DNA of 40,000 bases, from positions 1-40,000 of the forward strand of contig JAOARU010000005.1 in NCBI GenBank assembly GCA_025210675.1, read 5' to 3'. The notes under the pieces are model-generated. The model saw only the letters and a program-made list of their open reading frames with translations, was not told the origin of the DNA and searched no databases. This document shows, in pieces, positions 1 through 40,000 of this stretch. The position numbers and the translations under genes were made by a program. Source of the DNA: Candidatus Altimarinota bacterium (GTDB lineage: Bacteria > Patescibacteriota > Gracilibacteria > CAIRYL01 > GCA-016699755). The number at the start of each line of letters is the position of its first letter. The stretch's first letter is position 1.

Positions 1-284
1 CAAAAAACCTTGCTGCATACACTAAAAATGCAGACCTACTTGCAGTAGGCGTCGGAAAAACCAAGTTAATCACAGCTGACATGGTTAAAGAAGGAGCAAT
101 AGTGCTTGATATTGGAATAAACAGAGACGAAAACGGTAAATTATGTGGAGATGTAGACTATGAAAATGTAGCCCAAAAAACAAGCTATATAACACCTGTT
201 CCAGGAGGTGCAGGACCAATGACAGTTGCCTCATTAATCCTGAATACTATTAATGCAGCAGAAAAAACATCTAACAATAAGTAA
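1..284 (+). CDS. folD: Bifunctional methylenetetrahydrofolate dehydrogenase/cyclohydrolase FolD, C-terminal part (5' end outside window; reading frame starts at nt 3)
   Basis: The frame is open from nt 3. Translation ...[44 protein letters not shown]...[16 protein letters not shown] matches the conserved FolD C-terminus (GINR, PVPGGVGPMT-type motif). Confidence 0.85.
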
Positions 285-697
285 TGAGCCTAAGCGAAAG
301 AGAAAGAAACTTCTTAACGAAAGCATTTGATATTGTTAATTCTGAAAATCCCCTTCAGGAAGAAAGAGTGCGCTCAGAATCAAAAATAGATAAATTTCCA
401 GAAAATTCATTAATAATAAGCCTATCAGGCGAACATATAAAAATTATCTTCAAAAAAGAAACCCATAAAATATCCTTATTCGAAGGAAGAACTCAAATTA
501 ATAAAGTTATTCATAATGTATTTGATTTTATTATTAAACACCTACACGAAATAACGGAAATTTACATAGACAAATCAAGCCTCAGAAGATTAAGTACTGA
601 AACAGAACAATTAATTCACGACGAAATAGAGATTATTGGAAATATTTTAGCTCAAATCAGGGAGACTCGTCCCAAGTTAATCATTTTTACAAAATAA
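284..697 (+). CDS. Hypothetical protein (137 aa), start overlaps folD stop (TAATG)
   Basis: ORF track. The 1-nt TAATG overlap with folD suggests translational coupling. No domain recognised. Confidence 0.5.
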   Translation: MSLSERERNFLTKAFDIVNSENPLQEERVRSESKIDKFPENSLIISLSGEHIKIIFKKETHKISLFEGRTQINKVIHNVFDFIIKHLHEITEIYIDKSSLRRLSTETEQLIHDEIEIIGNILAQIRETRPKLIIFTK

Positions 698-760
698 AAA
701 ACACTAGCTTTTCGGTTATTTTTTTGAGAAAATAATCACATCTTTTTTGCCCTCATAAAT

Positions 761-2266
761 ATGTGCGGAGTATTAGGTATCTCGGCGAATTCTCACGTCA
801 ACCAAGATTTGTTTGATGGATTAACAATCTTGCAACACAGAGGACAAGATGCATCTGGTATAGCTACATTTGATGGCGAAAAGTTCTACATGAGAAAAGG
901 AAATGGCTTAGTTCGTGATGTATTCTTCTCACGCCACATGCAAAGATTGACAGGCAGTATGGGGATAGCACATGTTAGATACCCAACAGCTGGTTGTAAC
1001 TCATCATGGGAAGCTCAGCCATTTTTTGTAAACTCCCCTTTTGGTATCGCACTAGCACATAATGGCAACCTGACAAACGCCGACCTTTTATCAAAATGGC
1101 TATTCAAAGAAAACCTAAGACATTTAAATACAAGCTCCGATTCAGAAGTACTATTAAACGTACTAGCCAACAAGATACTAAAGATTCATAAAACAGAATT
1201 AGAAGCAGAAGACATATTTGAAGCAGTTAAAGGCACAATGCAAAAAGCAAAAGGATCATATGCAGTAGTAGCAATGATCGCAGGTCAAGGATTAGTAGGA
1301 TTTCGTGATCCTTACGGCATTAGACCACTATGTATAGGCAAAAGAGAGCACCCAATGGGCACAGAATACTGTCTATCATCAGAAAGTTTAGTATTTGAAG
1401 CACTTGGATTTGAATTTTTAAGAGATGTAAAAGCAGGAGAAGCTGTGTTTATAAAAAATGGCGAACTTCACAGTAAATCATGCTTAGACACAAAGAGCTT
1501 TACACCTTGTATATTTGAATATGTATATTTAGCAAGACCCGATTCAATGATTGATGACATATCAGTTCATAAATCAAGACTTAGAATGGGAGATATGCTC
1601 GCCAGACAAATCAAAGAAGACTTAAAAAATGGCACAATAGAGCCAGTTGATATAGTTGTACCAGTTCCAGAAAGTGCCAGAACAGCAGCATCGGAATTAG
1701 CACATGTACTTAGTGTACCATACAGAGAAGGATTTGTGAAAAATCGCTACATTGGACGTACTTTTATTATGCCTGGTCAACAAATCCGCAAAAAATCAAT
1801 TAAATACAAACTCTCAGCAGTAGAACTAGAATTTAAAGGTAAAAATGTAATGATTGTTGATGATTCAATAGTAAGAGGCAACACCTCTAAACAAATTGTA
1901 GAAATGGCAAGAGATGCAGGAGCTAAAAATGTTTACTTTGCCAGTGCTGCACCAGCATTACATTATCCTTGCGTATATGGTGTAGACATGCCAAGTAAAG
2001 ATGATTTTGTAGCAAACGGCTTAAACACTGAAGAAATTGCAAAAGTAATAGGCGCAGACAAGTTATATTATCAGAAAGTTGAAGATCTAATTGAAGCAGT
2101 TCGAAAAAAAACACCAGTAGAAAACTTTTGCACTGCATGTTTTGATGGTAAATATCCAACCCCAGAAGTAGATGACGAACTATTAGCCGATATGGAAGCT
2201 GCTCGCAATAAAAAACTCAACAAAGGAGGAAAAGATCCAGAAGAAAGCCCTGTAACATTACTTTAA
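761..2266 (+). CDS. purF: Amidophosphoribosyltransferase (glutamine PRPP amidotransferase)
   Basis: N-terminal MCGVLGI (catalytic Cys after Met), HRGQDASGI, AHVRYPTAG, and the PRTase motif VMIVDDSIVRGNTS. Confidence 0.95.
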   Translation: MCGVLGISANSHVNQDLFDGLTILQHRGQDASGIATFDGEKFYMRKGNGLVRDVFFSRHMQRLTGSMGIAHVRYPTAGCNSSWEAQPFFVNSPFGIALAHNGNLTNADLLSKWLFKENLRHLNTSSDSEVLLNVLANKILKIHKTELEAEDIFEAVKGTMQKAKGSYAVVAMIAGQGLVGFRDPYGIRPLCIGKREHPMGTEYCLSSESLVFEALGFEFLRDVKAGEAVFIKNGELHSKSCLDTKSFTPCIFEYVYLARPDSMIDDISVHKSRLRMGDMLARQIKEDLKNGTIEPVDIVVPVPESARTAASELAHVLSVPYREGFVKNRYIGRTFIMPGQQIRKKSIKYKLSAVELEFKGKNVMIVDDSIVRGNTSKQIVEMARDAGAKNVYFASAAPALHYPCVYGVDMPSKDDFVANGLNTEEIAKVIGADKLYYQKVEDLIEAVRKKTPVENFCTACFDGKYPTPEVDDELLADMEAARNKKLNKGGKDPEESPVTLL

Positions 2267-2770
2267 AAGCTCATCTGCACAAGTAAAATAAGGCCCTAAT
2301 TCTTTTAGGGTATTTTCATCACCTTCTTTTTGTAATTCCTGACGCATCTGAATCGCAACATCATAAATACCTCTAAGATTGTTTTTAATTTGCTCAGGCA
2401 ATTTTTCGTTGATTTTTAAATCTAACTCCCCCGCTCTCTTTTCAGCATCAATTGCCTTTTTTGCCATTTCAACCGCTTTTTTAAATTCAATCTCTGTTAA
2501 ACTTAAACCTTCATTAATTTGCTCAACAGCCATAAGTGCATCTTTTAAAAAAGGTAATATATTAGACCTTTCCAGAGATTCTGCCATATCTCTAACTCTC
2601 TCTTGTTTTTCTGGTTCTAATTCCTGAGCGCGTTCAATGGCATCATTTGCCTTCTCTAAAGCATTTTCTGGATTTTCAAAATTACACAAAGAACTAAGTA
2701 AACTCTCAAAATCACTTTGCCGATATCCAAAATTTTCATTTGGAGATGTGGGAGCTTGTTCAAAAGTCAT
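2258..2770 (-). CDS. Hypothetical acidic, helical protein (170 aa)
   Basis: ORF track. Its 3' end overlaps the purF 3' end convergently by 9 nt. No domain recognised. Confidence 0.45.
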   Translation of the reverse strand: MTFEQAPTSPNENFGYRQSDFESLLSSLCNFENPENALEKANDAIERAQELEPEKQERVRDMAESLERSNILPFLKDALMAVEQINEGLSLTEIEFKKAVEMAKKAIDAEKRAGELDLKINEKLPEQIKNNLRGIYDVAIQMRQELQKEGDENTLKELGPYFTCADELLK

Positions 2771-2837
2771 ATTTTGGGGAAATTTATCTATTTATTATAG
2801 CAAAAAATGATTTTTTATGCAATAATACAAAACGTGT

Positions 2838-2912
2838 GTCCCCGTAGTTCAACGGATAGAACAATGGCCTCCTAAGCTGTAGATACAGGTTCGATTCCTG
2901 TCGGGGATACCA
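2838..2912 (+). tRNA. tRNA-Arg (anticodon CCU), CCA encoded
   Basis: Hand-folded cloverleaf. The acceptor gtccccg pairs with cggggat, the anticodon loop is ct-CCT-aa, the T arm is aggttcgattcct, and the 3' end is acca. Confidence 0.9.
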
Positions 2913-3217
2913 TACAGGAAAATTGAGAAATTTTGAAGATAAGGATAATCTCACAAAGTTCTAACCAACGATACACCTCCTTAAACCTACTTATCTCTTC
3001 GAACGCCCCTTGGGTTTCCGATTAGAGCTAATAACTAAATGCACTGACGCATAAAATGGATCTCTGTTCACTTTTGAGCTGCAATGGTGACCATAGAGTG
3101 ACATTCTTTTTAAAAAAACAGATTGCGGGCTGTTTCAACATAAACCAAAAAATAAAAAAGGGGAGCTAAATTTATTTAATCAGCATCTTGTATCCCTTTT
3201 AAATATTTATCAATAAA

Positions 3218-3466
3218 TTATTCTTCTACCCCTTCTGGCTCATTACCTTCCTCAGCTTCTCTGCTTTCGGCTATTTCATTTAACATATCCATCAAATCGG
3301 CAATCTCATCATCAGTCAAGCCATGCTTGCGAGCGCCATCTTCGACATTTTCCATAGCAGAAGCAGGACAACCAACACAGCCCATTCCAAAATCAAAGAA
3401 AATGTCAACACTCTCAGGATAACGAGAAATAATCTCAGAAATTGTCATTTCTTTTGTTACTGGCAT
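3218..3466 (-). CDS. DUF1858 / hybrid-cluster-protein-associated redox disulfide domain protein (82 aa)
   Basis: ISEIISRYPESVDIFFDFGMGCVGCPASAMENVEDGARKHG is the characteristic DUF1858 signature with a CxxC pair. Confidence 0.7.
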   Translation of the reverse strand: MPVTKEMTISEIISRYPESVDIFFDFGMGCVGCPASAMENVEDGARKHGLTDDEIADLMDMLNEIAESREAEEGNEPEGVEE

Positions 3467-3482
3467 ATTTATTTAAAAAAAA

Positions 3483-3668
3483 TTAATCTTCACAAGAAAT
3501 TGCCCCAACAGGACACATAGCAATAGCCTCATCAGCATCATCACAAGTATTTGAATTTATCACCTTTGCGATACCCTGATCCATATCCATTTCAAATATA
3601 TCACTTTTCATTGATGCGCACATACCGCAACCAATACAAGTCTCTTGATTTACAACAACTTTTGACAT
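3483..3668 (-). CDS. Small 4Fe-4S ferredoxin (about 61 aa; I prefer the internal start MSKVVV over the track's upstream start)
   Basis: MSKVVVNQETCIGCGMCASM...CPVGAISCED shows CxxCxxC...CP cluster ligands. The upstream 17 codons of the track ORF look like read-through of promoter sequence. Confidence 0.8.
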   Translation of the reverse strand: MSKVVVNQETCIGCGMCASMKSDIFEMDMDQGIAKVINSNTCDDADEAIAMCPVGAISCED

Positions 3669-3733
3669 GTTTTTATAAAAATATATTCGCATTTTTGCAT
3701 GCTTTTTTATGTTTTTCAAGTATAATTATAAAT

Positions 3734-4441
3734 ATGGAAATACGGCTTAATAAATACCTTTCCGAACAAGGTATATGCTCACGCAGAGAAGCAGAAAAAC
3801 TCATAACAGAAGGAGCAATAAAAATCAATGGCAAAATCACTCAAGAACAAGGCATAAAAATCGACCCAGAAAAAGATAAATTGGAAATTTCCGAATCAGC
3901 ATTACAAAAAAAATCTGAAGAAAAAGTCGTATACGCCCTAAATAAACCGATAGGATACGTCAGCTCAACACACGCAACAAGTGTGGAAAAAAACATTGTA
4001 ACTGATTTATTAAAAGTACCCGAGAGAATTTATCCAATAGGCAGACTAGACAAAGATACATCAGGATTATTACTCATGACCAATGATGGGGATATTTGCT
4101 ACAAATTGACTCACCCTAAATTTTCTCATAAAAAAATATATCTAGTCGAAACATACAAAGAGGTATCAGATGAAGCCTTAGATAAATTACGAAAAGGCGT
4201 GACACTTTTTGGCGAAAAAACTTTACCAACAAAAATTGAAAAAATCTCATCACATCGCTTTAAAATAACTCTAAAAGAAGGTAAAAATCGTCAAATTAGG
4301 CGTATTTTTCGTAAAATCGGATCAAATGTAAAGCGCTTAAAAAGAATTCAAATTGGCGAACTAGAATTAAAAAGTCTTGATATAGATACTGGAAAATATG
4401 TAAAGTTAAAACAAGATCAAATCAAGCTTTTAACTAAATAA
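3734..4441 (+). CDS. Pseudouridine synthase, RsuA/RluB/RluF family (235 aa)
   Basis: MEIRLNKYLSEQGICSRREAEKLI is an S4 domain and GRLDKDTSGLLLMTNDG carries the catalytic Asp motif. The track's N-terminal extension from 3551 is antisense to the ferredoxin gene and is rejected. Confidence 0.85.
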   Translation: MEIRLNKYLSEQGICSRREAEKLITEGAIKINGKITQEQGIKIDPEKDKLEISESALQKKSEEKVVYALNKPIGYVSSTHATSVEKNIVTDLLKVPERIYPIGRLDKDTSGLLLMTNDGDICYKLTHPKFSHKKIYLVETYKEVSDEALDKLRKGVTLFGEKTLPTKIEKISSHRFKITLKEGKNRQIRRIFRKIGSNVKRLKRIQIGELELKSLDIDTGKYVKLKQDQIKLLTK

Positions 4442-4442
4442 T

Positions 4443-4688
4443 ATGCTAGCAAATATAATTTGGGGATTAATAGGCATCTCAACAGCACTTATACTTGTAA
4501 AATTTAGATATAAAATTATTGAATTTACAGGAGATTGGGGTTGGGCAGAAAGATATTTAGGTAATGGCGGAAGCGTGAGAGCTGTTGTGTTAATTGCCAT
4601 AATATTATTTTTTGCATCTATTGCTAAAATGACAGGCAAATCAAGCACTATTCTACAAGGAGCAGCTGATCAATTTTTTGGTGGATAA
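4443..4688 (+). CDS. Small membrane protein (81 aa, two hydrophobic helices)
   Basis: ORF starts 2 nt after the stop of the pseudouridine synthase gene. Hydrophobic segments are IIWGLIGISTALILV and AVVLIAIILFFASIA. Confidence 0.4.
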   Translation: MLANIIWGLIGISTALILVKFRYKIIEFTGDWGWAERYLGNGGSVRAVVLIAIILFFASIAKMTGKSSTILQGAADQFFGG

Positions 4689-4707
4689 GTTTTTTTTAAA
4701 AAAAATA

Positions 4708-4736
4708 TTGACTTGTCCTTAATTCTTTAATAAAAT
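4708..4736 (+). promoter_or_regulatory. Sigma70-like promoter for tRNA-Ala (TTGACT-N17-TAAAAT)
   Basis: TTGACT at 4708-4713, a 17-nt spacer, and TAAAAT at 4731-4736, about 20 nt upstream of the tRNA 5' end. Confidence 0.45.
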
Positions 4737-4756
4737 CTACAAGGTTTTAATAATTT

Positions 4757-4833
4757 GGGGCATTAGCTCAGTTGGCTAGAGCGCCTGCTTTGCACGCAGG
4801 AGGTCATCGGTTCGACTCCGATATGCTCCACCA
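4757..4833 (+). tRNA. tRNA-Ala (anticodon UGC), CCA encoded
   Basis: The acceptor ggggcat pairs with atgctcc and has the G3:U70 Ala identity pair. The anticodon loop is ctt-TGC-ac, the T arm is atcggttcgactccgat, and the 3' end is acca. Confidence 0.95.
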
Positions 4834-4897
4834 TTAAAATGTTCTCATACCGAACACAGTGAGGTATGGGGTTATTTTAATTGTAAATATTAGCATT

Positions 4898-5005
4898 GAA
4901 CCGATGACCTCCATCTAATTAAGCAGTCATCGGGACACGAAGCGAAAGTCTTTAAGCAAAGCGATAAGACGGAGCAGAGTGGCGACTCCGATATGCTCCA
5001 CCATT
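4898..5005. repeat. Scrambled tRNA-Ala-derived fragments: one inverted 15-mer plus a direct copy of the tRNA 3' part split by a 49-nt insert
   Basis: Nt 4898-4912 (gaaccgatgacctcc) is the exact reverse complement of tRNA nt 4799-4813. Nt 4926-4933 (gtcatcgg) equals tRNA nt 4803-4810. Nt 4983-5005 (cgactccgatatgctccaccatt) is an exact 23-nt direct repeat of 4813-4835. Confidence 0.75.
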
Positions 5006-5313
5006 TAGACAATCAGCTGAAATAAGCTCCTTCTCCAATCTTGGAAGGGCTTGTTTGAGCGGTTTTCCACCTTTTGGTTCTCGGTTCGATAAGAGTTTTC
5101 TACACATTATCAAATAATTGACGTTTTTGAGCTGTTCAAAAATAGGAATGGCTTCAACATGAAGGAAAAAATAGACTTCTTCAAAATGAATCAGGTGTTT
5201 CAGTCCTATTTCGGTATAATGAGTCATGGAAATTGTAGAAAATTGGACGAAAAAATCAAAAATGAGTATTGGATATATTCCGTTTCAGGAGAAAATGATT
5301 TACAAGTCACAAC

Positions 5314-5343
5314 AAAAAAGAGGAGACATACCTCCTCTTTTTT
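5314..5343. terminator. Bidirectional hairpin terminator downstream of glnA
   Basis: In aaaaaagaggag-acatac-ctcctctttttt, the stem gaggag/ctcctc is extended by A:T pairs and flanked by A and T runs on both sides. Confidence 0.7.
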
Positions 5344-5360
5344 AATGCCTTTTTGGCTTT

Positions 5361-6695
5361 TTAGTAAATATCCAGATAGCTTTCTATCTCCCAATCACTT
5401 ACATGTATCCTAAATGAATCCACTTCTTTTTGCTTAGCCTCAAGGTATTTTTCAAATGTATGCTTTCCGAGAACACTTTTCACTAAATCACTTTTTTCAA
5501 ATTTTGAAACCGCTTCGATCAATGAAGCTGGAAGTGTTGATATTCTCATACGTTTTGCTTTCTTGTCAGTAAATTCAAAAATATTTTCCTCAACTGGATC
5601 TGGCGCTTTCATCTTTTTTTCAACTCCATCAAGACCTGCTGCCAACATCAATGCAAATGCAAGATAAGGATTTGCTGATGAATCAGGACACCTAAGCTCA
5701 CATCTGGCTGCTGCTTTTTGATGTGAACTCTTTGGAATTCTAATCAAAGCGGAGCGATTTGTTTGCCCCCAAGCTACATACACAGGTGCTTCATAACCTG
5801 CAACAAGCCTCTTATAAGAATTTACAAGAGGATTTGTAATCGCTACTATCTCCTTGATACTCTTAAGCTGTCCTGCAATAAACTGCATGGCTGTTTCAGA
5901 TAAATTATACTTATTTTTATCATCAAAAAATATATTTTCACCATTTTTTGCTAATGACTGATGAACATGCATTCCTGATCCATTTATACCAGAAATAGGC
6001 TTCGGCATAAATGTTGCATGCAAACCAAATTGATTTGCAACAGCCTTTAAGGCCATTTTTACAGTAAGCACACTATCAGCTTGAGTTAAAGCATCTGAAT
6101 ACTTAAAATCAATTTCATGTTGCCCCTCTGCAACTTCATGATGGATTGCCTCAACATCTATCCCCATTTGCGATACCACCTCACTCATTGCAATTCTGAT
6201 TGGACCTGCCTTGTCCATTGCATATTCAAAATAACCTGCCTTGTCATGTGGCTTCAAAATAGCCTCTCCGTCTTCATCTTTTTCTAAAAGAAAAAATTCC
6301 AACTCAGGACCAACAAAATAATCTGAAAATCCCATTTTTTTAGCTCTTTCTAGCTGTTTTTTTAGTATATATCTTGGATCACCTTCAAATGGTTTTCCAT
6401 CAGGCAAATAAACATCGCAGATAATTCTTGCCACTTTTCCCTCCTGCTCTGAACCTTCCCATGGAACTATTGCAAATGTTTTTAAATCAGGTTTCAAATA
6501 CATATCTGATTCATAAATCCTAGTAAACCCTTCGATTGATGAACCGTCAAACCATACATTATTATCTATTGCGCCTTCCAATTTTGTAATCGGCATAGTG
6601 ATACTTTTTACAAAACCAAAAAGATCACAAAATTGAAAATGCACAAAACGAACATTTTTTTCTTTGCAAATTGCAAATACTTCTGATTTTTTCAT
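5361..6695 (-). CDS. glnA: Glutamine synthetase, type I
   Basis: 444 aa with FGFVKSITMP, GSSIEGF, NGSGMHVHQSL and the NRSALIRIP motifs typical of GSI. Confidence 0.95.
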   Translation of the reverse strand: MKKSEVFAICKEKNVRFVHFQFCDLFGFVKSITMPITKLEGAIDNNVWFDGSSIEGFTRIYESDMYLKPDLKTFAIVPWEGSEQEGKVARIICDVYLPDGKPFEGDPRYILKKQLERAKKMGFSDYFVGPELEFFLLEKDEDGEAILKPHDKAGYFEYAMDKAGPIRIAMSEVVSQMGIDVEAIHHEVAEGQHEIDFKYSDALTQADSVLTVKMALKAVANQFGLHATFMPKPISGINGSGMHVHQSLAKNGENIFFDDKNKYNLSETAMQFIAGQLKSIKEIVAITNPLVNSYKRLVAGYEAPVYVAWGQTNRSALIRIPKSSHQKAAARCELRCPDSSANPYLAFALMLAAGLDGVEKKMKAPDPVEENIFEFTDKKAKRMRISTLPASLIEAVSKFEKSDLVKSVLGKHTFEKYLEAKQKEVDSFRIHVSDWEIESYLDIY

Positions 6696-6784
6696 AAGGT
6701 TAGCAATAAATTTTTAAATTATGTACAAATTATTGCTCATTTTACACAAAAGTCAATATAATTTTGTACAAATTTTTGTATACA

Positions 6785-6820
6785 ATAAAAAAGCCTCCAA
6801 TTTCTTGAAGGCTTTTTTTA
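6785..6820 (-). terminator. Hairpin terminator downstream of aspS
   Basis: In aaaaaagcctcc-aatttctt-gaaggcttttttt, the stem aagcct/aggctt gains further pairs. On the minus-strand RNA it is followed by a U run. Confidence 0.6.
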
Positions 6821-6828
6821 AATCTGCT

Positions 6829-8637
6829 CTATTCTTCCTCCTTAATAGATATACCTAACTCATCAAGCTGCTCATCAGGCATCACACTTGGTGAATGCAG
6901 CATTAAATCTTGTGCATTTTGGTTTTTTGGAAATGCTATCACCTCTCTAATATTTGGCTCATCTGCAAGCAACATCACTACTCTATCAAGCCCAAAAGCA
7001 ATACCACCATGTGGGGGTGCGCCATATTCAAATGCCTTTAACATATGCCCAAAACGCTCTTCTGCGTCTTCTGGTGTGATTTTTAAAATCTCAAAAATCT
7101 TAGCTTGCAAATCTCTCTCATGATTTCTGAGCGATCCTCCACCTAGCTCTACACCATTCATAACCATATCATAAGCAATAGCACAGCAATTTAGGGGATT
7201 TTTCTCCAGCTTAGCCTCATCTTCCTTTCTAGGCCTTGTAAATGGATGATGCACTGCACCAATATGACCATCTGAATTTTGCTCAAACATTGGAAAATCA
7301 ACAACCCAAAGCAGAGCAATTTCGTCATTTTTCCTAAGACCAAAATGATCACCAAGAGCATTTCTAACAGCTCCTAGGCTTTCAGAAACAGTCATATAGT
7401 CCCCTGCTCCAAAGAAAAGTGCATCACCTTGTTTGAAATTCATCATCTCAAAAAGCTCTTTTTTCTCTTCATCTGAAAAGAATTTTAAAATTGGACTTGA
7501 AGGCTCTTCACCCTCTCTCCAAAGTATATAAGCCAGACCTTTTGCACCATTGTCTTGAGCTATTCTTGTAAAGTCATCTATCTCTTTACGTGTCAAAGTA
7601 GCGCCTCCTTCTGCCTTTATAGCCCTTACTATACCGCCATTTTTCGCAACAGAGTTAAATACTGTAAACTCTACACCTGAAGCCCACTCAGTCAAATCTT
7701 CAAATTCCATTCCGAAACGAAGATCTGGTTTGTCAGAGCCATATTTATCCATAGCCTCTTTGTAGGTTATTTTTGGCACATTATCACCAAGAACTAATTT
7801 TTTATGTGGATTTAACTTTTTTACAATTTTTAAAATCAATTCAGAAAATAAATCCTGAATGTCTTGCTCTTCAACAAAACTCATCTCTATCTCAAACTGA
7901 GTAAATTCAGGCTGTCTGTCTCCTCTCTGATCTTCATCACGAAAACAACGAGCAATCTGAAAATACTTCTCGACACCACCAACCATCAAAAGTTGTTTAA
8001 GCTGCTGTGGTGATTGTGGAAGCACATAAAATTTACCATGATGCAAACGAGAAGGCACGAGATATTCACGTGATCCCTCAGGTGTACCCTTGACCATAAT
8101 CGGAGTTTCTACCTCCCAAAAACCTTTTTCATCAAAAAAATCACGCACCATTTTTGTAACATTATGACGAAGCTGAATATTTTTCTTCATACGCTCTCTT
8201 CTTAGATCAAGATAGCGATACTCAAGCCTTATATCCTCACGAACCTCTTTATGCGGATTATCAATTTCAAATGGTGGAGTCTTTGATTTATTAAAAATTT
8301 CAATATTCGAAACTATCATTTCAATCTCACCTGTTGGAATATTTTTATTAAACATTTCTTCAGGACGCATTCTAATCTCTCCTTCAACCTTTATGACAAA
8401 TTCTGAACGAAGAGACTCAGCAATCTTATGAGTTTCCAAGTCATACTCAGGATCAAAAACAACCTGCATAATACCAGAACGATCTCTAAGATCTATAAAA
8501 ATAATTCCTCCATGATCACGACGAGTATTAACCCAGCCGCATAGAGTCACTTTTTGACCGACATTTTGACGATTCAATACACCTGCATCATGAGTTTTTA
8601 GCATATTAAGGGTAAAATTTCCTAAATATTTTCTCAT
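6829..8637 (-). CDS. aspS: Aspartyl-tRNA synthetase (start uncertain: 8637 MRKYLG or 8604 MLKTHDAG)
   Basis: WVNTRRDHGGIIFIDLRD is the anticodon-binding OB fold. Class II motifs are FRDEDQRGDRQPEFTQ and GGGSLRNH...GGIAFGLDR. Confidence 0.95.
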   Translation of the reverse strand: MRKYLGNFTLNMLKTHDAGVLNRQNVGQKVTLCGWVNTRRDHGGIIFIDLRDRSGIMQVVFDPEYDLETHKIAESLRSEFVIKVEGEIRMRPEEMFNKNIPTGEIEMIVSNIEIFNKSKTPPFEIDNPHKEVREDIRLEYRYLDLRRERMKKNIQLRHNVTKMVRDFFDEKGFWEVETPIMVKGTPEGSREYLVPSRLHHGKFYVLPQSPQQLKQLLMVGGVEKYFQIARCFRDEDQRGDRQPEFTQFEIEMSFVEEQDIQDLFSELILKIVKKLNPHKKLVLGDNVPKITYKEAMDKYGSDKPDLRFGMEFEDLTEWASGVEFTVFNSVAKNGGIVRAIKAEGGATLTRKEIDDFTRIAQDNGAKGLAYILWREGEEPSSPILKFFSDEEKKELFEMMNFKQGDALFFGAGDYMTVSESLGAVRNALGDHFGLRKNDEIALLWVVDFPMFEQNSDGHIGAVHHPFTRPRKEDEAKLEKNPLNCCAIAYDMVMNGVELGGGSLRNHERDLQAKIFEILKITPEDAEERFGHMLKAFEYGAPPHGGIAFGLDRVVMLLADEPNIREVIAFPKNQNAQDLMLHSPSVMPDEQLDELGISIKEEE

Positions 8638-8704
8638 AAAAAAAACACCTTGCAAATATAAAATCTTTTATTTTAAGATTTCAGAGCAGTTTTTTAAAAA
8701 AATA

Positions 8705-9109
8705 ATGTCAATACAACCAATGGAAATCGAAAAGCTCCTAGCTGAGTTAATGGACAAAAAAGAAGATCTAGAGGATATTAAAGCCATCTTAAAACACTAC
8801 AAAATAGATTCACCAAGACTCAAAGAGTTAAAAGAAGCTCAAAAGCAACTAAAAGCTCAAATAGATGAAGAAAAAGCCAGAATCGAAGAAGAATACAATA
8901 TAGATGAAGATTATTCAGACAGCAAAGTACGTGAAGCTGAATTAAAACTTGATATTAAAGAAAAAAGAAACAACTTAAAAAAGAAAATGGGACGCATAAA
9001 CACAAGCGAAGAAATATCTCAATATGAATACAATATCAAAGGAGAGCAAATCAAAATGCAAGTTGAGCGCTTATGCAAGGTGTATCTAAACGGAAAGGAA
9101 GAAAAATAA
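8705..9109 (+). CDS. Hypothetical coiled-coil protein (134 aa, K/E-rich)
   Basis: ORF track only. No domain recognised. Confidence 0.45.
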   Translation: MSIQPMEIEKLLAELMDKKEDLEDIKAILKHYKIDSPRLKELKEAQKQLKAQIDEEKARIEEEYNIDEDYSDSKVREAELKLDIKEKRNNLKKKMGRINTSEEISQYEYNIKGEQIKMQVERLCKVYLNGKEEK

Positions 9110-9508
9110 TTATAAAAATTTCCTGATCTCCATCTCTACAAAATAATCAATATTATTTTGATCACAAAAATTCAACACCTCATTATCATAAGTGTCTTCC
9201 TCTAGCCACAAACGATAAAACCCCCCATCTCTCATTTGCTTAACCATTTCGAGAGTCATAAAAGGCGAAATATCAACAATAACAACAGCATCAGGAAAGG
9301 GTCTTGCAGAAGTTAAATTTGGATAACAAGGCTTTTTTTGAATCTCTGTATCAGGCATCTCAGAAGTATTGATTGCAAGAGCTTTGTAGCCCTTTTTTAA
9401 TAAATCACCAAATACATGAAATCCAAACTCTGACGAATCATTTGAAGCACCTACAACCGCATAGGTAAAATCTTTGTTAATAAATTTTGCAGGATCTCTT
9501 TGAATCAT
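9110..9508 (-). CDS. CoA-binding domain protein (YccU/YneT-like, 132 aa)
   Basis: FTYAVVGASNDSSEFGFHVFGDLLKKGYKALAIN resembles the N-terminal Rossmann-like CoA-binding signature. It overlaps the pyrG stop by 4 nt. Confidence 0.65.
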   Translation of the reverse strand: MIQRDPAKFINKDFTYAVVGASNDSSEFGFHVFGDLLKKGYKALAINTSEMPDTEIQKKPCYPNLTSARPFPDAVVIVDISPFMTLEMVKQMRDGGFYRLWLEEDTYDNEVLNFCDQNNIDYFVEMEIRKFL

Positions 9509-11124
9509 TTTTCAATGTATGAAATACAAGAATCAATAAAAGAAGCAAACAAGGGATGTGGACGATTTGGTCTTGATAAAAACTCAGGGTGAAACTGACT
9601 TCCAAGCATCCAAGGATGATCTTTTACCTCTACTATTTCAACCAAAGATCCATCTGGAGATGTGCCTGAAAATACAAATCCACAATCTTCCAAGGCCCCC
9701 CTAAAATCATTATTAAACTCATATCTATGCCTATGACGTTCATAAATTTCATCTTTTTGATATGAATTATATGCTAATGTATCTTTTTTCAATTTACACG
9801 GATAAGCCCCCAATCTAAGAGTGCCTCCTTTTGCTTTTTCTTCACTTTGATTAGGTAAAAAATGAACAATCTTACTCTTAGCATCTTTATTAAACTCTTC
9901 TGAGTCAGCATTTTTAATGCCACAGACATTTCTCGCAAACTCAATGGCCATCACCTGTGAACCAAGACATAATCCAAAAAATGGAACATTATTTTCACGA
10001 CAATACTTTGCACACATAATCTTGCCCCCTACCCCTCTTTTACCAAATCCTCCCGGGACAATAATACCTGCACATCTCTTTATAGATTCCCACACCTCTT
10101 CACTTTTTGTCTCATCTTCAAGCGCTTCTGTGTCGATCCATTCGATATTTGCCTTATATCCCCTATTGAAACAAGCGCTTTTTATAGCCTCAATCACAGA
10201 AATATAAGCATCATCAAGCTCTGTATACTTGCCTGCGAGAGCTATTCTGATCTCTTTTTTAGAATTATGAATCTGATCAACCATCTTTTGCCAATCCTCA
10301 AGATCTACTTGAAGAGTTTTGATATTTAACTTTTTAGCTAACACTTCAGTAATTCCGCTTTTATGAAATCTGGACGGAATCTCAAAAATAGACGATACAG
10401 TAGGCGCAGGAATAACAGCCTCTCTATCTACACCACAAAACCTTGAAACCTTACATAAAATATCCTCAGGAATATCAATATCAGCCCTACATACAATCAA
10501 ATCAGGGTCAATGCCAGCCCTCCTTAACTCTCTTGCAGAAAGCTGTGTTGGCTTAGTTTTTAGCTCTTTTGAAGCTTTTAAATAAGGCAATAATGTCAAA
10601 TGTATAAAAATCACATTCTCCTTGCCCATCTCCATACGCAGCTGACGTATGGCCTCCAAAAACGGCTCTCCTTCAATATCTCCAACTGTTCCTCCAATCT
10701 CACCAATCAATATATCAGCACCACTTTCCTTTTTAGCGTTCATGATTTTTTGCTTAATGGCATCAGTAATATGCGGCACAACTTGAATAGTACCACCAAG
10801 AAAATCCCCTTGACGCTCTTTTTGCAACACTTCTGTATAAATCCTGCCTGTAGTTGCATTTGAATATCTATTAAGATTTTCATCAATAAATCTCTCATAA
10901 TGCCCGAGATCAAGATCTGTCTCAGCTCCATCATGCGTCACAAAAACCTCACCATGCTGAAAAGGACTCATTGTCCCTGGATCAACATTTAGATACGGAT
11001 CCAATTTTTGAATACTAACTTTTTTTCCGGCACTCTTAAGTAGCATACCAACGGAGGCGGCAACTATCCCTTTTCCAAGAGAACTGCACACACCACCAGT
11101 AACAAATATAAATTTCTTATCCAT
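9505..11124 (-). CDS. pyrG: CTP synthase
   Basis: MDKKFIFVTGGVCSSLGKGI at the N-terminus, and a glutamine amidotransferase domain with GLCLGSQVMAIEFARN and HRHRYEFN. Confidence 0.95.
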   Translation of the reverse strand: MDKKFIFVTGGVCSSLGKGIVAASVGMLLKSAGKKVSIQKLDPYLNVDPGTMSPFQHGEVFVTHDGAETDLDLGHYERFIDENLNRYSNATTGRIYTEVLQKERQGDFLGGTIQVVPHITDAIKQKIMNAKKESGADILIGEIGGTVGDIEGEPFLEAIRQLRMEMGKENVIFIHLTLLPYLKASKELKTKPTQLSARELRRAGIDPDLIVCRADIDIPEDILCKVSRFCGVDREAVIPAPTVSSIFEIPSRFHKSGITEVLAKKLNIKTLQVDLEDWQKMVDQIHNSKKEIRIALAGKYTELDDAYISVIEAIKSACFNRGYKANIEWIDTEALEDETKSEEVWESIKRCAGIIVPGGFGKRGVGGKIMCAKYCRENNVPFFGLCLGSQVMAIEFARNVCGIKNADSEEFNKDAKSKIVHFLPNQSEEKAKGGTLRLGAYPCKLKKDTLAYNSYQKDEIYERHRHRYEFNNDFRGALEDCGFVFSGTSPDGSLVEIVEVKDHPWMLGSQFHPEFLSRPNRPHPLFASFIDSCISYIEK

Positions 11125-11145
11125 ACTTTTTTTAATTTAATGTGT

Positions 11146-11790
11146 CTATTTTAGCTCTTTTTCAAAAATTGAAAAGGCATTTTTTTGATCTATTTTAATA
11201 AAAATCTCATCTTGTCTTAAGAAAGGGATAAAAATATTGTCTTTTGCCCTACCTGAAGGCGCAAAAAGCCTTATGTGATCACTTCTTTGATTTAAATCAA
11301 TATTAATCTTGAGTTCCTGATTTGGCCTTAAAGTCTGACTTAGATGCACCTTATCACTCAGAGACTCAAGCCTCCAACCACTTAAATTAGTGTCAAATTT
11401 AGACCAATTTTTTAAAACTATTTCATCATTTACAGTATCCACACTCAAAACCCTGAGATAATTTGTCTCGCCACTCGTCTCAATAAAAAACCGGCATTTT
11501 TCAAATTTAGTAGCATTAAAAAAATCCGTATAAGCATAAAAATACATATAAGAAGACCTATTAATAATTATGGACTCTTTGTACATTTTACCTAAAGCTG
11601 GTGAACCACTTGGATAAATTGTCCAAAAAATCTCCGCCTCCTTATCATTAACCAAAAGCTCTACTTTTTGATTACTTTGAAAATACCCACCACACTTAGA
11701 TGCTTCAACTTGCAATTTTTCTTTTGCAAAAGCACAAAAAGGTGTAAATAATAAAAATAATGAGAATAATGAGATAAAAAACTTGCGCAT
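11146..11790 (-). CDS. Secreted protein with C-terminal lamin-tail-domain (LTD)-like region (214 aa)
   Basis: Signal peptide MRKFFISLFSLFLLFTPFCAFA. The C-terminal LRVLSVDTVNDEIVLKNWSKFDTNLSGWRLES...LRPNQEL resembles the LTD pattern (E.VEL.N.....L.GW.L). Confidence 0.55.
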   Translation of the reverse strand: MRKFFISLFSLFLLFTPFCAFAKEKLQVEASKCGGYFQSNQKVELLVNDKEAEIFWTIYPSGSPALGKMYKESIIINRSSYMYFYAYTDFFNATKFEKCRFFIETSGETNYLRVLSVDTVNDEIVLKNWSKFDTNLSGWRLESLSDKVHLSQTLRPNQELKINIDLNQRSDHIRLFAPSGRAKDNIFIPFLRQDEIFIKIDQKNAFSIFEKELK

Positions 11791-11908
11791 ATTGCTATTT
11801 TATTTTTTTATATATTATCGCAGAAAAATCACTAAATAAAAAGCAAAAATATTTTTGACTTTATTAATAAAAAAGCGTAGAATATAATGAATTTTAATAA
11901 AAACAAAA

Positions 11909-12295
11909 ATGAATGAACATCAGGTAGTTACAGCACTTGCCCCTGATATGGGAGGACTTGATCCTCAAGGGATGACGCACAGAAACATGCTTTACACTTC
12001 AGGACAAATCGGCATGACACCAAGGGGTGAAATGTCAGAAAGCTTTGAAGAACAAGCAAAAAATGCTTTTTACAACTTAAAAGCAATTGTGGAAGCTGCA
12101 GGCTCACGCCTTGATAGAGTACTAAAGGTTAATATCTACTTAACAGACATAGACAACAGCTTTAAAATGAGCGAAGTCTATGGAAAGTTTTTCCGTGAAA
12201 ATCCACCTGCAAGAGACGTAGTGGAAGTTCAAAAACTTAAAAAAGGTGCCCTAATTCAAGTGTCAGCTACTGCTTTTGTAAGACTTGATTCTTAA
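11909..12295 (+). CDS. ridA: RidA/YjgF family reactive-intermediate deaminase
   Basis: LYTSGQIGM...FEEQAKNAFYNLKAIVEAAGSRLDRVLKVNIYLTDI...PPARDVVEVQKLKKGALIQVSATA is the typical YjgF/RidA pattern. Confidence 0.85.
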   Translation: MNEHQVVTALAPDMGGLDPQGMTHRNMLYTSGQIGMTPRGEMSESFEEQAKNAFYNLKAIVEAAGSRLDRVLKVNIYLTDIDNSFKMSEVYGKFFRENPPARDVVEVQKLKKGALIQVSATAFVRLDS

Positions 12296-13090
12296 TAAAA
12301 ACTCCTTTTTAAAGTGCTCACGCATATCATTATCGTGAAATTTTAAAATCCCCGTTTTTATGATTGTGCCTTTTTGAGATTTTAAACTCTGAGCTTTTTT
12401 TGAAGTTCTAGGTAAAAATATCTTCTTTAAGATTCTTTCCAGAAAATCAAAACATAAAAAATCTAGATTAAAACTAGGTTTTTTATATATATCTTTACAC
12501 ACAGGCTTTATTTCAAATTGATCTAAAAATTTCTGATTAATACTAAAAAAATCATCAAAAACTTCACCAAACAAGGGAATCAATGATGCTATCCAAAAAG
12601 CCAAAAATACATCATCTTTTATGGATATTTTACTTATATCGAGATTTTTTTGATCTACAAAAAAAGACAAACAAAAGCGATTTTCAATCTTGTCACCATA
12701 TCTCCTAAGCCCTAGAATATGTAAAAAAATCGTTACAAAAACCCTACAAGTCCAAATTCGATCTTCCTTAGATATAATAAAAAGATCAATATCACTCCCC
12801 TTCTCTGCCGTATAAAAAGAAGCAGTATTGCAAATTGCAACACCTTTTACACCTGGTAAATACCTTAAAAATCGACCCCATTTTTGAGCTTTTTTAATTA
12901 ATTTTTCTGAATGCTTACGCATTTTCAAAGCTTCATTTAAATATGCCTTATTCCAAAAATAAAAATCCCCTTCTTGAGTAAAATCATTTAAATTAAACTT
13001 ATTATTAGTAGAATATTTTAAAATCTCCTTCTTAGTTAGACCTCTTTTGTATATATCAAAAAAAGCCAAAATACCTAGAGGCTTTTTCAA
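12263..13090 (-). CDS. Putative Pol-beta-superfamily nucleotidyltransferase-domain protein (275 aa)
   Basis: GVKGVAICNTASFYTAEKGSDIDLFII contains a G-S-x-DxD-type NTase motif. It overlaps the carA stop by 4 nt and the ridA 3' end convergently by 33 nt. Confidence 0.5.
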   Translation of the reverse strand: MKKPLGILAFFDIYKRGLTKKEILKYSTNNKFNLNDFTQEGDFYFWNKAYLNEALKMRKHSEKLIKKAQKWGRFLRYLPGVKGVAICNTASFYTAEKGSDIDLFIISKEDRIWTCRVFVTIFLHILGLRRYGDKIENRFCLSFFVDQKNLDISKISIKDDVFLAFWIASLIPLFGEVFDDFFSINQKFLDQFEIKPVCKDIYKKPSFNLDFLCFDFLERILKKIFLPRTSKKAQSLKSQKGTIIKTGILKFHDNDMREHFKKEFLLRIKSYKSSS

Positions 13091-14172
13091 AGCTCAGCTA
13101 TAAATTCATCAAATAAAAACCCAGTGTCATGAGGTCCAGCAAAAGCCTCAGGATGAAACTGAACTGAATAAATTGGCTTTGTCTTGTGCTTGATACCCTC
13201 CACGCTACCATCATTTAGATTTTTGAACCATATTTCAAAATCTTCAGGCACAGTATCTCCATCTACACAAAAACCATGATTTTGACTTGTTATATAGCAT
13301 TTTTTTGTGTGAATATCTTGACATGGCTGATTTGCACCTCTATGTCCATAATCAAGCTTGTAAGTATCTGCCCCCATCGCCAAAGACAAAACCTGATTAC
13401 CTAAACATATACCAAATATCGGCATATTTTTACTCAATGCAAAATCTATATTTTTATTAATCACTTCATAAACCACCTTTGGATCACCAGGTCCATTTGA
13501 CAAAAATAATCCATCAAACTCAAGTTCAGAATTAGCAACATCAAAATCCCAAGGCGCAAGAATAACCCTAACACCTCTCTTTAAAAAAGATCTCAAAATA
13601 TTATTTTTAATTCCTGTATCAATAGCCAAAATGGTCTTTACATAATCCTTAGGCTCAAAAATCTTGACCTCTTTTGTTGCAACTTCTGCTACTAGATTTT
13701 TCTTATTTGGATCTTTAAGATTTACTATTTCCTCATCGCCTTCTATCAATATTTGCCCCAAAAGAGCGCCTTTTTCCCTTAAAACCTGCGTCAAATGACG
13801 TGTGTCAATTTCTGAAATTGCAGGAATTTTGCCTTCTTTTAACCAATCAGAAAAAGATTTTTCAGCCATATGATGAGAAAAATCCTCTGACATATTATTG
13901 CAAACAACCGCATTTACATGTATTTGATCTGACTCAAAATTCTCAACTATGCCAAACTCATCACGAGAAGCCGAAGCTACCCCAAAATTACCAATCAAAG
14001 GAAAAGTAAAAACCAAAATTTGCCCCTTATAACTCGGATCAGTCAAAGACAACTCAAAGCCTGTCATACCAGTAGTAAACACAAATTCACCTTGTACAGA
14101 TAAATCATAACCAACACTTTTCCCCTCAAAGACTTGTCCTGTTTCTAAGATAATTTTTGCTTTTTTGTACAT
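13087..14172 (-). CDS. carA: Carbamoyl-phosphate synthase small (glutaminase) subunit
   Basis: ILETGQVFEGKSVG, LTDPSYKGQILVFT, and the GATase triad context FGICLGNQVL...HGFCV...SVQFHPE. Confidence 0.9.
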   Translation of the reverse strand: MYKKAKIILETGQVFEGKSVGYDLSVQGEFVFTTGMTGFELSLTDPSYKGQILVFTFPLIGNFGVASASRDEFGIVENFESDQIHVNAVVCNNMSEDFSHHMAEKSFSDWLKEGKIPAISEIDTRHLTQVLREKGALLGQILIEGDEEIVNLKDPNKKNLVAEVATKEVKIFEPKDYVKTILAIDTGIKNNILRSFLKRGVRVILAPWDFDVANSELEFDGLFLSNGPGDPKVVYEVINKNIDFALSKNMPIFGICLGNQVLSLAMGADTYKLDYGHRGANQPCQDIHTKKCYITSQNHGFCVDGDTVPEDFEIWFKNLNDGSVEGIKHKTKPIYSVQFHPEAFAGPHDTGFLFDEFIAEL

Positions 14173-14270
14173 CTATTTGAAAATTTTCTTGCTTATTTTG
14201 CCTTAAAAATTATTTTTAGTCGAGAGAAAATACACAAAAAAAGAGAACCGAATCCCTTTTTTTAAAAATC

Positions 14271-15584
14271 TCACTCACCTACCTCATACCTATCAATCTC
14301 CTTCTTATCTATCTTAGAAATAATATTTTCAACTACATCATCAAGTGATATTGTCTCCTGTGCTCCACGCTCCATATTCCTTATTATTGCTATATTCTCT
14401 TTTACCTCTATCTCACCCAATATAATAGTCCAATCTACATCAAACTTATCTGCATTTTTCAACTGAGAACGCATAGATGCCTTTCCCATTGCACCAAGAG
14501 CATGTATGCCTGCATCATGTAAATCTGACAAAATTTTAACTGCCTTTTTCTTAGCAAAATCACCAAGACAAGCCACATAAACATGCACTTTATCTTTTTT
14601 TGGTGGCTCAACATTAACCTCTTGCATATGAGCAATTACCCTCTCTACACCAAAAGCAACTCCAACAGCAGGCGTAGCCTGACCCCCTAAAAGCTCACAA
14701 AGACCATCATAACGACCTCCGCCACCAATAGCATTTTGAGCGCCCTGAGTTTTATCCCAAAACTCAAAAACAGTATCAGAATAATAATCAAGCCCTCTTA
14801 CAAGCTTTTTATTTTCTACATAAGGTACCCCCAGTTCAGTTAAAAATGCTAACACATTTTGATAATATTCCCTGCTCTCATCATCTAAATAATCATCAAA
14901 TTTTGGAGCCATAGAAGCCAAAATCTGACAATCCTCTTGCTTGCAATCCAAAATTCTTAAAGGATTTTTTTCAGCCCTTCTTTGACAATCCTCACAAAGA
15001 CTTCTCTCTTTTCCGAAAAAATAATTCTGCAAAGCATCTTCATAAGACTTTCTGCATTCAGGTGTACCAATTGTATTCACCTGAAGCTCAAAACGATCAA
15101 CAATACCCAGATCTTTTAATATCTTATAAGACAAATTAATAATTTGTGCATCAATTGAAAAATCTCTCGCACCGATTACCTCAAAACCAAACTGATGAAA
15201 CTGACGATAGCGACCTTTTTGCGGTCTGTCATAACGAAAATGAGGCTCAATATAATAAAACTGCACAGGTTGACTCCAAGAAGACATACCATGCTCAATA
15301 TAAGCCCTAACTATACCAGCTGTACCCTCTGGCTTCATGCTCATACGCTTAGCAGAGCGACTTTCAAAAGTATACATCTCTTTTTCAACTATATCAGTTG
15401 CATCACCAACACCTCTTTCAAACACATCTGCATACTCCAAAGTAGGCGTAGTTATCCTTTTAAAACCTGCCTGCCTACATCTATGCCTAACTGCTTTTTT
15501 AACTAAAGTGAAATATTCATGCTCTTCAGGAAGTATATCTCTCATGCCCCTTACTGTTTGAAGTTTTTTTGATTCTTCGCTCAT
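14271..15584 (-). CDS. hisS: Histidyl-tRNA synthetase (start taken at MSEESKK)
   Basis: VRGMRDILPEE, FKRITTPTLEY, YRQFHQFGFEVIG and GGGRYDGL are class II HisRS motifs. Confidence 0.95.
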   Translation of the reverse strand: MSEESKKLQTVRGMRDILPEEHEYFTLVKKAVRHRCRQAGFKRITTPTLEYADVFERGVGDATDIVEKEMYTFESRSAKRMSMKPEGTAGIVRAYIEHGMSSWSQPVQFYYIEPHFRYDRPQKGRYRQFHQFGFEVIGARDFSIDAQIINLSYKILKDLGIVDRFELQVNTIGTPECRKSYEDALQNYFFGKERSLCEDCQRRAEKNPLRILDCKQEDCQILASMAPKFDDYLDDESREYYQNVLAFLTELGVPYVENKKLVRGLDYYSDTVFEFWDKTQGAQNAIGGGGRYDGLCELLGGQATPAVGVAFGVERVIAHMQEVNVEPPKKDKVHVYVACLGDFAKKKAVKILSDLHDAGIHALGAMGKASMRSQLKNADKFDVDWTIILGEIEVKENIAIIRNMERGAQETISLDDVVENIISKIDKKEIDRYEVGE

Positions 15585-15828
15585 TTTTAGATTTTTAAAA
15601 ATACTTTTCTTATCATTACACAAAACAAGCAAAAAATAAAGCCTTATAAGTAATTGATGCGTATTTTAATCAAAAAATATAAGCAAAAGCAGTTAATAAG
15701 CAATACTGATTTAAAAAAAACAAGCACCAATGATGAAAAATTTAAATGCCAAATAGCTTATTTAAGGCACAAAAAAAGATTTGCAAAAATAAAAATAATC
15801 TGATAATTTAAAAATAAGCAATAAAAAA

Positions 15829-15856
15829 TTGACAAAAAAATAATTTATTGTAAAAT
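15829..15856 (+). promoter_or_regulatory. Sigma70-like promoter (TTGACA-N16-TAAAAT) for the 82-aa ORF
   Basis: TTGACA at 15829-15834, a 16-nt spacer, and TAAAAT at 15851-15856, 37 nt upstream of the ATG at 15893. Confidence 0.45.
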
Positions 15857-15892
15857 ATAAACTCAATTTTAAATCCCTCTTTTTTTAAAAAC

Positions 15893-16141
15893 ATGGAAAC
15901 CTCAAAAACAAATCAAGAAATAGTTCCAGAACAAGAAGTATTATTAGTTAGAGCAAAAGATACAGAAAAAATTTTTGAAATTGGAGACGAAATAAGAAAT
16001 GCCTTACTAGGAGAAGAAATACCAACTATTATGGATTTTACCTTAGAAACAGGGGAAATTTTAATTCAAACAAACAGTGGCGCACAAGATATATTGTCAC
16101 AAATTGACGGAATCACATTGGTTGATACTAATATAGCCTAA
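15893..16141 (+). CDS. Hypothetical protein (82 aa)
   Basis: The ORF has a consensus-like promoter upstream and a hairpin terminator downstream. No domain recognised. Confidence 0.45.
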   Translation: METSKTNQEIVPEQEVLLVRAKDTEKIFEIGDEIRNALLGEEIPTIMDFTLETGEILIQTNSGAQDILSQIDGITLVDTNIA

Positions 16142-16151
16142 TTCAACATAT

Positions 16152-16177
16152 AAAATAGCCTTATTGAGGCTATTTTT
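16152..16177 (+). terminator. Intrinsic terminator after the 82-aa ORF
   Basis: In aaaatagcc-ttattga-ggctattttt, the stem is atagcc/ggctat and is followed by a T run. Confidence 0.65.
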
Positions 16178-16258
16178 ATTTCAAAAGTAAGAAATTACTG
16201 GATATTTTATATAAATAAGTATATTATACTATCCTTGGTTAAATTTCTTAGTGCAAAA

Positions 16259-16723
16259 ATGAATAATGCGGTAAACTTAATAAAAAACCCCTTATCTGAT
16301 GAAAAAGTCATTCCAACAAAACCAAAACTCACAAAGCCAGACTTTCAAGGATTGTTTTTAACAGTACGACAAATAACTGATCGATTCAAAAAGGTAACAA
16401 GAAAAGACAATCCAATAGGAAAAATAGATAGCAACCCAGCATACTCAATCTTTCCTGATATCATGCATCAAGCAGATCAGGATAAAACAAATCTTAGAAG
16501 AGCCATAAAGGGCGAAGAATGCATATGCACAATAGAACTAGAAGACTCAGATCAAACCGAGGCATTCAGAGAGGCTTTTCCTGGAGCAATAGAAATAAGT
16601 CAAACAATATTTATGACTAACGACAACATAGCAAAGATATTAACCAAAGCAGCAAAAGTAGCTAGAATAAAATCAATAGCCCCATCTACAAGAAAAGAAT
16701 TGAAGTACATAGAAAATGAATAA
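16259..16723 (+). CDS. Hypothetical protein (154 aa from ATG 16259; the track uses a TTG at 16235)
   Basis: ORF track only. No domain recognised. Confidence 0.4.
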   Translation: MNNAVNLIKNPLSDEKVIPTKPKLTKPDFQGLFLTVRQITDRFKKVTRKDNPIGKIDSNPAYSIFPDIMHQADQDKTNLRRAIKGEECICTIELEDSDQTEAFREAFPGAIEISQTIFMTNDNIAKILTKAAKVARIKSIAPSTRKELKYIENE

Positions 16724-16724
16724 C

Positions 16725-16777
16725 TCCTCCACACAGAGGATTTTTTTATACCCTAAAATAGCCTAGGGTATTTTTTT
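16725..16777 (+). terminator. Tandem hairpin terminators, both followed by T7 on the plus strand
   Basis: tcctc-cacaca-gagga+ttttttt at 16725-16747, and atacccta-aaatagcc-tagggtat+ttttttt at 16748-16777. Confidence 0.65.
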
Positions 16778-17774
16778 AATCTCTATTTGTTATTTTTATG
16801 CTATCATAATTAACTTTTTGCACAAAACCCTGAACCTTTATGATAAACCCCATACAAAGCCTCATGGCCAAATCATGTTCATAATAATCGACATATTTAT
16901 GCATCACATTTTGCAAGTTATTACTTATTGCTATTCCTATTTTTTCCATTATCACCCCTGACTCATGACTCCTAAAAAGCTCTTGTAATTCTGAAATCCC
17001 CTCTTGATCATCACCATATTGCTCAAGTAAGCAAGCCACAGAAAGAGCACCAGATAAATGCTCTTTTAGGCTTTTTTTACTTTTTCCATTTTCAAACTTA
17101 TCCCTTAATCTCTTAAAATAATGCAAAAAGGAAACATGATCTACGTCCCTCTCTATAAAACTACCATCTAATTCTACAAGATTTTTACCTATTTTATAAG
17201 CTGACAATATAGCATAAGCCTCAGACAAAGCTACGCCAATATTTAAATCAACAGGACTCTCGACACCAGCAGGAGTAAAAAATCGCTGATCAATATGAGC
17301 AAGCTCGTGTATTACAACAATTAATGTAATTAAATTTTCTTCATATACGTCATAAGCATCATAATCATAAGAGATATCCACATCCCCATTTATATAAGTA
17401 CAACCTCTACGGCTATACTTATCTCTATCTAAAACTTTTATATTTCTAATGCGATTCTCAAATCCTCCTCTATAATAATTCCCATAAACAACACAAGCCC
17501 AATTAATAATATCGTCTTTTGTAAACTCGGTATACAAATCAACCCTCTTAACAACCTCCTTAAAGTCATTTGCTGCTGATTCAGCAGGAGAAAACAGTAT
17601 CGAATCAACACCAGTACCAAGCTCGGAAGCCTGAGCAGAAGAAGTAATAGCATTAATATAAGTGGCAGTTTCTGCAGTAAATGCAATAAGTAGCCATAAT
17701 GCCACTTTTTTAAAATCAAGGCTTCCTTCTGGTTTTTTAGGTTTTTCTGTTAATTCGTTGTAATAGGGCTTCAT
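16776..17774 (-). CDS. Membrane-anchored/secreted putative zinc metallopeptidase (HExxH; possibly DUF4157-like), 332 aa
   Basis: N-terminal hydrophobic anchor VALWLLIAFTAETATYI, then the motif IVVIHELAHIDQ preceded by CTYINGDVDIS. The family assignment is tentative. Confidence 0.5.
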   Translation of the reverse strand: MKPYYNELTEKPKKPEGSLDFKKVALWLLIAFTAETATYINAITSSAQASELGTGVDSILFSPAESAANDFKEVVKRVDLYTEFTKDDIINWACVVYGNYYRGGFENRIRNIKVLDRDKYSRRGCTYINGDVDISYDYDAYDVYEENLITLIVVIHELAHIDQRFFTPAGVESPVDLNIGVALSEAYAILSAYKIGKNLVELDGSFIERDVDHVSFLHYFKRLRDKFENGKSKKSLKEHLSGALSVACLLEQYGDDQEGISELQELFRSHESGVIMEKIGIAISNNLQNVMHKYVDYYEHDLAMRLCMGFIIKVQGFVQKVNYDSIKITNRD

Positions 17775-17794
17775 AAGGGGGAGGGTAAAAGGTT

Positions 17795-19267
17795 TTAATC
17801 TTTAGGAAAAAGTATTTCCGAAGAACCTAAAGCACCTTTCGAATTAAAATTCTCATCAAGATTTAAGATTTTTTTAATCTTATTTGAAGTCTGAGGCATC
17901 AAAGGATAAATCATTTCAGCAACCTTAGCTAATGATGCTAAATGCTGAAAAAGTATTTTTTTAGCTTGCTCTGAGTCTTGCTTCATTATCTTCCATGGCT
18001 CTTTTTGATTAATATCCTGATTCAAAAATCCAATAAAATCAAAACAAGCACCAGCCGCATCATGCAATTGATAATTCAATACCGCATTGTGCATTTTTTC
18101 TTTTGCACTATTATAAGAATCCAAATACTCATCTTGAATATTTGACTCAAAATCACCTATTTCAAGTCTCTCAGAAAGCTTATGCACTCTTTGAACAAGA
18201 TTACCTAAGCCATCTGCAAGATAGGCATTTTTGATCTCTTTAAACCTATCATTCGCAAAATCAGCATCACGCCCAACAACCACCTCCTTTAACAAGAAAA
18301 ACCTAAGAGCATCAACTCCATCACTCTCTATGATCTCAAAAGGATCTACTACATTTCCAAGTGATTTTGACATTTTTTGTCCTTCTGAAGTCAAAAATCC
18401 ATGTACCAAAATATCACTAGGCGTCTTGATCCCAGCTGCAAGTAACATGCTTGGCCAATATCCTGCATGAAACCTGAGTATATCCTTGCCAATTACATGA
18501 ATCACCTTTGCGTTATTCCAATATTTTTGAAATTTCTCATCATCAGAAGATCCATAGCCAAGCGCTGTTATATAATTTGACAAGGCATCGCACCATACAT
18601 ACATGACTTGATTTAGATCATTTGGCACTTCCACCCCCCAAGGCAAGGTTTCTTTTGGACGTGAAAAAGAAACATCTTTAAAACCCTCCTCTGCCATCTT
18701 TAAAATTTCTGGCGCCCTAAAACTAGGCGATATCTTTAAATTATCAGACTTAATCATTTCTAAAATCTCTTTCGAATAATCAGATAACCTAAAAAACCAA
18801 TTTTCCTCCTCTAAAAGCTCAGGCTCTTTAAGATGATTTGGACACTTTCCATCAACTAATTCTTTTTCAGTAATAAATGCTTCACATCCCGCACAATAAA
18901 GACCTGAAAAACTCCTTTTTTCTAGCTTGTTAGAGATTTTTTTCCATAAATCCATTGCGCCATTTTTATGACGAGACTCTGTTGTTCTTATAAAATCATT
19001 ATTTGAAATATTAAGAGCTTTTACTAAGGCTTTAAATTTTTCCGCATTTGCATCACAAAGCTCCTGGGGCGTAAATCCCTGCTCCAAAGCCGTCCTATAA
19101 ACCTTTGTTCCATGCTCATCAGTGCCTGTTAAAAAATACACATCATGACCCTGTTGAGCATAATACCTAGCCAAAAAATCAGCCTCCACAAGCTCCATAG
19201 CAAAACCAATATGAGGCGCACCATTTACATAAGCAATTGAAGTTGTAATATAGATATCTTGTTTCAT
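17795..19267 (-). CDS. metG: Methionyl-tRNA synthetase (short form without C-terminal tRNA-binding domain; start at MKQDIY)
   Basis: [17 protein letters not shown] (HIGH region), the Zn knuckle CAGCEAF...CPNH, and the KMSKS motif ([10 protein letters not shown]). Confidence 0.95.
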
Positions 19268-19929
19268 CCTTAACAATATCACTTAAATTTAGATTAAAAA
19301 TTAACACTAAAACACTTTAAATGAAAGAATAAAAATCATTTTTTTGAATAAATTTTGTATACATAATCTAAAAAAATTTTATAATTATATAACAATTAGA
19401 TTAAATTTTTATTTTTTAGGTTTTTTATTTTTGAATAAAAATTTTGATTTAGTATAAAATTTTTGAACATTTTTTAATCTTTTTAAATAAATACATATCT
19501 CATTTTTAATTACACATTTTTTATATAATCATTATCGAACAAAAAAATTATTCACTTAATTTACAATAAAAATAAAAACAATCCGTAAAAAGCCAAATTT
19601 TAATACAAAAAACCATATTTTTCACAAAAATCAACATTTATAAAAAAGTTTTAATATAAAGCTTTTTTAATATTTTAATTTAACAAGTAAACAAAAAAAT
19701 ATAACTTTTTTTAATAAAATTTTTTAAGCAAAAAAGCCCTAAATTAAAACAAAAAACCTGATCAAAAAATGTGAACAAATGGCTTAAATAAGCCCATAAA
19801 ACCAAAAAAAGGCTTGCAGTTATTATTTTTATATGCAAAAATCTTCTTGAAACTTTTTATGCCACCCATTTTGCAAGGTGCATAAATAAGCCGCTAAATA
19901 GTGTATAAAAATTTTGTTCAAATAAAATA

Positions 19930-21156
19930 ATGGCTAGAGAAAAAATAATTGCCGGCATTGATATTGGTGCTTCCAAAATTAGAACAGTTATTGGAATTTT
20001 GGATCCAGAAAAAAAAGAGCCTCATATAATAGGTGCGGGGGTATCACCTTCTCTTGGACTCAGGAAAGGTGCCGTAGTTGATATTGATGAGGTTATTGCC
20101 AACATCTCAGCATCACTTGAAGATGCAGAAAGAATAAGCGGCATTCCTGTGCATCATGTTTTTGTAGGAATTGGCGGCCCTCACATAGAAGCTACTGACT
20201 CAAGAGGTGTTATAGCTATTGGTGGCAAAGAAATCAGCGAAGACGACCTAAATCGTGTTCTTGAAGCTGCTGAAGCAGTATCAATGCCTCAAAATAGACG
20301 TATTTTAAGAATTATCCCAAAAAGCTTTTCTGTTGATGAACAAAAAGGCATTCGCTCACCTATTGGTATGAGCGCTATTCGCCTTGAGGTTGATGCTCAC
20401 ATCATCACAGGACAATCTCAAATTGTAGACAATATAGAACGTTGTGTGCATCAAGCAGGCGTTGACATTGACGACTTTGTTCCATCATCACTTGCAGCAG
20501 CTGAAGCAGTATTATCAAGAAGACAAAAAGAACTTGGTGTAGTATCTATAAATATAGGAGCTGACTCAACATCTGTTGTTATATATGAAGATGGGGCTAT
20601 TTTGTACTCAGCAACTATCCCAGTAGGTGGATCTAGTGTTACAAATGATATCGCTATTGGACTAAGAAGCTCTATTGATACAGCTGAAAAAATCAAAATC
20701 GAACACGGAACTTGCCTCCCTGAAGAAATCTCAGAAAGAGAGACAATTGATCTAGCATTATTATCTAAAATTGATAAACAAAAAGTGTCTAAAAAACACC
20801 TAGCTGAAATAATCCAAGCCAGATATCATGAAATTTTTATCATGATAAAAGACGAACTCAGAAACATATCAAGAGACGGAATGCTTCCTGCAGGAGCTAT
20901 TCTTTCAGGAGCAGGAGTCAAGACATCTGGTGTTTCAGAGCTTGCTCGTGAAGTACTTGGACTTCCTGTACAAATCGGATTTCCTCAAGAAATATCAGGA
21001 GTAGTCGACAGAATTGACGATCCATCATATTCAACTGCTGTTGGATTAGTGCTTTGGGGCTCAAGATTTGAAGGAAAATCATACTCACTCTCATTTGCCA
21101 ACTTCAACAAGGCGTTTTCGTCTGTTGGCTCATTTTTCAAAAAATTACTACCTTAA
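19930..21156 (+). CDS. ftsA: Cell division protein FtsA
   Basis: IIAGIDIGASKIRTVIG, actin-like ATPase motifs, and a C-terminal amphipathic tail FSSVGSFFKKLLP. Confidence 0.95.
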   Translation: MAREKIIAGIDIGASKIRTVIGILDPEKKEPHIIGAGVSPSLGLRKGAVVDIDEVIANISASLEDAERISGIPVHHVFVGIGGPHIEATDSRGVIAIGGKEISEDDLNRVLEAAEAVSMPQNRRILRIIPKSFSVDEQKGIRSPIGMSAIRLEVDAHIITGQSQIVDNIERCVHQAGVDIDDFVPSSLAAAEAVLSRRQKELGVVSINIGADSTSVVIYEDGAILYSATIPVGGSSVTNDIAIGLRSSIDTAEKIKIEHGTCLPEEISERETIDLALLSKIDKQKVSKKHLAEIIQARYHEIFIMIKDELRNISRDGMLPAGAILSGAGVKTSGVSELAREVLGLPVQIGFPQEISGVVDRIDDPSYSTAVGLVLWGSRFEGKSYSLSFANFNKAFSSVGSFFKKLLP

Positions 21157-21171
21157 CTTTTTTCTAGTAAA

Positions 21172-22326
21172 ATGTCAGACTCAAATTTGAAAACTCTCTT
21201 CGCAGGCGGAAAAAGACCCTCTCAAAGCTCAGGCGAAGTTAACCCAGATATCTCACCTGCTGCCGTAATCCGTGTAGTTGGAGTAGGAGGATCAGGCGGA
21301 AACGCTGTAAACCGCATGATTGATGCAGGTATTGAAGGTGTTGAATTTATCACTATTAATACTGATGCCCAAGCACTTTGGCACTCAAGAGCTCCTCAAA
21401 AAATCAATATAGGCAAAGGTACAACAAGAGGTCTTGGAGCTGGTGCAAACCCAGAAGTAGGTAAAAAATCAGCTGAAGAATCTTCAGAAGAAATTAGAAA
21501 TGCACTTGAAGGTGCTGATATGGTATTTATCACTTGCGGACTTGGAGGCGGAACAGGTACAGGAGGAGGTCCTGTTGTAGCTGAAATTGCTCGTGAACTT
21601 GGAATTTTAACAATTGGTGTTGTTACAAGACCATTTTCATTTGAAGGTGCAAAAAGAAGACAACAAGCAACAGATGGATTTGCAGCACTAAAAGACAAGG
21701 TAGACACCCTGATCACCATTCCAAACGACAAGATTCTTTCAATTATCGACAAAAAAACACCTCTAACAGAAGCATTTAGCGTAGTTGATGATGTATTAAG
21801 ACAAGGTGTTCAAGGCATATCAGAAGTTATCACTACTCACGGTCTTATAAATGTAGACTTTGCAGATGTAAAAACAATCATGCAAGACGCAGGATCTGCA
21901 CTCATGGGAATCGGATTTGGTAGCGGTGAAAATAGAGCTACAGAAGCTGCCAGAGCTGCTGTTGACTCACCACTTCTTGAAATGTCACTTGATGGGGCAA
22001 AAGGTATCCTATTTAACATTACAGGTGGCAACGACATGTCAATGTTTGAAGTTGATGAAGCTGCAAGAATCATCACTGAAGCTGCAGACCCAGAAGCAAA
22101 TATTATCTTTGGTGCTGTTGTTAATGATTCATTTACAGGAGAAATCAAAGTTACAGTTATTGCTACTGGATTTGAAGGAAAAACCGACGAAAAACCACAA
22201 ACATCACAAGCAGGTAGAATCGATGGACTTAGAGCATTAAGCAATTCAAATAGAAATAGAATCCAACCAAAAGCAGAAGAAGACCTAGAAGTTCCAGCAT
22301 TTATGAGAAAGACACTCAAAAAATAG
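21172..22326 (+). CDS. ftsZ: Cell division GTPase FtsZ
   Basis: [17 protein letters not shown], the tubulin signature [17 protein letters not shown], and the C-terminal peptide [10 protein letters not shown]. Confidence 0.97.
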
Positions 22327-22351
22327 TAAGTAGTTTTAATTTAAAAACAAC

Positions 22352-22382
22352 AAAAACCACCCTTAAAAAGAGTGGTTTTTTT
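22352..22382 (+). terminator. Intrinsic terminator after ftsZ
   Basis: In aaaaaccac-ccttaaaaaga-gtggttttttt, a 9-bp stem is followed by a T run. Confidence 0.65.
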
Positions 22383-22709
22383 ACAAGCAAAATTTCAGAA
22401 GAAGCGAACCTCATCAAAACAACCTAAACTCCTACATAAAATAGACAGGATCTGCTAGCCTAACACTCCCCTATGTACAGAATTTAGGCTTACTCATCTA
22501 TACTCCACTTCCTTAATAACGAACACTCCTTGCAGAATCAAGAGAGAACATAGCAATTAAAAATACCCCTCCTCAGACAAAGAATCTCCGCCCAAAACAT
22601 CTCCTTGAGTATTTTATGAAGCACCAAAGAGTTAAAATCATAACAATTAATAACGCAAAGCTTTCCGTTATTTTTACCTGATTTCACCCTGCATAACTAT
22701 TCTACGGAT

Positions 22710-22826
22710 CTATTTTAGTGACGAAGAGATCAAAGCTCCATCCTCTAAATCAAAAAACAAGCGATCGCCGTCCTCAAACCTCAAAAAAAATTCAAATAAA
22801 TCAAGAATAAGATCAACCACGTGCAT
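22710..22826 (-). CDS. Candidate small ORF (38 aa, MHVVDLILDLFEFFLRFEDGDRLFFDLEDGALISSSLK) with a perfect SD
   Basis: Hand-translated. GGAGG (complement of 22836-22840) lies 9 nt upstream of the ATG at 22826. It is below the ORF-track length cutoff, has no homology known to me, and sits in an otherwise ORF-free region. Confidence 0.25.
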   Translation of the reverse strand: MHVVDLILDLFEFFLRFEDGDRLFFDLEDGALISSSLK

Positions 22827-22920
22827 AATCCAACCCCTCCTTTTTTTCAAAACAATAACAGCCAGCAAATTTTTATGGCTAAAATTCTAAGTGGTGCTAT
22901 TTCTATATATTTTTTACAAA

Positions 22921-22951
22921 AAAAGCCTCTAAATAATTAGAAGCTTTTTTT
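22921..22951. terminator. Bidirectional hairpin terminator downstream of ilvC
   Basis: aaaaagcctct-aaataatt-agaagcttttttt has one G:U pair on the minus-strand RNA. There is an A run on one side and a T run on the other. Confidence 0.6.
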
Positions 22952-22961
22952 GATCCAATGT

Positions 22962-23948
22962 TTATTTTTCAAATAAATCTCTGATATTTTTACCTACTTT
23001 CTCAATTTGATGCTCTTTTTCAGCCTTTCTGTATTCCATTAACCTCTTCATGTTATTTTTTCTGGCGTCTTTCATCCACTCTTCAGCAAATTTACCATTT
23101 TCAATATCTTTCAAAACCTCTTTCATGCGCTCTTTTACCTCAGGCCCCACAACACGAGACCCACTTACATATCCACCAAACTCAGCAGTATTTGAAACCA
23201 CCTCATTCATACGTGAAAATCCACCCTCATACACAAGATCAACAATCAACTTCATCTCATGCAAACACTCAAAATAAGCAAATTCAGCTGGATAACCAGC
23301 TTCCACAAGTGTCTCAAAGCCATATTTGATCAATTGTGCCAACCCTCCACAAAGCACCGCTTGCTCACCAAATAAGTCCTCATAAGTCTCTTCTGCAAAG
23401 GTACAAATCATCACACCTGCTTTTGTGAAATACATCGCCTTGCTCATTTCAAGAGCTTTGCTCATTGCCTCTCCTGAAACATCTTGATGAATAGCAACCA
23501 AAGCAGGCACACCAAAACCCTCTTTATATCTCTTGTACTCTTCTGTACCTGGACATTTTGGAGCTACCATTATTACATCTACACCTTCTTTTGGCTGAAT
23601 TCTTTTATAAATAATGTTAAAACCATGTGAAAAGCTAAGTGTTGCATCATCTTTCATATTTGGCTCGATTTGTTTCTCATAAACATCTTGTTGATGTTCA
23701 TCTGGAATCAAAATATGGATAATATCAGCCTGCTTTGATGCTTCCTCAATTGTGGCTACTTTTAAGCCATCTTCTTGAACTTGCTTGTATGAAGGTCCAT
23801 TTTCTCTGACACCCACTACTACATCAAGCCTTGATTCATGCATCATTCTAGCTTGCGCTCTACCTTGTGCACCATAGCCAATTACAGCGATTTTCTTATT
23901 ATCCAAAATATTGGTTTTGACATCATTGTCGTGAATTATGTTTGACAT
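22962..23948 (-). CDS. ilvC: Ketol-acid reductoisomerase (start at MSNIIHD)
   Basis: IAVIGYGAQGRAQARMM is the NADPH-binding site, and the remaining matches to KARI class I are LIPDEHQ and FSHGFNI. Confidence 0.95.
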   Translation of the reverse strand: MSNIIHDNDVKTNILDNKKIAVIGYGAQGRAQARMMHESRLDVVVGVRENGPSYKQVQEDGLKVATIEEASKQADIIHILIPDEHQQDVYEKQIEPNMKDDATLSFSHGFNIIYKRIQPKEGVDVIMVAPKCPGTEEYKRYKEGFGVPALVAIHQDVSGEAMSKALEMSKAMYFTKAGVMICTFAEETYEDLFGEQAVLCGGLAQLIKYGFETLVEAGYPAEFAYFECLHEMKLIVDLVYEGGFSRMNEVVSNTAEFGGYVSGSRVVGPEVKERMKEVLKDIENGKFAEEWMKDARKNNMKRLMEYRKAEKEHQIEKVGKNIRDLFEK

Positions 23949-24003
23949 TTTATTAAATAAAAACTCTAATAGAAATTTTCGCATAAATTACGCATTTACG
24001 CAA

Positions 24004-24032
24004 TAAAAAAGCGAGACTGCACACATCTCGCT
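24004..24032 (-). terminator. Intrinsic terminator after the RRM gene
   Basis: On the minus-strand RNA, agcgaga-tgtgtgcag-tctcgct is followed by ttttttatt. Confidence 0.6.
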
Positions 24033-24059
24033 ATTTTTACTTAATTTATTAGACGCTAA

Positions 24060-24326
24060 TTAAAAGCGATCTCTTCTTGGTTTTGGCGGGCGAGCCTCAT
24101 TAACTACAAGCTCACGAGATTTTAGCTCTTTACCATTTAGGGCCTCAATTGCCTTATCAGCATCATCAGCATTTGTAAATGTTACAAAGCCAAATCCCTT
24201 AGATCTGCCCATATGGTCTTGAAGAATTACTAAATCTTCAATATCACCAAATGGTGAAAAAGCTTGACGTAAATCGTCTTCAGAGGCATTCCAATCAATG
24301 TTGCCCACAAAAAGTTTTTTTGACAT
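24060..24326 (-). CDS. RRM-type RNA-binding protein (88 aa)
   Basis: RNP2 is LFVGNI and RNP1 is KGFGFVTF. The C-terminal tail is basic (PPKPRRDRF). Confidence 0.9.
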   Translation of the reverse strand: MSKKLFVGNIDWNASEDDLRQAFSPFGDIEDLVILQDHMGRSKGFGFVTFTNADDADKAIEALNGKELKSRELVVNEARPPKPRRDRF

Positions 24327-24336
24327 AACTATCCTT

Positions 24337-24369
24337 AAAAAAATAAATACGCAAACCTCGTATTTATTT
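24337..24369 (-). terminator. AU-rich 11-bp hairpin plus U run, located between the NUDIX gene and the RRM start codon (terminator or attenuator)
   Basis: On the minus-strand RNA, aaataaatacg-aggtttg-cgtatttattt+tttt is followed directly by aaggatagttATG of the RRM gene. Confidence 0.55.
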
Positions 24370-24460
24370 TAATGTATTCATAGATCAACTGTGCACCTTC
24401 TACCCTACTCTTACAATAAAACAATGAAGTTTACGTAGCTTATTTTACATAAATTTTAAT

Positions 24461-24877
24461 TCAAAGTAAATCAATAATACTCAAGAAAAATTCTTTATCT
24501 TTTTTATGAGTTAACAAGTCTGCCACTTGAGTTTTATCAATCCATATAGCCTCTGGGTGATGTTCGTCTATTGGATTTAAATCAAGCTGCTCAGTTTCAA
24601 ACTGAAAAAAAATAATTTCTTTTAATTCACTTGTATCATCAGCATTGCCATTTATACCTATTCTATATCTCTTGTATGATCCAAGTCTCTTAATTAAACG
24701 CAATTGCTCAACGCCCGTCTCCTCATAAACCTCACGAACAGCAGCCTCAAGCTCAGTTTCACCAGGCTCTACATGCCCCTTTGGGAGCGACCAGGAATCA
24801 CCATGTTGAGATACCATCAAGATCATGCCTGATGGATTCAAAACTACTCCGCCTGCACTTTGTGTCTCCTGTGTCAT
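24461..24877 (-). CDS. NUDIX hydrolase (start at MTQETQ; an alternative upstream start at 24898 would overlap ilvN)
   Basis: The Nudix box is GHVEPGETELEAAVREVYEETGV. Confidence 0.8.
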   Translation of the reverse strand: MTQETQSAGGVVLNPSGMILMVSQHGDSWSLPKGHVEPGETELEAAVREVYEETGVEQLRLIKRLGSYKRYRIGINGNADDTSELKEIIFFQFETEQLDLNPIDEHHPEAIWIDKTQVADLLTHKKDKEFFLSIIDLL

Positions 24878-24878
24878 C

Positions 24879-25355
24879 TTAATCCTCTTTAACAGCAATT
24901 AAACTACTTCTTATAAATTCCTTAACACCATAACCCCTTACAAGATCATGAAATTGATCTATGCGTCTTGGAGTACCCGTAATCTCTATGACAACACTTT
25001 TATCACCTACACTTATAATTTTGCCTTCAAATAATTTAGCCGCATCAAAAATAGGCGCTTTTGTCTTTTCTGAACAATGAAGCCTAATCAAAGCCATCTC
25101 TCTCATTACAGAGTTAGATTCAAGCTCTTTTACACTAATCACTTCTATGATTTTTGAGAGTTGTTTCTTAGCCTGCTCGGCATTGAATTCTTCATCACCT
25201 GAAAATGCAACAGTCACATGAGATATGCCTTTCTCGTTGGTATAACCTGCTGTCATACCCTCAATGTTAAACATTCTTCTTCTTAGGAGATTTGTAATTT
25301 TACCAAGTACACCATGACTATTTTTTGCTTTTATAATTAATACGTGTGATTTCAT
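24879..25355 (-). CDS. ilvN: Acetolactate synthase small (regulatory) subunit
   Basis: The N-terminus is ACT-domain-like (HVLIIKAKNSHGVLGKITNLLRRRMFNIEGMTAG). Size and position directly after ilvB also fit. Confidence 0.9.
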   Translation of the reverse strand: MKSHVLIIKAKNSHGVLGKITNLLRRRMFNIEGMTAGYTNEKGISHVTVAFSGDEEFNAEQAKKQLSKIIEVISVKELESNSVMREMALIRLHCSEKTKAPIFDAAKLFEGKIISVGDKSVVIEITGTPRRIDQFHDLVRGYGVKEFIRSSLIAVKED

Positions 25356-25368
25356 GATTTTAATTAAA

Positions 25369-27039
25369 TTAATTAAGCCTTGTCTCGCTTAAACTTGCCC
25401 CAGGAGACACCATTGGAAAGACATTTTCCTCTCTTTCAACCTTGACCTCAAGTAAATAAGGCCCCTTATGATCAAGTGCTTTTTGAAACTTACTCTCAAC
25501 CTCCTGAAGCGTCAAAGCTCGATCAGACTCAACGCCACAAGCTTTAGCAACCGCAGGTATATCAGGTGAAATAAGATCAGTAAATGAATAATTTTTCTTA
25601 TAAAATAAATCCTGCCACTGCCTCACCATTCCAAGATAACCATTATTTAAAACAATGATTTTTAAATGAATATCATCTTGAACAAGAGTAGTAAGCTCCT
25701 GCATATTCATCTGAAAACCACCATCTCCACAAACAGAAAGAACTATATCATTTGGACGAGCAATTTTTGCACCCATTCCTGCTGGCATAGCATACCCCAT
25801 AGTTCCAAGACCACCAGATGAGAGATGGTTTTTTGGTGTTGCAAAATCATAATAATTTGCTGTCCACATTTGATTTTGACCTACATCAGCAGCTACGACC
25901 GCTTGACCTTTTGTCATCTCAGAAATTTTTCTAATCACATCACGAGCAGAAAGTGTGTCACTGTGCTTTATTTTTTCTATTTTTGCATTTTTTTCATCAT
26001 TCCAATTTTTAATTTGATTAATCCACTCTAAATGATCCTTGCCTTTTACACCTTCCATCAACCTAGGTAGGATAGATTTTACATCACCTACAATAGGCAC
26101 ATCTACTACCCTGTTTTTACCAATCTCAGCCCTATCTATATCTATATGAACAACTTTTGCATTTGGAGCAAAGTCATCTATACGACCCAAAATACGATCA
26201 TCAAATCTAAGCCCAACACCAATCACAAGATCACTATTGTGAACCGCAAGATTTGCACCAAGCTGCCCATGCATTCCAAGCATACCCAAATTCAACTCAT
26301 GAGATTTTGGCAATATGTCCATTGCTAATAAAGTCGACATAAATGGTGATTGAATTTTTGCAATAAAATCCTTGAATTCACCTTCTGCATCAGCCAAAGC
26401 TACACCATGCCCCGCCAAAACTACAGGACGCTCTGAATTCATAATTAATTCTTGAGCTTTTTTGATTTGAGCTAGATTACCATCTATAACAGGCCTATAA
26501 CCAGGAAGATCAACCTCTTCTGGATAATTCCACTCCTTCACTTCTTGATCAAAAATATTTTTTGGAAGATCAACAAGCACAGGGCCTTTGCGACCTGTTC
26601 CAGCAATATAAAAAGCTTCTTTAACAATTCTTGGTAAATCATTTGCATCAAAAACCTGATACACATGCTTAGTAAAAGGCATACAAGAACCAACCATATC
26701 AACCTCCTGAAAAGCATCAGTACCAATCAATGAAGCTGCCACCTGTCCTGTAAATGCCACCATTGGCACAGAATCAAGATGAGCATTAGCAATACCCGTA
26801 ATCATATTTGTCGCACCTGGACCCGAAGTAGACAAGCAAACTCCAGTTTTACCTGAAGTTCTAGCATATCCGTCAGCAGCCAAAGAAGCTCCCTGCTCAT
26901 GACGCACTAAAACATGACGTATAGCATCTTGCTTATTTAAGACATCATACAGGCTCAACACTGCTCCGCCAGGATAACCAAATATTACATCTACACCCTC
27001 TTTTTTAAGGCATTCTAAAAATATATTTACACCTTTCAT
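25369..27039 (-). CDS. ilvB: Acetolactate synthase large (catalytic) subunit
   Basis: GVDVIFGYPGGAVL, STSGPGATNMITGIANA, and the TPP-binding motif GDGGFQMNMQELTT...NNGYLGMVRQWQ. Confidence 0.95.
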   Translation of the reverse strand: MKGVNIFLECLKKEGVDVIFGYPGGAVLSLYDVLNKQDAIRHVLVRHEQGASLAADGYARTSGKTGVCLSTSGPGATNMITGIANAHLDSVPMVAFTGQVAASLIGTDAFQEVDMVGSCMPFTKHVYQVFDANDLPRIVKEAFYIAGTGRKGPVLVDLPKNIFDQEVKEWNYPEEVDLPGYRPVIDGNLAQIKKAQELIMNSERPVVLAGHGVALADAEGEFKDFIAKIQSPFMSTLLAMDILPKSHELNLGMLGMHGQLGANLAVHNSDLVIGVGLRFDDRILGRIDDFAPNAKVVHIDIDRAEIGKNRVVDVPIVGDVKSILPRLMEGVKGKDHLEWINQIKNWNDEKNAKIEKIKHSDTLSARDVIRKISEMTKGQAVVAADVGQNQMWTANYYDFATPKNHLSSGGLGTMGYAMPAGMGAKIARPNDIVLSVCGDGGFQMNMQELTTLVQDDIHLKIIVLNNGYLGMVRQWQDLFYKKNYSFTDLISPDIPAVAKACGVESDRALTLQEVESKFQKALDHKGPYLLEVKVEREENVFPMVSPGASLSETRLN

Positions 27040-27358
27040 TATACATTTTTCAAAAGTCTAAAATATTGTAGCACAAACTTTCAATAGTTCAATTCTTTCT
27101 TGCTTTTTTAAAAAAATATTTTATAAACATACACCATACTACTAGAACTAACCAATCTTATCACAGAAATCAAAAAGTTTTTTAAAAACAAGATACCAAG
27201 CTCATAAAAACAAATATACCCCATGAGCTCATAATTAATACAATACAAAATATATCTTGATATAAATTATCAAGTTTTTGAGTTGATCAAAAAAAACATA
27301 AATATTGTATCTTGTCATAAAAAATGATATAATACTTGGATAGAAAACAACTTAAAAG

Positions 27359-28147
27359 ATGCTCCAATACAAAATACCGCAGGACGTCCAAATAGAAGAC
27401 AGGATTACATCATTTCTGACAATGCGTCAGTTAATCATTTGTGCAGTTGGAGGAGGTATAGCGTATTTCTTTTATATCGCTTTATCTTCAGTATTTTATG
27501 CTGAAGTATGGTTCCCCCCTGTATTTCTTTTGTCAGCAATCACTATTGCTATTGCATTTGTTAAAATCAATGGAATCAGATTTACAAAATGGTCATTATT
27601 GCTTTTTGAATTTCTAACAGTACCTCGTAAAAGAGTCTGGGACAAGAGAGCAACTTGCGATATACTTTTTTCATATGTTGGATCTAGAGTTGGTTCACAA
27701 AACCAAAACAATAAAAAACAAAAAGAACAAGAAAGGCTTGAACCAAAAAAGAAACATCTAAGCTCACTTGAAGAACTCAGTATAAAACTAGACCAAAACC
27801 CATTTGAGCACATAGAACAAAAAAAAGACCACACAGATGAAACTAGCGATCACGACTTAACAGCAGCCATACTCCACAACAAAGAAGAAAAACAACGCCA
27901 AGAAGAACGCCTAACACAAAACATAGAACAAAGAAACTCAATGCCAACCGAACAAGCAATAGAAAAACAAGAAAAACCAAAACAAGAATCAAAAAGCATA
28001 GAAGAATTAATAAATGTAGCAATTCCAACATCACACAAAAGATCAACACCAGTAAGAGAAAAAAAGATAGACACAAATCAAACCCCAACAATACCAGATC
28101 ATCATAAAGATATTTTAAAAAACCTATCAGACGACAAAAATGAATGA
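27359..28147 (+). CDS. PrgI/VirB3-like small membrane protein with a long K/E/Q-rich low-complexity tail (262 aa)
   Basis: The N-terminus YKIPQDVQIEDRI..LTMRQLI is followed by two hydrophobic helices, as in PrgI/TcpE/VirB3-type T4SS proteins (recalled family pattern). The C-terminal roughly 150 aa are low complexity. Confidence 0.45.
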   Translation: MLQYKIPQDVQIEDRITSFLTMRQLIICAVGGGIAYFFYIALSSVFYAEVWFPPVFLLSAITIAIAFVKINGIRFTKWSLLLFEFLTVPRKRVWDKRATCDILFSYVGSRVGSQNQNNKKQKEQERLEPKKKHLSSLEELSIKLDQNPFEHIEQKKDHTDETSDHDLTAAILHNKEEKQRQEERLTQNIEQRNSMPTEQAIEKQEKPKQESKSIEELINVAIPTSHKRSTPVREKKIDTNQTPTIPDHHKDILKNLSDDKNE

Positions 28148-28847
28148 CCAAAGCGTAAGACAAAGAAAAACACCAAAAACAGCCTCAACCCAAATGCACC
28201 TACCAATTGCAGAAATTAAAGAAAATGTAGTTGTTTTAAAAAATGGTGGAATTAGAGCTATTTTTCAGACATCTAGCGTCAATTTTAACCTAAAATCAGA
28301 AGAAGAACAAAACTCTATCATTTACGCTTTTCAAGGGTTTTTAAACACACTTGAATACCCTATTCAAATACTAATCAGAAGTAAAAAATTAAACGTAGAT
28401 TCATATATGGACAATCTTCAAGAAGTCTACAACAAACAAGAAAATCCCCTACTCAAAAAACAAACATTTGAGTACATGGAATACATAAAAAAACTAGTAG
28501 AATATGCTGATATTATGGAGAAAAATTTTTATGTAGTTGTGCCATATGACCCAATCAGAGCCAAAAATCCAAACATGTGGTCACAATTCATCGAAAATAT
28601 CCGTCCGACTGATTCACTTGAAGCTATTCGTCAACGTCACAGAGAATTTGCCTCACTCAAAAAAGGACTAGACGCCAGATGCAGCTCTGTTCAATCAGGA
28701 CTGGAAGGCTGCAATCTAAGAGCAGAAAGACTAATTACCAAGCAATTAACTGAGCTATTTTTTGAGATATACAATCCAACACTCTCAAGAAATCAAAAGC
28801 TCAGATCAGCAAATGGCACAGGAGATTTAAATCTTTTGCAAAATTAG
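28140..28847 (+). CDS. VirB4/TcpF/PrgJ N-terminal-domain-like protein lacking an ATPase domain (235 aa)
   Basis: QMHLPIAEIKENVVVLKNGGIRAIFQTSSVNFNLKSEEEQNSIIYAFQGFLNTLEYPIQILI resembles the N-terminal region of Gram-positive-type VirB4 ATPases. There is no Walker A motif anywhere in the ORF. The ATGAATGA junction gives an 8-nt overlap with the upstream gene. Confidence 0.45.
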   Translation: MNDQSVRQRKTPKTASTQMHLPIAEIKENVVVLKNGGIRAIFQTSSVNFNLKSEEEQNSIIYAFQGFLNTLEYPIQILIRSKKLNVDSYMDNLQEVYNKQENPLLKKQTFEYMEYIKKLVEYADIMEKNFYVVVPYDPIRAKNPNMWSQFIENIRPTDSLEAIRQRHREFASLKKGLDARCSSVQSGLEGCNLRAERLITKQLTELFFEIYNPTLSRNQKLRSANGTGDLNLLQN

Positions 28848-28868
28848 TTTTTATGACAAAATATCTCT

Positions 28869-30959
28869 GTGAAATACGCAGAGATAACCTTTCGGGAAAA
28901 CACATTTAATCAGGAGAGTTTTACCTTTAAAATTCCCTATTTTCTTGAAAATAAAATTCAAATTGGACAAATTGTTGAAGTAAATTTTCGCAATTTTCTT
29001 AAAAGAGGACTAATAATTGAATTACACGACAATAAGCCTTCTTTTGAAACAAAAGAAGTCATAAAACCCTTAACACCAAGCTTAATCAACAAAAAACAAA
29101 TCAATATCATCAAACAAATTTCCGAAAAAACTTTTGATAATTTCTCTAAATACCTATCACTTTTTATTCCTGAAAAAATCTGGAAATCCGATGGGATACC
29201 ACCTGCAATAGAATATATCATATTAAAAAATGCTGATTTTAAAGCCAGAGGCAAAAAACAACAAGAACTCTTAGACACACTCAAGAAAAAAGGCAAAATA
29301 ACAATCCAAGAAGCTCGAAAAATAACAAATATCCAAAAGCTACTTGAAAATGAGATTTTAGAACTCAGCCTAGAAGAAAAATTTAATGACACAGACCTAA
29401 AAATAAAAAAAGACCCAAAAACAGAGGCATTTTTAAATAAAATCCTTCAAAAAAAAATCACCCTTCTTTTTGGAGCACCAAAAAGCGGAAAAAGCTACAT
29501 AGTAAAACAACTGACCAAAAAAATCACCCAAGAAAACAAACAAGTCTTAATACTCAATCCTGAAATCCTACTCAGCATTAATTTTATAAAAAAACTAGAA
29601 CAAGAATTTGGCAAAGAAAATCTACTCATCTATCATTCTAGGCTTTCAGAAAGCGAAAAAAACTCAGCTTGGTGGAAATGCAAAACCAAACAAGCTAAAA
29701 TAATAATAGGCAGCAGAAGTTCCCTGTTTTTGCCATTTGCGGAACTTGGCATGATTGCAATTGAAGAGGAGCACGATGACTCATATAAAAATGAACAATC
29801 CCCACGCTTTCACGCATTTGACCTAGCAAAAATCACAGCAAAAAACCACGATGCAAATCTAGTCTTAACCAGTGCAACACCTCGCATTGAGACTTTTTAC
29901 AAAGGGCAAAGTCGCCAAATTAACCTAATCAAAATCAATAAAAAATCAGGAAACAAAAAACCATTAATAATTGACCTCAAAAACGAACTACTCAAACAAA
30001 ACAAAAGCCCTATTTCAGAACTACTAAAAAGAGAAATATCCTCAACAATAAGCCAAAAAAAGAAAGTGATGCTGTTTATAAACCGGCGAGGATTTTTTTC
30101 AACATTATTTTGCAAAGACTGCGGACAGGCTCAAAAATGCGATTTTTGCCAAATCAGCCTCACCCATCACAAAAAAGACAACAAAGACGTATTAATATGC
30201 CATCATTGCGGCAGATTTTATACAAAATTAAACAAATGCAAATACTGCAAAGGACACGATCTTAAATTTTTTGGTTTTGGCACACAACAAATAGAGCAAC
30301 AGCTACAAATAGAATTTCCAGAAGCAAAAATCACCAGAATTGACCGAGATTCATTACAAAAAAAAGACAAACTAAACTCTGTATATAGACATTTTACTGA
30401 TTCTGATACAGACATTCTTATCGGCACTCAAATCATCAGCAAAGGCTTTGACGATGAACAAATCGGACTTGTAGCCATAATCTCAGCTGACAATGCACTG
30501 CAAATGCCTGATTTTAGAGCGCATGAGAAGAGCTTTGCCTTACTGAATCAAATCATTGGCAGAGCCAGATCAGACAATAGCAAGGTCTTAATACAAACCT
30601 TTATCCCCCAAAATAAATCAATCCAGCAAGCCATAAATTCTGACTATGAATCTTTTTATCAAGAAGAAATAATGCACAGAAATACACTAAAACTACCCCC
30701 ATTTACCAGAATAGCAAAACTAATCATCAAAAATACCTCAAAAGAAAAAGCCTACAAAAAAGCTCAAAAAATTCACGAACAAATCAAAAAAAATCTCCAA
30801 AAAGACGAAAATGCCTTTATAGCACCATCTTTAACACCATTTAAGCATGGCAAATACAATATCAATGTTTTTGTGCATTCTAATCAACCAGAGCGCTTAA
30901 TAAAAGACCTAAACCCAAAAGACATCAAGATAGACATTGATCCAATAGATACTTTATAA
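28869..30959 (+). CDS. priA: Primosomal replication-restart helicase PriA (GTG start)
   Basis: Walker A is GAPKSGKS, the DExH-like box is IEEEHDDSYK, and the Cys-rich Zn region is CKDCGQAQKCDFC...CHHCG...CKYC. Confidence 0.9.
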   Translation: MKYAEITFRENTFNQESFTFKIPYFLENKIQIGQIVEVNFRNFLKRGLIIELHDNKPSFETKEVIKPLTPSLINKKQINIIKQISEKTFDNFSKYLSLFIPEKIWKSDGIPPAIEYIILKNADFKARGKKQQELLDTLKKKGKITIQEARKITNIQKLLENEILELSLEEKFNDTDLKIKKDPKTEAFLNKILQKKITLLFGAPKSGKSYIVKQLTKKITQENKQVLILNPEILLSINFIKKLEQEFGKENLLIYHSRLSESEKNSAWWKCKTKQAKIIIGSRSSLFLPFAELGMIAIEEEHDDSYKNEQSPRFHAFDLAKITAKNHDANLVLTSATPRIETFYKGQSRQINLIKINKKSGNKKPLIIDLKNELLKQNKSPISELLKREISSTISQKKKVMLFINRRGFFSTLFCKDCGQAQKCDFCQISLTHHKKDNKDVLICHHCGRFYTKLNKCKYCKGHDLKFFGFGTQQIEQQLQIEFPEAKITRIDRDSLQKKDKLNSVYRHFTDSDTDILIGTQIISKGFDDEQIGLVAIISADNALQMPDFRAHEKSFALLNQIIGRARSDNSKVLIQTFIPQNKSIQQAINSDYESFYQEEIMHRNTLKLPPFTRIAKLIIKNTSKEKAYKKAQKIHEQIKKNLQKDENAFIAPSLTPFKHGKYNINVFVHSNQPERLIKDLNPKDIKIDIDPIDTL

Positions 30960-30966
30960 AAATATA

Positions 30967-30994
30967 TTGACATATAAATGATATATTTTAAAAC
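30967..30994 (+). promoter_or_regulatory. Possible sigma70-like promoter (TTGACA-N16-TAAAAC) in front of the GC-rich island
   Basis: TTGACA at 30967-30972 and TAAAAC at 30989-30994. The architecture matches the promoters at 4708 and 15829. Confidence 0.35.
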
Positions 30995-31009
30995 GGATAT
31001 AGTATTTTT

Positions 31010-31325
31010 GCGGAGCTTGGAATAAGCCAAGACTTCGCGATCCTTAACAACCCCTAAGAAAGAAGGTAATTAATGAGCAAAGCAATCAACCATACCCCAA
31101 GAAGAAAAGCCCGGATCGAAAATCCTTCCTCCGAAAGAAAAAGAGGAAGGAAACGGCATAGTGCCGTGACCAAGATCAAGGGGCAGATTCGAGGCATCAC
31201 AGCCTCGACCCCAGAGTCCGCAATACAAGAAATCGCATCCAGGATTGAGGCGCTCGGCAAAAAGCGGGTCCAAACCCGCCTCTTTAAGCTCCTGGAAAAT
31301 CGCCTATTTATAGGGTATTTTTTAT
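31010..31325 (+). ncRNA. Candidate structured RNA of unknown class (alternative reading: 84-aa basic ORF 31073-31327)
   Basis: By hand count 31011-31300 is about 49% G+C, in an AT-rich context. The terminal helix is ggagctt (31012-18) with aagctcc (31286-92). Perfect hairpins are 31124-31/31143-50 (8 bp), 31153-58/31162-67 (6 bp), 31189-95/31202-08 (7 bp, flanked by gggg/cccc) and 31264-69/31274-79 (6 bp). Three mutually overlapping ORFs on both strands are typical of a GC-rich RNA gene. Strand and ends are tentative. Confidence 0.45.
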
Positions 31326-31429
31326 AACTTCTAACTTAACTGAATCTTGTTTATTGAACAATTTTTTTATTCAAAAAATCTACTTAAACTTATTTTAAAG
31401 ATTTTAAAACCTCACAATAAAGAAGCCTC

Positions 31430-31451
31430 AGTATCTCAACCAAGGCTTCTT
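31430..31451 (-). terminator. Hairpin downstream of pilT (9-bp stem)
   Basis: aagaagcct pairs with aggcttctt around a 4-nt loop (caac) capping further pairs, or a 14-nt loop if these are left unpaired. It lies 10 nt after the pilT stop, and the U run on the minus strand is weak. Confidence 0.4.
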
Positions 31452-31460
31452 ATGATGGCT

Positions 31461-32549
31461 TTACATGCCTCCTGCATACTCAACTTGCCTCAATTCAGAA
31501 AAATCCTCATGATTCTCGATATTTGCGATTGCTTGCTCTTTTGTAATTACTCCTTTTTTGTATAATTCCAAAATAGAACGAGAAAATCCCAAGCTACTAT
31601 CAAGAGTGGCATGCTCGATCATCGATCTGATCTTTGAGATGTCATTATTTGCAATCATATTTCTAACCACATCATCTGGCACTAGATATTCACAAGCAAG
31701 CGCTCTTCCTGCCTGATCTTTTCTAGTGATCAATTTCTGAGAAATAATAGCTCTCAGAGCAAATGACAATTTTGTTCTGATAAGATTTTGTTTTTCATCA
31801 GGAAAAATACCAATAATACGAGAAAGTGCTGATGTAGTGCTTTCTGCATGCATTGTAGATATAACCAAATGCCCTGTCTCAGCGATATCAAGAGCCATGG
31901 TAAAACTCTCAAAATCCCTAAGCTCACCAACTACAACCACATTTACATCTTGACGAAAAATATGCTTACCTGCTTCCTTAAAAGCAAGCACCTGACTTCC
32001 CACCTCACGCTGAGAAATAAAACTCTTTTTTGATTCATGAATATACTCAATTGGATCCTCAATTGTAATAATATTACACTTACGAGTCTCATTTATCTCA
32101 TTAACAAGAGAAGCCATTGTTGTTGATTTACCTGATCCATTTGGACCTGTTACCAAAACCAAACCATGCGTCAAACTTGCAACATGATTGAGCTGTGATG
32201 GTATTCCAAGCTGCTCAAGTGTATAAGTATTGTCTGGAATCGCCCTAAACACAATAGCCATTCCCTGCATATCATAAAAAAAAGTCACACGAAATCTACC
32301 ATGTGTAGAAAATGTACTTGAAAGCTCAAAATCCTTCTGAGTTTTGAGTACTTCTAGCTGCTTTGCTGAAAGAATTTCACTAGCTAGATTTTCAATATTT
32401 TCATGAGTCAACATCTCAACACCTTCAATATTTTCCAAATCACCACTTGGAGTTCTAAGATAAGGAATATTGTCAGAATATAAATGCAAATCAGAACATG
32501 CGTTGTTTACTTGATACTCAAGCAATGAATGTAGATCATCTAATTTCAT
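31461..32549 (-). CDS. pilT: Type IV pilus retraction ATPase PilT
   Basis: Walker A is GPNGSGKSTT. ITIEDPIEY, GELRD and TGHLVISTMHA are PilT-family Asp and His boxes. The 362-aa size is typical of PilT. Confidence 0.9.
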   Translation of the reverse strand: MKLDDLHSLLEYQVNNACSDLHLYSDNIPYLRTPSGDLENIEGVEMLTHENIENLASEILSAKQLEVLKTQKDFELSSTFSTHGRFRVTFFYDMQGMAIVFRAIPDNTYTLEQLGIPSQLNHVASLTHGLVLVTGPNGSGKSTTMASLVNEINETRKCNIITIEDPIEYIHESKKSFISQREVGSQVLAFKEAGKHIFRQDVNVVVVGELRDFESFTMALDIAETGHLVISTMHAESTTSALSRIIGIFPDEKQNLIRTKLSFALRAIISQKLITRKDQAGRALACEYLVPDDVVRNMIANNDISKIRSMIEHATLDSSLGFSRSILELYKKGVITKEQAIANIENHEDFSELRQVEYAGGM

Positions 32550-32610
32550 GATTTTTGTTTTTAATTTTTCATATTATTATACCAAAAAATTATTGTTTAT
32601 CAAACAAATA

Positions 32611-32640
32611 AAAAACACACCGATTACTCAGTGTGTTTTT
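32611..32640 (-). terminator. Hairpin terminator after the 622-aa gene
   Basis: aacacac-N10-gtgtgtt is flanked by A and T runs. On the minus-strand RNA it is followed by ttttttatt. Confidence 0.6.
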
Positions 32641-32653
32641 TACAAGTTCTTTT

Positions 32654-34522
32654 TTAGATCTTTACCTCATAAAGCTTCTTGTTATCAGTAAATAAAAGCT
32701 TTTCTGTCTCTGGATCAATCCATATATCACTTATCACATCTACATCTTCTATCACTATTTGCCCTTCATAGTAAAATTCATTTTTACCTTTATAAAACTT
32801 AGAAATAGCCTTTTCTTCTGGATTTAAGAAGTAGATATATTTTAACTTTTGATTAGTCACCACTTTTGTATTGCCTTTCAAATTTTCAAATGGTGCATTT
32901 TTCATTGGATAATCCTCCTTTTTTCCAAGATGCAACTTATACAAAATCCCTTCAGAATCAAGCACAAATATATCACCATCAATAGCCATTGAAATGGCAT
33001 TTTTTATATCAGCATCAGAATTGTACTCTTGTGCTGATTGAAATAATTCACCTTTTTTCTCATATTTCCAAATCTGATTATCTTCAGGAGAAAGCAGATA
33101 GATATACTTTGAAAAAGTACCCAAAGCAACAGATTTTTTGAATTTATCATCAGAAGTTGTTGCAAAGCTTTTTTCGCCATTTTTAAATTCAATAATCTTG
33201 CCCCTATTAGTTAAAAACAACATCTCATCCTTAGAGTCAAAAGCAACACCATCTACGAGCTCTTCTGATTCTGTCAAATTAACTATATCTTTCACTTCAC
33301 CATTACCAGCCAAAATGCTAAATAAAGCATTAAAATCATAGACAAAATAATCCTCACCAAATCCAAACACTCCTTTTAGCTTAGTATTTTCACGTGACTG
33401 CTGAAGATCAGTGATAACATTTGCACCACTCATTTTCATGATACCATATAAATCATCTTTTTTCTTCTGAACCTCCTCAAGGATATCCATTACCTCTTGC
33501 CTAAAATACCCTTTCTCATTGATCTCATTAGCTTTTGACTGAATTTTTATAATCAAATTTCCTGCTTCTTGTTTTTTATTTTCAGCTATCCTCAAATCAA
33601 TACTTGCCAAATCTTTTTTCAAATCCTCAATCTCAGTTCTATACACCTCTTTTGTGCCATCTTGCTCATGTTCTGAAATAAGCCCAAAGAAAATAGCAAT
33701 CAAAACCAAAGCAATCAAAGAAGCAAAGATAATAGCTATATTTTTGTGTGGAATTGAATTTGGGAAAAATCTACTACAAATATCTTCAATTTTTTTAGAT
33801 ATACCTGACCCAAAATCATTTTGCCTTTTTACTTGCTTAAAAAAACCTTCTCCTTGTAATTCTGCATTTTTCTCAAATGGTAACTCATCAAGCTTCTTAA
33901 TATGATGCACAGACAAAAAACAAGATTCATCCTCAGGAATCAAAAACTTCAAAGCCTCTGTTGACTCAATCACTCCACTTGTTGCAGATGAAGCAATTTG
34001 ATTAGCAGTAGCATATCTAAGCAATCTCTCACTCGAAAAAATCAACTTATCATCATCTCTAAGCTCACCATTTGCCAAATTACTAAACAAATCCCCTGTC
34101 TCAGAAAAATCAGAAAGCCCCTCTGAAATCAAAGAAAATTTATTCTTTCTAATAAAATAAACCTCTGGCGTTCCTGCAGATGTAAAATAAAGCGTATCAG
34201 CAAAAAACAAAGCAATTACAAAACCGCCATCACGAAAAGTACCTTCTGGAAGAGCTTTTACATCATCTTTGATCTTGTCATTAATTAATTTCAGGGTATC
34301 TTCAAGCTTTTCAAAAAAATCCTCATTTGGATCATCAAAAAAATGCTCTTCAAGTATCCTGACAATGTTTTTATATATATTATTTAACTCTTCTGATGCG
34401 TCTTTAAAACTCGCAAAAACCCATAAAGAAGAATCAAAATCCTGCTTTTCTATTTTTTTTATCTCCTGTAGGTCGTGATCATTTTTTACTAAATGTTTTG
34501 CTGAAAATATTTTGATATTCAT
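32654..34522 (-). CDS. Large single-pass membrane protein (622 aa): N-terminal cytoplasmic domain, TM helix, coiled coil, C-terminal beta-rich repeat domain
   Basis: The central TM helix is IAIIFASLIALVLIAIFFGLI. The N-terminal roughly 210 aa are loosely reminiscent of a PP2C/SpoIIE-like fold (uncertain). The C-terminal roughly 260 aa have recurring D/N-x-I/L-Y/F-hydrophobic strands suggesting a propeller. No family is confidently recognised. Confidence 0.6.
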   Translation of the reverse strand: MNIKIFSAKHLVKNDHDLQEIKKIEKQDFDSSLWVFASFKDASEELNNIYKNIVRILEEHFFDDPNEDFFEKLEDTLKLINDKIKDDVKALPEGTFRDGGFVIALFFADTLYFTSAGTPEVYFIRKNKFSLISEGLSDFSETGDLFSNLANGELRDDDKLIFSSERLLRYATANQIASSATSGVIESTEALKFLIPEDESCFLSVHHIKKLDELPFEKNAELQGEGFFKQVKRQNDFGSGISKKIEDICSRFFPNSIPHKNIAIIFASLIALVLIAIFFGLISEHEQDGTKEVYRTEIEDLKKDLASIDLRIAENKKQEAGNLIIKIQSKANEINEKGYFRQEVMDILEEVQKKKDDLYGIMKMSGANVITDLQQSRENTKLKGVFGFGEDYFVYDFNALFSILAGNGEVKDIVNLTESEELVDGVAFDSKDEMLFLTNRGKIIEFKNGEKSFATTSDDKFKKSVALGTFSKYIYLLSPEDNQIWKYEKKGELFQSAQEYNSDADIKNAISMAIDGDIFVLDSEGILYKLHLGKKEDYPMKNAPFENLKGNTKVVTNQKLKYIYFLNPEEKAISKFYKGKNEFYYEGQIVIEDVDVISDIWIDPETEKLLFTDNKKLYEVKI

Positions 34523-34634
34523 TTCTAATTCCGAAAAACTATATTTAACTTACACATTTTATATAAAATCTTCAAGGAAAAAATATAAAAAAACAGCTTA
34601 AATGAAAGCCAGTTTTATTGAATAATTTTTTTGA

Positions 34635-36056
34635 TCAAAAACCCATTTCTTTCCTTAAATGAGTCAAATTTCTAGAATAACCCACATCAAGCTTGCGATT
34701 TTGCTCGACCTTGCGTATAGCACTCATGACACTTGTATGATCTCTTCCTCCAAAGTAATTTCCAATTTTTTGCAGAGGCAATTTAAGATACTTCTTACAA
34801 AACCACATAGCCACCTGACGAGGTACTACGAATTCACGAGAGCGATTAGCACCAAGAATAGCTGACCTGCTAATATTATAAAATTCTGAAATCTTATCAA
34901 TCACATCACCAATATTTTTAGCATAATCTGTCATCTGCTCCTCCTGATTTGTATTTATCACCATGTCTTTATTGACCCTTTTTATAATCTGAGAAAGGAT
35001 TGTTTTATTAGGCAAAACCCCTTCAATATCAATACGAGCTACAATTTGAGTCAAGACACCTTCAAGCTCTCTAATTGAGTGATGAACATTTTCTGCTATA
35101 AAAGTAAGCATCTCAACATCAAGCACAATTCCAATCTCCTGTGCCTTTTGCTGAAGAATAGCAACCCTAGTCTCAAGAGAAGGAAAATACAAATCAGCCA
35201 ACATGCCCATAGAAAAACGTGATACTAATCTTGCAGACATACCATTTAGCTCACTTGGTGGCTTATCTGACGAGATAATGATTTGCTTATTAGCATCAAA
35301 CAAATCATTAAACAAATGAAAAAAAACCTCTTCTGTGCGCTCCTTTCCAGCTATAAACTGAATATCATCAATAATAAATACATCTGCCTTGCGCCATTTT
35401 TCACGAAACCTCTCCCCTTTTTGATTTCTAACCATATCTATAAATTCCGCAAAGAAATTTTCAGCAGATACAAATGCCACCTGAAGTGCTGGCTTTGTAC
35501 GAATTATCTCATTGCCAATTGCATGTAATAAATGAGTCTTGCCAAGCCCCACATCTCCATAAATAAAAAGAGGATTATATTTTGCACCAGGACTATGCGC
35601 CACAGCCTCACTACAAGCATGAGCAAGCCTATTTTCAGGACCTATTACAAAATTAGCCAAGCTAAAATTTGGATTAAGCATGCGAGACAAAATCCCGCCC
35701 TGAAGCTTTACCTCTGAGATTTTTGGCATCTTGCGAGGCTTTTTGTCCTCCTTAGGAAAAAGACCCAAAAGATCTATTGTACGAGGGTCTGATTCATTGT
35801 CCAGTGTACCATCTACCACAAAATCAACTCTTGCAATCTCAGGATTGTAACCCTGAGCTATTCTCTGAATCTTGTTTCTAGAATTTTTCTCATGCCAAGA
35901 TACAAATATATCTCTAGGCAAAGCTACCTCCAACACACCATCTTCACAAGATTTTACACAAGATCCCCTAAACCAAGTAATTAAATTTGGTCGAGTTATC
36001 TCATTTTCCTTAAGCCCTACAAGTATATTTTTCCAAAGCTCTTTTTTATCAGGCAT
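34635..36056 (-). CDS. dnaA: Chromosomal replication initiator DnaA (start at MPDKKELW)
   Basis: GDVGLGKTHLLHAIGNE is the Walker A, DVFIIDDIQF is the Walker B, and the C-terminal DNA-binding domain contains RQVAMWFCKKY...GGRDHTSVMSAIRKV. Confidence 0.95.
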   Translation of the reverse strand: MPDKKELWKNILVGLKENEITRPNLITWFRGSCVKSCEDGVLEVALPRDIFVSWHEKNSRNKIQRIAQGYNPEIARVDFVVDGTLDNESDPRTIDLLGLFPKEDKKPRKMPKISEVKLQGGILSRMLNPNFSLANFVIGPENRLAHACSEAVAHSPGAKYNPLFIYGDVGLGKTHLLHAIGNEIIRTKPALQVAFVSAENFFAEFIDMVRNQKGERFREKWRKADVFIIDDIQFIAGKERTEEVFFHLFNDLFDANKQIIISSDKPPSELNGMSARLVSRFSMGMLADLYFPSLETRVAILQQKAQEIGIVLDVEMLTFIAENVHHSIRELEGVLTQIVARIDIEGVLPNKTILSQIIKRVNKDMVINTNQEEQMTDYAKNIGDVIDKISEFYNISRSAILGANRSREFVVPRQVAMWFCKKYLKLPLQKIGNYFGGRDHTSVMSAIRKVEQNRKLDVGYSRNLTHLRKEMGF

Positions 36057-36945
36057 TTTTTTGGAGATATATAAAAGCAGCATTTGCAGCTACCGCACCC
36101 TCACCAACTGCTGTTGCTAATTGATGAAAATGATTTGAACCTGTTGTTACATCACCAGCCGCAAACAATCCTTCAATATTAGTCATTTGTGCTTGATCTA
36201 CTATTATATAACCTGATTGATCCTTTTTTGCATCATTAAGTATTTTAGTATCTGGATCAGCCCCAATCTCCACAAAAGCTCCATCGACCTCAAGTATGCG
36301 CCCTGTATCAAGCAAAACTCTTTCGAGCTTATTTTGACCTTGAAATTCAGCCACATTTGATTCAAATACAAATTCGACATTGTCTTTTTGCCCTAAAGCA
36401 TCAATCCAAAATGGCTCTGCTCTCATAAAAGACTTCCTGACTACTATATATATTTTTTTGCAAATATCAGCAAGATAAAGCCCCGCAGTTGCTGCTGAAT
36501 CTCCTCCTCCAATAATTGCTACATCTTTATTTCTAAAGAAAAATCCATCACAAGTCGCACAATAACTCACTCCCTTACCAGCAAACTGCTCTTCACTTGG
36601 TATACCCAAATGCCTATGAATAGTCCCTGTTGCCACAATAACTGTTTTGGCTTTATATTCACCCTGAGTAGTCTTGATATTAAATATATCTCCTTCCTTT
36701 TGAATACCACTTACGATATCATTTTTGAGATCTATATCGTACTTTTCAGCATGAGACTGCATTTTTTGAGCTAATTCTCTACCTATTATTTTTTCAAATC
36801 CTAAATAATTTTCTATCTCATAAGCATCAGAAATAGTACCACCGATACGCCCACCAATTAACAATACTGACATCTTGTAACGAGCGGCATAAATAGCAGC
36901 TGAATAGCCAGCACCACCTGTACCTATGATTGCAACATCATACAT
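36049..36945 (-). CDS. trxB: Thioredoxin reductase
   Basis: MYDVAIIGTGGAGYSAAIYAAR (FAD binding), the redox-active CATCDG, and GGGDSAATAG (NADPH binding). Confidence 0.95.
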   Translation of the reverse strand: MYDVAIIGTGGAGYSAAIYAARYKMSVLLIGGRIGGTISDAYEIENYLGFEKIIGRELAQKMQSHAEKYDIDLKNDIVSGIQKEGDIFNIKTTQGEYKAKTVIVATGTIHRHLGIPSEEQFAGKGVSYCATCDGFFFRNKDVAIIGGGDSAATAGLYLADICKKIYIVVRKSFMRAEPFWIDALGQKDNVEFVFESNVAEFQGQNKLERVLLDTGRILEVDGAFVEIGADPDTKILNDAKKDQSGYIIVDQAQMTNIEGLFAAGDVTTGSNHFHQLATAVGEGAVAANAAFIYLQKNA

Positions 36946-37002
36946 ATTTAATCAAAAAGCTGTATGTTATTTTGCATTAAAAAAATTTTTTAGACAATAG
37001 AA

Positions 37003-37030
37003 AACAAAAAAAAGCCCGCTGATGCGGGCT
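37003..37030 (-). terminator. GC-rich intrinsic terminator after the 183-aa gene
   Basis: On the minus-strand RNA, agcccgc-atca-gcgggct is followed by tttttttt. Confidence 0.75.
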
Positions 37031-37035
37031 AACAA

Positions 37036-37587
37036 TTAACGAACATCTATCTTTACACCTTGCCCCACAAGCCATTCTACAAGTTTCGGATTTTCTGAAA
37101 TTAGATTAGCCAAATCCTCATTAAATGCTTGACCTATCTCGCTTTGATTACCATCATAAGAAAGTCCTGCCATACCCAATCCCATGACTTCAGCTGGCTG
37201 AATATCATGACGACCTGATGGCTCCATGTCCCCATCTGCGATACCCACATTTACTTGTTCCATCTTATCCTTCATGTCTGACTGATTCAAAACACCTACT
37301 GCTAATACCAACCCTGCCATAGCTGCAACCATTGCAGTGTTTTTATTAAAAATTAACCTAAATCCTCCATCTTGAATAGCATCATCAAGAAATCTAGTAA
37401 TCCTCTCTCTGATATTAAGAGTTTTTAACAAAACATCATTTTGCCTACTTCTAAGAATGCCTCTCAAGTTTACTGTATCAACTCCCCTAGACACTTCACC
37501 CATTATAGATCCAAATTGTTTAGCCTCAGCAGGTTTAGACTGATAATCTTCTAGCACTGTTCTTGTTTTTTCATACAATCTTTCCAT
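37036..37587 (-). CDS. Hypothetical protein (183 aa) with one central hydrophobic segment
   Basis: ORF track. The hydrophobic stretch is AMVAAMAGLVLAVGVL and a strong terminator lies downstream. No domain recognised. Confidence 0.5.
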   Translation of the reverse strand: MERLYEKTRTVLEDYQSKPAEAKQFGSIMGEVSRGVDTVNLRGILRSRQNDVLLKTLNIRERITRFLDDAIQDGGFRLIFNKNTAMVAAMAGLVLAVGVLNQSDMKDKMEQVNVGIADGDMEPSGRHDIQPAEVMGLGMAGLSYDGNQSEIGQAFNEDLANLISENPKLVEWLVGQGVKIDVR

Positions 37588-37674
37588 ATTATTAATAAAA
37601 AATGAGGGAATAAAAAATTATCTAAAAAAATAAACTAAGAAATTTTTTAAATAATCTGTCAATTAAAAATTATA

Positions 37675-37691
37675 CATAATTTGCAATTATG
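37675..37691. promoter_or_regulatory. Perfect 7-bp inverted repeat (cataatt-tgc-aattatg), operator-like, upstream of the 183-aa gene
   Basis: The palindrome was read directly. It is flanked by two tgtcaat direct repeats (37657-63 and 37690-96). Confidence 0.3.
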
Positions 37692-37894
37692 TCAATAAAA
37701 AATATATTATAAAATATTAAAGGCTTTAAGTACAATCAAAATACTTGTATTTAAAAATACGATGTGTATAATAAAAAGAAATCTTTTGAAGCGGAGAAAA
37801 TATATTTGCTCTACGATCCCAACCAATAAAAAATATTTGCACACTAGGTCGCATAGAAGACAAATAAACTATCCCTTACTAAGGATTCAAACAA

Positions 37895-37925
37895 AAACCC
37901 CTTCACATGAAGAGGTTTTTTTGTA
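37895..37925. terminator. Bidirectional hairpin terminator downstream of the DUF134 gene
   Basis: aaaaaccccttc-acat-gaagaggttttttt has 6 of 7 stem pairs, with an A run and a T run on opposite sides. Confidence 0.6.
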
Positions 37926-37933
37926 GCTCAAAA

Positions 37934-38206
37934 TTAATCAATCTTAATAGAACGCCCATCAACAATCGCATCTGCCAATTTGCCTCTAGCACTTTTTAAG
38001 ATACGGTGCATTGTTGACTTACTGATACCCATTTTAGATGATGCATCTTGAAGCTTCATGCCTTGTTTTTCGACTATTCGTATAGCCTCGAATTCATCAC
38101 AAGAAAGCACAACAGGATCTTTCTTGCTGTTTTTTACCTCAAAAAACCCCGCACTTACTTTTCCTTTGATGATTCTTTTCACTCTTTGCGCTATCATATC
38201 CCCCAT
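37934..38206 (-). CDS. DUF134 (UPF0251) family small HTH DNA-binding protein (90 aa)
   Basis: VVLSCDEFEAIRIVEKQGMKLQDASSKMGISKSTMHRILKSARGKLADAIVDG matches the DUF134 sigma70-region-4-like HTH pattern. A strong SD (GGTGGAGG) lies 6 nt before the ATG, which is unusual in this window. Confidence 0.75.
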   Translation of the reverse strand: MGDMIAQRVKRIIKGKVSAGFFEVKNSKKDPVVLSCDEFEAIRIVEKQGMKLQDASSKMGISKSTMHRILKSARGKLADAIVDGRSIKID

Positions 38207-38283
38207 AAAAAACCTCCACCAAAATTATATACCATTACACAAAAAAGGCAAATTTCCTTATCATGCAATCAGGATTTTAATTA

Positions 38284-39159
38284 TTAATAATTTTGATCTA
38301 GATGCCCAGGAAAAGATGCATAAGGATATTTTTTACGTAGTTTTTTTAAAATTTTTGTATCAATACTTGAAAATACATTCATCATGATGTAATCAAAATC
38401 ACACTTAAAGATACCATCAGGATCAATTTCCCTAATTTCATCTGAATTTCTATAGAAAACACCATCCATAATACCGACAATATCTCTTTTAAGAATTCCC
38501 TTAACAGTATGTAGCCTTTCTGGAGAAAAATCTTTTTCATCATTTGTCAACATGCTAAAAGCATAAAGCACTTTATACATCAAATTTTTTCTAAAATTAG
38601 CTTTTTCATATAAATCCCATTCATCTAAATGACGCAGTTTCTTATTAGAAATACCTCTAGTTAATTGCCCAAGATACTGATTTTCAACTATATCCAGAAA
38701 AGCATCTATCAAATCCAAATTAGACAAAGCTTGATTTAACCCCCTAGACAAATCAGCTCCCTCATTTTTACCAAAAAGTATTTCTATTTCTACTAATTTA
38801 CCTATTTTTTCATCAAATACCGTATCTGTCTCTCTTTCTTCTGGAGAAATAAATCTCAAAAACAACTCTCTTAAATCCCTATCAACCTCACCTCTAGCCT
38901 CATTCATAAGCTTTGCATGAGCTCCTATAGAGCCCTTTATCTCAGTATTTGCATCTACACCATAAACAGAAATAGCCTTCAATGAACCTCTCTGAACAAC
39001 ATCCATAACAGCAGCACTAGTAATCCCTATTGGGTGCGCAACTTCTGCAAACATAGGCTCAGGCGGTGCAGTTTCTGCGAACATAGGCTTAGGCGGTGCA
39101 GCTTCTGCCTTAACAATAGCATCATCTGGGGTCACTCTTCCTTTTAGAGCTTCATTCAT
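38284..39159 (-). CDS. Hypothetical protein (291 aa) with an N-terminal tandem PPxPMFAE repeat
   Basis: ORF track. The repeat is described separately. No domain recognised. Confidence 0.5.
   Translation of the reverse strand: MNEALKGRVTPDDAIVKAEAAPPKPMFAETAPPEPMFAEVAHPIGITSAAVMDVVQRGSLKAISVYGVDANTEIKGSIGAHAKLMNEARGEVDRDLRELFLRFISPEERETDTVFDEKIGKLVEIEILFGKNEGADLSRGLNQALSNLDLIDAFLDIVENQYLGQLTRGISNKKLRHLDEWDLYEKANFRKNLMYKVLYAFSMLTNDEKDFSPERLHTVKGILKRDIVGIMDGVFYRNSDEIREIDPDGIFKCDFDYIMMNVFSSIDTKILKKLRKKYPYASFPGHLDQNY
39043..39109. repeat. Tandem 30-nt direct repeat, about 2.2 copies, in frame within the 291-aa gene
   Basis: Copy 1 is ttctgcaaacataggctcaggcggtgcagt (39043-39072) and copy 2 is ttctgcgaacataggcttaggcggtgcagc (39073-39102), followed by the partial copy ttctgcc. 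The repeat encodes AAPPKPMFAE/TAPPEPMFAE. Confidence 0.85.
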
Positions 39160-39272
39160 TTGTTTTTTAATAAAAGCAACTCTCTTTGTATCAAAATCTT
39201 ATACAATATGCAATCTTAATTATACTACCGGAAAACAATCAAAAAGCTTTGGCAAGCGAAAAATGCTACACT

Positions 39273-39668
39273 TTATAAATTATCAATCAATTCATCAAAA
39301 TTCAAAAGAGGATGACTTCTTTGAATTAAAAACTCTGACAAAAACTTAATTGTAAGCATAACCGTTTGCATTAACCTCTCTATTTGATCTAATTCTTTAA
39401 TCATTCCCAGCTCTTGCATCATTTCTCTTGCATGAGCAACAAGATTTGACAACTGACAAGCTAAATTAATTACATCTGAATCCAATACATAATCCTTTTC
39501 ACCCTTTATGGCCAACTCACCAATAGTCATAGTCAAGACCTCATTGAGCTTTTTATAAATACAAGACCTCAAAGCATCTATATCAAAAACACCATCACTA
39601 TATATTTCATTATAAAGTAAAGCGGCTATTGCGTTGGAATCCTTTAATTCTGGCTGTTTTTCTATCAT
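39273..39668 (-). CDS. Hypothetical protein (131 aa)
   Basis: ORF track only. No domain recognised. Confidence 0.45.
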   Translation of the reverse strand: MIEKQPELKDSNAIAALLYNEIYSDGVFDIDALRSCIYKKLNEVLTMTIGELAIKGEKDYVLDSDVINLACQLSNLVAHAREMMQELGMIKELDQIERLMQTVMLTIKFLSEFLIQRSHPLLNFDELIDNL

Positions 39669-39700
39669 ATATGGTAAAATAAATCTGTTTTGACTCTAAG

Positions 39701-40000
39701 ATGAAAATCCTACAAAAAATTAAACAATTTGTAAACATAAACAAAAATCCAATTATTAATATCATAGGAACAACAGCCAGCGGCAAAACTGCCCTATCTG
39801 TCAAAATAGCCCATGAAATAAACGGAGAAATCATTAATGCAGATTCACGTCAAGTATTTAAAGGACTTGATATAGCCACATACAAAATCAAACCACAAGA
39901 AACAAAGGGCATACCACACTATTTATTTTCTTTTATTGAACCAGATCAGCTATTTACACTTGCTGAATGGCAAGACCTAGCTACAAACAAAGCTTTTGAA
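39701..40000 (+). CDS. miaA: tRNA dimethylallyltransferase MiaA, N-terminal part (runs off the window)
   Basis: Hand translation from the ATG at 39701 gives MKILQKIKQFVNINKNPIINIIGTTASGKTALSVKIAHEINGEIINADSRQVFKGLDIATYKI...GIPHYLF. This has the P-loop GTTASGKT and the ADSRQV/Y motif of MiaA. It is not in the ORF track because no stop falls inside the window. Confidence 0.9.
   Translation, partial: MKILQKIKQFVNINKNPIINIIGTTASGKTALSVKIAHEINGEIINADSRQVFKGLDIATYKIKPQETKGIPHYLFSFIEPDQLFTLAEWQDLATNKAFE

Follow-up and report, generated by a model that had tools for sequence, protein, structure and literature searches.

Between the convergent genes priA and pilT lies a G+C-rich, hairpin-rich island. 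No known RNA or protein family matches it and public data contain no relative of it, so the reading that fits best is a small RNA gene, lineage-specific and as yet unconfirmed. The more specific proposal is that the island specifies, on its + strand, a structured RNA of ~290 nt that meets the converging pilT unit at a hairpin common to both; we would give this somewhat less than an even chance. It is favored because in composition and folding the island resembles the RNase P RNA of the same organism, because the promoter is of the host's type, and because no Rfam family claims the sequence. An unclassified structured RNA, which is what the initial annotation had proposed, is the best-supported reading but not a proven one: the best terminator-like hairpin of the island reads on the - strand. 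The present standing of the island is that of a flagged candidate, one sequence, and not of a discovery.

The island and its setting

The window (the whole stretch of 40 kb that was analyzed) has a G+C content of 34.4%; the island, taken as 31011-31300, contains 143 G+C (49.3%), and the 150-nt stretch of highest GC in the entire 40 kb begins within it, at 31143 (GC 0.56, ~3.6 sd above the mean). The count of 143 and the identity of the two flanking genes had been given in the initial annotation and were reproduced; its statements about the sequence all proved correct on rechecking. The genes for PriA and PilT converge on the island, pilT from the - strand, and are separated by 501 nt; elsewhere in the window, most convergent pairs have spacings of 0-52 nt or overlap, and one has a gap of 635 nt. 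On the + strand of the island A greatly exceeds T (AT skew +0.4), a tendency shared with the sense strands of the RNase P RNA and of host genes.

The island recurs unchanged in two further assemblies from separate sequencing runs: SRR21418666 is identical to the window sequence, while SRR31168895 has 14 SNPs, all of them in the flanking genes, outside the priA-pilT gap. An assembly artefact is thereby excluded. The synonymous rate would predict ~2.6 SNPs in the 501-nt gap; finding none there falls short of significance (p ~0.07).

The features referred to below are:

30957-30994, + strand: promoter-like element matching the host type, with an A/T-rich upstream tract, TTGACA (30967-72), N16 and TAAAAC (30989-94)
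31008-31040, + strand: H1, the 5' stem-loop of the predicted fold, with 13 pairs, one bulge and the loop AAUAAG
31041-31122, + strand: A-rich, largely unpaired segment (sequence and predicted fold)
31073-31327, + strand: basic 84-aa ORF from the ORF list, likely no gene
31123-31151, either strand: H2, perfect 9-bp stem UCCUUCCUC/GAGGAAGGA (31123-31/31143-51) with an 11-nt loop; P at least 0.87 on both strands
31153-31167, either strand: H3, perfect 6-bp stem ACGGCA/UGCCGU (31153-58/31162-67) with a 3-nt loop, from the predicted fold
31180-31212, either strand: H4, 7-bp stem UCGAGGC/GCCUCGA (31189-95/31202-08) within a GGGG/CCCC clamp (31180-83/31209-12), from inverted-repeat search and fold
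31259-31284, - strand: H5, terminator-like, GCGGGU-UUGG-ACCCGC (stem 31264-69/31274-79) followed by UUUUU and lengthened by an A-tract/U-tract
31286-31300, + strand: 3' arm of a possible closing helix, AAGCUCCUGGAAAAU, 15 nt, 80% complementary to its partner at 31004-31018
31294-31323, + strand: weak A/U-rich hairpin of the predicted fold, core CCUA/UAGG (31303-14), ending in U6 (31318-23)
31420-31451, - strand: 9-bp hairpin AAGAAGCCU/AGGCUUCUU with a 14-nt loop, found by inverted-repeat search right after the pilT stop and followed by UAUUGUG

Promoter and fold

The promoter-like element reads AAAAATATATTGACA-N16-TAAAAC, is directed into the island, and would place the start of transcription near 31000. 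The initial annotation had singled it out; it is indeed there, and of the host's own type, but its -10 hexamer lacks the conserved final T. It consequently goes unlisted by a stricter promoter scan, and the missing T counts against reading the + strand as RNA. Intergenic promoter matches of at least 10/12 number six, and the five others (at 4708 before tRNA-Ala, at 6756, 11855 and 15829, and at 32603 before pilT) each directly precede a gene or tRNA and face toward it; the island's element is of one type with those ahead of tRNA-Ala and three genes. The -35 region of the island's element is similar to 15821-55 and to positions 1963-82 of L015.

The folding energy of the island is far below that of composition-matched shuffles, which is the generic mark of a structured RNA: z is -4.4 for the + strand and -5.1 for the - strand, and 0 of 200 shuffles reached such stability. 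When folding was rerun (z = -4.07 and -5.35, respectively), both strands came out at the top of 120 sampled 296-nt windows, whose mean z is -0.53 (sd 1.19; best unrelated window -3.45).

The constituent hairpins had largely been recognized by eye: at least four perfect local ones, including a 7-bp stem inside a gggg/cccc clamp, are confirmed, with stems of 9, 6, 7 and 6 bp. H1 is composed of two helices (31008-15/31033-40 and 31016-20/31027-31) with pair probabilities of 0.66-0.99; its 2 G-U pairs are possible on the + strand only and count in favor of an RNA on that strand. The A-rich segment that follows holds two similar motifs, CCCCUAAGAAAGAAGG (31050-65) and CCCCAAGAAGAAAAGC (31094-109), as well as the start codon (ATG, 31073) of the 84-aa ORF; a short hairpin, GGAU-CGAAA-AUCC, occupies 31113-25. 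The 7-bp terminal helix that was said to bracket the island (ggagctt at 31012-18 pairing with aagctcc at 31286-92) is present and extends to 15 nt, but "brackets" overstates the case: its 5' arm competes with the local H1, and forcing the closing helix yields -95.6 kcal/mol against -96.4 for the best fold, a cost of 0.8 kcal/mol. Since the main stems are all perfectly Watson-Crick, they could equally be palindromes at the level of DNA, which counts against an RNA.

A proposed small RNA

What might be made from the island? The proposal is for an independently transcribed, lineage-restricted small RNA gene on the + strand, extending roughly from 31000 to 31285-31325; that it is transcribed, which strand is used and where the transcript ends are all inferred from the sequence. 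A σ70-type promoter (A/T-rich tract, TTGACA, N16, TAAAAC) would start the transcript at ~31000. The 5' end would fold into the 13-bp stem-loop or, at almost the same energy, pair with 31286-31300 and close the molecule. Next would come ~70 nt of unpaired, A-rich RNA carrying the two CCCC-AAGAA-GAA motifs, and then three G+C-clamped hairpins with perfect stems. Placed between the converging units, the final hairpin (31259-84) would most likely end the pilT mRNA and, less efficiently, the small RNA itself. The G+C richness would be kept by selection for structure against A+T drift. The function can only be guessed at: the layout of stable hairpins would suit an RNA that acts in trans, binding a protein or other RNAs through its long accessible segment.

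A wider proposal can be put forward tentatively, as a conjecture that we would sooner expect to fail than to hold: that there exists a hitherto undescribed class of ~290-nt, highly structured ncRNAs, so far sampled only in this island and confined to a deep and barely sampled lineage of the Gracilibacteria type, with its structure kept, like that of RNase P RNA, against A+T drift. Bacteria of the candidate phyla radiation (CPR) have tiny, compact genomes, and to our knowledge very few non-coding RNAs beyond the universal ones have been described for them; a literature search found nothing on CPR-specific structured RNAs.

Which strand?

Could the function instead reside on the - strand, with the island serving as a structured 3' portion of pilT transcripts, or as an RNA of that strand? 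We consider this unlikely, but it has more to say for itself than the other alternatives. A stack of hairpins there would stop pilT transcription before it became antisense to priA, and would shield the 3' end of the mRNA from exonucleases. H5 on the - strand has the properties of an intrinsic terminator (G+C-rich stem, short loop, U run), which speaks for one hairpin and not for the whole island, and a strict stem-plus-T-run test of the 40 kb scored only five hits, representing four distinct hairpins (one on both strands), with H5 and its canonical UUUUU among them. H5 forms 11 pairs on this strand, including 2 G-U pairs in its A/U-tract extension that are possible there only. The - strand also folds better (z -5.35 to -6.4) and into a better-defined global structure, with the MFE near the centroid and closed by the 7-bp helix, and U-rich tails (5 U in 8) come after H3, which is followed on this strand by UUUCCUUC, and, by eye, after H2.

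Several considerations weigh on the other side: 1) A z of -4.2 is likewise obtained for the strand opposite the genuine RNase P RNA, so that folding z cannot pick the strand. 2) With U at 36% of this strand, U-rich tails are unsurprising (an estimated chance of ~12% per hairpin). 3) Efficient termination at H5 would leave the other 250 nt untranscribed from pilT, and there is no promoter-like site just beyond H5. 4) Most other convergent pairs manage with the short gaps noted above. 5) The host-type promoter faces the opposite way.

For the favored + strand RNA the 3' end is the difficulty: no canonical + strand terminator was found in the island, and the + strand tail of H5 is only CUCUUU. 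H5 is a terminator-like element that probably serves pilT and may act bidirectionally. The weak hairpin with a T run that had been remarked on downstream is present (31303-14, then T6 at 31318-23), and 31294-31323 may be a second, weak + strand terminator. The hairpin at 31420-31451 may similarly be the first terminator of pilT.

Relatives, and the question of foreign DNA

The search of related sequences that the initial annotation had called for was carried out: neither the priA/pilT loci of relatives nor metagenome, viral, phage and plasmid collections yielded a homologue of the island. With PriA as anchor of synteny, genome contigs gave one distant match and metagenome contigs none. PriA and PilT homologues from a set of 5.8 billion clusters led to contigs at 36-58% identity, which show neither priA-island-pilT synteny nor a blastn match to the island. 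In the nearest relatives (PriA 47%, PilT 58% identity) no island follows priA or pilT where the contigs reach far enough; the closest PriA contig stops 105 nt past priA. In JGI data a 2191-nt contig carries a 99%-identical PriA variant whose alignment stops at residue 674 of 696; this contig apparently ends before the island. With homologues absent from all the collections searched, conservation of the island is known within one species only.

An alternative is that the island represents foreign or mobile DNA and serves no function in the cell: a recent, low-copy, non-autonomous element (MITE- or PATE-like, with hairpins at its ends) or a decayed fragment from a relative of higher G+C content. 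The composition breaks abruptly, the island's 49% G+C equals that of contigs of the nearest relatives (0.46-0.49 for L003, L007 and L010), and syntenic positions in relatives are without the island. The 15-nt, 80% complementary inverted repeats lie exactly at both borders, and an imperfect direct repeat flanks them, TATAG-TATTTTT (30998-31009) and TATAGGGTATTTTT (31309-22); however, this repeat, TATAG(GG)TATTTTT, is short, A+T-rich and was spotted post hoc, with a rough chance estimate of 0.02-0.1. The window does show a further sign of integration in the form of a duplicated tRNA-Ala 3' end, but no transposase or integrase is found near the island. Rickettsia palindromic elements, BOX, Correia and ERIC elements, MITEs and PATEs are intergenic, hairpin-rich, a few hundred bases long, and multi-copy. 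The island resembles such small palindromic mobile repeats in size, intergenic location, hairpins, border inverted repeats and perhaps the flanking direct repeat; unlike them, it is seen only once in the 45 kb examined (the 40-kb window and 4.8 kb adjoining) of a genome of probably ~1 Mb, and has no match in the phage and plasmid collections (searched by blastn) or in the viral ones. Its hairpins also differ from one another in sequence and are therefore not an array of one repeat. Finally, a host-type promoter adjoins the island, and folding on a par with RNase P RNA is not what random foreign DNA should show. An origin of this kind strikes us as quite improbable.

The 84-residue open reading frame

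The three ORFs of at least 60 aa noted over both strands are confirmed (84, 68 and 67 aa). Is the longest, which is annotated as a hypothetical protein, a real and very basic small protein, recently imported from a relative of higher G+C content or else a diverged nucleic-acid-binding protein such as bS20? The + strand promoter would allow its strand to be transcribed, its ATG lies, like host starts, in an unpaired A-rich stretch, and the JGI annotation calls it. AAGGT does precede the ATG by 5 nt, and host genes are, as was also stated, without SD sequences; the SD-like element carries little weight precisely because this genome does not use SD. PGAP, in contrast to JGI, called no CDS here (the PriA and PilT accessions are consecutive), nor did the Logan gene caller. 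The composition of the ORF is not that of a host gene: GC at codon positions 1/2/3 is 0.46/0.46/0.53 against 0.49/0.34/0.25 in host genes, an excess of >10 sd at position 3 (sd 0.03). The log-odds score for host codons comes to -0.22 per codon, as in antisense ORFs, whereas four real small genes score +0.36 to +0.61. Nor is the ORF significantly long, since 0.24 of shuffled islands contain an ORF of at least 84 aa, and it runs across the terminator-like H5, with its final 9 codons in the A+T-rich flank.

Searches with the protein sequence found only itself among 5.8 billion protein clusters, and itself plus one low-complexity chance match (E=1e-4) among 1.84 billion representative proteins. 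There was no family match in Pfam, NCBIfam or PHROGs, nothing in the PDB by phmmer at E<=10, and no match to phages by tblastn or in back-translated scans of metagenome and viral contigs. AlphaFold2 models three helices at a mean pLDDT of 74.6, but an antisense control ORF is modelled equally well (pLDDT 71.3, also three helices), so that the model is uninformative. Ribosomal protein bS20 chains head the Foldseek list against the PDB, with E>1 and TM 0.41-0.50, which is not significant. The ORF is like bS20 in length (~85-100 aa in bS20), basicity and, by model, three helices; it is unlike bS20 in showing no sequence or profile similarity and in using codons that are not the host's. Identity with bS20 was dropped, with Pfam and NCBIfam yielding nothing at E<=1 and the PDB nothing at E<=10 despite the bS20 chains in it. 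The foreign small basic ORF that the initial annotation had entertained as its alternative is thus weakened by codon usage, unremarkable length, want of homologues and an uninformative SD; the ORF is probably spurious, and a genuine protein is the most doubtful of the readings weighed here.

A role in replication, which the proximity of dnaA and priA might suggest, was rejected: DnaA-box matches in the window are not enriched (12 against 13.5 expected) and none is in the island or its gap.

Comparison with known RNAs

The Rfam covariance search that had been recommended was run, at the gathering threshold across the window and at E<=10 on nested stretches of 701 and 346 nt. It placed no known family on the island, only noise (CRISPR-DR hairpin, miRNA and lncRNA models at 13-19 bits); there was no SRP family at E<=10 and no match to tmRNA. 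ARAGORN finds two tRNAs in the window, and neither a tmRNA nor a tRNA at the island. The initial annotation's failure to fit RNase P RNA, SRP RNA, tmRNA or 6S RNA by hand is thereby upheld. Whatever becomes of the candidate RNA, it is useful to have established that the island is no universal RNA, that the real RNase P RNA has been located, and that the 84-aa "hypothetical protein" is probably not a gene.

The 6S RNA is a housekeeping RNA whose sequence diverges rapidly, so that profile searches can miss members; its usual size is roughly 150-200 nt. Like 6S RNA (RF00013 and related families), the island has 5' and 3' ends that can pair as a closing stem around a large unpaired region. Unlike 6S RNA it has no Rfam match and is longer, at ~290 nt; 6S RNA is a rod with a two-sided central bubble, whereas the folds of the island, MFE and constrained alike, are multi-hairpin with a one-sided unpaired stretch of ~70 nt. 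The island might conceivably still be a 6S RNA that has diverged very far.

The logic by which the island was detected has a precedent. The screens of the Breaker laboratory reportedly flag an unusually long, G+C-rich intergenic region of an A+T-rich genome, and are said to accept candidates only once homologues show covariation. The island is like their candidates in the first respect; as a single sequence without homologues it is, by that standard, a raw candidate. Three papers from that laboratory deal with structured ncRNA candidates drawn from long, G+C-rich intergenic regions (PMC6429828, PMC8632094, PMC11109978).

RNase P RNA provides the remaining comparison. Some CPR RNase P RNAs are reported to score below Rfam thresholds (PMC8172020), which does not apply to the island. 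The organism's canonical RNase P RNA sits elsewhere, ~3 kb outside the window at positions 2290-2650 of L015 (148 bits, E=1.6e-47), where the gene is followed by CCCGAGAG-UUCG-CUCUCGGG-UUUUU. The island itself, without a model match at E<=10 and with P4 and the other core sequences not found by eye on either strand, was rejected as an RNase P RNA. RNase P motifs placed by hand on its - strand (GGAGGAAGGA...CCGGGC, GGCUUAU) were rejected too, GGCUUAU being the loop of H1 and the order wrong. The two are nevertheless alike in other ways. The class A RNase P RNA (RF00010) of this organism has z values of -4.65/-4.21, a GC of 0.43 and an AT skew of +0.19, and the + strand of the island equals it with a z of -4.5 to -4.8 at a GC of 0.49 and an AT skew of +0.4; it and the island are both G+C-rich in an A+T-rich genome, ~300-360 nt in size, A-rich in the sense strand, near -4.5 in z, and located in a gap of their own. 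If the island is what we propose, an RNA structured like RNase P RNA and kept G+C-rich in a 34% genome would hint at a dedicated role in this uncultured lineage.

The island and its surroundings

The genes bordering the island, identified by Pfam matches as priA (28869-30959, + strand) and pilT (31461-32549, - strand), converge on a 501-nt gap that is unusual because the other convergent pairs in the window mostly lie 0-52 nt apart or overlap (the one exception: 635 nt). Within it lies a sharply bounded G+C-rich block: 143 of the 290 nt at 31011-31300 are G or C (49.3%, vs. 34.4% for the window), a recount that reproduces the figure of the initial annotation. The maximum 150-nt G+C content of all 40 kb (0.56) starts at 31143. 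The island sits in ordinary chromosomal surroundings, which run from ilvB, ilvH and ilvC through a NUDIX gene, the PrgI and TraC-like genes, priA, the island itself and pilT to a functionally uncharacterised 622-aa protein, dnaA and a thioredoxin-reductase-like gene. Housekeeping genes otherwise make up this region, but the PrgI-family and TraC-like genes (27359-28847) immediately upstream of priA encode parts of type IV secretion or conjugation systems. A 28-nt A+T-rich motif (gaacaatttttttattcaaaaaatctac) at 31350-31377 recurs in the same orientation, with 89% identity, at the dnaA 3' end (34614-34641). A link of the island to replication, suggested by its neighbours, was rejected: the window has no excess of DnaA-box matches, and the island has none. 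The window's most A+T-rich stretch, a 647-nt gap of 17% G+C (19283-19929) upstream of gene 19930-21156, is not obviously an origin, since it holds no DnaA-box match with one mismatch allowed.

The source is labelled by NCBI as a 'Candidatus Gracilibacteria bacterium' MAG. In some Gracilibacteria lineages UGA codes for glycine; in this one, TGA ends 8 of 34 window genes and the table-11 ORFs are long, so the code is standard. Sampling of the lineage is very sparse: among named organisms the closest PriA is that of a Peregrinibacteria bacterium (32% identity), and the best non-conspecific matches (PriA 47%, PilT 58%) are from a single Logan sample. In that relative, ndk follows pilT after 40 nt, and the priA contig stops 105 nt past the gene with no G+C-rich start within that distance; more distant relatives have other neighbours beside priA and pilT. 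The island had no blastn match in any of the retrieved loci, in phages or in plasmids. A second strain shows 14 SNPs over 8091 nt, of which 10 are synonymous; the 501-nt gap has none, whereas the synonymous rate predicts ~2.6 (p ~0.07): at most a hint of constraint.

Reality and folding of the island

The island is not an assembly artefact: its sequence is identical in assemblies of two separate runs, SRR21418666 (locus L001) and SRR31168895 (locus L012), though the flanking genes of L012 differ from the window at 14 sites. It folds with z = -4.4 and -5.1 on its two strands (dinucleotide shuffles; 0 of 200 equally good) and ranks first on both strands among 296-nt windows sampled across the 40 kb (n=120; mean -0.53, sd 1.19; best unrelated window -3.45). 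The island's fold exceeds chance. The elements initially listed are all there: four perfect hairpins, the GGGG/CCCC clamp, three ORFs of at least 60 aa, and, downstream, a weak hairpin with a T run. The 7-bp ggagctt/aagctcc helix also exists at the island ends, in a form less simple than proposed: it extends to 15 nt (31004-18/31286-300) at 80% complementarity, and its 5' arm can alternatively form a local 13-bp hairpin, with only 0.8 kcal/mol between the alternatives.

Which strand?

The signals that bear on strand are the following.

30957-30994, + strand: promoter-like element of the island, TTGACA-N16-TAAAAC, preceded by AAAAATATA
4708 (element 4698-4736): like element ahead of tRNA-Ala, TTGACT-N17-TAAAAT
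15829 (element 15821-15856): like element ahead of gene 15893, TTGACA-N16-TAAAAT
1971 (element 1963-2000) of L015, same-organism sequence just left of the window (SRR31168895): like element upstream of an 86-aa ORF and then the RNase P RNA gene
31279 to 31259, - strand: H5, a terminator-like hairpin, GCGGGU-UUGG-ACCCGC followed by UUUUU

A host promoter architecture thus recurs: an A-run, (T)ATTGACA/T, 16-17 nt, then TAAAAT or TAAATT. Six intergenic sites in the window match at 10/12 or better, and the five outside the island all lie just upstream of a correctly oriented gene. The island's element is present as first described, with a -10 hexamer (TAAAAC) that does not end in the conserved T; a stricter promoter scan omits the element for this reason. 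The + strand of the island has A >> T, like the sense strands of host genes and of RNase P RNA, and the 5' stem-loop H1 (31008-31040) contains two G-U pairs on that strand only. These three features favour the + strand, and the island is quite possibly a structured small RNA read from that strand, the reading to which we tentatively give first place. Such an RNA would begin at ~31000 and meet pilT transcription at H5, which would serve mainly as the pilT terminator and perhaps, weakly, as the RNA's own (+ tail CUCUUU); a weaker A/U hairpin with U6 at 31294-31323 would be its back-up terminator.

H5 favours the opposite strand. It is among the five matches (from four different hairpins, as one matches on each strand) to a strict terminator test in the window, its A-tract/U-tract extension involves G-U pairs on the minus strand only, and the fold of the island is better defined on that strand. 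A 3'-UTR/terminator stack, or an RNA, of the minus strand is nonetheless unlikely. Canonical terminators are very few in the 40 kb; among them is a perfect bidirectional one, AAAAAAGAGGAG-ACATAC-CTCCTCTTTTTT (5314-5343), just downstream of the minus-strand gene 5361-6695.

Foreign DNA or a small protein?

Less likely still is inert foreign or mobile DNA, to which one might ascribe the 15-nt imperfect inverted repeat at the island's borders, its flanking by TATAG-TATTTTT and TATAGGGTATTTTT, and a G+C content equal to that of the nearest relatives' genomes; however, only one copy occurs in 45 kb, mobility genes are absent, the hairpins share no relationship with one another, and the flanking repeat, short and A+T-rich, was spotted post hoc.

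That the basic 84-aa ORF (31073-31327, +) is a real gene for a small protein is unlikely, and the more so by comparison with the foregoing. An AAGGT does lie 5 nt ahead of its ATG, in a genome whose genes, in keeping with the initial annotation, lack Shine-Dalgarno sequences. JGI calls the ORF; the Logan gene caller does not, nor does PGAP, as consecutive PriA and PilT accessions attest. Across codon positions its G+C barely varies and stays high at the third (0.46/0.46/0.53), vs. 0.49/0.34/0.25 for host genes (n=19; sd 0.026 at position 3) and a GC3 of 0.17-0.34 for real small genes of the window. A host codon model gives it -0.22 log-odds per codon (two antisense ORFs: -0.11 and -0.05; four real small genes: +0.36 to +0.61), and an ORF of at least 84 aa arises in 24% of shuffled islands. 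Pfam, PHROG, NCBIfam and PDB sequences (E<=10) gave no match, nor did scans of metagenome and viral contigs with the back-translated ORF; among 5.8 billion clusters it matched only itself, and HMMER, run over all 1.84 billion representatives, added one non-self match, to a low-complexity repeat protein (E=1e-4). AlphaFold2 predicts three helices (pLDDT 74.6), and the top Foldseek matches are bS20 chains; this resemblance carries no weight (E>1, TM <=0.50), an antisense 67-aa control ORF being modelled equally confidently (pLDDT 71.3, three helices). In the + strand RNA model the ORF would extend across the terminator H5 to its stop codon at 31325, which counts against it. A small remainder of probability goes to something other than these four readings.

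Known RNA families and an internal control

Rfam at gathering thresholds finds two tRNAs only in the window, and at E<=10 the island yields only noise of 13-19 bits: no known family matches. ARAGORN finds no tmRNA. The last 23 nt of tRNA-Ala (cgactccgatatgctccaccatt, 4813-4835) are directly repeated 170 nt downstream (4983-5005), with a 17-nt piece of the same tRNA (ggaggtcatcggttc.a) inverted between the two copies (4896-4912); this looks like the scar of integration or excision at a tRNA 3' end. A weak (14 bits) permuted-tmRNA match there probably stems from tRNA-like sequence.

Some CPR RNase P RNAs have been reported to score below Rfam thresholds (PMC8172020), and the search for this RNA was therefore widened beyond them. 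L015 supplied it.

2027-2287: 86-aa ORF of unknown function, RNase P RNA directly after
2290-2650, + strand: canonical class A RNase P RNA (148 bits, E=1.6e-47), ~3 kb to the left of where the window begins
2654-2680: textbook terminator after the RNase P RNA gene, CCCGAGAG-UUCG-CUCUCGGG-UUUUU

This gene rules out RNase P RNA as the identity of the island. The observation behind the structured-RNA interpretation that the initial annotation preferred is confirmed and the interpretation itself partly supported; the island, one orphan sequence, can reasonably be regarded as a candidate undescribed RNA. The RNase P RNA gene doubles as an internal positive control for the folding signal, and it reveals that folding z-scores cannot discriminate strand: its values are -4.65 (sense) and -4.21 (antisense), at a G+C content of 0.43 and an AT skew of +0.19. 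In the same comparison the island has a G+C content of 0.49, an AT skew of ~+0.4 and z-scores of -4.5 to -4.8 (+) and -5.0 to -6.4 (-). H5 resembles the terminator 3' of the RNase P RNA gene, a further point for the minus strand, and the signal of the island is like that of this RNA of the same genome in kind and in strength.
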